Shown: piece by piece, positions 1 to 64,000 of the stretch | How the letters are laid out: every line of letters begins with the position of its first letter | How positions within the stretch are numbered: the first letter of the stretch is position 1 | Source of the DNA: Escherichia coli | Lineage (GTDB): Bacteria > Pseudomonadota > Gammaproteobacteria > Enterobacterales > Enterobacteriaceae | Reading direction: 5' to 3' (one strand) | Length of the DNA: 64,000 nucleotides | Assembly: GCF_001677475.2 (NCBI RefSeq) | Contig: NZ_CP015229.1 | Notes under the pieces: model-generated | The model's input: only the letters and a program-made list of their open reading frames with translations | What the model was told of the DNA's origin: nothing | The model's database searches: none | Made by a program: the position numbers and the translations under genes

Positions 1-227
<227 letters not shown>

Positions 228-356
228 TTACCCGATTCTACGAGTTGTCATTTGTTACCGGTCAGTCTACACATTTCAGATGCTGCGTTAAAAAACCCAA
301 GTACTTCAAGTAGCACATCGTCATCAACACCCAGCCCCAAGATACGGTGATAAAAT

Positions 357-1424
357 TCAAGCCTTAAGAGGCTTTGTGTATGTTCGTGTAATCCATCCAG
401 TAATAAACTCGTCCCCTGATTTAACCTGCACGAAAAGCCATTGGCGATCTTTTTTATCTAAAACAGCCACTATAGTATTTTTGCCAATGCATTCAATCAC
501 CTCACTATTTATAGAAGGACTGACGTGTAATCTTACGTTCTCACCAGTTATAAAACGAAAACCATTGAGATCTTCCCAACTAATTTCTTTGTTTTCTTTA
601 ATTAATTGTTGTTTTGATATTGGTTTATCCTCAAACAGAGATATAAAATATGATTCTGCCTTGTGTATTCCCAGCAAGGTTTTCTCTTTTCCGTAATCAA
701 TAAAAGCACCAAACACAACTTGAGAAAATATAACCATTAGTAACCATTGCAGTGGATAAGGAAGCTCTTTAAATGAATCAACAAACTTTGAGCTAGGTTT
801 ATTTAATCCTTTATTTTGAACATTACTTTTGGTGTGTGATGTTTCAGTAGCACCTTCAGCATAAGCCTGCGCAATAGATGAAATCCCCTGCTCTATTATT
901 TGATGTAATGAAGCATTTCTTGTTCTAGCATAGTGATCTAGTACTTTCTTTATGTCTTGGCTTACATCTGTTTTATAACTTGCACTTTGTTGTAATTCTT
1001 TAAGTATCGCTTGCATGTTATTTAAACCAGCTTGCTTATTAAGCACCTCAAGCTGTTTTCGTAATGGCATAGCTATTTCGGCCTGTTTCCTTAGCATTTG
1101 AATATATCTATTTGCGTCATGAGGGAAAAGAGCCTGAGTCTGTTTCTGTAAAATCGCGATATGTTCACGATACTTGCTGCCTATTCCAGCCAAGTTCGGC
1201 ATACTAGCCAATTGTTTTCGAAGAGAGTTACTAATTACAGCTTGTCTATTCAATCTTGTCATATTTTGAAAAGAATGTTTTTCTATTCCTAATTGTTTTT
1301 GCAAGATCGCTACGTGATCTTTGTATGATGGAATGAGCACTGACTGTTTATACAGTAACTTCAACTCATTAGAATTAGTAATTTTTGTCATATTATTCCA
1401 TTTATATAATAGAATATTACGCAA
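357..1424 (-). CDS. hypothetical membrane protein: KQ-rich repeats, one TM segment, C-terminal SH3b-like domain
   Basis: 355 aa ORF; repeated (H)IAILQKQ / LRKQ motifs; hydrophobic stretch LPYPLQWLLMVIFSQVVFGAF; C-terminal NVRLHVSPS...GWITRTY resembles bacterial SH3; AT-rich codon usage. Confidence 0.5.
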   Translation of the reverse strand: MRNILLYKWNNMTKITNSNELKLLYKQSVLIPSYKDHVAILQKQLGIEKHSFQNMTRLNRQAVISNSLRKQLASMPNLAGIGSKYREHIAILQKQTQALFPHDANRYIQMLRKQAEIAMPLRKQLEVLNKQAGLNNMQAILKELQQSASYKTDVSQDIKKVLDHYARTRNASLHQIIEQGISSIAQAYAEGATETSHTKSNVQNKGLNKPSSKFVDSFKELPYPLQWLLMVIFSQVVFGAFIDYGKEKTLLGIHKAESYFISLFEDKPISKQQLIKENKEISWEDLNGFRFITGENVRLHVSPSINSEVIECIGKNTIVAVLDKKDRQWLFVQVKSGDEFITGWITRTYTKPLKA

Positions 1425-1465
1425 CCAATGTTTTATTGATTGCGTTAATCTTTAACACAGAAAGA

Positions 1466-1942
1466 TCATTTGCCTCGTTTAATACATCCATCCATTTTGG
1501 CTTGTTGATACAACTTACTTAGCCCAGAAAGAGGGAATGTAGCAATTTTTTCATTATCAACATAAGCATCAATCATATTAGCATTTGAATCTGCTGCATC
1601 TTGCCAAAAGGCATACCACCAAGAATCTCCAACCATTGATCCAAGATTGCTAAAAGGATATTGCTCACCATCTATAGTTAATACTATTTTATTCTTGTCA
1701 GCATTATACTCTTTTTTATTATTCGACGAACTTAGCAACAAGCCTAAACTACCTGCACTATCTGGTGAACCATACATGAATCCCATATCACATAAAAAAC
1801 TTATCTTATCACCATTATGATTATGGATTGTATATTCTCTCCCCCCTCTCTCTTCAATTACATTCCATTGTAGAGGATCAATTTTTGCAAATGTTCCTGC
1901 TGAAACTAACGATACAAATAATAAAAACCATCTCATATTCAT
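1466..1942 (-). CDS. hypothetical secreted protein
   Basis: 158 aa ORF; N-terminal signal-peptide-like MNMRWFLLFVSLVSAGTFA; AT-rich. Confidence 0.5.
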   Translation of the reverse strand: MNMRWFLLFVSLVSAGTFAKIDPLQWNVIEERGGREYTIHNHNGDKISFLCDMGFMYGSPDSAGSLGLLLSSSNNKKEYNADKNKIVLTIDGEQYPFSNLGSMVGDSWWYAFWQDAADSNANMIDAYVDNEKIATFPLSGLSKLYQQAKMDGCIKRGK

Positions 1943-1964
1943 TCTTTTCGCTTCTTATCTGTAA

Positions 1965-2315
1965 TTATTCTGCAATATCATTTGCCCATTGCACGGCAGC
2001 AAAATGAGTACCCAAACCACTCAGGAAAGCAATTACCCCCAAAACAATACTTGCTGCTGTTGATTCAAACAAAGTACCAATACTATAGCCAATAGCTCCC
2101 CATACTAAGCTAAATACAATCATCAATGGTATTGCCAGAAATTTTATTCTTAAACTAAAAATCAGTCCAAGAAAAGAACCGCCAAAGGCCCACCATGATT
2201 TAGACATTAAACCTATCAGTATTGACAGAATTCCTATTTCAATAAAGAGAATATTAGATTGCTCTTCATTGAATTTCGCATTTGTTACACCTTTACGAAC
2301 ATGTTCAGATGACAT
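1965..2315 (-). CDS. hypothetical small integral membrane protein
   Basis: 116 aa ORF with several hydrophobic helices; first gene of the minus-strand low-GC cassette. Confidence 0.45.
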   Translation of the reverse strand: MSSEHVRKGVTNAKFNEEQSNILFIEIGILSILIGLMSKSWWAFGGSFLGLIFSLRIKFLAIPLMIVFSLVWGAIGYSIGTLFESTAASIVLGVIAFLSGLGTHFAAVQWANDIAE

Positions 2316-2461
2316 GATTAACTATCTCCTGCCACAGATAAAACGCCTTAAAATAACATTTTGTAGCATAAAGTTTCACCATGCAATGGTCAAAATCTTT
2401 GACCCATATCAATTAAACTCATACATTTTAGTTACCAGGGAAATAATTTACATGGTTACAA

Positions 2462-2478
2462 GTTGCTCTAATTATTTT
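2462..2478. promoter_or_regulatory. C1 repressor operator-like site (14/17 to ATTGCTCTAATAAATTT)
   Basis: gttgctctaattatttt in the divergent intergenic region between the cassette and the c4/icd/ant module. Confidence 0.4.
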
Positions 2479-2549
2479 ATTTTTTTAGCTTCATATGCTA
2501 CATTAACTTGCTTGCGTGCTAATGCATTTTCGGTTTATCCTAAACAGGC

Positions 2550-2627
2550 ATCTTAGTAAAATGGATGCCGGGATTGGAACCCCGGATAATGCAAAAGGCG
2601 ACACAGACGCCAAAAGCGTCTTTTTTT
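2550..2627 (+). ncRNA. c4: c4-type antisense RNA candidate (immI); ends approximate
   Basis: hairpin ccggg-attggaac-cccgg (2568-2585) then gacgc-caaaa-gcgtc + T7 terminator (2606-2627); loop complementary to gttccaa at 2730-2736 in the icd leader; block conserved with second copy at 50709-50811. Confidence 0.4.
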
Positions 2628-2812
2628 GTGTCATGCCATCGCACAGCCATACGTAGCACATAGCTCCGAGATCAATGGTAGTGCTGGCTGGGCTGCCGAA
2701 AGGCAGGCCGGTTCCCTTTTGCGCCGGTAGTTCCAACCCAGTCAGTGCTACCGCCATTGAGATTGGAACCTCACGCGGTAGCTCCTTAAATTAGCAAAAG
2801 GAGGCTGCCATT

Positions 2813-3034
2813 GTGGCTACTATCCCTACCCCTACTCATCCTGAATTTATCTGGCGCTTTTACTCCTGCCAAAAACACCACTATCACTTCGTTATCGCAG
2901 CAACAGAAGACGAAGCACGCTCTCAATTGCCTGATGGCCCCTGCATTTTTACTGCCCGTTTTTCAACTAACTCGCGCAATTCACTTAGTTACTGGAACCT
3001 CCCCTTCTCTGCCGACGTTCAGGGGGGTTTATGA
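2813..3034 (+). CDS. icd: Icd-like small protein (cell-division inhibitor of immI)
   Basis: 73 codons, GTG start with aaaggagg RBS; stop overlaps ant start (ATGA); position and size as P1 icd (from memory). Confidence 0.7.
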   Translation: MATIPTPTHPEFIWRFYSCQKHHYHFVIAATEDEARSQLPDGPCIFTARFSTNSRNSLSYWNLPFSADVQGGL

Positions 3035-4074
3035 AAAAACCTCTCGTCACCCGGAATGAAATAGCCGAAGCGATCGCCCTGCATACTGCCTGTATGCCGA
3101 CACGGGAGATCCCCGGCGCAATTGCCAACTATTTCATGATAACCAAGCGTTTTTATACCCGGATAGATAAGGCTGTGATCAACAGGCTACTGATAGCCGA
3201 GATCAGGGATTATTTGATTGAACAAGGACGTCTACGTTACGCAACAGTGGCAGCAGAAATGAGAAAGGAGGCACATAGAATGACCGGTAATAATTTGAAT
3301 GTTGAAAAACCAGCACCTGTTGCTTCAGCTACGCCAGCACCAGCCGTGAATGTCATCCCCAACACCGGAGACACAATCGACAGCCAAACATTGTTGAAGA
3401 TGGTCAATGAGGCACGCAAGTTATGTGGAGAACCATTGGTTAGAAACAATAAATTCATCGAAAAAATACTCGACGAATTAGAAGGTGAGGACGGTTACAC
3501 AAAAAGTGCAACCGTGCCGCCAGGTGGCGGTACGCCTATGGTTGTCATAACCATGACCTACAAACAAGCCCTGCGAGTTGCCGCGCGCGAGTCAAAAGCG
3601 GTCCGCCGTTCGCTGATCGACAAACTGGAAGAATTGCAGCAGGCAAACTCCCCTGCCCCATCGATCCCCCAAACATTACCAGAAGCTCTACGCCTGGCTG
3701 CCGAGTTGGCAGAACAGAAAATGCAGTTGGAACAACAGCTGGTGGCCGCAGCCCCTAAAGTCGATTTTGCCGACCGGGTATCAGTGGCCAATGGAATCCT
3801 GATCGGGAACTTTGCAAAGGTCGTTGGACTTAAGCAAAACGCCCTTTTCTCATGGTTGCGCCAGAGCGGCATTCTCATGGCTTTTGGTGAGCGCAAAAAC
3901 GTACCGCGCCAGCAATACATTAATGCCGGGTATTTCACGGTGAAAGAAGTGGTGCTGGATGATGAAAATGGCTACCAGATACGGCTGACGCCCCAATTAA
4001 CGGGTAAAGGCCAGCAGTGGTTAACTCGCAAGCTACTTGATGCTGGTTTGTTAAAACCAGTAGCAATAGGTTAA
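3031..4074 (+). CDS. ant1: antirepressor Ant1 (KilAC/ANT C-terminal domain)
   Basis: 347 aa; translationally coupled to icd; C-terminal PQTLPEALRLAAELAEQK...GKGQQWL block shared with kilA and the second ant-like gene. Confidence 0.8.
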   Translation: MKKPLVTRNEIAEAIALHTACMPTREIPGAIANYFMITKRFYTRIDKAVINRLLIAEIRDYLIEQGRLRYATVAAEMRKEAHRMTGNNLNVEKPAPVASATPAPAVNVIPNTGDTIDSQTLLKMVNEARKLCGEPLVRNNKFIEKILDELEGEDGYTKSATVPPGGGTPMVVITMTYKQALRVAARESKAVRRSLIDKLEELQQANSPAPSIPQTLPEALRLAAELAEQKMQLEQQLVAAAPKVDFADRVSVANGILIGNFAKVVGLKQNALFSWLRQSGILMAFGERKNVPRQQYINAGYFTVKEVVLDDENGYQIRLTPQLTGKGQQWLTRKLLDAGLLKPVAIG

Positions 4075-4084
4075 TAAAAGAAAA

Positions 4085-4112
4085 AAACCTGCCAGCAAAC
4101 TGGCAGGTTTCT
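4085..4112 (+). terminator. intrinsic terminator after ant
   Basis: acctgccag-caaa-ctggcaggt hairpin followed by tttct. Confidence 0.55.
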
Positions 4113-4151
4113 GAGCAGATCGTCCAACCCGATCTGGATCGAGTTAGAAAA

Positions 4152-4169
4152 ATTTGCTCTAATAAATTT
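4152..4169. promoter_or_regulatory. C1 operator upstream of kilA-repL
   Basis: atttgctctaataaattt, near-perfect match to the P1 C1 operator consensus. Confidence 0.7.
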
Positions 4170-4238
4170 CGTTTTATAAGTGCAAATAATCACCATTTCG
4201 AGCTGGTGATTGAAGGTTGATGCAAATTTGGAGAAAAA

Positions 4239-5039
4239 ATGCAACAAACATTCAATGCGGATATGAATATATCAAACCTTCATCAAAATGTCGATCCTTC
4301 AACCACTCTGCCCGTTATTTGTGGTGTTGAAATTACGACCGACCGCGCTGGCCGTTACAACCTTAATGCTCTACACAGAGCGAGCGGACTCGGTGCCCAT
4401 AAAGCGCCAGCTCAATGGCTAAGAACGCTGTCAGCCAAACAGCTCATCGAAGAGCTTGAAAAAGAAACTATGCAGAATTGCATAGTTTCGTTCGAAGGCC
4501 GTGGCGGCGGCACGTTTGCCCATGAATTGCTCGCTGTGGAGTACGCAGGCTGGATTTCTCCCGCGTTTCGGCTGAAGGTAAACCAGACATTTATCGACTA
4601 TCGAGCCGGAAGATTACAACCTGCTATTCCGCAGAGTCTCCCTGAAGCTCTCCGTTTGGCTGCCGACCTGGCAGAGCAAAAGCAACGGCTGGAGCAAAAA
4701 ATGCTTATGGATGCACCTAAAGTCGAATTCGCCGAACGCGTTGCTACCGCCAGCGGGGTTCTAATCGGCAACTATGCCAAAGTGCTCGGCCTGGGCCAAA
4801 ACTATCTCTTCACCTGGTTGCGTGATAACGGAATTCTGATCGCAACCGGTGAACGCAGGAACGTCCCCAAACAAGAATACATATCCCATGGGTATTTCAC
4901 CCTTAAAGAAACCGTGATCGATACAAGCAATGGAAGCAGGATTTCTTTCACGACTCGTATAACCGGCAAAGGTCAGCAGTGGCTGATGAAGCGATTGCTT
5001 GATGCTGGTGTGCTGGTACCTGTCGCGGCAACGCGCTAA
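4239..5039 (+). CDS. kilA: KilA (KilA-N domain plus KilAC domain)
   Basis: 266 aa; C-terminal PQSLPEALRLAADLAEQK...GKGQQWL block; followed by repL as in P1. Confidence 0.8.
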   Translation: MQQTFNADMNISNLHQNVDPSTTLPVICGVEITTDRAGRYNLNALHRASGLGAHKAPAQWLRTLSAKQLIEELEKETMQNCIVSFEGRGGGTFAHELLAVEYAGWISPAFRLKVNQTFIDYRAGRLQPAIPQSLPEALRLAADLAEQKQRLEQKMLMDAPKVEFAERVATASGVLIGNYAKVLGLGQNYLFTWLRDNGILIATGERRNVPKQEYISHGYFTLKETVIDTSNGSRISFTTRITGKGQQWLMKRLLDAGVLVPVAATR

Positions 5040-5068
5040 CAGACGTAGTAAGAACCACCAGCATTGTA

Positions 5069-5914
5069 ATGCTGGCTAAAGTCACTTTCCTGAGCTGTAT
5101 AACGATGAGCGATTTTACTTTTTCTGGCTATGAATTGGCCTGCTTTGTAACACACTCCGGTCTATCCCGTAGCGCCGGGCATATCCTGTCGCAATGTGCA
5201 AATCTCGCGGCAACAACCAGTGAATACTTCATTCACAAGCCTCACCGCCTGATCGCGGCAGAAACTGGTTATAGCCAATCAACCGTCGTTCGTGCATTCC
5301 GTGAAGCTGTAAACAAAGGAATCCTGTCGGTAGAGATTGTTATCGGCGATCACCGTGAACGCCGCGCTAACCTGTACCGGTTTACACCATCCTTTTTAGC
5401 CTTTGCTCAACAAGCCAAAAATGCGCTAATTGAAAGCAAATTAAAGATCTCTTCAGCCGCAACCAAGGTTAAAGCTGTTCTCGCTAACACATTGGCTTTA
5501 TTTGATTTTTTATCCACACCCCCATGTCAAAATGATACCCCCTCCCCCTGTCAGGATGACGTGGCAATAAAGAATAAGAAGTCACAAATTAAAAAAACAA
5601 AAAGATCAGTTTCCGGCGGTACCGGAACGACCAGCCTCAAAAAACTGACTTCATGGATCGCTGAGGCAAAAGCAAAGGCTGACAATCTGCGGTTATCCAA
5701 AAAACGCGCTCAAAAACATGAGTTCAAGCAGAAAGTAGAGGCGGCAGCGCGGAAATATGCTTACCTGAAGAACAAGCGTTCTCCTGATATTGGCGGGATA
5801 TCAAACTTCGATAATCTGCCGCATTGCATGACGGTAAACGAAGCTCTTAATGAGGTTTTAGCCAAAAATAAAGATAACGAACAATGGGGTATACCGGCAG
5901 GATTCAGAGGTTAA
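5069..5914 (+). CDS. repL: lytic replication initiator RepL
   Basis: 281 aa, position after kilA; size matches P1 RepL (from memory). Confidence 0.7.
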   Translation: MLAKVTFLSCITMSDFTFSGYELACFVTHSGLSRSAGHILSQCANLAATTSEYFIHKPHRLIAAETGYSQSTVVRAFREAVNKGILSVEIVIGDHRERRANLYRFTPSFLAFAQQAKNALIESKLKISSAATKVKAVLANTLALFDFLSTPPCQNDTPSPCQDDVAIKNKKSQIKKTKRSVSGGTGTTSLKKLTSWIAEAKAKADNLRLSKKRAQKHEFKQKVEAAARKYAYLKNKRSPDIGGISNFDNLPHCMTVNEALNEVLAKNKDNEQWGIPAGFRG

Positions 5915-5917
5915 TGA

Positions 5918-5934
5918 ATTGCTCTAATTAGAAC
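5918..5934. promoter_or_regulatory. C1 operator-like site after repL
   Basis: attgctctaattagaac. Confidence 0.5.
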
Positions 5935-6082
5935 TATACATACTTTCAACACTTCTAGTTTGCCATGAGGCAAACTCATAGGCGTCTTGGTAAGAGGACA
6001 CAGTTGCCAAAACTGGACGTCCCATTATTGCAATTAATAAACAACTAACGGACAATTCTACCTAACAATAAGTGGAGTTAAC

Positions 6083-6787
6083 ATGTTGAACCGAAGAACA
6101 TTTAATGTATTCTGCGATGAATCCTGTCACCTACTAAATGATCATAATAAAGTCATGGTATTGGGTGCGCTTTGGTGTCCAGGCACTATCACAAAAAAAA
6201 TTGCTAGAGACATCAAGGAATTAAAATTAAAACACAATCTAAAACCTGATTTCGAAATCAAGTGGACTAAAGTATCTGCGTCCAAAGTTGAATTTTACTT
6301 AGATGTCGTAGATTACTTCTTCAGCAACCCAGCATTGCGCTTTAGAGGTGTTGTTGTTCCTGATAAAGAGCAACTGGACCATGCTCGATTCCATCAAGAT
6401 CATAATACTTTCTATTATAAGATGTTTTTTTATGTCTTAAAAAACATAATAGAAAGTAACAACACATACAATATCTACCTAGATATAAAAGATACTTTAG
6501 GTATTGAAAAAATTGAGAAATTAAGAGGGGTTCTTCACAATGATCGCTATGATTACAATCATGAGTCGATAAACAGAATTCAACATATACGATCTCATGA
6601 AGTGCAACAATTGCAGCTAACGGATCTTTTCATTGGTGCGTTAGGCTACGTTCATCGAGGAATGAATAGCAACGCGGGAAAAATCCAAGTCATAAACAGG
6701 ATAAAATCACATACAAACAGGGAGTTACTAAAAAGCACTCTTCCAACAGAAAGTAAATTTAATATTTTCGTGTGGGAGGCTCGCTGA
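6083..6787 (+). CDS. hypothetical protein, DUF3800-like (N-terminal CDES motif, C-terminal QLQLTDLF motif)
   Basis: 234 aa ORF, aagtggag RBS; strongly AT-rich compared with flanking phage genes. Confidence 0.55.
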   Translation: MLNRRTFNVFCDESCHLLNDHNKVMVLGALWCPGTITKKIARDIKELKLKHNLKPDFEIKWTKVSASKVEFYLDVVDYFFSNPALRFRGVVVPDKEQLDHARFHQDHNTFYYKMFFYVLKNIIESNNTYNIYLDIKDTLGIEKIEKLRGVLHNDRYDYNHESINRIQHIRSHEVQQLQLTDLFIGALGYVHRGMNSNAGKIQVINRIKSHTNRELLKSTLPTESKFNIFVWEAR

Positions 6788-7251
6788 TGCTTCAAATGCC
6801 AGATTTATTGTACTTCAATGGAAGTTGGCAAGAGTATATAGACGATGTATATGATGTTGTCAGAGAAGATATTTTAATCTCTAATATAACGTTTAAGGGT
6901 CTCCCTGTTCGATTACGTTATTCACCGGAATATGATGGGAAAGAGTTCGGATTTTGGCATTTAGTATCAGAGGGAAAAATAGAAGAAGAACGTATACCCG
7001 ATCTTGAACGGTGCAAACGAATTCGCTGGATCGCGCATATGATAAGGAATTATAACCATTGCGATATATCATGTTGGTCTGAAAGACGAGGACCAACTGA
7101 AGAGTGGGTAATCTGGAATGAGTATGAAAACTACGTTGTTGTGCTATCCGCACGTAGAGACTATTGGCTTCTCAAAACAGCCTATGTTGTAACCTATGAC
7201 AGTAAAATCAGAACACTCAAACAAAGCAGAAAAAGAGCACTTGGGACATAA
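6787..7251 (+). CDS. hypothetical protein, partner of the DUF3800-like gene
   Basis: ATG at 6787 overlaps upstream stop (TGATG), ggagg RBS 7 nt upstream; 154 aa; AT-rich; Cys/His cluster CKRIRWIAHMIRNYNHCDISC. Confidence 0.5.
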   Translation: MLQMPDLLYFNGSWQEYIDDVYDVVREDILISNITFKGLPVRLRYSPEYDGKEFGFWHLVSEGKIEEERIPDLERCKRIRWIAHMIRNYNHCDISCWSERRGPTEEWVIWNEYENYVVVLSARRDYWLLKTAYVVTYDSKIRTLKQSRKRALGT

Positions 7252-7416
7252 AAAGCTGAACCCGACACATATTACTATGTATCGGGTTCGATCGCTCTTT
7301 CTACACATGGTAGATGAGTAAGGCAAATCTAACCGATCTACTTTAGCTTTTCAATAGCTAGCTATAACTTTCCGCACATATTCTTCTGATAATTACGGGA
7401 GAGCGGTTGGGTTTTC

Positions 7417-7713
7417 TCATGCTTTTCTGCGCAGAGAAGCACACTTATTCAGCAATAATAAATGCAATTCTTTGTTATCACTAAGTATTTCTACACACCA
7501 ATATCGTAACGTGTTCACTTCAAGTGTAGCCAGCACCTTATGTCGAAAAGCCCCCTCCCCTACACATAACGATGCCTGACATTCTGCTAAGGCACATAAC
7601 CATGTATTGGCATCATAGAGAATCCAATAATGCTCATCTGAAATAGTTATGCATCCAATTATTTCGAATCTTCTTTCTATCGTCTCAGGAGAGTATGAAA
7701 AATCAATTTCCAT
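7417..7713 (-). CDS. hypothetical protein
   Basis: 98 aa ORF between hairpin 7261-7290 and terminator 7752-7782; weak. Confidence 0.3.
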   Translation of the reverse strand: MEIDFSYSPETIERRFEIIGCITISDEHYWILYDANTWLCALAECQASLCVGEGAFRHKVLATLEVNTLRYWCVEILSDNKELHLLLLNKCASLRRKA

Positions 7714-7751
7714 AACATGCTCAAAATCTATCTATACCGGCATAATTTAAG

Positions 7752-7782
7752 CACAAAAAAGCTCCCGTAGGAGCTTTAAAAT
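7752..7782 (-). terminator. intrinsic terminator ending the structural operon
   Basis: aaagctcc-cgta-ggagcttt hairpin with flanking A/T runs. Confidence 0.5.
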
Positions 7783-7796
7783 ACAAGGGATGACTT

Positions 7797-8306
7797 TTAA
7801 TCCCACTCAATCCAGTTGTAGACGATACGAAGTGACGGGCGCACAGCAGCATTCACATCTTCGGTACTAAAGTCGATTGCATCACTGTAGATTTTGCAGT
7901 CCAACATTTCAATTGTTGTAGCAGCTTTTGTCACGGCGTTAACCCCGGAAGATTTGGATTCAGGGGTCGCAGCCATCGTGATATCAACATAGTCCTTCGC
8001 CGCAATGCGATCTTTAATGAACTGAAGAATATCGCCTTCGATAGTCTCCACGCACTGGACCTGGATTTCCCCGGAGTTACGGATTGGACCGTGCTGGTTG
8101 AACTTCACACCATTCGGGCCATAGTCCTCCACATCCTCGCGGGTCATTTCAGGGATTTGCGACGTGCGAACCAGTACGCTGATATCTTCATGGCCTGCAA
8201 AAGTGAGCTGGAATTCAGAAGATACCAGTCGTTCGCCTTTGGCCGCGTTGGCAGTATAGCGGCCCTTAATAAATTTACGGTTTCCCTTAGTGTTATTGTG
8301 CCCCAT
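7797..8306 (-). CDS. virion structural protein (possibly tail tube-like)
   Basis: 169 aa, last gene of the contiguous minus-strand structural operon. Confidence 0.5.
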   Translation of the reverse strand: MGHNNTKGNRKFIKGRYTANAAKGERLVSSEFQLTFAGHEDISVLVRTSQIPEMTREDVEDYGPNGVKFNQHGPIRNSGEIQVQCVETIEGDILQFIKDRIAAKDYVDITMAATPESKSSGVNAVTKAATTIEMLDCKIYSDAIDFSTEDVNAAVRPSLRIVYNWIEWD

Positions 8307-8317
8307 ATAAAATCCTT

Positions 8318-8899
8318 TTACTGGAACGCCCGAACAATATCGGAGCTGTTATATATCGAAGAACCGGTCAACTGGAGGTTGACGGTGTTTTTCAGGAAAT
8401 ATCCATTACTGTCCCTTGGCGCATCGAGATCAAAACTTAAGTCCTGGATGGCGACATCGGTGATGTTGATCCGGCGACCAATGTTTAGCGTCACGCGCTC
8501 CGGGATTCGACCACCAACATTGGCCGCTTTTAGTTCCGGGCTAATCATGGCTGTCAACGCGGCGATAGCGCCTGAAACTTCAATGAATGGATTGTTCAAA
8601 GCAATGAAAGTTACAGGCAGCGTGAACGTCGGCGGAGTCCCCCCTTCCCAAACCATTAAGCTATTCCAACGGGCAACCGACGTTGTTTCAGTACCTACTT
8701 GCACAAAACCACCCAGAGCACCAGAAACAGATCCCATGGACATACCGGTAAACGGCGCTTCCCAATTCTGGGCCATGTTCATTGCCGCTCCCTGGCTGAT
8801 ATATCCGGTAACCTGGTACTGAGAGTTCGTTAAAGTAACTTTCAGATATGGCGATACACCGTCAGCCTGGCTGTAAACCCCATAAGCTATAGGAGCCAT
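8318..8899 (-). CDS. virion structural protein
   Basis: 193 aa ORF in the operon. Confidence 0.5.
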   Translation of the reverse strand: MAPIAYGVYSQADGVSPYLKVTLTNSQYQVTGYISQGAAMNMAQNWEAPFTGMSMGSVSGALGGFVQVGTETTSVARWNSLMVWEGGTPPTFTLPVTFIALNNPFIEVSGAIAALTAMISPELKAANVGGRIPERVTLNIGRRINITDVAIQDLSFDLDAPRDSNGYFLKNTVNLQLTGSSIYNSSDIVRAFQ

Positions 8900-8934
8900 T
8901 CAAGTTAAAGGCCGGAGTTCTCCGGCCTCCTCCT

Positions 8935-9750
8935 TTAGCCAAGGCGCTTACGGCGCAGTTTCATTGACTTTTTGCGGGCAAGTTTTGCCGCGCCGGTCTG
9001 GGCTTTTCGACGAGCTTTTTTCAGCGCCGATTTTTGAGCCGCAGTCAGACGTTTTTTACGCAGGCGTTTACGGATGAGTTTGATCTCACCGTTACGAACA
9101 ACCTTCTTAAATGCTTCAGTCAGCATTTCATCAGAAGTGCCAGCAACAACAAACGCCGCTTCCAGTTCGTCGCGGTCGTCGCTATCTAAACCAGCGATAG
9201 AGGCACCAACATCAGCAGCTGCGTCGTCGTCCTCATCGTCAGCCAGTGCTTCGATCAGGTCATCATCTACACCGCATGCTGCGAGGAAGTCAGCAACATT
9301 TGCCCATGCTTCGTTATAGGCATCGTCCTGTTCTTCTGTAACTTCGGAGTCGTCGTCGTCAGAGATACCAGCGATAGCTTGAACGAAACCATCAAGGGAG
9401 TCGAAAGTCAGATCACCGCTATCAGCCCAGGCGAAAACGGCGTCGGCCGCATCACTCAACGCATTCTGCATAGCACTTCGATTTGCAGCTTCCAGAATCA
9501 TCTGGTGCGCCTGTTCGACGGTCCATTCTTTACCGTCTTTCCCTTCCAGAATTTGCTCAGGAGCCGGGTCAGATGGAACGTTATCGTTAGTCTGTGCCGC
9601 CGGTTCCGGATTATTATTAATAACAGGATCTGTTAGCGGTTCGGCGCTTGCTCGGGCAGACTCCATCAGCTGCACAGGATCAGAGTTCAAAGCGAAACGG
9701 GACAGTCCATTCCCCAAAAATGCCCCGGATTGAAAAAAGTTTTTGCTCAT
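8935..9750 (-). CDS. virion-associated protein with acidic core and basic C-terminal tail
   Basis: 271 aa; D/E-rich middle, K/R-rich C-terminus. Confidence 0.5.
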   Translation of the reverse strand: MSKNFFQSGAFLGNGLSRFALNSDPVQLMESARASAEPLTDPVINNNPEPAAQTNDNVPSDPAPEQILEGKDGKEWTVEQAHQMILEAANRSAMQNALSDAADAVFAWADSGDLTFDSLDGFVQAIAGISDDDDSEVTEEQDDAYNEAWANVADFLAACGVDDDLIEALADDEDDDAAADVGASIAGLDSDDRDELEAAFVVAGTSDEMLTEAFKKVVRNGEIKLIRKRLRKKRLTAAQKSALKKARRKAQTGAAKLARKKSMKLRRKRLG

Positions 9751-9759
9751 TGTATTCCC

Positions 9760-11349
9760 TTACTTAATAAGCAGCGGTACGCCCTGGATACGACGGGCTA
9801 CGCCAGTCGGGCAGCAGGCCCAGACTACTTCCCATTTATCGAATTCCGCCTGCGTAACTTTCAGCACATACGGTTCTGTACCGTCAGCATCAGGATCACG
9901 AGGAGCCACCAGAGCGCCGGAGGCGACAAAGCGATCTAAAAGTTTGGTCATCCCTTTAGTCAGTCCAGACTCAGTAATGCCGTCCGGGTTATGCTTCATC
10001 TGTCGGGCTAACTGGACAAAGAAACGGCTGATTGCGTTCATCAGGGATGGTACGTGCTGGAAATGCAGATAGTTGTCCTGCGTGCAACAAGTTAAAGCAT
10101 CATCGATGATCATCTGGCCCGAAGTACCTACAGATACTTTATTGAGTCGGCCCTTGACCATAGCTTCTTCGTCCGGGGTGTCTTCAGGATACAGCGGCTG
10201 AAGTGATGCACGAGCAATGACGGCACGTTCTTCACCAGCCGGTGAGTAATGCCAACCGCCGACATCGGAGTTTTTCTTAACGCCACGAGCTTTCGCCGCA
10301 TACGCCGCGCCAGACAGACCGAAGACCACACGGGATTGGGTCCATTTGTCTTTGCAGGAGAACGGGAAGTGATAGACAGAACAGCTTACATAATCGGTAC
10401 CAAGTAAACCGGTATCCTCAACAGCTGGTAGTGCTTCTGCGTACGTTAATGTCGGTTTGACATCAAAGAAGCCATCAATCAGGCGATCTGCACAGATTTT
10501 ACCTAATGCGGTGATAGCCGCATTGTCATAGCAGCCCAGGCCAAGAACAGCGGTGTACATGTACGGCGCATTGTTCAGCACTTTCACCGCACGCAGGTAC
10601 GCAGCGGTTGAGATTTTCGACTGATCACCGTTGGTACCACCAGTGAACGCCAACGATTTTTTATTTGTTACTTTCGCCGTCGAAATCAGCTCTTCATTAA
10701 CAACCGCGCGCAGATATTTAGAACGGGCTTCCAGAGCCGTAGGCAGATAACACAAGCGGCCCATGTCATCTTTCGCTTCTTCCGCCAAAGACACAGTGTG
10801 TGTCTCCAGGGTCGTTACCACGCCGAGCGAAGTCGTCTGGGTCAGTTTCAGGAGGAAGCGTTCATTACCTGCGCTGTCCGCTGTTGCCGTTTCGATGGTT
10901 AACTCACGGGTAGGTGAAATACACGGATCACCATCATCAACGTAGATAGCAAAGGCTTCGCCGCTATCAAGTTCAATTTCAGAACCGTATGGCAACGCAC
11001 TGTAAGCCGGTTCGCCTGATTCATCGAACATAATAACCGGGAACTTCGCATCATCCGGAACAGCACGGACAACATAACCAGACGTTTGCTGAATAGCTTC
11101 GTATACATGGCGAATTGGTTCGAACTGTGAGCCGGAAGACGGCTTCAGCGGTTCGCCGAGAACATCTTCGTAATTGGACTCAGTAACCGCAAGAACAGTA
11201 AACGGCTTGCCACGCGCAAATACGCCAATACCAGCCCACAAGCTGCTATTTAATGCAACACCGGTAGATAACGTCGCATCTGCATTGATCGGGCTAACCG
11301 CGACGCCGGATGCATTACCTAATGACTGTTGAATTGAATATTGAGACAT
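9760..11349 (-). CDS. tail sheath-like protein (P1 gp22-like by size and position)
   Basis: 529 aa ORF; order 575-529-271 adjacent to par locus matches my recollection of P1 genes 23-22-21. Confidence 0.5.
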   Translation of the reverse strand: MSQYSIQQSLGNASGVAVSPINADATLSTGVALNSSLWAGIGVFARGKPFTVLAVTESNYEDVLGEPLKPSSGSQFEPIRHVYEAIQQTSGYVVRAVPDDAKFPVIMFDESGEPAYSALPYGSEIELDSGEAFAIYVDDGDPCISPTRELTIETATADSAGNERFLLKLTQTTSLGVVTTLETHTVSLAEEAKDDMGRLCYLPTALEARSKYLRAVVNEELISTAKVTNKKSLAFTGGTNGDQSKISTAAYLRAVKVLNNAPYMYTAVLGLGCYDNAAITALGKICADRLIDGFFDVKPTLTYAEALPAVEDTGLLGTDYVSCSVYHFPFSCKDKWTQSRVVFGLSGAAYAAKARGVKKNSDVGGWHYSPAGEERAVIARASLQPLYPEDTPDEEAMVKGRLNKVSVGTSGQMIIDDALTCCTQDNYLHFQHVPSLMNAISRFFVQLARQMKHNPDGITESGLTKGMTKLLDRFVASGALVAPRDPDADGTEPYVLKVTQAEFDKWEVVWACCPTGVARRIQGVPLLIK

Positions 11350-11409
11350 AACTTTCCCTGTTATGCGCCCCGCACGGGGGCGCTATGTTAAACGGAGAAC
11401 TTCCCCTGA

Positions 11410-13137
11410 TTACTCAGAGTCACCGGCATCAATCGTGTCGCCGCTTATGAAGTTAAGCCCGCCTTTTTTGGCCATTGTCAGCGTTACACGAGTGAAGTAA
11501 TCAGCGCCGTTGCGTGGGTGCATATCGTTGATAGCCGAACCCCACAGCGTGGTACGGTTGACCAGCGCCGGAGTGGTCGGATGCTGGAACGGGATGGCCG
11601 GGACAGCATCACCAGTCACGAAGCCTGCTTTACCCGGATTTTCATCACGGACGTAGCACAGCACATCCATCGAGCTGAACTGAATGTTCTCTGTCGTTAA
11701 GTTCTTACAAATACCAGCAGGTACTTCGTACACTTTCACGTTACCGAACAGGGTACCGATGTAGTGAACATACGGAGTCTGGATATAGTCTTCGGCTGGC
11801 TGGAAGAAATCCTTCGGCAACTGTTTGAAGAAAGATGCTGCATCAGCACCAGCAAACATCCCCATCGCACCAGAAGATTTAACGCGCTCAATAATGTCGC
11901 GATATACAGTCTGGAATTTGCCACGAATGATGGTTGCCCATACATCAAAGGACTGGTTAACCGGCAGAGCGATGTCAAAGGTGTCGGTCGCAAGAGTGCG
12001 CCAGATCATGATGCGAAGACGCAGCATATCCTGTTCATGAGACAGGTATTCCTTCAGGGTGCGGAACTGTAGGGAACCCAGGTCCAGACCAAATTCACGC
12101 TGTGCTTCATACGCCGCCTGTACCGTGTGCTCAGCCGCGATAACGAACTGGCTTGGGAACAGGGTGTATTTCTTCATTTCGTGGTTGATCAGCGGGATCA
12201 GCTCAGGAGCGGCTTCAATATTGATTTCCGTCTCAATTGCGATCTCAGTGCCTTTATCCGGCGCTTTGGAGAACGACAGGGCAATCTGACCAATGTTGTA
12301 GTTCAGAGAGCAAGTAACAGTGATTTGCTCACCAGCAGCATTAGTAAACGAGTGAAGTAGGCTGCCGGAACCGTTATCAACAACAGACTTAATACGGTTA
12401 ACGTAGATGTTAGTGCGACCTTTTCGGATTGGTACATTCTGGCCTTCGAAGTCTTCCATCTTGAAGGTTGCGGTTTTGCTGGTGCCATCGGAGCTTGCCA
12501 CCAGCACATAGCGGCGGCGTAACTGGCTGTACACACCGACGGATTGCATGTCCAGAACATCACCAGCAGCATAAGAACCAAAAGAGGAACCTGCCACGTT
12601 AAAGACTTCATAGATGTCGGACTGGTCACGCGTAACCGGAATGAAGGTACACGCATCAGCGGTAGCTGCCCCCAACTGAACAGGCAGGATCATCGCGAGG
12701 AATAAAGGCAGACGCATAACACCGTCAGAAACGCTCATCATCTCTGCTGCGACGGATTCCAGCATCGCTTTATTAGTGGCATCCATGCTATTGCGGGTGG
12801 ACTCAATCAGGCAGTTTTCCAGCGTCTGGTGGCAGGAGGCCAGAATTTCCGGACGCGGCATAGATTTATGTGCTGCGGCGTAGTCAGCCAGTGCACTTGC
12901 CCACGCTGTAGCGATTTGAGCGGTGGCATTATCAGAGATACCCGCAAAAATCGGGTCTTTGCGTGCAGCTTCAAGGATAGATGCGGCACGCGCGGCATCA
13001 TCTTTGATGAATTGGTTATCAGTACCGAACTGTGCTGCACTTGCCCAGCCAAGAACGGCTTTAGAGCGTTTTGCGATATCTGCAATACGATTCTGGTATT
13101 CGCGTAAGTTACTCAAGTTACTCTTCCTTAAACACAA
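11410..13137 (-). CDS. large virion structural protein (P1 gp23-like, putative major head protein)
   Basis: 575 aa ORF immediately upstream of the sheath-like gene. Confidence 0.45.
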   Translation of the reverse strand: MCLRKSNLSNLREYQNRIADIAKRSKAVLGWASAAQFGTDNQFIKDDAARAASILEAARKDPIFAGISDNATAQIATAWASALADYAAAHKSMPRPEILASCHQTLENCLIESTRNSMDATNKAMLESVAAEMMSVSDGVMRLPLFLAMILPVQLGAATADACTFIPVTRDQSDIYEVFNVAGSSFGSYAAGDVLDMQSVGVYSQLRRRYVLVASSDGTSKTATFKMEDFEGQNVPIRKGRTNIYVNRIKSVVDNGSGSLLHSFTNAAGEQITVTCSLNYNIGQIALSFSKAPDKGTEIAIETEINIEAAPELIPLINHEMKKYTLFPSQFVIAAEHTVQAAYEAQREFGLDLGSLQFRTLKEYLSHEQDMLRLRIMIWRTLATDTFDIALPVNQSFDVWATIIRGKFQTVYRDIIERVKSSGAMGMFAGADAASFFKQLPKDFFQPAEDYIQTPYVHYIGTLFGNVKVYEVPAGICKNLTTENIQFSSMDVLCYVRDENPGKAGFVTGDAVPAIPFQHPTTPALVNRTTLWGSAINDMHPRNGADYFTRVTLTMAKKGGLNFISGDTIDAGDSE

Positions 13138-13149
13138 GGCACTTGTGTG

Positions 13150-13380
13150 AATCCCTTTTCGGAAGAGATTTTATTGAAAGTCACTTGTTGACTTTCTCGC
13201 GAAAAGTAATTTTTTAAATTTTTTATGCGGGGAAGTGGACGGTGAAAGCAGGCGTTAAATCGTGGGAATTTCAGTCTGAAATTTTTCTAAAAAATATATT
13301 TAAATCATAATGTTATCAATGAAATTGGCGCAGGACATTTTAGGCAGGGGAGGAGGCTAAAACCACCTCCCACCAGCGGG
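13150..13380. other. parS: parS centromere region (approximate)
   Basis: AT-rich region just downstream of parB with repeated tgaaat/atttca heptamer-like boxes. Confidence 0.4.
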
Positions 13381-13381
13381 A

Positions 13382-14347
13382 TTATTCCCCAGCAGACATT
13401 TTCCCAATGATTTTTTTTATTGCTTCGTCAATTTCAGTTTGCACTTCAGACGGGAGTCTGGAGAACTCGTAGGCGACTACCCGTTTTTTCGGATCGGACT
13501 TCTTTCTGGCGTATTGACGACGGTCAGAGAAGTCTCGCAGCTTCTCAATCACCACAGATTTAACCGGCGCGGGCTTCAGGCTTTTGCTTTCCGCTTTGAA
13601 GATAGCCAGTATCTTCGATTTATCCTCTTTCGCGCCCTCAGTCTCTGCAATTCGTTCGCGCACCGTATCAACCAGCTCTTCAATCGGCACGCTTTTAGCG
13701 TTAGCATCCTCGGCGATCTGGAGCAGTAACTGGTAATCTGGCAGGGCGAGATCGCTGGCAACAGGGAAGACAGCAATCATCTCATCCGGCACCGCGGCAG
13801 CCTGGAAAGCTCGCGTCACTTTAGCCTTTGAGATGTTCTCAGCTCGGGCGATCTCTTCTTTGGTCATATTCTTACCGTACATAACCTCGAAGCGTTTACC
13901 CAGCTCGCGCAGAGTGTGTTCGCGGGCTGTCTGGATATCAATGGCCAGCTGGCGGGCATCTGCCAGGCTGATCTCATCTTTCGTCACCAGAATCTCAAAT
14001 TTCGTTTCATTGAAGATACACGCAGCGCGGCGACGTGATCCGTCCAATACCTCAATGCGCTCCCCAACCATACGACCGATAGCCGGGAAGAACTGTTGCA
14101 ATTTAATGGTGCGGGAAATATCGCTTACCGACTCAGGGGTGAGCAGAGACTGATCGCGGCCGTTAACTGCCGGGTCAACGAACGTGCGCGACTCAATCTC
14201 ACCACTCAGCACAACGGTAAGCAAAAATTTAGCCTGGCGGCCAGATTTTAGGGTAAAGGTTTTGGTGCCTTCACTGCCTTCAAGCATGCGAGCAAACTCG
14301 GAGCTATTCTTGCCCAGCACTCGTCCACGGGAAACTATTTTTTTCAT
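13382..14347 (-). CDS. parB: partition protein ParB
   Basis: 321 aa, overlaps parA stop, ParB-type sequence. Confidence 0.85.
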   Translation of the reverse strand: MKKIVSRGRVLGKNSSEFARMLEGSEGTKTFTLKSGRQAKFLLTVVLSGEIESRTFVDPAVNGRDQSLLTPESVSDISRTIKLQQFFPAIGRMVGERIEVLDGSRRRAACIFNETKFEILVTKDEISLADARQLAIDIQTAREHTLRELGKRFEVMYGKNMTKEEIARAENISKAKVTRAFQAAAVPDEMIAVFPVASDLALPDYQLLLQIAEDANAKSVPIEELVDTVRERIAETEGAKEDKSKILAIFKAESKSLKPAPVKSVVIEKLRDFSDRRQYARKKSDPKKRVVAYEFSRLPSEVQTEIDEAIKKIIGKMSAGE

Positions 14348-15555
14348 GCCGCCTCACCCCTAACAAACTCAATTCGATCAAACACAGCCTTAGTGAAACG
14401 CTCGGCCTCGGTTCGTGCCTTCTTCAGCGCCTCTGCACTGCCTGGATACGATTGCGGGTTGGCACTGATTACGGTGTCGAAAGACTCGCCGCATCGCTCA
14501 AAGCCATCCAGACGAGGCAGAGAAGAGTCCAGAATGTTGCTGGCGTAAACCTCACGCGCAAGGCTGTGTGATGTCTCGTGATCGCGCTTGCCGGTCATCT
14601 TCGACATAAAACCAATGCTGGCGCTCAAACGCGGTTCTACGCCTTCCTCCTCCAGTTGCTCCAGCATTTCTGGCAGACGGGTGAGATATTTCAGTGTTGA
14701 GTGGAAGTCAACCTGGGCTGGTGGGGTAGGGGTAAGCAGCAAATCGCTGGCCGCCAGACCGTTGAGCAGGAACGGATCCAGGTGTGGACCGGTATCAATA
14801 AAGATAAAGTCATAATCATCCGCAACACGATCAATGATATTGCGTCGAAGGATTTCGTACTGATTTTGTCCGGGAAGATGCTCTTCAACCAGCTCTTTCC
14901 ATTGGCTGGCAACAAAGCCATCGTCGATAGAGGCTGGAATCACGTCTACGCCAGGAACGATGGTCGGACGAATCACCTCTTTGCGTAGCGTCTCCGCGTC
15001 CAGGTCGTTCAGCATCGCCTGCGCGGCGGTTTCCAGGATGGAACCAATACTGTGAGTATGGTCGAGGAACATTGTGCTGGATGCCTGAGGGTCAAGGTCA
15101 ATTACCAGAATGCGCAGATCGTGACGCAGTAAATCCTGATGCACACGCAGAGCGTGCGCCAACGTAACTGTGGAAACCGTTTTGGATACGCCACCCTTCA
15201 GGTTTACGACAAAAATAACGTAAGGCGATTTGTGAATGTCGCGATATTTGGGGATCTTACGGTGGGCATAGATATCAATGACGTTCTGGATGGTCAGCGC
15301 GTACTGTTCAACGTTACCGACCTGTTTCTTGTTGAACTGGTACCCATCATCTTCCATCTCTTTGATGGCCTGCTCCACAATGCGGCGGCTCAGCTTCGGC
15401 AACTTTGCCACAGCGTTACGAGTGAACGTCTGATAATACTCGGTCTGATTGAACTCTTTGCGCTGATCTTCAATATCCTGACTCATGGCCTTAAGTAATG
15501 CGCTTGCACGAAGAGCTATGGTGCCAACACCGCCGTAATCGCGTTTCATCATCAT
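14344..15555 (-). CDS. parA: partition ATPase ParA
   Basis: 403 aa; Walker A NLKGGVSKT; strong similarity to P1 ParA as recalled. Confidence 0.9.
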   Translation of the reverse strand: MMMKRDYGGVGTIALRASALLKAMSQDIEDQRKEFNQTEYYQTFTRNAVAKLPKLSRRIVEQAIKEMEDDGYQFNKKQVGNVEQYALTIQNVIDIYAHRKIPKYRDIHKSPYVIFVVNLKGGVSKTVSTVTLAHALRVHQDLLRHDLRILVIDLDPQASSTMFLDHTHSIGSILETAAQAMLNDLDAETLRKEVIRPTIVPGVDVIPASIDDGFVASQWKELVEEHLPGQNQYEILRRNIIDRVADDYDFIFIDTGPHLDPFLLNGLAASDLLLTPTPPAQVDFHSTLKYLTRLPEMLEQLEEEGVEPRLSASIGFMSKMTGKRDHETSHSLAREVYASNILDSSLPRLDGFERCGESFDTVISANPQSYPGSAEALKKARTEAERFTKAVFDRIEFVRGEAA

Positions 15556-15659
15556 CTCCTTATCATTTCGTATGAGTGAATTGTACGTTTGATTCTGCTA
15601 CGTGCAACTTTTTTTGATTCGTGCGTCAATTATTGCACGTAAAGAAATGGCGATGAGGC

Positions 15660-15950
15660 TATTAGATGTGTGCTGGAGGGATGATGCAGGACCAGAATGT
15701 GCGATAGAGGGAAGTCGCATTGAATTATGTGCTGTGGAGGGATCGCTGGTATCAAATATGTGTGCTGGAGGGAAAGGCAGAGAATTACATGTGCACTGGA
15801 GGGAAAAACGGATGGACAGATGTGTGCTGGAGGGAAAGTCTGGGCAAACTGCGGGGCGTCCCCCTCCAGCGCACATCAAAAACAGGAAATTGGACAAGCC
15901 TTCCCGTCAGCACACATTTTTTTAATGCAGCTTCCCTCCAGCACACACTT
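15660..15950. repeat. incA: incA iteron array (RepA-binding 19-mers, both orientations)
   Basis: about 8-9 copies of GATGTGTGCTGGAGGGAAA-like repeats at roughly 15665, 15724, 15757, 15787, 15820 (+) and 15850, 15895, 15925 (-). Confidence 0.85.
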
Positions 15951-16809
15951 ATTCGGGAAGTTTCAGCTTTGGATTGCGAGAATGGACGATTACAAAACTT
16001 TCCCGGCCTTTCTTCTCAATTGAACAGTCGAGATAGCCGATTGTTTTAAGCTGTTCTATCGCTTTCTTAATGATACGGTTTTGCTCGCCAACAGCTGACT
16101 GCAAAGCCAAGCGCTCACGGATTCGCGCGAACGATAGGGGCAACGGGTTCTGCGGAAGGCTTTCGATGAAAGTGTAAATGGCTTGTGCAGCTTCTTTCTT
16201 CGGAAGGGCACGCAAGGCGTGGTGTTGCAACAGAACGCGATAATCAAGCTGGAACAGCTCCCACAGCTTCGAATCAGCCTCCAGCTCTATCAGATCAAGG
16301 TCAGCATCAAAACGCCCGACCTTCAGCAGACCAGTCTGATAGCCGCCTTTAGCATCTTTTCCGCGCTTAAAGGCGATACCCTTGTTACGCAAGCGACCAA
16401 GTGATTCATGAATGGTTAAACGCAGTTTCGCATCCAGACGTTTTGAGGGGAAACCACAGGCTTTAGCGAATTCCTGAAACGATAACTGGATGGTGTTTGA
16501 GGACAAGCCGTATTTGCTGAACGCGTAGATGACACCGATCCACGTTTTGAAATCAGTATCCATATCGAGTCGAGGACCAGTGATTTTAATATCATCGTAA
16601 CCCTCGGCTTTAGCTATCTCCAGCTGGGAAAACGCTTTGGTGGCATCAATCTCTTTACTTTCTCCTTTGCTCTTTGATGGCTTCGGCACGAATACCCCCA
16701 AGCGCATCAACGCTACAGGCTGCACAGTGTTGTTTGAATTAACTGTTAGTTCTTTTGCCTTACTTTCAATGTCTGCGTAAAGAATATCGGAGATAAATGA
16801 TTGATTCAT
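15949..16809 (-). CDS. repA: plasmid replication initiator RepA
   Basis: 286 aa, flanked by iteron arrays; matches P1 RepA as recalled. Confidence 0.9.
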   Translation of the reverse strand: MNQSFISDILYADIESKAKELTVNSNNTVQPVALMRLGVFVPKPSKSKGESKEIDATKAFSQLEIAKAEGYDDIKITGPRLDMDTDFKTWIGVIYAFSKYGLSSNTIQLSFQEFAKACGFPSKRLDAKLRLTIHESLGRLRNKGIAFKRGKDAKGGYQTGLLKVGRFDADLDLIELEADSKLWELFQLDYRVLLQHHALRALPKKEAAQAIYTFIESLPQNPLPLSFARIRERLALQSAVGEQNRIIKKAIEQLKTIGYLDCSIEKKGRESFVIVHSRNPKLKLPE

Positions 16810-16859
16810 ATTACTTTTTCCGAATTATGTGGATAGTTTTTATTAGTGGTGATAACTAC

Positions 16860-17095
16860 CCAGGCTTTCCCGTCAGCACACATCCTATATCCCGCCAGCA
16901 CACATTAGCAACCCGTCAGCACACATTTTTATCCCTCCAGCACACATCGTTTTCCCTCCAGCACACATCGCGATACACTTCTAAGCCAGACGTGACGCGG
17001 CCTGCAACGATCAGGGATCTATATGGATCTAATTGGGATCTGTATGGACCTAATTATTGGATCTACCCAGTGGATAATGTGGATAAGTGAAAAAC
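16860..17095. other. oriR: incC iterons plus oriR (GATC cluster and tandem DnaA boxes)
   Basis: five CCAGCACACAT-type iterons 16866-16969; five GATC sites 17009-17063; tgtggataa DnaA box 17078-17086 and near-copy 17070-17078. Confidence 0.85.
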
Positions 17096-17126
17096 CGGCC
17101 AACATAGCCGGTTGGAAGGAAGGGTA

Positions 17127-17519
17127 TTATTCTACGCTTTCGATAAGAAGACCATGTTCATAACATTTAAGCTCATCGCCTTCGTACAGGAATTGGTATC
17201 CAATACCACCATTTTCATGGACATTAGGGAATAACTCATAACTCACTGAAGAGCAAATCACACCAATGCAACGATCAACGCCTTCTCGTTCTTCAGTGCT
17301 GAAAAAATCCTCTTCGGTAAGAACATGAGTACATTGCTCATCAGCATAGGTCGGAAATACATGCTCGATGCAATCCGGGTGTTTTAAACCAAGCTGATCG
17401 GCAAGCTCGAAAGCATGACGGTATTGTTCAGATCCTGGCTTGCCAACAGTGATGTGCTCAATTTTGTAGATTGAAGTCGCTTTGTTGATAGTTTGCTTTA
17501 CTGTTACTTTATCAGACAT
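17127..17519 (-). CDS. hypothetical protein
   Basis: 130 aa ORF next to oriR. Confidence 0.45.
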   Translation of the reverse strand: MSDKVTVKQTINKATSIYKIEHITVGKPGSEQYRHAFELADQLGLKHPDCIEHVFPTYADEQCTHVLTEEDFFSTEEREGVDRCIGVICSSVSYELFPNVHENGGIGYQFLYEGDELKCYEHGLLIESVE

Positions 17520-17530
17520 AAAAATCCCTT

Positions 17531-17863
17531 TTAGTTACCGCTGATAGCGCGGTTGTAATCATTAACGTTGCGATTCTTCCTGTTAATCCCCATCAGCATC
17601 GTTTCTGTATCGAGGATATACGCTGGCAGATCATCAAAATATTCACTGCTAAACTCTGGCATTCTGCACATAAATGCACTTTTGGGGGCAGGGTGGTTAA
17701 CCTTTGTCGGCGTCGGCGTTAAATTCGCTGATCGACTCCCGGAGCAACCGCTGAGTGTCAGCAGGAATGCGCTGGCGAACATTACCCGCCGCAACCAGTT
17801 GTTTCTGAACTTCAGCTTTTCGTTCCATTTGCCTGTCAGCATATTTGGCTTGTTCTGATTCAT
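17531..17863 (-). CDS. lipoprotein (o-spanin-like); true start probably internal near 17782
   Basis: signal peptide plus lipobox LTLSGCSG, proline-rich TPTPTKVNHPAP; 5' end overlaps the upstream gene in another frame. Confidence 0.5.
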   Translation of the reverse strand: MNQNKPNMLTGKWNEKLKFRNNWLRRVMFASAFLLTLSGCSGSRSANLTPTPTKVNHPAPKSAFMCRMPEFSSEYFDDLPAYILDTETMLMGINRKNRNVNDYNRAISGN

Positions 17864-18146
17864 TTTTCACTTCCTGGCTGTGAAAATGTTGCTCTGCTTT
17901 GTTCATCGTCTCAATGGTCTGGTTAAGATCCATTATTGACTTATCACGTTCCTTAACAGCCTGATCAAGACTGCCAATTTTCTCCATGGCTTGCTTTAGC
18001 TGATGACGTTCCCATGCAAACCCAGCACCAACAAGTGCGCAAATCAGAACAAGAACACCAGTAGCAGCAAGTTTCTCCTTCAAAGACAAAGCTGTTTTTA
18101 ACGTAGAAAAGAATGACATGTCTTCCTCCTGAAGAAAAATTATCAA
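17697..18146 (-). CDS. membrane-anchored coiled-coil protein (i-spanin-like)
   Basis: N-terminal TM GVLVLICALVGAGFAW followed by charged coiled-coil region; 3' end overlaps lipoprotein gene. Confidence 0.5.
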   Translation of the reverse strand: MIIFLQEEDMSFFSTLKTALSLKEKLAATGVLVLICALVGAGFAWERHQLKQAMEKIGSLDQAVKERDKSIMDLNQTIETMNKAEQHFHSQEVKNESEQAKYADRQMERKAEVQKQLVAAGNVRQRIPADTQRLLRESISEFNADADKG

Positions 18147-18418
18147 TGAAGTCCTTTGTTACTGTGCCGCTTTGTTTAATTCATCAAGAACAGAATCAGG
18201 AACCAAAGCGGCGACTGCGCTGGCTGTGCTGGTCTTATTTGCTGATGCTTCCGCAAGCGCGGTACCAATAGCATGGCCATAAGCAGTTATGGCTATGCTG
18301 GCGCTTTCCTTCGCCCGTTCATACTGCTGTTGCAATGCAACAGTGGGCGCTGTTGTTTGGTTGAAAACTCCCCCAAACTGTTCAGTTGCTACTTTCAGAG
18401 CTTCAATTTGCTTTTCTG

Positions 18419-18946
18419 TTAGTGCTGGTGGGGGAATGGCAGTGCCGCCGCCTGAACCAGTGCCTGACGAGCTTTCAGAGCCAGTGTTAAGGGTCTGGTT
18501 AATCTCCCCATAGCAGCGACTAAACTTGATGTATTAAGCGCGTTTACAGCGTCCTCAAGCGATTTAGTAATAGTCACATCACCAATGGCAATAGAGATTG
18601 GCAGTTCTGAAACTTCTCGCTCATTAGCACGGCAGTAAACATCCCAACCAATATCGAGTTGAAGCAGCATTGACAGATCTGCATAACCAGCCAACAGGTC
18701 CGCGTGCTTAGTTGCCAGTTCTCCAATGTTCGTTAAGCCGGTTGTGGTTGTTCTGATCGTTGAAACATAGCTGGTAATAGTGTCAGGATAGACAATTGTA
18801 TCCAAAATTAATCCGGTCAATTCTTCTGCAAGCTGTTTTGCCGTGTTAGCACTGCTTCGTGCCGATGTTATGGCACCTGGTGTTTTCATCCCACCGGCTG
18901 CGGCCAATTTTTTATATGCGGATAATTGGTAGTCTTTTTCCAGCAT
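18419..18946 (-). CDS. hypothetical protein
   Basis: 175 aa ORF. Confidence 0.45.
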   Translation of the reverse strand: MLEKDYQLSAYKKLAAAGGMKTPGAITSARSSANTAKQLAEELTGLILDTIVYPDTITSYVSTIRTTTTGLTNIGELATKHADLLAGYADLSMLLQLDIGWDVYCRANEREVSELPISIAIGDVTITKSLEDAVNALNTSSLVAAMGRLTRPLTLALKARQALVQAAALPFPHQH

Positions 18947-18954
18947 GATATCTC

Positions 18955-19239
18955 CTAACTTACCTGAACCAGGCCGTCACCTGACGCTACGGTAGAGCCG
19001 CATGAAACAGGGTCACCAACGCATACGATCCCTTTACCATTGACGGTAAACCATGCCCTGGTTGATATAGCTTGCCCACCGTGCGTACTGTTTCCATCGG
19101 TATGCTGTGCATATTGCTTACCATCAACTAACACTTCGACTCCGTTGACTTTAAGTAGTGGTTCACTCTCTACAGGAGGCCTGGATGGGAATCCTCCGTG
19201 CCCCGAACAAATGCTGTCTTTTGTTGCAATACTTGCCAC
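18955..19239 (-). CDS. PAAR-like small protein (putative spike tip)
   Basis: 94 aa; CSGHGG, HTDGNSTHGG, GDPVSCG motifs. Confidence 0.45.
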   Translation of the reverse strand: MASIATKDSICSGHGGFPSRPPVESEPLLKVNGVEVLVDGKQYAQHTDGNSTHGGQAISTRAWFTVNGKGIVCVGDPVSCGSTVASGDGLVQVS

Positions 19240-19319
19240 GTAATCACCAATTATTTGCTCTGGTTTTCGTTATTTTAACCTATGTTACTTGTGGTCTACA
19301 TAGCGTTCACTATTGCATA

Positions 19320-19336
19320 ATTGCTCTAATGAATAT
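19320..19336. promoter_or_regulatory. C1 operator-like site
   Basis: attgctctaatgaatat. Confidence 0.5.
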
Positions 19337-19407
19337 TGTTTTTTATGTAGTATTTTCGGTACCATTCAGCCATCGCCCTTCAATGGGCATTTGTTTGGAG
19401 TCGTCAG

Positions 19408-19692
19408 ATGCAGATGGAGCTAATAAGCCGCAAGGAGTTCGATAGCCGTGTAACCAGCGGTGAACTCGACAACTTGCAGGCTATCAAGGTGAAAGAAGGC
19501 TTTTGCCTCATTGGGAATCAGAGCGGAACAAATCGCGTTTTTATGCTTCGCCGTACGGATTTGAAGCCATTTGTCTGGAAGAACGAAATTGGTCCCAGCT
19601 CATACGCTCAAACGAGGGGGTGCCACAACTTGGCCTTTTTCTACAAAGACGAGCTTTCTGTGGTTGATATTCAAGGGTTACAACATGTTTAA
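19408..19692 (+). CDS. hypothetical protein upstream of the RdgC homolog
   Basis: 94 aa ORF overlapping hrdC start by a few nt. Confidence 0.45.
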
Positions 19693-33993: not shown

Positions 33994-34239
33994 TTGGCAG
34001 AGCGTGTTGATGATGCAGAGCTGAGCATGAATCAGTTAGAAGCTCTCAAAGACATGGCCATCGATAACATCAGAAAGCAGGCACAGGTCGTGAGCCAGGT
34101 ATTTACAGGGAAGTGTCGTTACTGCAATGAATCGATTGAATCAGGCATTTATTGTGACGCTGAATGTGCGCAATGGCACAGGGAAGAGCAGGCTGCAAAA
34201 CAGCGTAAATATGGCATGCGACCGGCAGGATTTGACTGA
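33994..34239 (+). CDS. TraR/DksA-like C4 zinc-finger protein
   Basis: 81 aa; CRYCNESIESGIYCDAEC. Confidence 0.45.
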   Translation: MAERVDDAELSMNQLEALKDMAIDNIRKQAQVVSQVFTGKCRYCNESIESGIYCDAECAQWHREEQAAKQRKYGMRPAGFD

Positions 34240-34330
34240 TTATGTTGCGCTTTACTGAGGAAGAGTATTAGACGTCAACTAGTTTTGCCGACTCGCGCCA
34301 ACTATACTGGCCGCACCCTTCAGGGCGACA

Positions 34331-35086
34331 TCAAGTCGCGCTTGTTACTGCCTTCGCTGTCTTTTTCCTGTAGCTTTCCCCTTTCAGTTCGAACATATAT
34401 CCGTGATGGAGCAGCCTGTCTGCCGCAGCCACCGCCATAGTCTCATCCACGAAGATGCTGCCCCACATGCTGAACGGATGGTTACTGGTTATCACCAGGC
34501 TCCCACGTTCATAGCGATGCGCTATTAACTCGAACAGCACACCCGTTTCGGCACTATCGCGTTTGACATAGCCAAGATCATCCACCACTATCACCCGGTA
34601 GCGATCCAGTTTCAGTAGCAGCTCATTCAGTTTCAACTGAGCTCTGGCTTTACGTAGTTCCTGCAACAGCTCTCCTGCGCTGTAGAACCGGGCCCGGTAG
34701 CCCTGACCTACTACGCCATCCACGATCGCTGCCGCCAGATGGCTTTTCCCCAACCCGCTGGCTCCGAACAGCAGAACGTTTTCTCCTGCATCAACCCAGT
34801 CTGTCGTTTCACAGAGTTGCCGGAACTGAGCTCCATTCAGTTCCGGCACCTGACTGAAGTCGTATTCGCTCAGCGTTTTGGCAACTGGCAACCGGGCCTC
34901 CTTTTTATAACGACGCAGTTTTTCACTCTCGCGCCACAGGAGTTCTTCATTGCATAGCGTCAGAAGATAGCGCGATGGTGTCCAGCCTTCTGCCAGCGCT
35001 CGTTTTTCCAGAGCGTGCCATTCAGCTCCAACTCGTGTCAGGCGTAGTTTACGCAGGCTATGTTCAAGGTGATGGATATTGCTCAC
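34331..35086 (-). CDS. istB: IS21-family helper ATPase IstB
   Basis: 251 aa; Walker A GASGLGKSHLAAA. Confidence 0.85.
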   Translation of the reverse strand: MSNIHHLEHSLRKLRLTRVGAEWHALEKRALAEGWTPSRYLLTLCNEELLWRESEKLRRYKKEARLPVAKTLSEYDFSQVPELNGAQFRQLCETTDWVDAGENVLLFGASGLGKSHLAAAIVDGVVGQGYRARFYSAGELLQELRKARAQLKLNELLLKLDRYRVIVVDDLGYVKRDSAETGVLFELIAHRYERGSLVITSNHPFSMWGSIFVDETMAVAAADRLLHHGYMFELKGESYRKKTAKAVTSAT

Positions 35087-36635
35087 TGCGAACCTCCCTT
35101 GCCACGCAGTAGTTGCTCATAACTGCTCAGGTTATGCTGTATCACATTGACTACCGGCAACGCCTTTTCTTTTATACCCAGGAAGCGCATCAGCCGGTGC
35201 AGATCCACGTTTCCCGGGGTATTCAGCATCTGCTCCATACCTTTTGCCACGACTGAGATATCGTCGTATCCTGCAGCCAGTTTCAGGGCATGTACCATCA
35301 GCCTTCCTGCCATATCGGGCTCCAGATGATTACATAAGCGACGCCACAGCCTCCGCCATTCATCGTCCGGCAGGATGTCATTTCTCAGCGTTGCATGGCA
35401 GAACGCACCGGGCTTTTTTGCCAGACTGTCGATCACATGTCGGAAGTCGATACGACGGGCCCGCGTCTTCCCTTTTTCTGGTCTGACGCGAGGGCAGCTC
35501 ATGACCTCGCTGCTGCCAACGTAACAGCTCAGACGATCGTCCCATAACCTGACCCGTAACAGTTGACCTACAAGCCGGGAAGGTACGCTGTAGACGACGT
35601 GCTTCACATTGATGGTACTGCTGCGACTAACCCTCACAGTCAGCTCATCATAGTCAGCACTGCGACGAAGCGGCAGCGGTTTCAGATGAAGACGTTCTTC
35701 CTTGACCAGATCCTGATTGTTACGGTTGTGCCGCATAACCTGCTGAGTGATGAAGGCCTGATATTCTTCTATGGTGCTGAAGTCGTTACTGCCCCGCAGT
35801 ATCAGCGCCTGACAGATACGCCTTTTCAGATGTCCGTGGGCACTTTCAACCGAGCCATTTTCGTGGCCCCGACCGGCATTATTGTGTACGCCCTGCATTC
35901 CGTAGTGCTGACAGAGAGTAGCATAACGCTCAGTCAGCTCGCGGCGTCCATTCCGTAGTGCTGACAGAGAGTAGCATAACGCTCAGTCAGCTCGCGGCGT
36001 CCATCTTCGCCCTGTTGTTTCCATGCTGCCCTCAGGCTGTCCGTTTTATGTTCTACCGGCACTCCGCCCAGTTGTCCGAGGGCTTCCTGCAGGCCTTCAG
36101 CCAGAGCAGAGAAGCTCTCACCACCCAGAACAACCCGCATCCAGCTCCAGTGGCTCCATTCCAGACGGAAGTGATACAACTTATGCGCCAACAACTTACC
36201 GGCGATGGTGACAACTACACCTTTCAGTTCAGTAAAGTCCGACAGGCCTCGCAGGCCGGGCTGATGTTGCTGGCGGAACATGACCTCCTGCTCTGTACCA
36301 TACTGTAGTTTCCATTCGCGAACCCGCCGTTGCATTGTTCTTCGAAGGCTGTTGGGGTACTGGCCGGGATATTTATCCTGTAGCATCTCCAGTAGAGTTG
36401 TTGGTGTCAGAGCCGGCCTCTCTTTCAACAGAGGAACAAGCATGCTGTCCCACACAGCTTCCAGAGGATCTTTGCGTGTGCGCCAGTGCCGAACACTGTT
36501 TTTTGCCCACTCTCCTTTTTCGATCCGACGACCAGAACGGACTGAGATACCAGCCTTCATGGCCGAGATATGCTGAGTTATACCTTTCTTACGCTGAGTC
36601 ATATAGTAACTGACCTGAGAAGTATTGAGCGTCAC
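35083..36635 (-). pseudogene. istA: IS21-family transposase IstA, frameshifted by a 53-bp tandem duplication
   Basis: N-terminal HTH ORF (36635-35934) and C-terminal catalytic ORF (35898-35083) separated by an exact 53-bp direct duplication. Confidence 0.75.
35896..36004. repeat. exact 53-bp tandem duplication inside istA
   Basis: 35899-35951 identical to 35952-36004 (tccgtagtgctgacagagagtagcataacgctcagtcagctcgcggcgtccat). Confidence 0.9.
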
Positions 36636-37452
36636 GCCATTTCCTGTTGGATCATGTAAATGACACTCAGGTTACAAAACCGGCCAGAATAATCGGCGCC
36701 AGGCGGACTGAGTTATTGTCGTCTCATAGAAGAGTTTCAGGCTTTTAGTGAGCGTCGAAATAAGGGGCGGTCCAGGCCAAAAACCAAAAAGGATCCATTC
36801 TTATCGCTTGCGCCGGTAAAAGAAGTTTCTCCACATGCGAAGGCACTTGCAGCACTGGCAAAGAACCCAGACCTGCGCGACGGAAATTGCGAGCACTTCG
36901 AGCAGGTTTTCATTTTTGATTACTTCGAACGCAAGCACCCTGACATCTATGAGCTGTTGCATGCAACGCCTAACGGAGGGAAACGTTCAAAAGCAACCGC
37001 CGGGAAAATGAAGGCTGAAGGGCAGAAAAAAGGTTATCCGGACATGAGTCTCGATAAAGCATGCGGTATTTATCACGGCATGCGAATTGAGCTTAAAGAA
37101 CCAAATGGTAAAGCCCCGACGAAAGAGCAGATCGCCTGGATGCGCAGGCTTAGAGAGGAAGGTTACTACGTCGTTCTTGCGTATGGTGCAGAACAAGCGA
37201 TAACCGCCATCCTGGAATACATGAGCCTTAAAAAGGGTGAGGCTATTGAGCATGTATTGAACGGTGACAAGTGGTTGTACGCTACATGAAATAATAAATT
37301 AATTAGTGCATATGTGTTCTTTGATACAGCGCACATTAACATCGGGAGAATAATCGTGTCATCCAAGGCTAATTATGAATCGCTGGCATCGATCATGCCG
37401 CGTAATGAACAGGAAGCAGATGCTGTAGTGGACCCGGTAATCGCTGAAATGA

Positions 37453-38115
37453 ATGCTCGCCTGGAGGCTGAATTTGCAGCTGAGAATGAACATACCACCC
37501 AGGGCGACTAGGACTGTTTTTTGTGTCGGTAGCGGTCCGTCACTCACTCGTGAGGACTGTGCTGCTATAGAAAAAACTGGCTGTTCAATCATCGCGGTTA
37601 ACAATTCCTGGCAGATGTTCGATGACATTTATGCCTTATACGCCGGTGATTTGTCATGGTGGAAGCAATACGGTTCCACCATACCGGGAGGGAGGTTCCG
37701 CAAAGTGACAGCCAACCTGGCGGCGGCGAAATCATTTTCGTTGGAGTACAGGCGATATTGTGGACCGGCGGAAGGGGTAAATAGCGGCGCGCAGGCTATC
37801 AGTCTGGCTGCTGAATCAGGGGCTGAAGTAGTGGTATTAGTCGGCTATGACTGTTCTCTGCAAAACGGCCTTCATTGGCATGGCGCGCACCCTCAAGCCC
37901 TACGGAATCCAACGCAGGTGTCTATTTCAAAATGGCAACAGCAGTTCCTGGATACCCGCAAAAAACACGCAGATTTACATATTTTGAATGCAAGTAGGAG
38001 CAGTGCAATTCAATGTTTCCCAAGAATAAATTTAGAGGCAGTGATCGCGTTATTATCGTCGGCAGTGGCCCAAGCGCCGCAAACTTTGTTGCGCCGCGCG
38101 GAGTGCCGATTATAG
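37453..38115 (+). CDS. Rossmann-like protein with GSGPS motif (MptE/DUF115-like)
   Basis: 220 aa; VFCVGSGPS...AVNN...GYD; 3' end overlaps next paralog. Confidence 0.5.
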   Translation: MLAWRLNLQLRMNIPPRATRTVFCVGSGPSLTREDCAAIEKTGCSIIAVNNSWQMFDDIYALYAGDLSWWKQYGSTIPGGRFRKVTANLAAAKSFSLEYRRYCGPAEGVNSGAQAISLAAESGAEVVVLVGYDCSLQNGLHWHGAHPQALRNPTQVSISKWQQQFLDTRKKHADLHILNASRSSAIQCFPRINLEAVIALLSSAVAQAPQTLLRRAECRL

Positions 38116-38639
38116 CGGTCAATGGGGCCATCGACTGGCTTAACCGCGCTTCTTATTTTTTCACCCTTGATCCATCCCCAGACAATATGCGGCGCGTTGG
38201 TCGTGGCCGCCGTCGCCGTGGTGTTTGTTATTGCATGGCACTACCCGATGTTAAAGAACGTGAAGTCAGAGACGGCGTTCTGTGCTTCCGTCGTGTGGCT
38301 GAACGTGGCATGGAGCCAAAAAATACGAATTCTCCCGAGTGGTGGGCGTGGCGCTGGTCCGCACATTTCGGACTTTGCGAAGATGAGAATGAAATTGCCA
38401 GCGGCAATAGTGCATATGGCGCTCTGAACCTGGCTTTCCATATCGGATTCAAACATGTCGCCCTGGTGGGCGTTGACGCTACACAAGAACCACGCGTTCA
38501 CTCCGGCGGCACGCCAAAAAATCTAAGTCACCTGCCTTTGTTATTCCAGTCTGCGCGTGAACAGATTGACGTTGTTTCATGCGGGAAAATGGGAGGTATT
38601 CCGCAGATGACTCTTAAAGAATGGCTGAAGAATACATGA
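38013..38639 (+). CDS. Rossmann-like protein with GSGPS motif, paralog of previous
   Basis: 208 aa; IIVGSGPS...AVNG...GVD. Confidence 0.5.
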
Positions 38640-39313
38640 TGGCACCCACAATTTATCACCGTATCGACGGTACCAAATACAGGAATGTCTGGGTTGTTGG
38701 TGATCTGCATGGTTGCTACACCAGACTGATGTCCGAACTCCATCGTGTGGATTTTGACCCGGCGCAGGATTTACTGATATCGGTCGGCGACCTTATCGAT
38801 CGCGGTACTGAAAATGTCGAATGTCTGGAACTATTGCAGATGCCCTGGTTCAGGGCAGTAATGGGGAACCATGAGCGGTTGATGCTCGATGCGTTAAGTC
38901 CTGATGGCAACGTGAATAACTGGCTAATGAATGGCGGACAATGGTTCTTCATGCTGGACACTGATCAGGAAATATTAGCCAAGGCGCTGGTGGAGTTGGT
39001 AAGACGACTGCCCTATATCATTGAGTTGAACACCGGGCAAGAAACTATCGTTATAGCCCATGCCGACTATCCGGATAATGAATATCAATTCGGTAAGGAG
39101 GTGCCGCTTTTCAACGTTGTCTGGGCGCGCGAGCGTATCAGTGATTCGATGGATGATATTGGTGGCGAAATTTCGGGCGCAGATCGTTTTATCTTTGGTC
39201 ACACTCCGGTGAAAATCCCGAAGACATTCTGGAATCAGCATTATATCGACACTGGTGCCGTATTTTGCGGAAACCTGACATTGATGAAAGTGAAAGGTGA
39301 TGGTGCAGCATGA
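38621..39313 (+). CDS. ppp: serine/threonine protein phosphatase (metallophosphatase, lambda PP-like)
   Basis: 230 aa; GDLHG, GDLIDRG, GNHE motifs. Confidence 0.8.
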
Positions 39314-40011
39314 AGATTGCTTTAGTTCTTCGCTCTGGTGGTGACTATAACGCTTCCGATGTGCAGTGGCTGGTTAATCAACTGCCAAAAGGCTATGAAA
39401 TTATTTGCCTGACAGACCTGAAGCGTTTACATGTACCTGGCGTCAAAGTTGTCCCATTGATCAACCAGTGGCAAAAGTGCCGTGGCTGGTGGGCGAAAAT
39501 CGAGTTGTTCCGACCGGATATAACCGATGATCTGTTCTATCTGGATTTGGACACGGTTATTGCCGGTGATATACGCCCAATCCTTGAGAATCCACCAACC
39601 AGCTTCACCATGCTTAGGGATTTTTACCATCCACAATATCGTGGTAGCGGTGCCCTGTGGATACCAAATAGTGTAAAAGCGCATATCTGGAGTTCATTCT
39701 GGCAAGATCCGGAAGGTTGGATTTCTCGTTGTGTCACTACTGAGTGCTGGGGTGATCAGGGGTTCTTACGGAAGGTTATGGGCGATGATACACCAGCATT
39801 TCAGGATCTGTATCCGGGATGGTTTGTAAGTTACAAGGCCGATGTTGTGGAACCTGGTTCAAAATATGCAAGCGCGCGTTACTCCAGGGGGAATGGGGCA
39901 TTACCAAAGGACTGCCGAATAATCTTTTTCCACGGCAAACCGCGACCTCGCGAAGTGTCAGAGGATTGGCTTCCCCTTATTAGCTCGTTTTTTGAGCTAG
40001 AATCAGAATAA
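39310..40011 (+). CDS. hypothetical protein with DxD motif (possible glycosyltransferase)
   Basis: 233 aa; [10 protein letters not shown]. Confidence 0.45.
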
Positions 40012-40012
40012 T

Positions 40013-40029
40013 ATTGCTCTAATAATTCC
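40013..40029. promoter_or_regulatory. C1 operator-like site, with inverted copy at 40063-40078
   Basis: attgctctaataattcc and tttttattagagcaat flank a terminator hairpin. Confidence 0.55.
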
Positions 40030-40038
40030 ATATTTTTA

Positions 40039-40068
40039 AAACGTGATGTACACTCATCACGTTTTTTA
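40039..40068. terminator. bidirectional intrinsic terminator
   Basis: aaaacgtgatg-tacactc-atcacgtttttt. Confidence 0.6.
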
Positions 40069-40312
40069 TTAGAGCAATCTGCAAGGTGCACTATGTGGCC
40101 ATTCCGACGGAAATATCACTACTGGCTGATCGCCTTTGTTACGCCGACCGGCGGTATCAGGCATGTCATCACCAGGTATCGCAACAAGAGGCTCACCTTA
40201 GCCAGAATTTTACAGGCTGCCATAGGTGAGGGGCTGGATACAAATTGCGTAGTCCTTCCACCTTCATACTTAGGAAAAATGACCGAAGAACAAGCTAATA
40301 CGGAACTTTGAA

Positions 40313-41575
40313 ATGAGCACTTCAGCACAAAACCAATCAATCGAAAATGTATCTATCCCTGACGTCCTGAATGCCGGTATCCCGGCCATTATCCAGAACA
40401 TCCGAGCCGCGCAACGCCGCGTTAGTTGTGATGACCTCACAGCGCGTTTTTTTGATAATGCGGTTCAGTCAGCGGAGATGCTTCACGCACAGCTTATTGA
40501 TGTTTATAACGCAGAAGCTGATAGCCATAACTCCCTGGTAGATGAAGCCGAAAATATGCAGTTGGATCTCGGCCTGAAGGGTAAAGAAATTGAAGAGCTT
40601 CATCTGCAAATTGAACATTTGAAACGCCAGCAACAGGATGCGATCGACGATGCGACGCATGACGCCAACCTGCGTGCTGATAATGCCGAACGTATAAGCA
40701 TTGAGCTGGAAACAAAACTCAATGAAATGACAGCGATGGTTGAACTGCGGAACTCACAGATTTCAACGCTAAAATCTCAATATAAAGAGATCATGAAACT
40801 TGATCCTTTTAACCTTGAGAAACGCTATAACAAAGCCAAAAGTGAGCGACAGGAACTGCGTAAGCAGGTCGCCGACCTTAACCAACAGCTCAAAAAGACT
40901 ATTAAAGATGCAAGTGAGGCGCGCGTGGCATTTGCTAATAAAAAAGCAGAGGTTACCGCGCTGGTTAATGAGAATGCCAAATTTGCGACGCTCAAGAAGG
41001 AAATGTATGGCATTACTGAGCGCCGTTTCCCTGCAAGCAAACTTCATCCGACGTTAGGGCAAATCTCCTTCTTCCCGCGCCTCCTGGCTTATGGGATCTC
41101 ATCGCCTAAAGAGTTCAATAACGAGCGTCCTTATATCGTTTCTAAGCTGGACTTTGCTTATCAGTTCTGCTGCGACATGGGCTATGCCATTGATATCCGA
41201 ATCAACGAATGGTTGATGCCAAACTTCCAGCCGTTGGCAATTTTCCGCGAGTTCCAGCCGGAAGGTTGGGTAGAGTTCTTCCATGAATTGATCTGTAAAG
41301 AGATGGAAAGCCGCCGCCCGGAACTGGTCCGTCGAGTTGAGTGGGCGCAAGAGGTTATGTTGGCAGATGCAGAGCTGCCGTTCGAACCGGAATTCATTGA
41401 TGATCTGGCAACTAAAGGACTGCATACCCTGTTTGATGTGGTTACCCGCCGTCATGAGCAGTTGGTTGTCGAATTGGGTTTAGAGGAAACTGCGGCAAGA
41501 AGACTTCTCGATGTTTGCTATGCACGTAGCGATGCATGGGAAAAAGAGAACGGCGGCACTATTTACGTTCGCTGA
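40313..41575 (+). CDS. hypothetical coiled-coil protein
   Basis: 420 aa ORF. Confidence 0.5.
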   Translation: MSTSAQNQSIENVSIPDVLNAGIPAIIQNIRAAQRRVSCDDLTARFFDNAVQSAEMLHAQLIDVYNAEADSHNSLVDEAENMQLDLGLKGKEIEELHLQIEHLKRQQQDAIDDATHDANLRADNAERISIELETKLNEMTAMVELRNSQISTLKSQYKEIMKLDPFNLEKRYNKAKSERQELRKQVADLNQQLKKTIKDASEARVAFANKKAEVTALVNENAKFATLKKEMYGITERRFPASKLHPTLGQISFFPRLLAYGISSPKEFNNERPYIVSKLDFAYQFCCDMGYAIDIRINEWLMPNFQPLAIFREFQPEGWVEFFHELICKEMESRRPELVRRVEWAQEVMLADAELPFEPEFIDDLATKGLHTLFDVVTRRHEQLVVELGLEETAARRLLDVCYARSDAWEKENGGTIYVR

Positions 41576-41599
41576 TAGTTACAGTGTCACTTTTAATGC

Positions 41600-41632
41600 T
41601 GGTGGAGTGCGCCCACCAGCATTTTTTTCGTC
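41600..41632 (+). terminator. intrinsic terminator
   Basis: gctggtgg-agtgcg-cccaccagc then atttttttc. Confidence 0.6.
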
Positions 41633-41647
41633 CAATGAGGAGGGCAT

Positions 41648-42154
41648 TTGAGTATTTTCAATAAACACGCACACCAGGAACGTCCGTACATCGTCATAGT
41701 AGATATTGATGGGACGATATCAGAGGCAACGGAAGACAGGCTGCATTTACTTCCACCACCAGGTAAAGGTGCATTAACAGAGCACTGGAACGAGTTTAAC
41801 CTTGCCTGTGAAACTGATGCTCCCATTACTCCAGTTATTGATATGGTGCGCCAGTTATCCAGCATTTACACGGTCTGGTTTGTAACCGGGCGCTGTGAGA
41901 TCGCAAGGGATAAAACACGAGCCTGGCTGCGAAAGTACGTAACAAACGGGGATGAGCCTTTGCTATCTATGCGTCCTGCCACCGATGACAGAAATGACGG
42001 TCCAGCAAAGATTGATCTCCTGAAGAAAATTGGTCTAAGTAAAATTGCGTTCGCGCTGGAAGATAAGATTGAAGTGGCGCGTGTTTTCAGGAGTCACGGC
42101 GTACTTACATTAATGGTTAGGGAGTATGAAAATGCGCTTCTTCATCAACAATAA
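41648..42154 (+). CDS. HAD-superfamily phosphatase-like protein
   Basis: 168 aa; IVIVDIDGTI motif. Confidence 0.5.
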   Translation: MSIFNKHAHQERPYIVIVDIDGTISEATEDRLHLLPPPGKGALTEHWNEFNLACETDAPITPVIDMVRQLSSIYTVWFVTGRCEIARDKTRAWLRKYVTNGDEPLLSMRPATDDRNDGPAKIDLLKKIGLSKIAFALEDKIEVARVFRSHGVLTLMVREYENALLHQQ

Positions 42155-42163
42155 TTGCTCTAA

Positions 42164-42180
42164 TAAATGTTGATTTTTAA
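42164..42180. promoter_or_regulatory. C1 operator-like site
   Basis: attgctctaataaatgt. Confidence 0.55.
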
Positions 42181-42348
42181 AACAGAGAAAGTGAAAATAA
42201 AAACATGCCGCAAGGCGCGGCATGTATCCAATCAATCACAGGAGCTGAAAATATGAACACGGCATTCAAAATCATTATGGCCGCGATCTATTTCTGGCTG
42301 TTCTCTATCACTTTTGGCGGCATCGTCGCGCATGGGTAAGGGGGATGC

Positions 42349-43077
42349 ATGAAAGGCGAAGTGAAAGAGCGCGGCATGATTTTCAACGATGAGATGGTCC
42401 GGGCCATCCTCGAAGGAAGGAAAACGCAGACGCGGCGGATAATGAAAAATCAGCCTGCGGAAGTTGGTCCAGAAGCACCAGTGATGGTTAGAAAAATTGG
42501 TGCAGGTTTTCAGTGGTACGGGGCTGATGGTGTAAGCAGTGTTTTCAATTGCCCCTTTGGTATCGTCGGCGATCGAATTTGGGTTCGTGAAACATGGGCG
42601 ATATTAGGCAATGAGGATGGTTGCAGTGTGGACTGGAACGACAACCCTTGTCGTGGCGATGAGAAGAACGCAGCAAGGATTTATCGGGCCAGTTGTGAGC
42701 AAAAGCCTGGTGATTACGGCTTATGGTCGATACCCGATGATGCCGACTGGAAACCTCACACTGTGAATGAAAAGTTTGATGGTGGGTGGCGTCCATCAAT
42801 TCACATGCCGCGATGGGCATCACGCATTCTGTTGGAAATTACCAACGTGCGCGTTGAGCGGTTGAACGATATCAGCGAATGCGATGCAGGGGCTGAGGGC
42901 GTTCCGCCTGCTGGAAGTTTACTTCCTGATTACCCGGGAACATTCCTTACTCCCAATGGGGACTTCGCAATGGCCAAGGTTGCGTTCCAGCGTCTGTGGG
43001 AGTCCATCTACGGCGAAGAAAGCTGGAACGCTAATCCCTGGGTGTGGGTAATCGAGTTTAAGCGCATTCAGGAATAA
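42349..43077 (+). CDS. ASCH/PUA-like domain protein (start may be internal Met)
   Basis: 242 aa; MIFNDEMVRAILEGRKTQTRR motif typical of phage ASCH proteins as recalled. Confidence 0.45.
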   Translation: MKGEVKERGMIFNDEMVRAILEGRKTQTRRIMKNQPAEVGPEAPVMVRKIGAGFQWYGADGVSSVFNCPFGIVGDRIWVRETWAILGNEDGCSVDWNDNPCRGDEKNAARIYRASCEQKPGDYGLWSIPDDADWKPHTVNEKFDGGWRPSIHMPRWASRILLEITNVRVERLNDISECDAGAEGVPPAGSLLPDYPGTFLTPNGDFAMAKVAFQRLWESIYGEESWNANPWVWVIEFKRIQE

Positions 43078-43080
43078 ACC

Positions 43081-43353
43081 GTGAGTATGCATCAAGTCGT
43101 CAGCTTTTCAGGTGGACGAACATCGGCTTATCTCGTTCATCTGATGGAAGCACAGCGAAAAGCTGGCGCTAGCGTCCATTTCATTTTTATGGATAAGTCT
43201 TACGGCTGGACTGAGTGCGATACCTTCGAAAGGTATTACGATTGGTCGAGAAACAAATGGTGGGCAGTCACTGACGATGGGGAAGAATCAGCATCGAAAC
43301 TAACTCACTGGATGCCACTACCAGAACCGCCACAGGAGTCGAAGAGTGAATAA
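43081..43353 (+). CDS. hypothetical protein
   Basis: 90 aa ORF in co-directional run. Confidence 0.35.
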   Translation: MSMHQVVSFSGGRTSAYLVHLMEAQRKAGASVHFIFMDKSYGWTECDTFERYYDWSRNKWWAVTDDGEESASKLTHWMPLPEPPQESKSE

Positions 43354-43552
43354 AGCAGAGTTATTTCAGAAAATATCGGCTCTCGCGACTGAATGCCACG
43401 CTATAGCATCTGAGCTTGATGTTGGCGATGAACGAACCGAGATGTTCGAAATATACAGTGTGCTGCGCAATCTCTGTCGGCGTGGCTACGCCACTCAAGT
43501 AGGGCGAATGACTAACCCACTACTCTCATCCTGTGATGAGGATGACGAATGA
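43346..43552 (+). CDS. hypothetical protein
   Basis: 68 aa ORF overlapping neighbours. Confidence 0.35.
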   Translation: MNKAELFQKISALATECHAIASELDVGDERTEMFEIYSVLRNLCRRGYATQVGRMTNPLLSSCDEDDE

Positions 43553-44214
43553 TGCATAAATCAGTAGCCGGTGAGTTTCAGAAGGAAGTCGATAATACTA
43601 CCGTTCTATTGGACGATATTTTAAGCATTCTCGCGCTGCTTGAGGCTGGCGATTGGTCAGAACATTGCACTAAAACAGAGCTAGGCGGTCGGCTTGAAAG
43701 AGAGATTACACGGCTTGTTGGTGATGCGCAGGAAGCTACAGTCACTAGTTATGAGTTAATCGCTGAAGCCTGGCGTTTGATGGATGGACAAGATCCTAAA
43801 ACAAGCGATTGGCATAGCAAGGCTTCGAAGTATTTAAATTCCAATAGGGTAGAAAAAGTTGATGATGTGAAACCGAAGCCAGTAGACCACGGTTTCCGCG
43901 ATAACTGCGAATGCTCTAGTTGCCAGACCACGGCCCGTATTTGTTCCGAATTGACAGATAAGTCCAGCCTAATCTACGAAGTTAATGTAGGCGGTAATAC
44001 ATGGGTCGAATGCACAAGAGCTGCATACGTAAGAGCAAAAGACAAGGGTGAATTAACCAGAGTTGTTACCAATCACCCAAATAATGAGCTTAAAGATCAC
44101 CAGATTCGAGAACTGGTGAACGAGTTGAGGGATATTGCGGTTCAGTACCACGGAACGCAGCAATTGCGGGAGAAGATTGCCAGAGCAGTGAACAACTCAG
44201 TCCGTAAAAAATAA
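43549..44214 (+). CDS. hypothetical protein
   Basis: 221 aa ORF. Confidence 0.45.
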   Translation: MMHKSVAGEFQKEVDNTTVLLDDILSILALLEAGDWSEHCTKTELGGRLEREITRLVGDAQEATVTSYELIAEAWRLMDGQDPKTSDWHSKASKYLNSNRVEKVDDVKPKPVDHGFRDNCECSSCQTTARICSELTDKSSLIYEVNVGGNTWVECTRAAYVRAKDKGELTRVVTNHPNNELKDHQIRELVNELRDIAVQYHGTQQLREKIARAVNNSVRKK

Positions 44215-44655
44215 GCAATAGTACGATAAAGAGGCCCCATGCTCTTGATGGGGCCTGTAGCAACTAGCGTTATGGACGCTGGTTTACGTACTCAATGATC
44301 GCTTTGATAATCGCGAACATCGGCGGCACGATTTTGAACAGTAAGTTAACCATAACAGGTCTCACTTAGTTTTATCGCGCCTAGCTGCAAATACCTTTGG
44401 GCTTGCCTTTGCAGTTGCAATATCTGTAGTCGCCAGATACTTACGGCACGATTTCGAGTTAAGGTAAGGTTTTAGAGTCACCAAAAACCTGGACTTAAAT
44501 CTTCTTTGAGAACAACGATGTTTAGTAAATGGTCATTATTACCTGGTATGACCACTCAACGTTTCTTGATGAATCCAGTACATTCGGTTAATCTTAATTC
44601 AGTCGCCAGATACTTATGGCTCAGGAACAGAGCCGCAAACTCTGTTTCCTCTTAA

Positions 44656-44688
44656 AAAGCCCAGCCTAGTCAACTGGGCTTTTTAATG
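44656..44688 (+). terminator. intrinsic terminator
   Basis: aaaaagcccag-cctagtcaa-ctgggcttttt. Confidence 0.55.
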
Positions 44689-44981
44689 TCTATTTTTAAC
44701 CCAATGAACCTTCAATACCGCAACATCAGTGTCTTGCGAATTAAGATAGTGTGTATAGGTTATACATGCAAGTGCATAACTCTGTGGATAACTCAGGAAG
44801 GAAAAAGTAGCTTCCGCGCAATTTAGGCCAGACAAGGCTTTCGCAAAAGTCAACGGAGAGAAAAAATTTGTTAAAAATAACGTTTGTTGGAATTGTATAT
44901 ATTTATGCCTTTCAATAGTTAGCATCTTATTAACATCTTTTTTAAGAGATAGAGTTCAAAAATATATAGCTTCAACATATA

Positions 44982-44997
44982 CCGTATGTATATACAG
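44982..44997. promoter_or_regulatory. LexA box-like site upstream of humD (one mismatch)
   Basis: ccgtatgtatatacag = CTGT-N8-ACAG with CCGT left half, about 20 bp before humD start. Confidence 0.45.
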
Positions 44998-45015
44998 TAT
45001 TAAGAGGCGAGTATT

Positions 45016-45405
45016 ATGGGCTTCCCTTCTCCTGCGGCGGATTATGCTGAGAGCCGTATTTCTCTTGATCAGCAGATAATTAGACATCCTTCAGCGACCT
45101 ACTTCATGAGGGCAGCTGATAGTCATCACCGTGAGGGAATATTGCAGGGTGCTTTGCTGGTGGTTGATTCTTCGCTTACTCCAGTTGATGGTTCGCTGCT
45201 TGTCTGCGCTATGGAGGGTGAATATCGCATAAAGAGATACCGAAAGTATCCGCGTCAGCACCTTGAGGATTTAAGCACCGGGAAGAAAGAGGCGTTACCA
45301 GTAGATGACGATGGTTACACGGGTAGTAATGCTGTTTTTGGTGTGATCACTCATGTCATTAATGATGCCCGAAGTGGGGAATTTGATGATTGTCCGGTGA
45401 TTTAA
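45016..45405 (+). CDS. humD: UmuD-like S24 peptidase
   Basis: 129 aa; LexA/UmuD-type fold sequence; sits before phd-doc. Confidence 0.8.
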   Translation: MGFPSPAADYAESRISLDQQIIRHPSATYFMRAADSHHREGILQGALLVVDSSLTPVDGSLLVCAMEGEYRIKRYRKYPRQHLEDLSTGKKEALPVDDDGYTGSNAVFGVITHVINDARSGEFDDCPVI

Positions 45406-45440
45406 GCTGCAAAGTGCTGGTGCTTTATGCCTGTGAAGTT

Positions 45441-45470
45441 TATAATTGTGTACACATAACGAGTACACGA
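45441..45470. promoter_or_regulatory. phd-doc promoter/operator region
   Basis: tataat -10 followed by palindromes GTGTACAC and GAGTACAC. Confidence 0.45.
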
Positions 45471-45477
45471 GGTGTTT

Positions 45478-45699
45478 ATGCAATCCATTAACTTCCGTAC
45501 CGCGCGCGGCAACCTTTCTGAAGTGCTCAACAATGTTGAAGCCGGGGAAGAGGTTGAAATCACTCGCAGAGGCCGTGAGCCAGCAGTAATTGTCAGCAAG
45601 GCTACTTTCGAAGCCTACAAAAAAGCGGCGCTGGATGCCGAATTTGCATCCCTGTTTGACACCCTGGACTCCACCAACAAGGAACTGGTAAACCGATAA
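45478..45699 (+). CDS. phd: antitoxin Phd
   Basis: 73 aa [39 protein letters not shown]... matches P1 Phd as recalled. Confidence 0.95.
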
Positions 45700-46079
45700 T
45701 GAGGCATATATCACCGGAAGAACTTATTGCGCTTCATGATGCGAATATAAGCCGCTACGGCGGCCTGCCGGGAATGTCAGATCCGGGTAGGGCAGAGGCC
45801 ATTATCGGGAGAGTTCAGGCCAGAGTTGCCTACGAAGAGATCACCGACCTTTTCGAAGTCTCCGCCACCTACCTGGTGGCTACTGCGAGAGGGCATATAT
45901 TCAATGATGCCAATAAGCGTACCGCGCTAAACAGTGCGCTGCTATTTCTACGCCGTAACGGGGTGCAGGTATTTGATTCACCAGAACTGGCAGACCTTAC
46001 CGTAGGGGCTGCGACCGGAGAGATATCTGTATCTACTGTCGCCGCCACGTTACGTAGATTGTATGGTTCTGCGGAGTAG
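45699..46079 (+). CDS. doc: toxin Doc (Fic-fold)
   Basis: 126 aa, ATG overlaps phd stop; Fic-like [11 protein letters not shown] motif. Confidence 0.95.
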
Positions 46080-46083
46080 ATTA

Positions 46084-46263
46084 ATGGCACGTAAATACAA
46101 CAAATTGTCCCGTAGAGCGTTAAAGATGCTTCTTGATGGCGTGAGTCGCCGCGAGGTAAAGCAATACCTGGTTGGTAAGCAAATTGGTGCCAGGACCGCT
46201 ATTGCTGTGTTATGCCGTCAGGAAATGGTTGTGCTTAAACAGAAAATGCCGGGCAGCAGATAA
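46084..46263 (+). CDS. small HTH-like protein downstream of doc
   Basis: 59 aa from ATG 46084 (MARKYNKLSRRALKMLLDGVSRREV...). Confidence 0.4.
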   Translation: MARKYNKLSRRALKMLLDGVSRREVKQYLVGKQIGARTAIAVLCRQEMVVLKQKMPGSR

Positions 46264-46290
46264 AGCCCAATCAGTGATTAAAGGTGTGAT

Positions 46291-47334
46291 GTGAAAGCCG
46301 TAATTACTCCCTTTGTACAAAAAGAGCTTGGCCTCGCCACATTCAAAGTGGATCAGGAAGTCAGAAAGCTGGTGGAGGCTGGCCGTAAATTTATTATGGA
46401 GCCGGTGCCGCGTGAGTTAATCGAGCACATGGACGACGGCCTCGTTGTTTCCGAGCAAACCATGGCAACAAATGAGGCGTTGCAGCCGTTTTTTAACAGC
46501 GATGAACTGTTTCGCCGTATTGGTGGAATTGACGCGCTGGTGGCGTGGTTGCGCAGGAAAGAGGGGCGATGCCAGGCCGCAGATCGTAGTTGGTGTGACA
46601 ACCATATTGTCCACGCTGAACGAGACAATAGCGCGGTGTTGTTGTGCTGGCATCACGATAACCATTACCGGATGCGTGGTTTTAATGAGCTGAAAGAAAC
46701 GCTGCATAATAATCGCGTTAACTGGATGCTGGATGTCGCCCGTCAGGAAATGGGGCTTTCAGATGGCCATGATTTAAGTATTCAGGAACTGTGCTGGTGG
46801 GCTTTCATGCGCAACATGATGCACCTGATGCCGGAAGAAGTCTGCCGTATATCAATAAATAAGATGAAAGCTGCAACGCAGGATAGCGGACCTCTGAAAG
46901 AGGCGGATATTCGCCCGTATGACGATCGCGCTACAGCATATGTTCAGATGATGGAAGAACGCGCCGCGCCGATGCGTGCAAAAGTATGCCCTGTGGATGT
47001 TGACTCCGACCCAGGTATGGCGCATTTCAAAATACCAAAACTTCAATCGCTAAAATTGCCCGAGTACATGGACTTTGTGGCTTCCCGTCCATGCTGTGGC
47101 TGTGGAGCTGCGAGAGCTGGCGCTCACATTACGCCTTATATCGTTCGTCATAGTCGATTATGCGCGCATGACATTTACGCAATTCCTCTGTGCCAGTCAT
47201 GCCAGCGTGATATTGAGCGTGACCGCGATAATTGGGAGAAAACGCACGGCAGGCTGGCGATGCATCAACGATTGTTCTTTGATTACGCGCTTGGAGTCGG
47301 CGCTATCACAAGTCATTCGTCGTGTGTTAGATAA
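46291..47334 (+). CDS. hypothetical Cys-rich protein (P1 pdcB position)
   Basis: 347 aa; multiple Cys/His clusters. Confidence 0.55.
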
Positions 47335-47335
47335 A

Positions 47336-47352
47336 ATTGCTCTAATGCATTG
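47336..47352. promoter_or_regulatory. C1 operator upstream of lpa
   Basis: attgctctaatgcattg. Confidence 0.55.
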
Positions 47353-47422
47353 ATATTTCTTTAATCTAGTGTATTATATTGCACGTTGATTAGTTGACAT
47401 GGGCTAATCAGTAGGTGACAGG

Positions 47423-47875
47423 ATGTTACTTAACTGGCAGGGACGCCACTTCATGGAAATAAATCACTCACGAATAACATCGTATGAGATTGCGGATTAC
47501 ATGATCCGCACTAAATCTCTTCTATCAGCGAAAGAACTCGCAGCAATCCTTGAAAAGGAATACCCGCATCTGGATGTCGATAAGCGCGACGTTTATCTGC
47601 GCTTAAAGGCTATCGCTGTGTCTAAGTATTCGTCTGTTTTGATTGATGACAGTACACGCCCACGTAGATTTCAGATCCACTCTCTGAATCCTGAATTCTT
47701 TCGCCGCAGCCGCGCGCCGCGCCGGTTTGATGAAAAACTCCAGAACGAACTCTATATGACGCAGGACGAAAAGGAACGCCGGGAGCACCAGCCTTGGGTA
47801 ATGGCGCGTCAACTTTTCAATAAGGTGGCCCGTCAGCACCGTCATTACGGTAATGCCACATCCGCACGTATCTGA
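47423..47875 (+). CDS. lpa: late promoter activator Lpa-like protein
   Basis: 150 aa ORF directly upstream of pacA, aggtga RBS. Confidence 0.55.
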   Translation: MLLNWQGRHFMEINHSRITSYEIADYMIRTKSLLSAKELAAILEKEYPHLDVDKRDVYLRLKAIAVSKYSSVLIDDSTRPRRFQIHSLNPEFFRRSRAPRRFDEKLQNELYMTQDEKERREHQPWVMARQLFNKVARQHRHYGNATSARI

Positions 47876-47960
47876 TTGATTGCTTGCCCGTTCCGGGCCT
47901 TTTGACATGTGACTTTCGTTACCCTCGCGTCAAAAAGAGTTTTTACGAAAGGAAGCATAA

Positions 47961-49154
47961 GTGACCTGGGACGATCACAAGAAGAATTTTGCTCGCCTGG
48001 CGCGAGATGGTGGTTACACCATCGCACAGTATGCCGCCGAGTTTAATCTTAACCCTAATACCGCACGTCGTTATCTCCGTGCCTTCAAAGAAGACACCAG
48101 GACAGCGGACAGCCGCAAGCCAAATAAGCCAGTCAGGAAGCCACTAAAAAGCATGATCATTGATCACTCTAATGATCAACATGCAGGTGATCACATTGCG
48201 GCTGGAATAGCGAAAAAACAAAGAGTTAATGCCGTTGTCAGTGCCGCAGTCGAGAATGCGAAGCGCCAAAATAAGCGCATAAATGATCGTTCTGATGATC
48301 ATGACGTGATCACCCGTGCCCACCGGACCTTACGTGATCGCCTGGAACGCGACACCCTGGATGATGATGGTGAACGCTTTGAATTCGAAGCTGGCGATTA
48401 CCTGATAGATAACGTTGAAGCGCGGAAGGCCGCGCGCGCTATGTTGCGTCGGTCCGGGGCCGATGTTCTGGAAACCACTCTTCTGGAAAAGTCTCTTTCT
48501 CATCTCATTATGCTGGAGAACGCCAGGGATACGTGTATTCGCCTGGTGCAGGAAATGCGCGATCAGCAAAAAGACGATGATGAAGGTACTCCGCCTGAAT
48601 ACCGTATCGCGAGCATGCTAAACAGCTGTTCCGCGCAGATAAGCAGTCTGATCAACACCATTTACAGCATCCGGAATAACTATCGAAAAGAAAGCCGGGA
48701 GGCGGAAAAGCACGCTTTATCTATGGGGCAAGCTGGCATTGTTAAGCTGGCATACGAACGAAAGCGTGAAAATAACTGGTCAGTGCTGGAAGCAGCTGAA
48801 TTCATCGAGGCGCATGGTGGGAAAGTGCCGCCCCTGATGCTGGAGCAAATCAAAGCCGATCTGCGTGCTCCTAAGACCAATACCGATGATGAGGAAAGGC
48901 AAACTGCCGTCGGTGGCCCTTCTCTTGAAGATCTGGACAAAGTTGCGCGAGAACGGGCCGCCAACCGCCGCGCCGATGCCGCATTGTGGATTGAGCAACG
49001 TAGGGAAGAAATCGCCGATATCGTTGATACAGGCGGTTATGGAGATGTTGATACTGAAGGTGTATCAAACGAACCATGGCTGGAACAAGACCTGGACGAA
49101 GACGAGGAGGAAGACGAAGAAGTTACCCGCAAGCTATACGGGGATGATGATTAA
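47961..49154 (+). CDS. pacA: terminase small subunit PacA
   Basis: 397 aa, GTG start with aaaggaag RBS; contains the pac hexamer clusters. Confidence 0.85.
48154..48310. other. pac: pac packaging site (seven TGATCR hexamers in 4+3 arrangement)
   Basis: TGATCA at 48154, 48161, 48172, 48186; TGATCG 48282, TGATCA 48294 and 48305. Confidence 0.85.
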
Positions 49155-50638
49155 TGGCCAGAAGTTGCGTAACGGATCCGCGTTGGCGCGAGCTGGTGGC
49201 GCTATATCGTTATGACTGGATTGCGGCGGCAGATGTTTTGTTCGGCAAAACACCTACCTGGCAGCAGGATCTGATTATTGAGTCTGTGCAGGAACAGGGT
49301 AGCAAGACATCTGTTTCGTCTGGTCACGGTACCGGGAAATCAGACATGACTTCTATCATGATCATGTTGTTCATAATCATGTATCCCGGTGCCCGCGCCA
49401 TTATCGTTGCGAACAAAATTCAGCAGGTAATGACCGGTATATTCAAGTACATCAAGATAAACTGGGCTACGGCCACCAGCCGTTTTCCATGGCTTGCTGA
49501 TTATTTTGTTCTGACAGAAACCGCTTTCTATGAGGTTACTGGTAAAGGTGTATGGACTGTAGTACCGAAGGGCTTTCGTCTGGGAAGTGAAGAAGCTCTC
49601 GCTGGTGAACACGCAGACCATCTTCTGTATATTATCGATGAAGCCTCCGGTGTCAGTGATAGAGCTTTCGGTATCATCACCGGTGCTCTTACCGGACAGG
49701 ATAACCGCATCTTATTGCTGTCACAGCCTACACGCCCAAGCGGCTATTTCTACGATACTCACCATAAACTGGCCAAGCGTCCTGGTAACCCTGATGGCGT
49801 TTATACGGCGATCACGCTTAACAGTGAGGAATCACCGCTGGTAACGCCAGCATTTATCAAAATGAAGCTGGCGGAGTACGGCGGGCGTGATAACCCTATG
49901 TACATGATTAAGGTACGCGGCCTATTCCCTAAATCACAGGATGGCTTCCTTCTTGGACGTGATGAGGTTGAACGTGCAACGCGGCGGAAAGTCAAGATTG
50001 CCAAAGGATGGGGCTGGCTTGCATGTGTGGACGTTGCTGGTGGTACGGGACGGGATAAGTCCGTTATCAATATCATGATGGTGTCCGGCCAGCGAAATAA
50101 ACGCCGTGTAATCAACTATCGAATGCTGGAATACACAGACGTTACAGAAACGCAGCTTGCTGCCAAAATTTTCGCAGAATGTAATCCTGAGCGATTCCCC
50201 AATATCACCATAGCGATAGACGGCGATGGCCTGGGTAAAGCAACGGCGGATCTGATGTACGAGTATTATGGTATTACCGTACAGCGTATACGCTGGGGTA
50301 AAAAGATGCATAGCCGTGAAGATAAGAGCCTGTACTTTGATAAACGTGCTTATGCCAACGTTCAAGCCGCAGAGGCCGTAAAATCTGGTCGTATGAGACT
50401 GGATAAGGGTAATGAAACTATTGAGGAAGCGTCGAAAATCCCTGTAGGGATTAACTCCGCAGGTCAATGGAAGGTGATGAGTAAGGAGGATATGAAGAAA
50501 AAACTCAACCTGCACTCACCAGACCATTGGGATACATATTGTTTCGCTATGCTGGCGGATTATGTTCCCCAGGATGAAGTGCTTAGCGTCGAAGACGAAG
50601 CGCAGGTTGATGAAGCTCTGGCATGGCTTAATGAATGA
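49154..50638 (+). CDS. pacB: terminase large subunit PacB
   Basis: 494 aa, overlaps pacA stop. Confidence 0.85.
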
Positions 50639-50640
50639 AT

Positions 50641-50658
50641 ATTTGCTCTAATAAATTG
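50641..50658. promoter_or_regulatory. C1 operator immediately after pacB
   Basis: atttgctctaataaattg. Confidence 0.6.
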
Positions 50659-50734
50659 TGTTTTTTAACTACCGATGTTACATTGAACCTGACCTCTTGC
50701 GCCTTGAGGCATTTTCGGTTTATGCTGATCAGGC

Positions 50735-50811
50735 ACCTCATTAAAACGGGTGCCGGGATTGGCCTCCCGCTTAAGTCTAAGGCGATACAGACGCCGCTCG
50801 CGTCTTTTTTT
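50735..50811 (+). ncRNA. second c4-type antisense RNA candidate with different loop; ends approximate
   Basis: hairpin cggga-ttggcc-tcccg (50754-50769) then gacgc-cgctc-gcgtc + T7 (50790-50811); loop complementary to ggccaa at 50895-50900. Confidence 0.4.
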
Positions 50812-50976
50812 GTATCGGCGTACACGCACACCTCTACAATGGTGGGCTGTATGGGGCTACCTTCGGGTAGGCTGGTTACCTTGGACGCCAGTAAGGCCAA
50901 CTCCGTACAGTCCACCGCCAGCAAGATTGGTCTCTTCTGCGGTGGTTACATACCAACGTCTAAGGAGGCTGCCATT

Positions 50977-51198
50977 ATGGCTACTACCCCTACCCCAGCT
51001 CACCCTGAATTCATCTGGCGCTTTTACTCCTGCCAGAAACGTCACTATCACTTCGTTATCGCACCAACAGAAGATGAGGCACGTTCTCAGCTTCCGGATG
51101 CTCCCTGTATTTTCTCCGCCCGTTTTTCTACCGATTTGCGCAATTCTCTCAGTTACTGGTGCCCCCCTGTAAACGCTTGTGCTCAGGAGGGACTATGA
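50977..51198 (+). CDS. Icd-like small protein, paralog of 2813-3034
   Basis: 73 aa MATTPTPAHPEFIWRFYSCQKRHYHF..., taaggagg RBS, stop overlaps next ATG. Confidence 0.65.
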   Translation: MATTPTPAHPEFIWRFYSCQKRHYHFVIAPTEDEARSQLPDAPCIFSARFSTDLRNSLSYWCPPVNACAQEGL

Positions 51199-52310
51199 GA
51201 ACGTCATTAGTCACCCGTGAAGAGATGATCGAGGCAATTGAACAGCACACTGCTTGTATCAGTACCAGGGATATACCAGGCGTTATAGCCAACTACTTCA
51301 TGATCACCAAACAACTTTACCGGAGAAAGGACAAGAACGCGGTTCACCGCATCCTGCTGTCTGATATCCGCGAATACCTGCTCGAACAGGGGCATCTGAA
51401 TTACGCAACCGTCGCAGCCGAAACACGCAAGGAGGCACACAGAATGAAAGCAACTAACGTTAAATCAGAAAAAGTTCATGCACCTTCAGTTCAGGAGTCA
51501 GAGCTGGTGGTTGTTCAGAATCAGTCTGATGAAATTCCCGTTCTGGAATGGCTGGGAGTGCGTGTAGTGACAACCAAGATCCTTGCTAAGGGGTATGGGA
51601 CCGATGCGGATAACATCAAGAAGAACTTTTCCCGTAATGCTGAACGTTTTTGTGAAGGCAAGCATTTCTATAAAGTTATTGGAGATGATTTGAACAATTT
51701 GCGGGTGACTTTAAGTAACTCACAAAATCCCATCTCTCCTAAAGCCCGCTCACTCATCCTCTGGACGGAACGAGGAGCTGCCCGTCACGCAAAAATGCTC
51801 GAAACAGATCAGGCATGGGCATTCTTTGAAAAACTGGAAGACAGCTACTTCCGACAAAAAGAACAGCAACCGATCGCAATCCCCCAGACGCTTCCAGAAG
51901 CTCTGCGCCTGGCTGCCGAGCTGGCTGAACAAAAGCAACTTCTGGAACAGAAAACCCACCAGCTAAATCAGCAGCTGGTGGCCGCAGCCCCTAAAGTCGA
52001 TTTTGCCGACCGGGTATCAGTGGCTAAGGGGATCCTGATTGGGAATTTTGCAAAGGTTGTTGGACTTAAGCAAAATGCGCTGTTTGCCTGGTTACGGGAG
52101 AACGGCATCCTGATTGCGTCCGGCGGACGTAAAAATGTACCGTTTCAGCAGTACATAAACGCCGGATATTTCACAGTGAGAGAAGTGGTGCTGGATGATG
52201 AAGATGGCTATCAGATACGGCTGACGCCTCAATTAACGGGGAAAGGCCAACAGTGGTTGACGCGTAAACTGCTCGATGCTGGCTTGTTAAAACCGGTGGC
52301 GGCTGAATAA
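51195..52310 (+). CDS. antirepressor-like protein (Ant N-terminus, Bro-N-like middle, KilAC C-terminus)
   Basis: 371 aa from ATG 51195 (ORF track starts earlier at 51159); N- and C-terminal blocks shared with Ant1. Confidence 0.7.
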   Translation: MRTSLVTREEMIEAIEQHTACISTRDIPGVIANYFMITKQLYRRKDKNAVHRILLSDIREYLLEQGHLNYATVAAETRKEAHRMKATNVKSEKVHAPSVQESELVVVQNQSDEIPVLEWLGVRVVTTKILAKGYGTDADNIKKNFSRNAERFCEGKHFYKVIGDDLNNLRVTLSNSQNPISPKARSLILWTERGAARHAKMLETDQAWAFFEKLEDSYFRQKEQQPIAIPQTLPEALRLAAELAEQKQLLEQKTHQLNQQLVAAAPKVDFADRVSVAKGILIGNFAKVVGLKQNALFAWLRENGILIASGGRKNVPFQQYINAGYFTVREVVLDDEDGYQIRLTPQLTGKGQQWLTRKLLDAGLLKPVAAE

Positions 52311-52316
52311 TGGAAG

Positions 52317-52340
52317 AATGCCCGGTTGATGCCGGGCATA
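52317..52340. terminator. bidirectional terminator between ant-like gene and c1
   Basis: atgcccgg-ttgat-gccgggcat. Confidence 0.55.
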
Positions 52341-52342
52341 AT

Positions 52343-53194
52343 TTATTGCGCGCTTTCGGGGTTGTCGTTTACTGGCTGCCCCTTCTTAGTTTTACGGCTG
52401 CGCGTAACTGATGCGGCTGACTTAACCTTTTTCTCTTCGCGAGTGATGGCAATTTGTTTTTTTACATTTTCAATATCTGCCAGGCGATATATTTTTGCTT
52501 GCGGCCAGCGGTCGCAGATGATCGGTTCTATGGAGTCATAAAGGCTAAATTTTGCTTTTTCGAATTCACCGTTGATGATAATTCCATCACGGAGAGTTTC
52601 ATCGCAGATAAACACGCCACACAGTGGCACATGGTAACTAACTGATTTACCATCATTGTAGTTAGGGCTACTGGAAATGTAGTGGACGCGCAGCATTGTT
52701 TCGCTAAAGCCGTGTACGCGCATACGGAATTTTTCATCCTCTGGGTACTGCTTCATTAGCTCTTTTGTTGCTTCCAGGTTCTCTATGTATTTCGCACTGT
52801 GCTCATTGATCCCCGCGCTTTTTTGGATGCGAATGTCCTTATCAATCAGATGAATAATGCGGCCAGCGGTCATGTTGACGCTGTTCACAGCTTCTGTCTG
52901 ATAAGTCGTAACCTTACGTACACCGCGAAGGATGTTAGGCACAGGATATAAAATAGTCTTTGGGATATTGAGGTCTGGGTACTGTTCCAGTTCCCGCGCC
53001 ATTAAAGTCCATTTATCAATTTCAGCCTGAATGCTGTCTGTTTCTTTGAACGGTAGAACGACAACCGGGCGTACAGGACGACCGTCGCTGGCGGCATCAA
53101 CGTGTTGGGCGCGTGCAACAGCTTTTTTTAGAAAGAGATCCCTGAAGCTGACGAACTCCTGGTACAGTTGTTCGCCGTAGACATAATTTATCAT
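52343..53194 (-). CDS. c1: C1 primary immunity repressor
   Basis: 283 aa; length and sequence match P1 C1 as recalled; C1 operator matches across window. Confidence 0.9.
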   Translation of the reverse strand: MINYVYGEQLYQEFVSFRDLFLKKAVARAQHVDAASDGRPVRPVVVLPFKETDSIQAEIDKWTLMARELEQYPDLNIPKTILYPVPNILRGVRKVTTYQTEAVNSVNMTAGRIIHLIDKDIRIQKSAGINEHSAKYIENLEATKELMKQYPEDEKFRMRVHGFSETMLRVHYISSSPNYNDGKSVSYHVPLCGVFICDETLRDGIIINGEFEKAKFSLYDSIEPIICDRWPQAKIYRLADIENVKKQIAITREEKKVKSAASVTRSRKTKKGQPVNDNPESAQ

Positions 53195-53290
53195 TGATCC
53201 TCCTCCAGAATTGACATGGTCAATAACGCCCGGCTGAGAAAACCGGTCATTACTGACCTATATTATAGAGGGATCAAACAAAAATAATAG

Positions 53291-53304
53291 ATTTATTAGT
53301 GCAT
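53291..53304. promoter_or_regulatory. C1 operator variant upstream of c1
   Basis: atttattagtgcat, inverted variant of the operator. Confidence 0.4.
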
Positions 53305-53514
53305 TTATTGTGAGTCTAACTGGTTAGTTGCCATGAGATATTCGATTGTGTCAGTGAGGTCATCCAGGTCGTCTTGGGTGATGCGGTACTCCTGATTGGA
53401 TATCTTTGAGTAGTGTTCAGCAATGGCGCGAGCAGCGTCGGTTTCGGCGGGGTCTACAGATAAAGCGTTAGAGCAATGTCTAACATCGTCGATGGTTGGT
53501 GGAATGAAAGCCAT
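53305..53514 (-). CDS. coi: C1 inactivator Coi
   Basis: 69 aa directly upstream of c1. Confidence 0.75.
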   Translation of the reverse strand: MAFIPPTIDDVRHCSNALSVDPAETDAARAIAEHYSKISNQEYRITQDDLDDLTDTIEYLMATNQLDSQ

Positions 53515-53754
53515 AATTATGCCTCACTGTATTGACAACACAGAGCCTGAAGCTCTGACCTACTGTTTCACCCATGTTCCATGCTGGGGTTATCTATCAA
53601 CATTGCGCTGTGTGTAAGATGAGCAATGCATAGCTGTAATGCCGTTGTATAAGGTTTCCCTGTTTGCTCATTTCCTTCTGAGCCGCTCTACAACGCTGAA
53701 GACACATTAAATAGTGAATCCAAAGTCGTATTACGAAACGGTGGCAAAACTATA

Positions 53755-53770
53755 ATTTATTAGAGCAATT
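53755..53770. promoter_or_regulatory. C1 operator (inverted orientation)
   Basis: aatttattagagcaat. Confidence 0.6.
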
Positions 53771-53835
53771 GTCAAACAACTATGAAAAACAATCCAGTTT
53801 TTGGCTGGTGGAGTGGGATTTATCTCTCAAAATAT

Positions 53836-53852
53836 ATTGCTCTAATAATTCT
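53836..53852. promoter_or_regulatory. C1 operator
   Basis: attgctctaataattct. Confidence 0.6.
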
Positions 53853-53894
53853 TGTTTTTTATGCGCAGCTGGACGTAAACTCCTCTTCAGACCT

Positions 53895-53928
53895 AATAAC
53901 TTCGTATAGCATACATTATACGAAGTTA
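53895..53928. other. loxP: loxP recombination site
   Basis: exact ATAACTTCGTATA-GCATACAT-TATACGAAGTTAT. Confidence 0.98.
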
Positions 53929-54118
53929 TCTTAAGGGTTATTGAACATGATCAATTTACCTGTAAATCCATACAGTTCAATACCTTATCAGGTCAAATAG
54001 TGATCACTTGATCATTTGATCAAGGTTGCGCTACGTAAAATCTGCGAAATGTTGGCAGTGTTAGTGCTCCAGATTTCGCGTAGCGCACTTAGCACCACCA
54101 ATCAATCAGAGGTGAAAA

Positions 54119-54340
54119 ATGGGATATTCAGCTGCTAAAGTGTCCACTCATCTTGAGCTTGAGAAAAACCGTGGTTACTGGCGGGCAAAAGGGTTTGAGC
54201 GTGATAGTTACCAACTGTCATTATCTCGCGGTGAAGAGAAAATAGAACGCACGCGCGGTCGCTGGCGTTTCTATGACGAGAACCATAAACAGGTAAAGGC
54301 AGATCCAATCCTGTACACTCTGCTGAAAACAATAATTTAA
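54119..54340 (+). CDS. hypothetical protein between loxP and cre
   Basis: 73 aa ORF, aggtga RBS. Confidence 0.4.
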   Translation: MGYSAAKVSTHLELEKNRGYWRAKGFERDSYQLSLSRGEEKIERTRGRWRFYDENHKQVKADPILYTLLKTII

Positions 54341-54359
54341 CTTGATCATGAGGTGATGC

Positions 54360-54755
54360 ATGTTTAATAGCCTGACGGATGCCAAGGTAAACGCCTTACT
54401 TAAGGACGCAAAACAAAAAGCTGCTAACCCTGGAACGAGTGAAAATGAACGTGCTATGGCCGTTGCAATTTGGGAGTTAGCAGAAGAAGTAAAGCGAAAC
54501 CGCATGCAGTACACTCGGGTTTACCAGCAATTTGATGGTGCAAGCTGGAAAGATATCGAAGAGGCTGAATATTCAGCATGCAAAGAAGAAAAAAAGACTG
54601 TTCGGATTTTGCATGAAGCAGCAACTCCAATCACTGTAGAAATCCCCGATCACAGATATTTCGAGAACGATGATCTACCTGGGGATGTGATTCGAATTAT
54701 TGATGAGATACTTCATGAACAAGGCTTAACTGTTAAAATTACGCATAATAAATGA
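54360..54755 (+). CDS. hypothetical protein, stop overlaps cre start
   Basis: 131 aa; ATGA overlap with cre ATG at 54752. Confidence 0.45.
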   Translation: MFNSLTDAKVNALLKDAKQKAANPGTSENERAMAVAIWELAEEVKRNRMQYTRVYQQFDGASWKDIEEAEYSACKEEKKTVRILHEAATPITVEIPDHRYFENDDLPGDVIRIIDEILHEQGLTVKITHNK

Positions 54756-55783
54756 CTAAATCGTTAACCGTTCACCAAAATTTGCCTGCATTGCCGGTCG
54801 ATGCAACGAGTGATGAGGTTCGCAAGAACCTGATGGATATGTTCAGGGATCGCCAGGCGTTTTCTGAGCATACCTGGAAAATGCTTCTGTCCGTTTGCCG
54901 GTCATGGGCGGCATGGTGCAAGTTGAATAACCGGAAATGGTTTCCCGCAGAACCTGAAGATGTTCGCGATTATCTTCTATATCTTCAGGCGCGCGGTCTG
55001 GCAGTAAAAACTATCCAGCAACATTTGGGCCAGCTAAACATGCTTCATCGTCGGTCCGGGCTGCCGCGACCAAGTGACAGCAATGCTGTTTCACTGGTTA
55101 TGCGGCGGATCCGAAAAGAAAACGTTGATGCCGGTGAACGTGCAAAACAGGCACTAGCGTTCGAACGCACTGATTTCGACCAGGTTCGTTCACTCATGGA
55201 AAATAGCGATCGCTGCCAGGATATACGTAATCTGGCATTTCTGGGGATTGCTTATAACACCCTGTTACGTATAGCCGAAATTGCCAGGATCAGGGTTAAA
55301 GATATCTCACGTACTGACGGTGGGAGAATGTTAATCCATATTGGCAGAACGAAAACGCTGGTTAGCACCGCAGGTGTAGAGAAGGCACTTAGCCTGGGGG
55401 TAACTAAACTGGTCGAGCGATGGATTTCTGTCTCTGGTGTGGCTGATGATCCGAATAACTACTTGTTTTGCCGGGTCAGAAAAAATGGTGTTGCCTCGCC
55501 ATCACCCACCAGCCAGCTATCAACTCGCGCCCTGGAAGGGATTTTTGAAGCAACTCACCGATTGATTTACGGGGCTAAGGATGACTCTGGCCAGAGGTAC
55601 CTGGCCTGGTCTGGACACAGTGCCCGTGTCGGAGCCGCGCGAGATATGGCCCGTGCCGGAGTTTCAATACCGGAGATCATGCAAGCTGGTGGCTGGACCA
55701 ACGTAAATATTGTCATGAACTATATCCGTAACCTGGATAGTGAAACAGGGGCAATGGTGCGCCTGCTGGAAGATGGCGATTAG
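54752..55783 (+). CDS. cre: Cre tyrosine recombinase
   Basis: 343 aa; sequence from LTVHQNLPALPVD onward matches Cre as recalled. Confidence 0.97.
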   Translation: MTKSLTVHQNLPALPVDATSDEVRKNLMDMFRDRQAFSEHTWKMLLSVCRSWAAWCKLNNRKWFPAEPEDVRDYLLYLQARGLAVKTIQQHLGQLNMLHRRSGLPRPSDSNAVSLVMRRIRKENVDAGERAKQALAFERTDFDQVRSLMENSDRCQDIRNLAFLGIAYNTLLRIAEIARIRVKDISRTDGGRMLIHIGRTKTLVSTAGVEKALSLGVTKLVERWISVSGVADDPNNYLFCRVRKNGVASPSPTSQLSTRALEGIFEATHRLIYGAKDDSGQRYLAWSGHSARVGAARDMARAGVSIPEIMQAGGWTNVNIVMNYIRNLDSETGAMVRLLEDGD

Positions 55784-55800
55784 CCATTAATGCGTAAATG

Positions 55801-55817
55801 ATTGCTCTAATTCTTTG
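55801..55817. promoter_or_regulatory. C1 operator-like site
   Basis: attgctctaattctttg. Confidence 0.5.
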
Positions 55818-55833
55818 ATATTTATGGTGACAT

Positions 55834-56145
55834 ATGAGAAAGGATTTCAACATCGACGGAAAATATGTAGTGCTGTCTGTAAGCACTAATATTCAGTCGC
55901 CAGCCGTCATTGTCACTGTAAAGCTGAGCGATAGAATGCCTGATATTGACTCAATATCCGTTGCGTTTCCTGTCAAAAGTATGCGTAGTGCTGAACATTT
56001 CGTGATGAATGCCACCGAGGAAGAAGCACGGCGCGGTTTTGCTAAAGTGATGTCTGAGTTTGGCGAACTCTTGGGTAAGGTTAACAATGTCCTTTCAATC
56101 AGTTCAGCAAGGTCCAAAGCGTTAACAGCTTCCATGATGAAATAA
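55834..56145 (+). CDS. cra: hypothetical protein (P1 cra position)
   Basis: 103 aa ORF immediately after cre. Confidence 0.5.
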   Translation: MRKDFNIDGKYVVLSVSTNIQSPAVIVTVKLSDRMPDIDSISVAFPVKSMRSAEHFVMNATEEEARRGFAKVMSEFGELLGKVNNVLSISSARSKALTASMMK

Positions 56146-56277
56146 AAAAAAGCTTGGCAAGGAGCCAGGCTGCACAAAAGAGCGGGTTTGTATTCCGCAT
56201 CCAATCAATCAAGAAGGAGTATAGCACACTGGTACTGAAGTGAAAAAATGTGATTCGCGATAAACAAAATATCTATC

Positions 56278-56294
56278 ATTGCTCTAATTGATTG
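56278..56294. promoter_or_regulatory. C1 operator upstream of ref
   Basis: attgctctaattgattg. Confidence 0.55.
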
Positions 56295-56392
56295 CTATAA
56301 TTGAGCCGCGGTTTTTGTCAACTACGAAGACGAGCCATTACTTAACTCCTTGACATCATAGGCGGCCATTAGGCCGCCTTTTTTTTGACCAT

Positions 56393-56953
56393 ATGAAAAC
56401 AATCGAACAAAAAATTGAACAGTGCCGCAAGTGGCAGAAGGCAGCCAGAGAACGAGCGATCGCTCGGCAACGGGAGAAGTTGGCTGATCCGGTCTGGCGA
56501 GAATCTCAATATCAGAAAATGCGAGATACTATCGACCGCCGTATCGCTAAACAGAAAGAGCGCCCACCAGCCAGCAAAACGCGGAAAAGCGCGGTAAAAA
56601 TAAAATCTCGTGGCTTGAAGGGGAGAACACCAACGGCGGAGGAACGGCGCATCGCCAATGCTCTTGGCGCTCTCCCCTGCATTGCCTGCTATATGCATGG
56701 AGTAATATCTAATGAGGTGTCTCTGCACCATATCGCCGGTCGTACCGCGCCGGGTTGTCATAAAAAGCAATTGCCACTTTGTAGATGGCACCACCAGCAT
56801 GCAGCTCCGGCTGAAGTAAGAGAAAAATACCCCTGGCTGGTCCCTGTTCATGCCGATGGTGTGGTTGGAGGCAAGAAAGAATTCACCTTGCTGAACAAGT
56901 CAGAGATGGAGTTGCTGGCTGACGCCTATGAAATGGCAAACATCATGCACTAA
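56393..56953 (+). CDS. ref: Ref recombination-enhancement HNH endonuclease
   Basis: 186 aa; HNH-like CIACYMHG...HHIAG...CRWHH; position after cre/cra. Confidence 0.85.
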   Translation: MKTIEQKIEQCRKWQKAARERAIARQREKLADPVWRESQYQKMRDTIDRRIAKQKERPPASKTRKSAVKIKSRGLKGRTPTAEERRIANALGALPCIACYMHGVISNEVSLHHIAGRTAPGCHKKQLPLCRWHHQHAAPAEVREKYPWLVPVHADGVVGGKKEFTLLNKSEMELLADAYEMANIMH

Positions 56954-57114
56954 TAAATATATTATTTTTAATCTTAAATGATTGACAACTGACAAGTGAC
57001 TTGAGTCAGAATCATCACACGCCCGGTACGGATGGATCCCTTTTCAAATATTCCATGGACGGCACAGTCTGAGTACCGGGCGCTACCTTCAGTTGTATTG
57101 CTAAGCCGCCGCTG

Positions 57115-57783
57115 GTGGCTTTTCTTTTTGTAGGGGGAGCTATGGATAAGAAAATATGCGTTGTTTCGATGAACGTCGGCAAACCGGCGTCAATGACTGC
57201 TGCATGGATCAACAACGAGCTGATAATGGCTGAGCGGACCAGCTACCCTGAACGCCGCCGCGACATGGAACTCCAGCTGCTGCGCGAATTGCGAGAAAAA
57301 GAGGAAAAGGGTTTTATCGTGCTGGTGGAAGAGGAAAACAGCTTTATTACTGGTCGAGTTGGCCAGCGTGTAAGGTTGCGCGATCCCTTCATGAACGGCA
57401 GGCCGGTACTGATTGAAGCAATGCAGATTTACAAGGAGCTGGAACGCCAGAAAGCGATCAAGTTACCACGCAAGGAGTCCGGCAAGTACATTCTCCATCA
57501 AAGCATCTTCGATTCCGAACACGACAAAAAAGGCGATGAATTTTTCAACATCAACTGGAGCGAAATAACCACAGAGCACGTTCTGACGCTACTATGTTGC
57601 TTTGCAACGGAATACAACAACGTGGTGAGCGCGCACTACATTCAGGCAATGGCTGGTAGGATTAATACGCAGCGTGAGCCCTCGCTGATAGAGCCATTCA
57701 TCAATATTATTAATGCTACTCAACGAATGGGAGAAACACGTGTGCCGCAAGGCTTACTCACAGGTAAATATGATTACCTTTAA
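57115..57783 (+). CDS. hypothetical protein (P1 mat position; start may be internal)
   Basis: 222 aa ORF following ref. Confidence 0.45.
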   Translation: MAFLFVGGAMDKKICVVSMNVGKPASMTAAWINNELIMAERTSYPERRRDMELQLLRELREKEEKGFIVLVEEENSFITGRVGQRVRLRDPFMNGRPVLIEAMQIYKELERQKAIKLPRKESGKYILHQSIFDSEHDKKGDEFFNINWSEITTEHVLTLLCCFATEYNNVVSAHYIQAMAGRINTQREPSLIEPFINIINATQRMGETRVPQGLLTGKYDYL

Positions 57784-58267
57784 TTTCAAACTTATTACAC
57801 CAAGCAGCTAATTACAAATTACTACTTAAGGTAACCAAAAATTATTATTTGCAAAACACATAAAAAACAAAAACAAAACAATAAAAAACACAAATTAACA
57901 TCAACACCAAATGAAGACATTTTACTAACCAAGCCTCAGCATCTATTACCAGTAGATATAAAGGTGATAAATGGAGGAATTAATAGCACGCATATTAAGC
58001 TGGTTGTTTCATAATCAATAATTGAATAATAATTCAATGCGTCTCCATGATTTTTATGTAACGATGCACATTAATCGCATATATTTGTTGAATGATTTTC
58101 ATTTGAAATTTATTTAAAGTGAATAATTGATTTATTCAACCTCCTTATTTATTATTTTTCCGATTTTGTGCAGCGAAATGCATGAATATTTGCGAGAACA
58201 TAATCACACAGTAAACTAAAACATCTGTTATTATAAATCCGGATAATGTATAAACTCGAGGTTATCT

Positions 58268-61200
58268 ATGTCACTTTCTGTTTATAATAATAAAAAAAAT
58301 AGCTCTTCAGGGGGGAACTCTCCTCGCTTGACCCTACTGGCAGCTATAATCGGCGCATTATTTTCAAATGCTTACGCTTCAACAACTGCTATTAAAATTG
58401 ATAATGATGTTCAAGTTAATAAAGATAACCTCGATATTAATACGGGCAGTAATACAGGAAGTAATGGATATGCGATCTCTGTCACAAATTCAGGTGAACT
58501 AACTACCGAAGGTACAGTGACGTTATCTACAGAAGGTGATAAGGCAAACGGAGTTAATATATCCAGTGGGTCTAAAATTAACTCTCAAGGTGGGATTACA
58601 ATAACCACAAAAGGCAAAAACGCCTCTGGCATTTCACTTGATAATAATTCTTCAATGACTATCGCTAACGGTATGTCAATTACAACAAGTGGGATAAACG
58701 CTACAGGGATTAATGTTGACAAATCTTCACTAACTGTTGAACAAGGTGATATTAACACATCTGGTGTAAATGCTAGTGGTGTTTCTATTTTAAATGGAGG
58801 CCAAGCCAGTTTAAATAAAGTTAACATTACCACATCTGGAGATAATGCCAGAGGTATTGTTAGCTCTGGCATAAATAGCAAAATAGTAATTAGCGACTCA
58901 ACCATTACCACTCTGGGGGATAAAAAACCATCACAAGCATGGGGAGCTCGTGGCATATCTGCCGAAAACAACGGTTATGTTTCACTAACAAATACGCAGA
59001 TTAAAACTGATGGAACAGGGGCTTGGGGAGTATCTGCATCGTCAGCTGGCTCAGCTGAATTAGCTGATGTTCATATTTCCACTTCAGGCCAAAATGGCTA
59101 TGGTTTACGTGCAGATGGCAATAACTCTAGTATATCTGTATCTAAAGGACTCCAGGTAACCACTTCTGGCAAACAAGCTCATGCCGTAACTGCCTCTAAT
59201 AATGGGAATATAAATCTTGGAGTAAATGCATCTCTTGAAACATCAGGGACGCAGGCTAATACCATCCATATCACCGGTGGTAATGGTGGTATAATAACGG
59301 GTGATAGTATCTCAATAAAAACAAATGGCACATCAGCCAAAGGTATATATGTTACGGCTTTAAATCCCTCAGACTCAGCACCTGATTCACGCGTAGAGCT
59401 GACGGGAACATCAACAATCGCCACATTAGGTGATCAGTCAATAGGTGTGTGGGGGCATGGTAAAGTAGCTGATATTAGCTTCGAGCAAATAGCTATTAAT
59501 ACAGCCGGTACTGACTCATACGGTATAAATGCACAAAATGAAGCCACTGTTAATGCCCATACAGCCCAGATTATTACTAAGGGGCTAAACTCATATGGAG
59601 CAACAGCAAATTCAGCTGCAAAAATTACACTTGGTTCTGGTTCATCGATTACAACAAGCGGTGATTATGCTCATGGAATATGGGTCAGTGATGACAATAC
59701 AGTTATTAGTGGCAATAATGCATCCATTCATGTATCAGGAAAAGAGGCTGACTCTGTAGTCGCTGCCAATAATGCAAAAGTTGAGCTTACCCAAGAGAAT
59801 GGGGTGATGATTAGCGAAACTAGATATAACTTTAATGCTAATGGTGGTGCTATTTCCGCCACGTTAGATGGCAGCCAAATAAAGAATAACGGCACATTCA
59901 TCTTCTCAACCAGTAATGATGCCGGTGTGGGAGGGAACGTTGATGTTACAGTCAAGAATACTTCCTTTAATGGCGATATTCGCGCTGATAGTAACAGTAT
60001 TGCCAATCTTTCATTAGAAAATTCCAACTGGACTGGAACCGCGTATAATGGTGGCATTGTTAATTTAGCTAAAAACAGCATCTGGAATATGGTTAGCGAT
60101 TCGGATGTTGCTCATCTTAATAATAATGGCTCTATATATTTGGGCAGCGATGCAAAAAACACTTTAACAATTAATGGTGATTATACTGGCGAAAATGGCT
60201 ATATCTACTTTTCAGGCGTTCTTGGTGACGACACATCTCCAATCGATAAGTTGGTTGTAAAAGGAAATACAGAGGGTAAAACCTTTGTTTCCGTAAACAA
60301 CGTTGGTGGTATTGGGGCACAAACACTCAATGGCATCAACATTATCCAGGTTGATGGTCAATCTAACGGTGACTTTGTACAAGTTGGCCGAATTGCGGCT
60401 GGTGCTTATGATTACACTCTTGGGCGGGGGCAAGGCGATAAAAATGGCAACTGGTACCTAACTAGTGGCAAACAACCTGAGGATCCAACTCCGAACCCGG
60501 ACCCGGAGCCAAATCCGACCCCAACACCAGGTGACAATGATCTTCGCCCAGAAGCTGGTAGCTATACGGCAAACATTGCTGCTGCAAATACTATGTTCGT
60601 GACTCGCCTACACGAACGTCAGGGGCAAATGCAGTATACCGATGTGATTACCGGTGAATTGAAAACTACAAGCATGTGGATGCGTCATGAGGGTGGACAC
60701 AATCGCTGGCGCGACGGAAGCAACCAGTTAAAAACACAAAGCAACCGTTATGTTATGCAACTGGGCGGCGATATAGCACAGTGGGGTTGGAATAAAACGG
60801 ATCGCTGGCATCTTGGCTTAATGGCCGGATACGGTAATGACCACAATAATACAGAATCTGTGCGCACAGGATATCGTTCAAAAGGTAGTGTGAATGGTTA
60901 CAGCACTGGGCTGTATGCCACCTGGTATGCCAATGATGAAACACATAACGGGGCTTACCTAGACTCTTGGGCACAGTACAGCTGGTTTGATAACTATGTT
61001 AAAGGTGATGGATTGCAGAGTGAATCCTGGAAATCAAAAGGACTTACTGCATCACTGGAAACTGGTTATACCTGGAAGGCTGGTGAGTTTACGGGCAGCC
61101 AAGGTGGTTTGAATGAGTGGTATGTCCAGCCTCAGGCTCAGGTCATCTGGATGGGTGTTAAAGCGGACGAACATCGCGAAAGCAACGGTACCCGTGTTGA

Positions 61201-61522
61201 AAGCACCGGAGATGGTAATGTCCGTACCCGTCTGGGCGTGAAAACATGGATTAAAAGCCACAGTCGTATAGATGAAGGCAAATCCCGGGAATTCAGCCCA
61301 TTTGTGGAAGTGAACTGGCTGCATAACACCCGTGATTTTGGTACTCGTATGAATGGTGTGACGGTACATCAGGACGGTGCCCGTAATATCGGAGAAATAA
61401 AAACCGGTGTTGAGGGGCAGATAAATTCCAGACTGAACCTGTGGGGGAATGTAGGTGTTCAAGTCGGTGACAAAGGGTATAACGACACATCTGCAATGTT
61501 GGGTGTGAAGTATACCTTCTGA
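58268..61522 (+). CDS. type Va autotransporter (adhesin-like passenger plus C-terminal beta-barrel)
   Basis: 1084 aa; extended signal peptide; repetitive G/N/S/T-rich beta-helix-like passenger; Pro-rich linker PNPDPEPNPTPTPG; C-terminus ends KYTF; AT-rich upstream region. Confidence 0.85.
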   Translation: MSLSVYNNKKNSSSGGNSPRLTLLAAIIGALFSNAYASTTAIKIDNDVQVNKDNLDINTGSNTGSNGYAISVTNSGELTTEGTVTLSTEGDKANGVNISSGSKINSQGGITITTKGKNASGISLDNNSSMTIANGMSITTSGINATGINVDKSSLTVEQGDINTSGVNASGVSILNGGQASLNKVNITTSGDNARGIVSSGINSKIVISDSTITTLGDKKPSQAWGARGISAENNGYVSLTNTQIKTDGTGAWGVSASSAGSAELADVHISTSGQNGYGLRADGNNSSISVSKGLQVTTSGKQAHAVTASNNGNINLGVNASLETSGTQANTIHITGGNGGIITGDSISIKTNGTSAKGIYVTALNPSDSAPDSRVELTGTSTIATLGDQSIGVWGHGKVADISFEQIAINTAGTDSYGINAQNEATVNAHTAQIITKGLNSYGATANSAAKITLGSGSSITTSGDYAHGIWVSDDNTVISGNNASIHVSGKEADSVVAANNAKVELTQENGVMISETRYNFNANGGAISATLDGSQIKNNGTFIFSTSNDAGVGGNVDVTVKNTSFNGDIRADSNSIANLSLENSNWTGTAYNGGIVNLAKNSIWNMVSDSDVAHLNNNGSIYLGSDAKNTLTINGDYTGENGYIYFSGVLGDDTSPIDKLVVKGNTEGKTFVSVNNVGGIGAQTLNGINIIQVDGQSNGDFVQVGRIAAGAYDYTLGRGQGDKNGNWYLTSGKQPEDPTPNPDPEPNPTPTPGDNDLRPEAGSYTANIAAANTMFVTRLHERQGQMQYTDVITGELKTTSMWMRHEGGHNRWRDGSNQLKTQSNRYVMQLGGDIAQWGWNKTDRWHLGLMAGYGNDHNNTESVRTGYRSKGSVNGYSTGLYATWYANDETHNGAYLDSWAQYSWFDNYVKGDGLQSESWKSKGLTASLETGYTWKAGEFTGSQGGLNEWYVQPQAQVIWMGVKADEHRESNGTRVESTGDGNVRTRLGVKTWIKSHSRIDEGKSREFSPFVEVNWLHNTRDFGTRMNGVTVHQDGARNIGEIKTGVEGQINSRLNLWGNVGVQVGDKGYNDTSAMLGVKYTF

Positions 61523-61626
61523 ACTAAATAGCATCTAAGAACAAAGAGCAGAACCATGGATGGACTGCTCTTTACCATGACACCGATATTCCATTATTTC
61601 TATCTTTTGATATATATATTAACAAA

Positions 61627-61971
61627 ATGAATAATAAAAAAGAAACTTGTTATATAAAAGCACATATAGAAAGGCATGATATTACAGTTCATGTGTGGAT
61701 ATCTGCATCATTGACAGAAGCTGAATGCAGCGTACTTGAGTTATTATTAAAGGGATATAATATCACTCAGATATCAAAGTCCCGATTTCGCAGCATTAAA
61801 ACAGTTTCTTTTCAGAAATACAAAATATACAAAAAGTTAGGAATTCATAATGACATCACATTCTGGGTAGATATTTCATTATCCCCTTATGTGAGAATAA
61901 AGTTCTCCGGTAAAGATAGTACGTTCAAGAAATGTATATTACCATGTCCTAATTACATCTCGATGCAGTGA
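61627..61971 (+). CDS. small LuxR/GerE-type HTH protein
   Basis: 114 aa; LTEAECSVLELLLKGYNITQISK; AT-rich. Confidence 0.5.
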   Translation: MNNKKETCYIKAHIERHDITVHVWISASLTEAECSVLELLLKGYNITQISKSRFRSIKTVSFQKYKIYKKLGIHNDITFWVDISLSPYVRIKFSGKDSTFKKCILPCPNYISMQ

Positions 61972-62111
61972 TAACTGCACTCAAACAATATCTACCTATA
62001 CAATATAAATACTCCATGACCAAGAAACGCATGAAGATATGGAACTTCACAAGTTTGCTCTTCATGGAGTATGGCTATCAGAGGGGCCAGTAACCGCAAC
62101 CTTTAAGTATA

Positions 62112-62360
62112 TCAATCTATATTCAGGAGCAATGCATTATCTATGATGATTTGCTCCCATTCTTCGAATGCCCGGTCGCGGACGCCCTGGGGAACGCTGT
62201 TAGTTTTGAAATCGACGACCGTCCGCCATTTTCCGTCCGGACGGTACATCCGCAGAGCTTTACTTCCCCCTTCCCTGCGCACCTCAACGTTATGCTTATC
62301 AGCAAACTCTTGTAATGCTCGTAGCGTCCCATGCTTTACTGTGTAGTATCGCTTTTTCAA
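62112..62360 (-). CDS. small basic protein, possibly Lxc/Bof-like C1 co-repressor
   Basis: 82 aa; size as I recall for P1 Lxc; assignment by position only. Confidence 0.35.
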   Translation of the reverse strand: MKKRYYTVKHGTLRALQEFADKHNVEVRREGGSKALRMYRPDGKWRTVVDFKTNSVPQGVRDRAFEEWEQIIIDNALLLNID

Positions 62361-62797
62361 GTTTTCTCTCCAGCCTGTGCTAAGGCTTCAACTTCCAAAT
62401 CGTAAGACTCAAACTCATAGTCCTGGTCGTCAACCTCTTCAGGCACTGGCAGTAAATGCCAGGCTGAGTATATCTGACCATTATCAAAACGCTCCTGGCT
62501 GTAGAGCGTCGCGGCTATGAGCGTCAGCGCCGGGCGGTCATAACGGTAAATTTTGCGAACGTCACGGTCAACGAGACGACCGAAATTACCATAACCGCGC
62601 TCCAGTAATAATTTTTTAATTTCCGGCCAGTATGGGCCGTAGCTGCGGTACAGGCGGGGATTTTTCAGTAATCGCCCGCGTAGCCCTGACAGGAAGAAAT
62701 CAACGTATTCGTCTTCTGTCTTTCCTAACAACGCTGTACGGAGTACCGCCTCAAGATATGTTTTATTCGGTTTTATTGTATCAGATAGTGTGGCCAT
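62357..62797 (-). CDS. hypothetical protein
   Basis: 146 aa ORF overlapping downstream gene start. Confidence 0.45.
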   Translation of the reverse strand: MATLSDTIKPNKTYLEAVLRTALLGKTEDEYVDFFLSGLRGRLLKNPRLYRSYGPYWPEIKKLLLERGYGNFGRLVDRDVRKIYRYDRPALTLIAATLYSQERFDNGQIYSAWHLLPVPEEVDDQDYEFESYDLEVEALAQAGEKT

Positions 62798-62830
62798 ATT
62801 ATGCGACGCCCGGCGAACCGGGCGCTCCTG

Positions 62831-64000
62831 TTATGCGTATTGTTGGATGACGGCCAGAACGTCCGCCACGTTGTGTTTTGTCTCGATAATCCACCAGTTA
62901 CCCGGGAAATCGCTGTTCTTCGCCTTCGCTGGCAGCCAGCGAGCGCCGAATTTCGCCTTGATTGCGTCTTTCGCACGGAAAAGAATGCCTTTCATGCCGG
63001 ACGCCTCCTGAAGCCCAAATACCTCACCAGCGGCGAATTTTGGTGCGTACATCATCTTCAAGTCGGCGGTGGATACGCGATAATTCAGACCAAGAGACTG
63101 AGCTATGCTGGTGGCATCACCCTGTATTGATGATAACTCTTCTTGTTTCTCGTTTCTGGCGGCAATTTCTTCCTCCGTGATGTTGCCTAGGGCCAGGTTT
63201 ATCCGATCAGCGTCGGCCTGTTTCTCTTCATCAGTGCGCCCGGCAAGTGCCGTGTTAATTCTCTGCAATATCTCCACATGATTCTTGCGCATGCTGAGCA
63301 ATTCCGGCGTAACCTCGTTAAGGTCCACCAGCCCAAGAATGGCAAGGTCAGAAAACATTGATACCAGGTTGTAGGTCATGCGATAGCTGAGTTGGCCATA
63401 GGCTGATGGCAACTGCACCGAATCCATTTTATAGGCATCCATAAATTTAGAGCCTTCGTTTACGACATCCGCAATTGCAGGTGTGATTTTCCCTGTGGTG
63501 GCGGCCTCCCTGATTGCTGTTACCCACGATTGAGTCAGCGCGGCGACTGCATGATTCAGATTGGCTTTCCGTTCTGCTGCAATGCGCGCGCTTGCTGCGT
63601 CCATTGCCTGCTTGATCTCATCTTTATTGCTGTAAATGTCAATGGTGCCAAACTGTGTTGTGGTGATCTCATAATCTGACGACCGGAACTCATGGGTACC
63701 GAAAATAGCATTGGTGACCTCAAGTTCAGAATCCCCGTTACGAGTAGCCCCCTGGCTTGTTTTCTCCGGCATTCTGGCGATCGCATCCGCTATTTTCTCC
63801 TGAATTGCTTCAGGAGATAGCGTATCTCCGTATGACGCGATTACATCGCCATAATTGGAGCCAAACAGTTCAGTCAGGAATACTTCTGCCAAACGGACCT
63901 GGCGGTTATTCCCTTCCGACATCATACCAAGCACCCATTTTGCAATTGACGACTTCAGCGCGCCGTCACGGCGATCCGGGTAAACCGCATGCTTCAGTGG
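62831..64000 (-). CDS. hypothetical protein, probably 5'-truncated by window end
   Basis: ORF track gives 62831-63934 from a GTG, but the frame stays open to position 64000 with no convincing RBS. Confidence 0.45.
   Translation of the reverse strand, partial: PLKHAVYPDRRDGALKSSIAKWVLGMMSEGNNRQVRLAEVFLTELFGSNYGDVIASYGDTLSPEAIQEKIADAIARMPEKTSQGATRNGDSELEVTNAIFGTHEFRSSDYEITTTQFGTIDIYSNKDEIKQAMDAASARIAAERKANLNHAVAALTQSWVTAIREAATTGKITPAIADVVNEGSKFMDAYKMDSVQLPSAYGQLSYRMTYNLVSMFSDLAILGLVDLNEVTPELLSMRKNHVEILQRINTALAGRTDEEKQADADRINLALGNITEEEIAARNEKQEELSSIQGDATSIAQSLGLNYRVSTADLKMMYAPKFAAGEVFGLQEASGMKGILFRAKDAIKAKFGARWLPAKAKNSDFPGNWWIIETKHNVADVLAVIQQYA

Follow-up and report, generated by a model that had tools for sequence, protein, structure and literature searches.

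A 1.7-kb cassette (50637-52342) occupies the pacB–c1 junction of a P1-like phage-plasmid, replacing the 24-bp spacer found in P1 and SJ46. Coordinates refer to the window, the whole stretch of 64,000 nucleotides that was analysed. The cassette probably works as a second antirepressor switch of the P1 immI kind and is located exactly between the pacB and c1 stop codons. Its function is predicted by homology with P1 and P7. P1 immunity operates through the C1 protein and, as a second layer, through the C4 RNA, and P1/P7 heteroimmunity is the classic case of small-RNA-coded specificity. All parts of the immI operon are present in the cassette: a C1 operator, an a1/b1 leader, C4, the a2/b2 sites, Icd and Ant1/Ant2. 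The insert extends from the one stop codon to the other, and the C1 repressor next door is intact (NF041318, 610.9 bits). In P1 only 24 bp separate the stop codons of pacB (93206) and c1 (93231), in agreement with the initial annotation, by which P1 has nothing between these genes. All the sequence features listed in that annotation were recovered, at the positions given there or a few bases away. The parts of the cassette are as follows.

50642-50658, + strand, C1 operator TTTGCTCTAATAAATTG, equivalent of P1 Oc4/Op51; 15/17 consensus matches, aligns with the annotated P1 Oc4
50656-50684, + strand, candidate C1-controlled promoter, P51a/P2c4 equivalent, from alignment to the annotated P1 P2c4
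50697-50726, + strand, candidate constitutive promoter, P51b/P1c4 equivalent, from alignment to the annotated P1 P1c4
50733-50811, + strand, leader RNA of the IsrK / c4-a1b1 type; Rfam RF01394, 60.8 bits (gathering score 50)
50754-50769, + strand, leader hairpin with loop UUGGCC (fold)
50759-50765, + strand, a1 TTGGCCT in the hairpin loop of the leader, complementary to a'
50775-50782, + strand, b1 GTCTAAGG in the leader, complementary to b'
50789-50811 (stem 50789-50805), + strand, intrinsic terminator of the leader, GACGC...GCGTC followed by T7 (terminator scan)
50835-50922, + strand, second copy of the C4 antisense RNA; Rfam RF01695, 75.9 bits (gathering score 45), model positions 1-87 of 87
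50879-50887, + strand, b' CCUUGGACG in the hairpin-2 loop of C4 (fold)
50894-50900, + strand, a' AGGCCAA in the single-stranded junction of C4 (fold)
50927-50933, + strand, a2 TTGGTCT, mRNA target; 7 bp with a' including 1 G.U, positioned as the annotated P1 a2
50957-50965, + strand, b2 CGTCTAAGG, mRNA target; 9 bp with b' including 1 G.U, positioned as the annotated P1 b2
50977-51198, + strand, icd paralogue encoding a 73-aa Icd-like cell-division inhibitor, 79% identical to the copy at 2813-3034; NF033153, 49.8 bits (cut-off 25)
51195-52310, + strand, ant1, 371 aa; PF10543 (1.1e-17) and PF03374 (E 2.4e-30)
52318-52339, strand not assigned, GC-rich hairpin between the convergent ant and c1, likely a two-way terminator (terminator scan; fold -18 kcal/mol, z -4.5)

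The window contains eight C1-operator-like 17-mers against 0.02 expected by chance. The one in the cassette has 2 mismatches from the consensus and, together with the terminal hairpin, brackets the module as had been noted. Downstream of it, the candidate P51a/P2c4 equivalent consists of TTGTGT, a 17-nt spacer and TGtTACATT (extended -10), and its -35 is overlapped by the operator. The candidate P51b/P1c4 equivalent consists of TTGCGC, an 18-nt spacer and TATGCT. The conserved 5' block gcattttcggtttat, described earlier as common to both cassettes of the window, was located at 2524-2538 and 50709-50723; it corresponds to the spacer plus the first 3 bases of the -10 hexamer in this candidate promoter. 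The isrK model match begins at 50733, the transcript start expected from this promoter. A generic consensus scan of 50500-52500 found no sigma-70 sites in 50640-50730, upstream of the leader; both candidate promoters are placed by homology.

The leader combines a match to the IsrK model with an intrinsic terminator giving a short RNA, the two features of the IsrK / c4-a1b1 type. The P1 and P7 leaders match RF03163 'c4-a1b1' instead of RF01394. The C4 RNA that follows fits its family model better (75.9 bits) than the C4 RNAs of P7 (69.6) and P1 (68.8). The mature RNA is predicted at about 50841-50919 (79 nt), the span with which the annotated P1 c4 aligns. It folds with a minimum free energy (MFE) of -41.8 kcal/mol (z -4.06), and the MFE and centroid structures are identical. 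A long closing stem carries two hairpins; the loop of the second holds b', and a' is unpaired at the junction. The closing stem is tRNA-like and is followed by GCCA. As predicted by homology, C4 would be released from the operon transcript by RNase P and may repress icd/ant in trans. In six 80-nt sequences, taken from 18 C4 variants, 27/27 pairs are kept, and at 9 of them both partners differ from those of the other backbone (1.6 in shuffles). A MAFFT alignment of all 18 variants was set aside because it put the 2-nt length difference between the backbones, that of P1/P7 and the other, in the wrong place. RefSeq labels the RNA stretch a partial 'ash family protein', and C4 is annotated neither there nor in the RCS47 record. 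What is missing from the databases is the RNA.

Within the cassette the contiguous pairs number 7 for a':a1, 7 for a':a2, 8 for b':b1 and 9 for b':b2. The b2 site overlaps the icd Shine-Dalgarno sequence (AAGGAGG, 50962-50968). Among 119 related cassettes from IMG/VR there are 15 a'/b' types, and a1, b1, a2 and b2 match in each type. The a2 pairing involves a G.U wobble, which was counted against the main reading.

The Icd-like 73-aa ORF and the coupled KilAC-domain antirepressor were both identified as proposed. The icd stop and the ant1 start overlap as ATGA (51195-51198), so that expression of ant should require translation of icd. A second start, ATG 51444, preceded by AAGGAGG, opens ant2, which is nested in frame. 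Ant1 is composed of an Ant1-specific N-terminus, an ORF6N domain (aa 117-201) and an ANT/KilAC domain (aa 259-360). It is 55% identical to the immI Ant1 overall and nearly identical to it in the last 140 aa (BLASTP 8e-127). ORF6N lies in the middle third of the second-cassette protein, Ant-2, and is absent from the immI Ant of the window. By analogy with the known system Ant is predicted to bind and inactivate C1, though its central domain differs from that of the immI Ant. Against 29 relatives the dN/dS of ant is 0.05-0.25, which indicates purifying selection. Icd is 73 aa and Ant 370-372 aa long in most of the 52 same-site cassettes whose sequence reaches far enough. Nearly all relatives have an intact Icd of 73 aa, and ant or icd is truncated in a few.

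From these parts we propose the following circuit. Transcription would start from two promoters, one operated by C1 and the other probably constitutive. Many transcripts would end at the leader terminator as IsrK-like RNAs of about 78 nt with the a1/b1 sites. Those that read through would serve as C4 precursor, from which an RNase P cut at the foot of the tRNA-like stem would give a C4 of about 79 nt. Its a' and b' would then pair with the a2 and b2 sites on transcripts of this kind and cover the icd ribosome-binding site, preventing translation of icd and with it that of the coupled ant1/ant2. Where C4 is outrun or titrated, for example in an infected cell without this C4 type, Icd and Ant would be made and Ant would inactivate the C1 repressor. 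The known mechanism is unchanged by these findings.

In the initial annotation the anatomy was drawn differently: the c4-type antisense regulator was the hairpin-plus-terminator RNA at 50733-50811, and its mRNA target was ggccaa at 50895. The loop UUGGCC is indeed complementary to GGCCAA, and the analogy with IsrK of Gifsy-1 suggests that a short terminated leader RNA may well exist and act in trans (PMC4825925). However, ttggcc (50760) and ggccaa represent a1 and the a' inside C4, not a C4 loop and an mRNA. The C4 covariance model hits 50835-50922 and not the leader; the leader is the isrK match, and its P1/P7 equivalent is RF03163, 'a1, b1 targets of C4'. The annotated P1 c4 aligns with 50841-50919, and in the fold of that RNA ggccaa falls in the unpaired junction. 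With the icd Shine-Dalgarno sequence 62 nt and the start codon 77 nt downstream of it, ggccaa covers no ribosome-binding site; the mRNA targets are a2 and b2. An antisense role for the leader in place of C4 is consequently most improbable. Just as little probability attaches to a decaying or silent duplicate without present function. The cassette is dispensable, as 311 E. coli genomes with an empty junction attest, and the few truncated ant or icd genes would fit decay. The ORFs are nevertheless intact here and in most relatives, under the selection reported above, the RNA structure is preserved through the 9 compensatory pairs, and 4/4 target sites match.

A more serious alternative, though still an unlikely one, keeps the regulation as proposed but gives Ant-2 a target other than its own C1. 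Repressors of resident prophages or of competing P1-like elements could be such targets, making the cassette an inter-element weapon or cross-talk device. Because ORF6N (PF10543) is absent from the immI Ant, the partner of Ant-2 may not be C1. The ant body and the c4 region also recombine independently: RCS47 has an almost identical Ant (dN 0.009) but another C4 backbone. Relatives carry up to three cassettes. On the other side, Ant-2 has the Ant1-specific N-terminus and the KilAC C-terminus in common with the immI Ant, and the cassette has its own C1 operator and adjoins c1. We favor the second immI-type switch acting on C1.

The window also contains the canonical immI cassette, with the following parts.

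2462-4110, + strand, canonical immI cassette; Rfam matches of 58.9 and 76.7 bits
2462-2478, + strand, operator
2548-2626, + strand, isrK-like leader
2671-2758, + strand, C4 with a' GUUCCAA and b' CCUUUUGC
2813-3034, + strand, icd
3031-4074, + strand, ant1
about 4086-4110, + strand, terminator

The immI position is between sim and kilA-repL. The second cassette lies elsewhere, between pacB and c1, which makes it a paralogue of the immI module. All its parts, from the operator to the KilAC C-terminus, have the order and spacing of the P1/P7 immI, including the two candidate promoter positions, the 73-aa Icd, the ATGA-coupled ant1 and the nested ant2. The differences are the place (sim–kilA in P1/P7), the C4 backbone, the a'/b' sequences, the IsrK-type leader with its strong intrinsic terminator, the ORF6N domain at the centre of Ant, and the orientation of the module, which is convergent on c1. 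The initial description is thus upheld in that the c4/icd/antirepressor module is a second one of the immI type, diverged from the canonical copy and with an RNA specificity unlike it.

The two C4 RNAs of the window are predicted from their sequences to be orthogonal. Contiguous pairing is 6.5-8.5 bp for cognate and 4-5 bp for cross combinations; computed likewise, P1 versus P7 gives 7-9 and 3.5-5. Since the a'/b' gap from the immI copy is as large as the P1–P7 gap, each C4 should control its own ant only, which would give the element two independent immunity specificities. In 24 multi-cassette genomes or contigs, 0/49 pairs are of the same type (shuffle mean 5.0, P = 0.003), a statistic that ignores the bias of C4 types by genomic position.

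Alignment to P1 and P7 found the cassette absent at this site in both, and P7 matched only through its own immI ant. SJ46 and phiW39 have the same pacB allele without the cassette. RCS47 (NC_042128), pTZ20_1P and other P1-like plasmids carry a cassette of the same architecture at the same site. The RCS47-type insertion is 91% identical in nucleotides to that of the window over 1.7 kb and its Ant is nearly identical, but the C4 of RCS47 has another backbone and the specificity GUCUCAA / CCUUUGAC instead of AGGCCAA / CCUUGGACG. Among 5,426 complete E. coli genomes, 248 have the cassette at the pacB–c1 junction and 311 have the junction empty, so that it is present in about 44% of scorable P1-like elements. 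Reference P1-family genomes thus do carry the module at this position, but as an ordinary accessory that varies between relatives and does not belong to the conserved core. In PLSDB 280 plasmids have at least 80% of the cassette, which is not a clean pacB–c1 count because ref-locus cassettes carry a very similar ant; counts based on flanking sequence in E. coli genomes were used in its place. A mobile-element origin was considered and rejected, as neither direct repeats nor IS ends are visible at the boundaries. The module is not new at this site, contrary to what the initial annotation implied: Venturini et al. 2019 (PMC6906374) mention the 'ant' insertion between pacB and c1. None of the cassette genes appears in PMC9603915. 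In the literature searched, P1-like elements were nowhere described as having several c4 genes or orthogonal ones, although an earlier description is possible.

The cassettes of the wider family invite a more tentative idea, which we regard as possible but doubtful. P1-like phage-plasmids may carry up to three mutually orthogonal C4/Icd/Ant cassettes whose never-duplicated a'/b' sequences form an RNA-coded immunity 'barcode'. The hot spots would be immI, pacB–c1 and the place of ref, and a'/b' may be shuffled combinatorially among them. If so, each extra cassette would let a resident prophage silence another class of incoming antirepressor, and an infecting phage would gain another antirepressor that the resident may fail to silence. 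Once derepressed, the pacB–c1 copy might also depress c1 by convergent transcription. Irrespective of this idea, with a second complete and predictably orthogonal switch next to c1 in many elements, and a third in some relatives, the rules of immunity and superinfection are likely more combinatorial than the P1/P7 model. Some members of the P1-like family carry ESBL and other resistance genes. Genome pipelines overlook the RNA, and a'/b' typing would offer a simple predictor of the coexistence or mutual induction of P1-like elements.

Similar arrangements are known outside this family. The cassette leader fits the covariance model of IsrK, the sRNA of the Salmonella Gifsy-1 isrK-orf45-anrP locus (STnc1160). 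The Gifsy-1 locus makes a short terminated RNA together with a read-through mRNA, couples the translation of a small ORF to that of an antirepressor, and yields a stable RNA by processing downstream of IsrK (PMC4825925); the cassette is predicted to do likewise. The short RNA of Gifsy-1 was shown to activate translation, and Hfq binding with trans-activation of the downstream ORF is known only there (PMC4825925); the P1-type leader RNA might act similarly, for example by titrating C4. The authors of that study pointed out the analogy with phage P4 immunity (CI RNA, seqA, seqC), in which a processed leader RNA pairs with sites upstream and downstream of itself, as predicted for the cassette. 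Compared by description only, P4 differs in controlling replication genes through premature termination and not an Icd/Ant pair.

In P1, and likewise in SJ46, the stop codons of pacB and c1 are only 24 bp apart, and the initial annotation was correct that P1 has no module between them. In the window, a P1-like phage-plasmid, 1.7 kb (50637-52342, stop codon to stop codon) stands instead of this spacer. No repeats or IS ends were seen at the cassette boundaries when the window junction was examined. The cassette was aligned to the annotated P1 immI region (the c4-icd-ant1/ant2 operon), and all P1 features were found on it.

Features of the pacB-c1 cassette and its flanks
50638, end of pacB
50642-50658, C1 operator equivalent (alignment to P1 immI; operator-like 17-mer)
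TTGTGT-17-TGtTACATT, P51a-like candidate promoter (homology to P1 immI)
TTGCGC-18-TATGCT, P51b-like candidate promoter (homology to P1 immI)
50759-50765, leader site a1, TTGGCCT (alignment to P1 immI)
50775-50782, leader site b1, GTCTAAGG (alignment to P1 immI)
50789-50811, intrinsic terminator of the leader
50835-50922, C4 antisense RNA (Rfam RF01695, 75.9 bits), predicted mature form about 50841-50919
50927-50933, site a2 before icd, TTGGTCT (alignment to P1 immI)
50957-50965, site b2 before icd, CGTCTAAGG, overlapping the Shine-Dalgarno (alignment to P1 immI)
50977-51198, icd
51195-52310, ant1, with nested ant2 starting at 51444
52318-52339, hairpin terminator
53194-52343, minus strand, c1, 283 aa (NF041318, 610.9 bits)

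The operator already proposed at the cassette start is one of eight such sites in the window, where 0.02 are expected by chance. Because a generic promoter scan called neither promoter, both candidates rest on homology. The conserved 5' block of the initial annotation is present and consists of the P51b-like promoter spacer plus the first three bases of the -10 hexamer. The convergent genes ant-2 and c1 meet at one hairpin (52318-52342) with weak T tracts on either side; c1-antisense RNA would arise if derepressed cassette transcription read through it.

Every feature listed initially was found in the window, and the interpretation was right in substance but assigned the roles of RNA and target to the wrong elements. 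The hairpin and terminator taken for c4 match isrK (RF01394) at both copies (50733-50810, 60.8 bits; 2548-2626, 58.9 bits). C4 lies downstream, at 50835-50922 and, in the immI copy, at 2671-2758 (RF01695, 76.7 bits), and the supposed target ggccaa is the a' recognition element within C4. The equivalent leaders of P1 and P7 match RF03163 instead, 'a1, b1 targets of C4 antisense RNA' (L004 1718-1770; L126 631-683). The two families seem to be one functional element in different backbones; isrK is absent from the listing of C4 clan CL00128. In RefSeq/PGAP the leader and c4 carry no ncRNA feature and are labelled a pseudogene, a partial 'ash family protein' (NZ_CP074794.1, L125 797-1114; window ~50636-50953), and the RCS47 record annotates the cassette only as 'ant'. 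The C4 RNA gene of the cassette is systematically missed by annotation.

The 79-nt RNA of this cassette, C4-2, has the fold typical of C4 (MFE -41.8 kcal/mol, z -4.06): a closing stem of 16 bp encloses two hairpins, b' occupies a loop of 10 nt, and a' lies in a junction of 8 nt. Compared with the other 80-nt backbone (window immI copy, RCS47 and relatives), 27/27 pairs are kept and nine differ on both sides (shuffles 1.6; slid controls 0-2). GCCA follows the closing stem, as would be expected, by analogy with P1, of an RNase P substrate.

To survey specificity, 121 cassettes were collected by an exact-match IMG/VR scan with a conserved icd 17-mer and from GenBank loci; with the two window copies they make 123, and C4 was recognisable in 119. 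These fall into 15 a'/b' types made of 5 a' and 9 b' variants, and a1, a2, b1 and b2 match the cognate RNA in each type. The P1 type is CUGUCAA/CACUAAC, the P7 type CUGCUAA/CACAAUC, the window immI type GUUCCAA/CCUUUUGC and the pacB-c1 type AGGCCAA/CCUUGGACG. That four sites match in all combinations implies that a1/b1, only 'putative' in the P1 annotation, are constrained in the same way as a2/b2. Variants also occur in mixed combinations (L005-L124), for example P7 a' with P1 b', again with all four sites matching. Because the sites interleave along the DNA, such mixtures would need several crossovers or coordinated mutation.

Contiguous pairing scores of the window copies are 7/8 and 6.5/8.5 for cognate pairs and 4/5 and 4/4 for cross pairs, in line with the two specificities originally proposed. 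P1 and P7, whose heteroimmunity is based on c4 (review PMC12197685), show the same gap (7/9 cognate, 3.5-5 cross). On this basis, neither C4 RNA of the window is predicted to repress the other's cassette.

Two or three cassettes occur together in 24 genomes or contigs, and there 0/49 cassette pairs share an a'/b' type (shuffled mean 5.0, P = 0.003, a statistic that ignores position bias of types). Several P1-like contigs (L011, L022, L053, L063, L074, L122) carry a third c4-icd-ant cassette in opposite orientation. It lies between sequences that correspond to window ~56945-57656 and ~54767-56384, so it replaces ref, which is intact in the window (56393-56953), where there is no third C4. Contigs with three cassettes exist, all three of different types. 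The absence of shared types and the third insertion site tentatively suggest a combinatorial immunity system based on RNA specificity. Downstream of pacB in L056 (IMGVR_UViG_2534681832_000017, 11975-12987), two icd-pattern matches with different C4 types lie 1 kb apart and look like tandem c4-icd units, the first without full-length ant.

The pacB-c1 cassette is very probably best explained by the P1 immI mechanism acting in a paralogous module; its sequence parts, RNA family, RNA structure, complementarity and selection are seen directly, whereas promoters, RNA processing, repression and the Ant-2 target are inferred. C4-2 would be cut out of the leader of its own operon and, by pairing with a2/b2, keep icd from being translated; ant, being translationally coupled to icd, would then not be expressed either. 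Where the cognate C4 is lost or absent, Icd and Ant would be made, and Ant would inactivate C1. The short leader RNA has perfect a1/b1 sites and resembles Gifsy-1 IsrK, an in-trans translation activator of a coupled small ORF and antirepressor (PMC4825925); it may be a decoy or activator. The main alternative, that Ant-2 targets a different repressor and not the C1 of its own element, is unlikely, and what speaks for it is the protein's centre. Ant-2 (371 aa) is 55% identical overall to immI Ant1, sharing its N-terminus and KilAC C-terminus, but its central domain differs, being an ORF6N domain that Ant1 lacks. Icd-2 is 79% identical to immI Icd.

Against 29 distinct relatives at the pacB-c1 site, ant dN/dS is 0.05-0.25, and for icd, too, dN is much lower than dS. 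Lengths of 73 aa (Icd) and 370-372 aa (Ant) are kept in most copies with sequence reaching far enough. Judged from these rates, the module is under purifying selection. In a comparison of window 50835-52310 with RCS47 (L001), Ant-2 is almost identical in protein to RCS47 Ant (dN 0.009, dS 0.20), but the C4 region differs in backbone and specificity, and the RCS47 C4 backbone matches the window's immI copy. This indicates that different cassettes, and different sites, have recombined with each other, the breakpoint lying near icd.

The cassette is an ordinary accessory module of the P1 family, widespread and noticed before, not the novelty at this site first supposed. pacB, cassette and c1 are contiguous in 248 of 5,426 complete E. 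coli genomes, and the junction is empty in 311. RCS47, too, carries this cassette between pacB and c1, an insertion mentioned by Venturini et al. (PMC6906374). SJ46, phiW39 and 813R1 carry the window's pacB allele (99.4-99.6%). When the junctions were compared directly, SJ46 was seen to lack the cassette; phiW39 and 813R1 probably lack it too, because their matches end 2 nt before the pacB stop. The closest database match to cassette and flanks is 97.2%, and C4-2 is apparently identical in p94_0962-2 (equal Rfam score) and 24 IMG/VR copies. In the literature searched, with partial coverage, no description of a second c4 or of orthogonal C4 sets in P1-like elements was found; this analysis adds the corrected annotation of the RNA and the prediction that the two C4 RNAs are orthogonal. 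The window also has three plus-strand tRNA genes, at 24546-24618, 24624-24696 and 26327-26399 (Rfam tRNA, 64.7-74.5 bits).

Follow-up and report, generated by a model that had tools for sequence, protein, structure and literature searches.

Few recombination tools are as widely used as Cre/lox, and how the system is regulated in nature is only partly understood. The locus described here raises the question of why loxP and cre lie about twice as far apart as in P1, where the additional gene between them came from, and what it means for the production of Cre. The window, the 64,000-nucleotide stretch of Escherichia coli contig NZ_CP015229.1 that was analysed, is a P1-type phage-plasmid in which c1 and coi (minus strand) are followed by loxP, cra, ORF131, cre, c8 and ref. 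The overall explanation that we favour, and consider probable, is that an otherwise ordinary P1 control region has received one added cistron, imported, coupled to cre and encoding an accessory protein. The lox-cre region with cra, its Dam sites and its promoters has long been known, and ORF131 is already present in RefSeq and in the PHROGs. In the searchable literature no description of ORF131, of its coupling to cre or of patch-wise exchange was found, and comparative papers on P1-like elements were silent on cra, cre and ORF131.

Layout of the lox-cre locus

The features of the interval are as follows, in window coordinates.

53896-53929: loxP, the 34-bp Cre recombination site (ATAACTTCGTATAGCATACATTATACGAAGTTAT), an exact canonical match, annotated as lox in the P1 and P7 records
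53949-53952: GATC, equivalent to "Dam methylation site 1" in the regulatory region of P1 cre, placed by the alignment in which window position 53913 is P1 base 1
53958-53977: LexA box (CTGTAAATCCATACAG), the same sequence as in P1 (P1 46-65), within the leftward promoter P2coi
54002-54021: GATC trio at 54002, 54010 and 54018, the last two being P1 Dam sites 2 and 3
54016-54021: -35 of promoter pR1/P3cre, overlapped by Dam site 3
54028-54086: imperfect palindrome with 17-nt arms (54028-54044 and 54070-54086; 15/17 complementary) and a 25-nt spacer
54036-54041: -10 of pR1/P3cre (TAAAAT), within the left arm of the palindrome
54109-54115: Shine-Dalgarno sequence of cra (GAGGTGA)
54119-54340, plus strand: cra, 73 aa, basic (pI 9.7), 94.5% aa identity to P1 Cra, phrog_804 at 1e-33
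54195-54200 and 54219-54224: -35 and -10 of pR2/P2cre, inside cra, transferred from the P1 annotation by alignment
54312-54317 and 54332-54336: -35 (TGTACA) and -10 (ATAAT) of pR3/P1cre, at the end of cra, transferred from P1 by alignment
about 54300-54775, plus strand: putative recombinant patch with the cra 3' end, ORF131 and the first 8 cre codons
54350-54356, plus strand: Shine-Dalgarno sequence of ORF131 (GAGGTGA), of the same design as that of cra
54360-54755, plus strand: ORF131, 131 aa, with a run of seven A at 54589-54595
54752-54755, plus strand: ATGA overlap of the ORF131 stop (TGA) and the cre start (ATG)
54752-55783, plus strand: cre, tyrosine recombinase of 343 aa, PF00589 at 6e-33, 98.5% aa identity to P1 Cre

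AF234172, in which the right half of lox ends at base 17, cra spans 207-428 and cre spans 436-1467, was used as the P1 reference. The segment from lox to the end of cra (53913-54340) aligned with it base for base at ~96% identity, and the distance from loxP to cre was 822 bp in the window versus 418 bp in P1, in line with the original prediction of about 820 bp, some twice the P1 value. The extra length is a true indel relative to P1 and no alignment artefact, as the window carries a ~400-bp ORF131 segment where P1 has a 7-nt spacer. In P1, P7, SJ46, phi456 and a typical plasmid, the junction reads cra-TGA-GTGTTAA-ATG-cre and Cre begins with MSNLL. In the window, cra is followed by a 19-nt spacer carrying a strong ribosome-binding site for ORF131, and Cre differs from that of P1 at residues 2-4 (MTKSLTVHQ versus MSNLLTVHQ), which bears out the unusual N-terminus noticed at the outset. 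Two ORFs of 73 and 131 aa had been predicted between loxP and cre, the second overlapping the cre start through ATGA. Both ORFs and the overlap were found, but only ORF131 explains the longer interval, since the 73-aa ORF is P1 cra (ORF1 of X03453), equal to it in length. Accordingly, when canonical P1 was inspected for the same ORFs and spacing, it contained the first ORF and neither ORF131 nor the wider spacing.

P1 (X03453, Sternberg 1986; AF234172) has an identical loxP and shares the LexA box, the Dam sites, the promoter hexamers and the palindrome. By alignment, cra, the GATC sites, pR1-pR3, the LexA box and the palindrome are all canonical P1, and ORF131 is the sole extra gene. The GATC cluster and the palindrome, noticed at the outset, are indeed present, but both belong to the canonical cre promoter region of P1, whose annotation includes Dam sites 1-3 and P3cre/pR1. 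The window has one site more than P1 in this cluster: at 54002, P1 and phi456 read GACC, and P7, SJ46 and one ordinary P1-like plasmid read GATC. P7, SJ46 and ordinary P1-like plasmids thus have the same GATC trio as the window. The LexA box is kept in the Salmonella lineage too. The palindrome arms are conserved between the E. coli and Salmonella lineages (window and loci L002-L017), whereas the 25-nt spacer is almost wholly different; as RNA the palindrome has a folding energy of -32.4 kcal/mol (z = -2.3). The conserved arms, with the pR1 -10 hexamer in one of them, suggest a protein-binding operator or a structured element, one without annotation in P1. A generic promoter and terminator scan of the lox-cre interval detected nothing, the known P1 promoters being too weak for that consensus, and an Rfam search of 53700-54900 gave no credible match.

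The window shares with the P1 (Punavirus) module loxP, a Cre tyrosine recombinase, cra and a predicted Dam/LexA promoter region, and departs from it at the 7-nt cra-cre spacer, where ORF131 intervenes. Judged from gene order and alignment, it is a variant architecture of the P1 lox-cre module.

Product names in public records can mislead at this locus: many RefSeq plasmids list Cra as "creatininase", and a large number of phage records name Cre "GST-loxP-cre recombinase fusion protein". A stretch containing loxP (53887-53929) also matched the portal gene of Lactococcus phage Q33 (43 bp, 95%), and single plasmid records of Alicyclobacillus, Nonomuraea and Pseudobutyrivibrio matched somewhere in the 53700-55000 query. 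These four matches are probably engineering scars or vector contamination.

Coding status and distribution of ORF131

The pattern of variation identifies ORF131 as a genuine protein-coding gene. The frame was intact at exactly 131 codons in five protein variants with identity down to 84%, and the dN/dS ratio for divergent pairs was 0.11-0.35. The 70 variable nucleotide sites were distributed as 15, 12 and 43 over codon positions 1, 2 and 3, and the Shine-Dalgarno duplex energy of ORF131 (-6.9 kcal/mol) was close to that of cra (-7.1 kcal/mol). It is therefore very improbable that ORF131 is a non-functional chance or decaying frame that serves only to bring ribosomes or promoters to cre. Such a frame would agree with the lack of homologues and domains, with the low-confidence fold described below and with the existence of two frameshifted copies; its intact length through 12-16% divergence, a dN/dS well below 1, the roughly three-fold enrichment of variation at third positions and a strong, well-spaced Shine-Dalgarno sequence argue against it. 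The frameshifts are 1-nt deletions in A-runs, each splitting the gene, in two single-sample short-read assemblies (L018 and L019): in one, the run of seven A at 54589-54595 is shortened to six, and in the other an AAA run is affected. They may be null alleles or assembly errors, and if real they suggest that ORF131 is dispensable.

Database comparisons indicate that ORF131 is an orphan with no detectable relatives outside P1-like phage-plasmids. It is annotated in RefSeq as "hypothetical protein", and its full-length match was phrog_20152 (PHROG 20152, without annotated function; E = 6.7e-84, residues 1-131 of a 131-position profile). Searches against Pfam and NCBIfam gave no credible match, the weak ones lying far below family cutoffs. 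When 5.8 billion proteins were searched by word index, six clusters emerged, each of them from E. coli or Salmonella. Exhaustive HMMER comparison with 1.84 billion representatives yielded the cluster of ORF131 itself, a truncated copy, one repetitive and probably spurious match, and nothing else.

The predicted product is a soluble, acidic, mostly helical protein, with a pI of 5.2, a net charge of -6, a hydrophilic composition and a predicted long helical hairpin at its beginning. AlphaFold, with an alignment of six sequences, gave a pLDDT of 52 overall and ~70 for the N-terminal hairpin alone. With this low-confidence model, Foldseek found nothing below E = 1 in the PDB, and in a PDB sequence profile search the sole match was a designed coiled coil (E = 0.18); these structural results were taken as uninformative.

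Three candidate identities were tried and rejected. An Xis-like directionality factor is disfavoured by the pI of 5.2 and net charge of -6 and by the lack of any Xis, AlpA or winged-helix match in Pfam, NCBIfam and PHROG. For a known anti-phage defence protein, the PADLOC profiles gave no family at E <= 1. An Ocr/ArdA-type DNA mimic is not indicated either, ORF131 being only mildly acidic (-6), with no match in Pfam and, for the low-confidence model, none below E = 1 in Foldseek.

The gene is rare and plasmid-borne. Its DNA segment was present in 0 of 24 P1-like phage records, and tblastn of the protein against 50,697 phage records gave no match. It occurred in 13 of the 704 matching P1-like plasmids of PLSDB, all from E. 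coli, non-mobilizable and ~87-117 kb in size, and in 31 of 5,426 complete E. coli genomes, always on a plasmid. As cre was found in 694 complete E. coli genomes, the share with ORF131 is 31/694 (~4.5%). Many of the ORF131-positive hosts are O111 or O103 strains. The gene was seen solely at one position, adjoining cre. Separately, 11 of 700 cre matches in complete E. coli genomes were chromosomal, which could reflect integrated P1-like elements or assembly joins.

Origin of the ORF131 patch

Relatives of the locus were found in a Salmonella P1-like plasmid lineage (L003-L007), taken from draft assemblies. These loci have a loxP identical to that of the window, an ORF131 that is 84-86% identical and the same ATGA-coupled arrangement with a 342-aa Cre, on a backbone that is far more divergent. 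Their operon consists of orf356, cra (71 aa), ORF131 and cre, with stop/start overlaps at orf356/cra and ORF131/cre; orf356 (356 aa, phrog_7674) lies between the promoter region and cra (L003 2699-3981). In a second Salmonella lineage (L012/L013), ORF131 is absent and the order is orf68, orf356, cra, cre (L012 3883-5411), with orf68 (68 aa, phrog_19934) further upstream and a 7-nt cra-cre spacer, GCAGACA, unrelated to the GTGTTAA of P1. Neither orf356 nor orf68 had a Pfam match. The lox sites of this second lineage (L012 3662-3695 and L013 3662-3695) are variants with the spacer ACACACAT instead of GCATACAT, that of L013 also having one change in the right arm (TATGCGAAGTTAT). The Cre encoded beside them shares ~80% identity with that of P1; in the first Salmonella lineage, where this figure is 81%, loxP is exact.

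The similarity between the window and the first Salmonella lineage is concentrated in one segment. Relative to L003, cre showed 71% DNA and 81% aa identity with a synonymous difference (pS) of 0.80, and cra 65% DNA and 60% aa identity with a pS of 0.63, whereas ORF131 was ~88% identical in DNA (48 differences in 393 bases) with a pS of 0.30. Over the patch at ~54300-54775, 413-422 of 476 positions (87-89%) were identical to L003/L005, compared with 110/181 (61%) in the upstream part of cra and 715/1008 (71%) in the remainder of cre. In sliding windows, identity to L003/L005 was 82-98% within the patch, with a dip to ~70% near 54559-54618, and 50-75% on either side. The patch has its boundaries within the terminal ~40 nt of cra and the initial ~25 nt of cre; there, E. 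coli elements with ORF131 show the Salmonella-type variants ...ACTCTGCTGAAAAC... and ATGACTAATTCGTTAACC, where P1 has ...ACTTTACTTAAAAC... and ATGTCCAATTTACTGACC. The N-terminus MT(N/K)SL of Cre travels with the patch.

These contrasts in identity and pS indicate that the patch has a far more recent common ancestry with Salmonella-type P1 relatives than its flanks have. Their simplest reading is that a P1-type backbone acquired the ~470-bp patch from a Salmonella-type relative through homologous recombination. Cre would then start with MT(N/K)SL and not with MSNLL because the crossovers fell in the conserved end of cra and start of cre. The low GC3 of ORF131 (0.34, against 0.50 in cre) fits a separate history. 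Unusual constraint instead of transfer could in principle produce the same similarity, but the contrast at synonymous sites argues against it.

The opposite history, in which ORF131 is ancestral to the whole P1 group, was deleted in classical P1 and independently in a Salmonella lineage, and persists in the window as the primitive state, would account for its presence in two divergent backbones. The unrelated 7-nt spacers of P1 and L012/L013 are what independent deletions would leave, and direct TTAACT repeats (54337-54342 and 54726-54731) could mediate such a deletion. Co-divergence from a common ancestor, however, predicts equal divergence along the operon, and the pS of ORF131 is 0.30 as against 0.63-0.80 for its neighbours. 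The high-identity tract also stops sharply within cra and cre, the E. coli flanks of ORF131 carry Salmonella-type variants, and in more distant Cre relatives (42-45% identity) the recombinase gene follows the upstream gene with nothing annotated in between. We therefore regard ancestral presence followed by loss as unlikely, and continue with import as the preferred reading. A related proposal, that the MSNLL of P1 arose by a deletion fusing the ORF131 start to cre, was rejected, as the first 17 bases in P1 match ORF131 at 12 positions and Salmonella-type cre at 14. In the junction comparison, the P1 cra-cre spacer could be aligned either to the Shine-Dalgarno region of ORF131 or to its 3' end.

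Probable coupling to cre, possible role and comparison with known systems

Translational coupling of ORF131 and cre, as originally predicted, is well supported by the sequence of the junction. The two genes show the features of a coupled pair, namely an overlapping stop and start and a downstream gene without its own ribosome-binding site. The anti-Shine-Dalgarno duplex of cre in the window was +1.5 kcal/mol, that is, no Shine-Dalgarno sequence, as opposed to the strong one of ORF131. In elements lacking ORF131, cre has a weak one (-2.5/-2.3 kcal/mol) and itself starts 7 nt after the cra stop; the window cre has lost even the weak Shine-Dalgarno sequence present in P1. The ATGA overlap was conserved at all ORF131-bearing loci in both backbones, and RNA folding at the junction gave no significant or stable structure. 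The predicted pR3 hexamers are retained directly upstream of ORF131.

As cre lacks a Shine-Dalgarno sequence in the window, its translation most likely proceeds by termination-reinitiation from ORF131; an internal promoter or non-Shine-Dalgarno initiation are possible alternatives. In the mechanism that we propose, ORF131 would lie behind pR3 and be translated from its own strong ribosome-binding site, and ribosomes ending ORF131 would re-initiate on cre within the ATGA. Reinitiation would make Cre output dependent on ORF131 translation, which would gate Cre synthesis and hold Cre output below that of ORF131. In ordinary P1, cre may depend in a similar way on the translation of cra.

As to what the protein does, our best guess is that ORF131 is an accessory ("moron"-type) protein that would be made together with Cre, both in the plasmid prophage and soon after infection. 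An obligatory role in recombination seems unlikely, and since ~95% of P1-like elements work without it, an accessory protein is favoured over an essential recombination factor. The accessory reading rests on the absence of homology and on the low-confidence structure (pLDDT 52), and the confinement of ORF131 to the position beside cre would fit a Cre-related role too. The selectivity of Cre is higher in vivo than it is in vitro, and an accessory factor has yet to be found (PMC2409434).

We have also weighed a dedicated Cre/lox modulator, which would bind Cre, tune synapsis, resolution bias or toxicity, be co-translated for stoichiometry and perhaps mimic helix A of Cre. Consistent with this, ORF131 always lies directly upstream of cre with the ATGA in two backbones whose Cre proteins are merely 81% identical, and it is acidic (pI 5.2) beside a basic Cre (pI 9.7). 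Weak similarity was also detected between the two proteins: residues 41-66 of ORF131 matched residues 20-45 of Cre (helix A and the start of helix B) with a BLASTP E value of 0.007, the Smith-Waterman score of this stretch was reached by 14 of 3000 shuffles, and the N-termini of ORF131 (MFNSLT) and the neighbouring Cre (MTNSLT) are alike. The Ser and Leu codons of these two N-termini differ, so this is not a DNA repeat. The similarities between the two proteins may be due to chance or go back to an ancient partial duplication of the 5' end of cre. Against a modulator, hhalign profile-profile comparison gave the ORF131-Cre similarity a probability of only 1.5%, ~95% of P1-like elements, P1 included, run Cre/lox without ORF131, no DNA-binding or Xis-like domain is recognisable, and transfer by recombination accounts for the co-location as well. 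AlphaFold of an ORF131-(GGGGS)5-Cre fusion was uninformative, giving a pLDDT of 38 with a shallow alignment and with Cre itself unfolded. On this balance a modulator is unlikely. Still more doubtful is its most specific form, in which ORF131 would be the first natural Cre partner, an acidic, co-translated protein whose central helices derive from or mimic Cre helix A/B and which docks to restrain or bias lox recombination. Were that so, it might favour dimer resolution or limit Cre toxicity, as a portable regulator swapped among P1-like phage-plasmids.

For the accessory protein that we prefer, the implications are more modest. If ORF131 is merely an orphan accessory gene, its recognition is a useful annotation note and little more. 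The locus itself is a clean, small case of gene-sized patch exchange between P1-like elements ~30% apart in DNA. With cre placed behind an extra, exchanged gene, the predicted coupling offers a simple handle on how phage-plasmids set Cre dosage, and the locus makes it possible to ask whether Cre works together with any phage protein.

Among known systems, the STEC P1-like plasmids (NC_013370.1 from O111:H- 11128, and NZ_CP124376.1) have the same cra-ORF131-cre order as the window. NZ_CP124376.1 is 98.2% identical to the window over 53700-55000, with an ORF131 that is 98.5% identical, and the ORF131 of the other 12 plasmids is 91.6% identical to the window protein. Their Cre starts with MTNSL, as against MTKSL in the window. 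Beyond the P1 group, lambda xis-int offers a parallel, a small ORF lying immediately upstream of, and overlapping, a recombinase gene in one operon. Xis-type factors are small basic DNA-binding proteins, and to our knowledge Cre/lox has no directionality to control. Unlike Xis, ORF131 is acidic and matches no Xis or helix-turn-helix family; like xis, it is a small gene placed directly upstream of the recombinase gene that it overlaps.

Follow-up and report, generated by a model that had tools for sequence, protein, structure and literature searches.

How is a gene expressed when its start codon is immediately preceded by a hairpin and a T run that look like an intrinsic terminator? The ref gene poses this question in the stretch of 64,000 nucleotides from Escherichia coli contig NZ_CP015229.1 analyzed here (the window), a P1-type plasmid-prophage with 98.5% identity to P1 over 1.5 kb in this region. 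The gene name given in the original prediction is correct: the reading frame at 56393-56953 (+) encodes a RecA-dependent HNH nuclease of 186 aa (Pfam: PF16786, E = 2.3e-51), which is 99.5% identical to P1 Ref. Read in the direction of transcription, the order is TTGACA (56350-56355), TCAT, the hairpin, eight T residues, GACCAT and the ref ATG at 56393. The hairpin and T8 run, said to lie between a C1 operator at 56278 and the ref ATG, are present exactly as described; only the start assigned to the element, 56351, is one base late, as TTGACA begins at 56350. For the comparative part of the analysis, 80 viral contigs encoding close Ref relatives were collected, and 78 P1-type loci were usable.

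The hairpin occupies 56360-56379 on the + strand and consists of the 5' arm AGGCGGCC (56360-56367), the loop ATTA (56368-56371) and the 3' arm GGCCGCCT (56372-56379). The stem thus comprises eight base pairs, seven of them G-C, with a loop of 4 nt, and is called as a terminator-like site by a consensus scan; its conserved core has 7 bp (56361-56378, +). The T8 run, the putative terminator U-tract, follows at 56379-56386 (+) and ends 6 nt 5' of the ref ATG; its first T pairs with A56360, which leaves seven T unpaired. Both hallmarks of intrinsic terminators are found, i.e. a G-C-rich stem of about 5-14 bp with a short loop, and a U-rich tract directly 3' of the stem on the transcribed strand. 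RNA folding yields a dG of -17.1 kcal/mol (z = -4.24 relative to 200 dinucleotide shuffles, none of which folded as well), and in the full leader at equilibrium the terminator is formed with a probability of about 1.0 in every variant folded. A scan of all runs of at least six T on both strands of the whole 64-kb window yields 45 sites combining a hairpin with a T run; among these, the ref hairpin ranks second in stability, and its T run is the longest. Three sites in the window have a dG of -15 or lower and abut at least seven T, whereas 200 random Markov-1 windows contain 0.03 such sites on average. The hairpin sequence occurs only once in the window, which rules out a repeated or mobile element; a terminator role on the minus strand is ruled out as well, because no T run follows the hairpin there. 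The ref leader has no Rfam match other than chance-level hits driven by the hairpin (E 0.35-0.77, far under gathering scores), and no terminator feature is annotated at the hairpin site in the GenBank records of P1 or P7.

A point absent from the original prediction is that the C1-controlled promoter of ref, P2ref, lies upstream of the hairpin. The operator at 56278 is confirmed by alignment as Oref of the P1 record (ATTGCTCTAATTGATTG, 56278-56294, +), with three mismatches to the consensus; the window contains 15 C1 operator-like sites of this quality, where 0.32 are expected. Oref overlaps P2ref, a promoter predicted in the P1 record and located here at 56273-56301 (+), with the -35 element CTATCA at 56273-56278 and the extended -10 element TGcTATAAT at 56293-56301; the motif TGnTATAAT is found in 75 of the 78 P1-type loci. 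Transcription from P2ref is expected to start near 56308, and the leader, counted through the last residue of the T run, would then measure about 79 nt. Hence the element (56360-56386 with the T run) is positioned between a predicted promoter with its operator (56273-56301) and the ATG (56393). Because P2ref lies upstream and all of its transcripts cross the hairpin, the element would be a leader attenuator of ref and not merely a stop upstream of the gene. We consider it very probable, judging from the sequence, that hairpin and U-tract form an intrinsic (Rho-independent) terminator in the ref 5' leader which acts as an attenuator. An H-NS site upstream of ref, CGATAAA (Ronayne et al. 2016), is unchanged in the window at 56258-56264 (+).

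Several other elements of the leader deserve mention. A first leader hairpin is predicted from GUUUUUGU and ACGAAGAC (56311-56331; 56308-56335 with two additional pairs, +), and it is not conserved among divergent leaders. The P1 record predicts a second promoter, P1ref, with the -35 element TTGCCA, a 16-nt spacer and the -10 element CATCAT, which abuts the hairpin; its equivalent in the window is located at 56332-56359 (+), with GAGCCA as -35 and CATCAT (56354-56359) as -10 element. The hexamer TTGACA (+) lies inside the motif CTCCYTGAC that is common to the more distant leaders of the JK004 type described below. As a -35 element it was rejected: at 16-18 nt it is followed by GCCGCC and no -10 element, and the promoter scan calls none. 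In relatives the hexamer is not conserved and reads TTGAAA (L020, L060) or CTGACG.

The original prediction saw in the hairpin a stop for read-through from cra. As far as the sequence goes, the stop stands, since no canonical + strand terminator other than the ref hairpin is present from cre to ref; directly after the c8 stop codon there is a hairpin whose T run lies on the other strand. The gene 5' of the ref regulatory region is not cra, though; it is c8 (103 aa, 55834-56145, +), as named in the P1 record, where cra sits upstream of cre. One public record calls the c8 reading frame 'cra'. Directly 5' of cre the window has a reading frame of 131 aa (54360-54755, +) that overlaps the cre start (ATGA); the cra of the P1 record, by contrast, measures 222 nt and leaves a gap of 8 nt to cre. 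Given a canonical terminator on the + strand, expression of ref would depend on read-through unless a promoter starts inside the hairpin, as had been suggested. A promoter after the hairpin, the other option suggested, is impossible, as there are no more than 6 nt between the T run and the ATG.

For the attenuator we propose the following course of events. When C1 leaves Oref, RNA polymerase would start at P2ref (about 56308) and transcribe the leader of about 79 nt; most complexes would then be released at the U-tract (about 56385-56387), just 5' of the ref start codon. The ref mRNA would stem from the read-through fraction only, possibly with a contribution of a weak promoter starting inside the hairpin, and a toxic RecA-dependent nuclease would be held low and late. 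The same hairpin would halt + strand transcription coming from cre and c8, so that upstream promoters could not bypass the C1 control of ref. It is known that ref is C1-controlled and that its RNA increases 73-fold after C1 inactivation (PMC4713147). Since ref is clearly expressed on induction, termination must be incomplete or a bypass must exist, and we infer its efficiency to be less than full; the increase fits a tightly throttled, leaky stop before a harmful gene. Possible routes of expression are simple partial read-through, the predicted P1ref and an antiterminator. Ref prolongs the SOS response and boosts killing by ciprofloxacin, and lysogenisation is cut 40-fold in its presence (PMC4713147); because of these effects, a tight limit on its expression is needed. 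The leader terminator would represent an extra layer beyond repression by C1 and H-NS and would insulate ref from the constitutively needed cre. A P1vir RNA-seq paper mentions neither ref nor terminators.

Among relatives, the element is strongly conserved. In the P1-type loci, the 5' arm GGCGGCC is present in all 78 and the 3' arm GGCCGCC in 73. The remaining five carry a C->T change at the foot of the 3' arm, the only stem change seen there, which yields G.U pairs in the + strand RNA but A.C mismatches on the - strand. The loop reads ATTA (66 loci), ATCA (9) or TAAA (3), and a T run of 7-10 residues, ending 5 or 6 nt before the ATG, is present throughout; the flanks vary far more than the hairpin core. 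The additional pair A56360-T56379 occurs in 12 of the 78 loci, including the window. A second, more distant set comprises six loci of the JK004 type (L082, L088-L090, L169 and L170), i.e. Cronobacter phage JK004, whose Ref is 65% identical, three IMG/VR contigs and two Salmonella plasmids. Their layout consists of the operator core ATTGCTCTAAT, TATAAT, a leader of 50-60 nt, the hairpin, T8 and the start codon; the stem reads GACGGTC-TTCG-G(A/G)CCGTC, with one U.G pair added in L089. An alignment of ten distinct hairpin variants over the 7-bp core shows standard pairs in 70 of 70 cells, and this signal is gone when the partner columns are slid. Between the P1 type and the JK004 type, two stem pairs are changed on both sides (G-C to A-U and C-G to U-A). 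This pattern points to selection at the RNA level; as there are only two stem types, it may reflect one replacement event as well as stepwise compensation. Whichever way the stem changed, a predicted terminator is kept at the ref leader position.

The hairpin is also linked to ref in its occurrence. The more distant ref homologs of D6, Pantoea, Klebsiella, Citrobacter and Vibrio stand in unrelated contexts and are not preceded by a hairpin; hence, these homologs are uninformative for covariation. One P1-type plasmid (NZ_CP032890.1, positions 1040-1100; L172) has kept cre-c8 and lost both ref and the hairpin; its homology stops about 15 nt short of the expected hairpin site. In another locus without ref (NZ_CP058881.1, positions 1030-1130; L171), the -10 element of P2ref is deleted, the stem contains a mismatch (GGCGACC) and the T run is reduced to T6. 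In this latter locus, an antirepressor gene with a KilAC domain takes the place of ref and converges on the decayed hairpin.

Other explanations of the element have to be weighed against these data. The hairpin could chiefly terminate the cre-c8 unit, its effect on ref's own promoter being incidental. It is the only canonical + strand terminator from cre to ref, and an insulation of ref makes sense because cre must be expressed in lysogens. We regard this reading as possible but doubtful: P2ref with Oref is situated downstream of c8 but upstream of the hairpin, which all transcripts from the ref promoter must therefore cross, and the distance of the hairpin to the c8 stop is 215 nt, compared with 6 nt to the ref start. 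Moreover, the JK004-type phages have other upstream genes and yet the same order of promoter, leader, hairpin and ref, and the plasmid that retains cre-c8 without ref is also without the hairpin. A further scenario supposes that ref is transcribed mainly from the predicted P1ref. Its start, expected 5-9 nt past 56359, would fall at 56364-56368 in the arm or loop; because an RNA that starts inside the 5' arm cannot form the hairpin, productive transcripts would not be limited by it. In favor of this scenario stand the prediction of P1ref in the P1 record and the presence of TTGCC in 65 of the 78 P1-type loci; the latter is equally explained by RNA pairing with the 5' arm. As a prediction, however, P1ref matches at 9/12 positions in P1 and 7/12 in the window (GAGCCA), it was not picked up by the promoter scan, and it has no counterpart in the JK004-type leaders, in which the hairpin stands directly after CTGAC. 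Nor is it under an operator, whereas ref is C1-controlled. We judge a main role of P1ref to be quite unlikely.

The element could also act mainly after transcription, with the U-tract as an S1-type translation enhancer and the hairpin as a 5' stabiliser. For the E. coli rnd (RNase D) leader, a hairpin followed by U8 is reported to be needed for translation; as in ref, this terminator-like element stands between the promoter and a weakly initiating start, but it is reported to act in translation, unlike the role that we propose for ref. In the P1 type, ref has no Shine-Dalgarno sequence (UUUUUUUUGACCAUAUG), and the U-tract ends 5-6 nt before the AUG in every locus. Such a function would leave the selection for a G-C-rich stem and the compensatory changes unexplained, and hairpin and T8 are nevertheless retained in the JK004-type leaders, in which the U-tract is followed by GGGA or GGAG and the spacer is longer. 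Furthermore, hairpin and U-tract fully fit the rules for terminators, and a translational role could coexist with termination. As the main function it seems to us very improbable; the P1-type U-tract may double as a translation enhancer. After the U-tract, the JK004-type loci have GGG, GGGA or GGAG (region 575-597 in L169 and L170), and some of them use GTG starts. Finally, the inverted repeat might be a DNA site for a dimeric protein. The dyad GGCGGCC-N4-GGCCGCC is perfect, and the compensatory changes preserve the symmetry of the DNA as well. The one-sided changes, however, are all compatible with G.U pairing on the + strand and break the DNA symmetry, the invariant T run would have no explanation, the site is unique in the window, and none is annotated in the P1 and P7 records. 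A DNA site is therefore hardly credible.

As to how polymerase would pass the attenuator that we favor, an antiterminator route to ref expression can be hypothesized from folding models: as long as the 3' arm has not been transcribed, a predicted pairing of 7 bp in each type would join the 5' arm to an upstream segment, i.e. GUUGCCA:UGGCGGC in the P1 type and ACUGUCA:UGACGGU in the JK004 type. Both strands are invariant within each type, hence no covariation is found for the antiterminator; two other upstream pairings, GCCGC and UGUCAA:UUGACA, are broken in L020 and L060. The estimated barriers for refolding from antiterminator to terminator amount to 6.1 kcal/mol in the P1 type, 8.9 kcal/mol in the JK004 type and 2.6 kcal/mol in the window. 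In P1, the best candidate antiterminator has the stretch of the P1ref -35 element as its upstream strand, which is damaged in the window. It is unlikely that the ref leader is a regulated switch in which the upstream strand pairs with the 5' arm and is stabilised by a phage or host signal in lytic growth. If it were one, natural alleles would tune the dosage of Ref, and the allele of the window would be set for very little Ref. As regards a sensor for attenuation, the leaders of relatives share no conserved ORF, as start codons vary and indels shift the frames, and have no Rfam match; a trans-acting factor is conceivable. A leader peptide ending in Pro-TGA by the stem (..ACT CCT TGA in P1, ATG..CCT CCC TGA in JK004) was rejected. 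The JK004 ATG is ATA in L088 and absent in L089; the only in-frame start in P1, a TTG, overlaps the -10 element and lies upstream of the expected transcription start; the window has lost 1 nt, so that its frame runs into a TAA at 56344-56346; and no Shine-Dalgarno sequence is present.

The element does not constitute a new kind of system. Windle, Laufer and Hays (J Bacteriol 1988;170:4881) report "attenuator-antiterminator control" of ref in the title of their paper, and the hairpin is classed here as the known element proposed for P1 in 1988 because of this title and because it is the sole terminator-like element between promoter and start. That the 'attenuator' of the title denotes this very hairpin we infer from the wording of the title, the identity of the sequences and the lack of any other terminator-like site from promoter to start. 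By coordinate conversion, the 1988 sequence (M23246, P1 1808-2063) appears to end at the last base of the 3' arm. Our comparison supports the 1988 proposal with two compensatory pairs, the joint loss of hairpin and ref, and the same layout in relatives from Cronobacter and Salmonella. The ref leader of P1 has the same order as the window (cre, c8, Oref/P2ref, hairpin, ref) and is about 99% identical; in P1 (AF234172), the core GGCGGCC-ATTA-GGCCGCC and the T8 run are identical and at the homologous position. It differs from the window by a T at the equivalent of 56360, by TTGCCA and by one A fewer before the ATG. The JK004-type leaders (MZ188976; NZ_CP146848 and NZ_CP077703; L088-L090) share with the window a C1-operator-like sequence (ATTGCTCTAAT), TATAAT, a G-C-rich hairpin of 7 bp with a tetraloop, and T8. 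In contrast to the window, their stem GACGGTC/GACCGTC encloses a UUCG loop, CTGAC stands immediately before the hairpin, the spacer to the start measures 11-13 nt and contains GGG, GGGA or GGAG, and the upstream genes are different. With attenuators of the trp, his and pyrBI type, the ref leader has in common an intrinsic terminator between promoter and first codon and a 5' arm that may pair alternatively with an upstream segment; unlike them, it has no conserved leader peptide, no covariation of an antiterminator and no Rfam family.

Compared with P1, the window possesses a ref leader allele of its own. The change T->A at 56360, common to 12 of the 78 loci, adds the eighth pair to the stem. 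A 1-nt deletion together with a substitution converts TTGCCA of P1 to GAGCCA, which is found in no other of the 78 loci, and an extra A stands between the T run and the ATG, as in 18 of the 78 loci. All three changes would tend toward stronger termination or weaker bypass. What is new, as predicted from these differences, is an allele with a stronger stem in which the predicted bypass promoter and the best partner strand of the antiterminator are both damaged. Natural alleles thus differ at positions expected to set the read-through, which is useful for engineering P1 or for using Ref.

Some observations concern the neighborhood of this control region. Between c8 and Oref, the minus strand contains a candidate for an unannotated small RNA (56146-56246) with a predicted transcript of about 65 nt (56211 to 56146). 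A promoter-like sequence TTTTCA-17-(TGc)TATACT (56246-56218) precedes the hairpin GCCTGGC-TCCTT-GCCAAGC (56172-56154), whose T8 run (56153-56146) adjoins the c8 stop codon. Its -10 element is invariant in 27 of 28 P1-type sequence variants, the exception being L081 with TGTACTATACT. The stem is invariant in all 28 variants but the window, while the loop varies and the T run measures 6-9; P1 has a perfect hairpin (z -3.0), and that of the window contains one mismatch. The P1 record has no annotation for this candidate, and it has no Rfam match. This candidate and the ref hairpin would flank the control region of ref as two outward-protecting terminators. On the other side of c8, a perfect C1-operator core ATTGCTCTAAT is located at 55801-55817 (+), 17 nt upstream of the c8 ATG. 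At the corresponding position of the reference P1 stands ATTGCTATAAT, readable as an extended -10 element TGcTATAAT. The operator core is found upstream of c8 in 34 of 37 related loci; hence c8 may be C1-controlled in most relatives, unlike what the P1 record suggests.

Downstream of ref, the region that corresponds to the mat start of the P1 record (57032-57142 in the window) contains another hairpin on the + strand, AAGCCGCC-GCT-GGTGGCTT, followed by the T-rich run TTCTTTTT (57103-57127). Because the window has T5 here and P1 has T6, the P1-type Mat start at ATG 57032 meets a stop at 57131; the long mat ORF continues in another frame (GTG 57115, ATG 57142). The distance between the two mat ATGs is 109-112 nt among relatives, and all three frames occur. 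The 5' stretch of mat may therefore be a leader with its own attenuator, or mat may be frameshifted here. After mat follows an autotransporter of 1084 aa (58268-61522, +) with a beta-domain (Pfam: PF03797) and an autochaperone domain (Pfam: PF18883), where P1 has res/mod; this arrangement is found in one of 72,556 plasmid records (CP056895.1, 91% identity).

Follow-up and report, generated by a model that had tools for sequence, protein, structure and literature searches.

A two-gene cassette between mat and lxc

In a 64-kb stretch of Escherichia coli DNA (NZ_CP015229.1, hereafter the window), we found a 4,464-bp cassette (57657-62120, 40.0% GC) located between mat and lxc. The cassette contains an AT-rich non-coding region (57784-58267), a gene encoding a 1084-aa type Va autotransporter (58268-61522, plus strand), and a gene encoding a small stand-alone GerE/LuxR-type regulator of 114 aa (61627-61971, plus strand). 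ORF calling and Pfam agreed with the original prediction on both ORFs. The regulator gene starts 104 bp past the autotransporter stop codon, and a 140-bp spacer (61972-62111), delimited by comparison and sequence reading, separates it from the lxc stop codon. Similarity of the module to a copy in E. albertii stops within this spacer, at 62059.

The cassette is flanked by mat on one side and lxc-ulx-darB on the other in a P1-like backbone, and the flanks are 95-97% identical to P1. Homology to P1 (NC_005856) ends at 57656 (P1 3341), within the 3' end of mat, and restarts at 62121 (P1 9759), in the 3' end of lxc. Using blastn against P1, RCS47, SJ46, and Ro157c2YLVW, homology was lost at 57651-57656 and regained at 62121; against JL22 it was regained at 62111. 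The mat gene (maturation control, 213 aa, 57142-57783, plus strand) was identified by alignment with the Mat proteins of P1, RCS47, SJ46, JL22, and Ro157c2YLVW. Over residues 1-169, identity to these proteins is 96-99%, while the last ~42 codons (57657-57783) fall within the variable segment; the C-terminal tail they encode keeps its length but shares just 45-55% identity with P1 and RCS47, and dS is saturated there. On the right, lxc (modulator of C1, 62112-62360, minus strand), called as an ORF and by P1 homology, is convergent with the cassette genes. Upstream, the gene order is cra, an additional 131-aa ORF, cre, c8, ref, and mat. The earlier reading had named cre, cra, ref, and a gene at the mat position, but had omitted c8 and the 131-aa ORF.

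The module takes the place of a 6.4-kb segment of P1 (P1 3342-9758) that comprises the mat tail, res, and mod with IS5, and thus replaces the EcoP1I type III restriction-modification genes. Searching with P1 Res and a reconstructed Mod by tblastn, we found no significant homologs across the window, nor in CP056895, a complete relative of 98 kb with the same cassette. The outcome that would have refuted the earlier reading, res/mod homologs elsewhere in the element, was thus not seen in either sequence. The proposed replacement of res/mod at a variable hotspot is borne out, with boundaries defined by the P1 alignment and with five other P1-like arrangements that differ at this site.

The autotransporter resembles AIDA-I in architecture

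We annotated the autotransporter using Pfam, PDB sequence matches, an AF2 model (pLDDT 85.9), and Foldseek. The gene is preceded by a Shine-Dalgarno sequence (GAGG, 58258-58261). The protein begins with a predicted Sec signal peptide (aa 1-37, 58268-58378) that, on inspection, has an n-region with K9, K10, and R20, an h-region LTLLAAIIGALF, and an AYA/ST cleavage motif; AF2 placed a low-confidence helix at aa 23-32. An extended signal peptide had been predicted, but what we found is just a long n-region of 20 aa ahead of the hydrophobic core. The Pfam ESPR model (PF13018) was not detected at this N-terminus, while neighboring Ag43-type proteins of the chromosomal locus L024 do match it, and this signal peptide does not qualify as a canonical ESPR.

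The signal peptide is followed by a beta-helix passenger (aa 38-732, 58379-60463), modeled as unbroken beta rungs from aa 42 to 732 with pLDDT mostly >90 and showing an autocorrelation peak at ~26 aa. The passenger includes an AC_1 autochaperone (PF18883, aa 612-718, 60101-60421, 2.5e-27). As predicted, a Pro-rich linker QPEDPTPNPDPEPNPTPTPGDN (aa 736-757, 60473-60538) and a beta-barrel (aa 800-1084, 60665-61519) ending in LGVKYTF follow, with a pore helix between them (aa 761-775, 60548-60592). The autotransporter beta-domain (PF03797) matches aa 803-1062 (8e-44), and TIGR01414 scores 412 bits against a cut-off of 16. The AF2 model contains the helix, linker, and barrel (aa 800-1083). The AIDA-I transport unit (4mee) matches aa 628-1084 in sequence (E 1e-95) and in fold (target-normalised TM-score 0.96, rmsd 1.4); pertactin (1dab, target-normalised TM-score 0.55) and Ag43 are also fold matches. 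With a signal peptide, a beta-helical passenger with autochaperone, a pore-spanning helix, and a 12-strand barrel ending in an aromatic residue, the protein is a classical (type Va) autotransporter.

The protein shares this architecture with AIDA-I, including the AC_1 autochaperone, pore helix, 12-strand barrel, and beta-helical passenger. However, AIDA-I carries a 19-aa repeat in place of the ~26-aa periodicity, the Pfam AIDA repeat (PF16168) is absent here, and the NCBIfam AIDA-I model (NF033176) reaches 305 bits where its cut-off is 1200; none of the named NCBIfam models comes near its own cut-off. A tblastn search of the window with the heptosyltransferase of the M8 plasmid, of the Aah/TibC type, gave no match, and the cassette has no room for another gene. 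The absence of PF16168 and of a heptosyltransferase gene speaks against membership in the SAAT/AIDA-I family sensu stricto (AIDA-I, TibA, Ag43). These two absences and the low NCBIfam scores, together with the lack of a characterised close relative, count against the function that we favor below.

The closest relatives of the passenger are unnamed, uncharacterised E. coli proteins (49-84% identity). Full-length homologs of the autotransporter with 69-74% aa identity are encoded on E. coli chromosomes (P0012/L024, and L009 in E. coli C5), and the homology in E. coli C5 includes part of the 5' leader. The chromosomal homologs differ in that they lie at the distal end of CP4-type islands beside CbtA/CbeA toxin-antitoxin genes and have no adjacent GerE regulator, a point that also counts against the favored function; the E. 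coli C5 copy is split by an IS3 element. The Punavirus genome phi456 (OR339795) likewise carries an AIDA-type autotransporter, 57% identical over aa 631-1084. In phi456, however, the gene lies near pmgM-pmgP, is bracketed by IS1 copies, and has no GerE partner, and res/mod are still present between mat and lxc.

A candidate regulatory region upstream of the autotransporter gene

The region 5' of the autotransporter gene, described previously as ~480 bp and very AT-rich, measures 484 bp with a GC content of 27.5%, compared with 47.1% for the entire window. It is 62-80% identical at the nucleotide level among cassette alleles, with conserved islands. We presume that it is regulatory, and its composition makes it a likely H-NS target. 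A motif search of the region found no P1 C1 operator or late-promoter motif.

An inverted-repeat search combined with allele comparison identified a perfect repeat, ATTGAAT-N4-ATTCAAT (58021-58038), as a candidate operator. It occurs once in the window, compared with 0.05 occurrences expected by chance. In three alleles the arms are kept while the 4-nt spacer varies, with one arm mismatch in the allele L013. The palindrome was not found at other loci carrying a related regulator, so a shared operator is not supported. A second repeat, TGAATAA-N5-TTATTCA (58120-58138), overlaps the predicted -35 element of a sigma-70-like promoter, TTGATT-17-TATTAT (58127-58155, plus strand). Both are consensus matches only, and the block (58120-58155) is conserved in 3/3 alleles. 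The region contains 10 promoter-like sites, no more than the 15.7 expected from shuffled sequence.

The regulator is related to SrgD and to the N-terminal domain of PdeL

The regulator had been predicted to be of LuxR type. The GerE domain was found (PF00196, aa 28-76, 3.6e-10), and the protein can be placed more specifically than a generic LuxR-type regulator. Its gene is 31.6% GC, lacks an obvious Shine-Dalgarno sequence by sequence reading, and is skipped by some gene callers; the last two points also weigh against the explanation favored below. The AF2 model (pLDDT 83) contains a beta-hairpin, four helices (aa 31-41, 46-53, 57-71, and 79-85) that form the four-helix GerE DNA-binding domain, and one strand. 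In Foldseek it is closest to DNA-binding domains of RcsB, one of them bound to the flhDC promoter; these share 41-46% identity over 50-58 aligned columns at an rmsd of 1.1-1.6 A. The top PDB sequence match (phmmer) is PdeL (7pk5, residues 4-82, E 1e-15), and it covers not only the HTH but also PdeL's N-terminal beta-hairpin. The S-x-QK and ND-T motifs are invariant in the regulator family (QK in a 12-member alignment). The HTH of PdeL recognizes palindromic boxes and, at an AT-rich promoter, works against H-NS, and K60A abolishes its DNA binding (bioRxiv 10.1101/2021.10.01.462762); the lysine of QK in the regulator is the candidate DNA-contact residue. By sequence, then, the regulator belongs to a clade comprising SrgD and the N-terminal domain of PdeL.

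Pfam found no EAL domain in the regulator, which ends at residue 114; it is therefore not a PdeL ortholog and would neither sense nor hydrolyze c-di-GMP. SrgD (orf7) of the pefI-srgC operon carried by Salmonella's virulence plasmid is likewise a stand-alone GerE/LuxR protein (116 aa) on a mobile element, with 49% identity over the HTH and likeness confined to it (aa 29-79). However, SrgD works with PefI, and together they repress flagellar class I expression (PMC3224193). The cassette has no PefI (PapI/FaeA-like) partner, as the two genes are its only sense-strand ORFs that reach 50 aa and the gaps after them are 104 and 140 bp; this too counts against the favored function.

SrgD lies directly downstream of the pef chaperone-usher fimbrial operon, whereas the adhesin partner here is an autotransporter. 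Adhesin-adjacent placement on a mobile element is shared by other relatives: a 66% identical homolog lies directly downstream of a heptosyltransferase gene and a glycosylated AIDA-like autotransporter gene (L018), and a 44% identical homolog directly downstream of a chaperone-usher operon on an E. coli plasmid (L019). The E. albertii regulator copy carries a 20-codon relic of an autotransporter 3' end, so its own placement beside fimbrial genes may be secondary. The clade of the regulator and the location of its relatives beside other adhesin loci are the main additions to the earlier picture.

We considered whether the regulator is itself active cargo that acts on the host, with the autotransporter as independently regulated cargo. 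A PdeL DNA-binding domain without the c-di-GMP-sensing EAL domain could bind at PdeL or RcsB-type boxes or pair into mixed dimers, so that host decisions on c-di-GMP and motility would no longer follow their usual input. The extent of the PdeL match and the RcsB fold matches would fit such a role, as would the association of the family with different adhesins and the existence of close relatives (58-65% identical) in split PdeL-like genes, where they make up the N-terminal part and a PdeL-type EAL domain comes next. However, identity to K-12 PdeL is just ~47% over 79 residues, so the two need not share operator specificity. PdeL dimerisation needs both HTH and EAL domains (bioRxiv 10.1101/2021.10.01.462762), and a lone HTH may bind weakly. 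The linkage to the autotransporter also persists in four P1-like alleles and in the E. albertii relic, which argues for a functional tie between the neighboring genes. We regard this explanation as unlikely.

Other occupants of the mat-lxc interval

The mat-lxc interval is variable across P1-like elements and holds different cargos at the same site. It contains res/mod (EcoP1I) in P1 and P7, a gene for a 316-aa hypothetical protein in JL22, and genes for a hypothetical protein and an HTH protein in Ro157c2YLVW, and it is empty (39 bp) in RCS47. In SJ46, the occupant is a RelA/SpoT-family gene that matches the PADLOC model PDC-S33; we take it to be CapRel(SJ46), a toxSAS system directed against phages (PMC9712102). 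EcoP1I and CapRel(SJ46) sit at the same point as the cassette, where the 3' ends of mat and lxc converge, in a backbone >95% identical, but both serve in anti-phage defence. Defence systems, not adhesins, are what this hotspot is known to hold, which speaks against the adhesin view.

Such occupants raise the question of whether the module provides defence or superinfection exclusion for the phage-plasmid. The passenger might shield receptors or clump cells, and the regulator might shut down flagella or change surface glycans that are under c-di-GMP control, so that competing phages adsorb less well. JL22 gp7 weakly matches the candidate system PDC-S34, and, according to 10.1101/2021.10.01.462762 and PMC8669472, PdeL governs sensitivity to phage N4 via c-di-GMP. 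However, PADLOC 2.0 returned no match for the autotransporter and just a 24-bit, HTH-level match of the regulator to a CARF-HTH model. We know of no defence system with this composition. The empty hotspot of RCS47 indicates that occupancy does not imply defence. A defence role therefore appears quite improbable. A combined scenario, which we consider a long shot, is that the exposed beta-helix protein and the PdeL-derived DNA-binding domain without its c-di-GMP sensor form a surface-reprogramming unit in a defence hotspot that holds the lysogen aggregated and non-motile, with its receptors masked, and so also protects it against superinfecting phages. If true, this would amount to defence by lifestyle, for which the catalogued defence systems offer no counterpart.

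The cassette is rare but intact

The same cassette was found at the same site in CP056895 and in the contigs L013 and L033, as well as in identical contigs (L011, L012, and L027-29). At least four diverged alleles are present at this mat-lxc site in P1-like elements. The cassette was absent from all ~480 P1-like plasmid matches in 5,426 complete E. coli genomes, and one PLSDB record contains it. The autotransporter gene is not a pseudogene: its ORF is intact in the three full-length alleles (window, CP056895, and L013), with dN/dS of 0.19-0.23. For the regulator, dN/dS is 0.11-0.32 with dS up to 1.1-1.5. These allele comparisons show both genes to be under purifying selection. The barrel is 98-99% identical in amino acids across alleles, passenger aa 331-600 are 78-82% identical, and the linker varies in length. 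This pattern resembles that of a surface antigen, as expected if the protein is exposed and selected.

The rarity of the cassette and its low GC content, especially in the upstream region and the regulator gene, might instead reflect a silent hitch-hiker, horizontally acquired and silenced by H-NS, that brings no current benefit to phage or host and is kept only because the mat-lxc interval tolerates insertions. However, the ORFs are intact in every allele seen, selection is evident despite the high regulator dS, and the contrast between barrel and passenger is that of a selected surface protein, making this very doubtful.

A probable surface-adhesion module

The explanation that we favor, with a probability of roughly 0.6 for the explanation as a whole, is that the element is a P1-type phage-plasmid carrying an accessory ('moron') module, a surface autotransporter with its regulator, in the variable mat-lxc locus. 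The module is a rare but intact two-gene cargo, credible yet conceptually ordinary among phage-borne accessory cargo. The autotransporter would be exported by Sec and its AIDA-I-type barrel inserted into the outer membrane by BAM, displaying the ~700-aa beta-helix passenger on the lysogen surface. Domain architecture and fold suggest that the protein is probably an adhesin. Like most AIDA-type passengers with a beta-helix, this one most likely mediates adhesion, autoaggregation, or the formation of biofilm, which keeps the earlier proposal of lysogenic-conversion cargo (adhesion or biofilm) plausible. The module would be controlled by its own upstream region, probably H-NS-silenced, and not by phage C1 or late control.

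By analogy with its relatives, the regulator may link expression of the adhesin with other surface programmes in one of two ways. It may control motility by repressing flagellar genes, in the manner of PefI-SrgD at flhDC, or it may lift H-NS silencing from the module that encodes it, much as PdeL acts on the pdeL promoter. Between the two genes, an inverted-repeat search and sequence reading identified a hairpin with a 9-bp stem, AAAGAGCAG ... CTGCTCTTT (61543-61573, plus strand), 21 nt past the autotransporter stop codon. It has no T-tract and was not called by a terminator scan, and is a possible weak terminator or RNA end.

Replacement of the res/mod segment at a variable locus

The window belongs to a P1-type (Punavirus) phage-plasmid, and the flanks of the cassette are 95-97% identical to P1. 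Alignment to P1 fixed the limits of the cassette. P1 homology stops at window position 57656 (P1 3341), 127 bp short of the end of mat, and returns at 62121 (P1 9759), at the extreme 3' end of lxc. In P1, the replaced segment (3342-9758) holds res, the tail of mat and a mod gene disrupted by IS5. This agrees with the original prediction, which had placed an autotransporter gene and a small LuxR-type gene at the res/mod position. We searched for displaced copies with P1 Res and a reconstructed Mod, and tblastn gave no significant match in the 64-kb window (about 34 kb of the element lies outside it) or in the complete 98-kb relative CP056895.1, which carries this cassette at the same position.

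The mat gene of the window is full length. Its last ~42 codons (57657-57783) form an allele that is equal in length but strongly diverged. We found that the C-terminal tail of Mat is hypervariable in P1-like elements, with 45-55% amino acid identity to P1 and RCS47 and saturated dS. Identity over the first 169 residues is 96-99%, and the length of the tail is conserved. This indicates that the variable locus starts inside mat. The mat-lxc interval itself is 39 bp in RCS47, a 316-aa hypothetical protein gene in JL22 and two genes in Ro157c2YLVW. In SJ46 it holds a RelA/SpoT-family gene that matches PADLOC PDC-S33 and is taken to be CapRel(SJ46), a published anti-phage system (PMC9712102). Since the interval differs between these P1 relatives, the locus is, by sequence comparison, a genuine cargo hotspot.

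We read the cassette as accessory cargo of this hotspot, a surface-protein module that brings its own regulator, and give this reading a probability of roughly 0.6. The hotspot has two characterised occupants and both are defence systems; only this neighbourhood suggests a defence or exclusion role for the module, which is less likely. The components are of known kinds: the module is a phage 'moron' at a variable site already known, its autotransporter is of type Va and its regulator is SrgD/PdeL-N-type. Our literature searches on phage-plasmids and P1-like elements gave no description of an autotransporter at this P1 locus. Virulence- or adhesion-type genes are scarce in phage-plasmids, where virulence factors make up ~0.23% of genes (PMC10879196). 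P1-type elements move between cells by infection and are maintained as plasmids; if the module is expressed, an adhesin and its regulator could be disseminated together by them.

An autotransporter with an AIDA-I-like transport unit

Both predicted open reading frames were recovered exactly. The first (58268..61522, + strand) encodes a 1084-aa autotransporter with Pfam matches to AC_1 (aa 612-718) and the autotransporter beta-domain (aa 803-1062). The predicted Pro-rich linker (aa 736-757) and C-terminal KYTF are both present. The predicted extended signal peptide amounts only to a long n-region; the Pfam ESPR motif was undetected. In the AF2 model (mean pLDDT 85.9), the signal peptide precedes an unbroken beta-helix (aa 42-732), after which come a disordered linker, the pore helix (aa 761-775) and the barrel (aa 800-1083). 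The transport unit resembles that of AIDA-I in sequence (PDB 4mee, E 1e-95) and, as modelled, in fold (Foldseek target-normalised TM-score 0.96). In contrast to AIDA-I, the passenger has a ~26-aa periodicity, lacks the AIDA-repeat domain and is cysteine-free, and the cassette has no heptosyltransferase gene.

The search for a characterised relative of the passenger returned only unnamed E. coli proteins (49-84% identity), and all named NCBIfam autotransporter models scored far below cut-off. We therefore infer a role in adhesion or aggregation from the architecture alone and not from a characterised ortholog. The barrel strongly matches PHROG 15824, labelled 'tail fiber protein'; this is a mis-annotated autotransporter, and a tail function was rejected. 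The same mis-annotation occurs on such autotransporters in phage GER2.

Three full-length alleles of the autotransporter gene (1084, 1087 and 1074 aa) have intact reading frames and a dN/dS of 0.19-0.23; the gene is not a pseudogene. That the cassette is silent hitch-hiking DNA is a less likely reading. Codons 9-16 of the gene contain an A8 run (58292-58299) and a G6 run (58310-58315), at which slipped-strand mispairing might switch the autotransporter on and off; the A run is absent from the CP056895 allele.

Outside P1-like elements, the nearest autotransporter homologs were found at the distal end of chromosomal CP4-type islands, adjoining CbtA/CbeA. At these loci (L009, the E. coli C5 chromosome, 3163-7613; L024-L026) the homolog follows the CbeA/CbtA and DUF5983 genes. 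In C5, an IS3-family element splits the gene.

A PdeL-N-type regulator linked to adhesin loci

The regulator gene (61627..61971, + strand) encodes 114 aa with a Pfam GerE domain at aa 28-76, and its GC content is 31.6%, compared with 47.1% for the whole window. Among solved structures, its best sequence match was the N-terminal DNA-binding domain (residues 4-82, E 1e-15) of PdeL, a c-di-GMP phosphodiesterase and transcription factor. This match reaches N-terminal of the HTH. The AF2 model (pLDDT 83) has a beta-hairpin, four GerE helices and a C-terminal strand, and its predicted HTH superposes on RcsB DNA-binding domains, the best Foldseek matches. PdeL (7pk5) was absent among the 50 best Foldseek matches shown, so the PdeL link is one of sequence. 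A host-directed decoy role for this PdeL-type domain without EAL is a less likely reading of the cassette. An S-x-QK motif is invariant in the regulator family, and mutation of its lysine abolishes DNA binding by PdeL, which binds palindromic boxes and counteracts H-NS (10.1101/2021.10.01.462762). The dN/dS of the regulator was 0.11-0.32.

A tblastn search of plasmids with the regulator yielded 523 records. These included Salmonella virulence plasmids, in which the match is orf7/srgD of the pefI-srgC operon; together, PefI and SrgD repress flagellar class I expression (PMC3224193). Among the contexts inspected, relatives of the regulator repeatedly adjoin adhesin loci. A relative on an F-type plasmid (66% identity) lies directly downstream of a heptosyltransferase and an AIDA-like autotransporter, another (44%) directly downstream of a chaperone-usher operon, and an E. 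albertii relative (68%) directly downstream of a Pef-like operon. SrgD is encoded in the operon that comes after the pef fimbrial genes, and a further relative lies close to an intimin-like gene encoded on the other strand. On mobile elements, stand-alone SrgD/PdeL-N-type regulators recur immediately downstream of adhesin loci that are unrelated to one another. The pattern yields a testable hypothesis on the way in which acquired adhesins are connected to host motility and H-NS control.

The E. albertii locus (L014/L015) also retains the last 20 codons of an autotransporter gene as a relic (7832-7891), 80% identical to aa 1065-1084 of the protein here. It lies just upstream of the regulator homolog and downstream of the Pef-like fimbrial/DsbA cluster. 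The relic indicates that an autotransporter has been deleted there and that the autotransporter-regulator pair is the older unit at that locus. We rejected an ancestral pair of autotransporter and PdeL: the EAL protein neighbouring the C5 homolog has an N-terminus that is not PdeL/LuxR-like and gave no tblastn match. In two metagenome contigs (L034/L035, 135-1414), a 124-aa relative (58-65% identical) precedes a 32-aa ORF and then an EAL gene of PdeL type, an arrangement that resembles a split or frameshifted PdeL paralog with the relative as its N-terminal piece.

Control region of the cassette

The predicted ~480-bp AT-rich region measured 484 bp from the mat stop to the autotransporter start, at 27.5% GC against 47.1% for the whole window. 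The region 57657-58267 had no match in complete E. coli genomes by 'distant' blastn. Searches of the cassette for the C1 operator of P1 and for the LPmat -22 motif gave only chance-level matches, with 4 mismatches or 1 mismatch. Control by the phage repressor or late control is thus unsupported, and direct control of the cassette by the phage is improbable.

The alleles share two short perfect palindromes in DNA that otherwise diverges, and these are candidate operators. The first (58021-58038) has conserved arms and a varying spacer. The second (58120-58138) overlaps a promoter-like -35; scans for terminators and promoters gave no excess over shuffles and serve as pointers only. Both palindromes are absent from other loci with related regulators, and we do not claim a family-wide operator.

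Distribution and divergence

An identical cassette was found on about 9 assembly contigs, in every case between mat and lxc-ulx-darB. Diverged alleles occur in CP056895 (88.5% nucleotide identity) and in two further P1-like elements, L013 and L033. The divergence between alleles is mosaic. Nucleotide identity is 95-99% in the backbone, 62-80% in the upstream region and 73-77% in the regulator region, while amino acid identity is 78-82% in passenger aa 331-600 and 98-99% in the barrel. The Pro-rich linker differs in length. In none of 5,426 complete E. coli genomes did any one locus cover 80% or more of the cassette; about 480 plasmids in this set matched the query's short flanks of backbone. 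The diverged alleles and the lack of such a match in complete E. coli genomes indicate that the module is rare, yet old enough to have diversified within the P1-like lineage.

Other variable features

Seven segments of the window had no megablast match >300 bp to CP056895 (1-2843, 5928-7776, 20820-21841, 25600-26082, 34266-36729, 42440-45015 and 50645-52344, the last near the c1/immunity region) and are further variable regions of the element. An extra 131-aa ORF (54360-54755, + strand) lies between cra and cre and overlaps the cre start codon, in the region of the cre promoters in P1. It is missing from P1, RCS47, JL22 and CP056895, with homology skipping from P1 424 to 433. It had no NCBIfam or PADLOC match and matches phrog_20152 (unknown function) end to end. 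In one other Punavirus record, phi456 (L031, OR339795), a P1-type phage that retains res/mod, a 1165-aa autotransporter (3853-7350) is flanked by IS1 (InsB) copies and located near pmgM-pmgP, not at mat-lxc.
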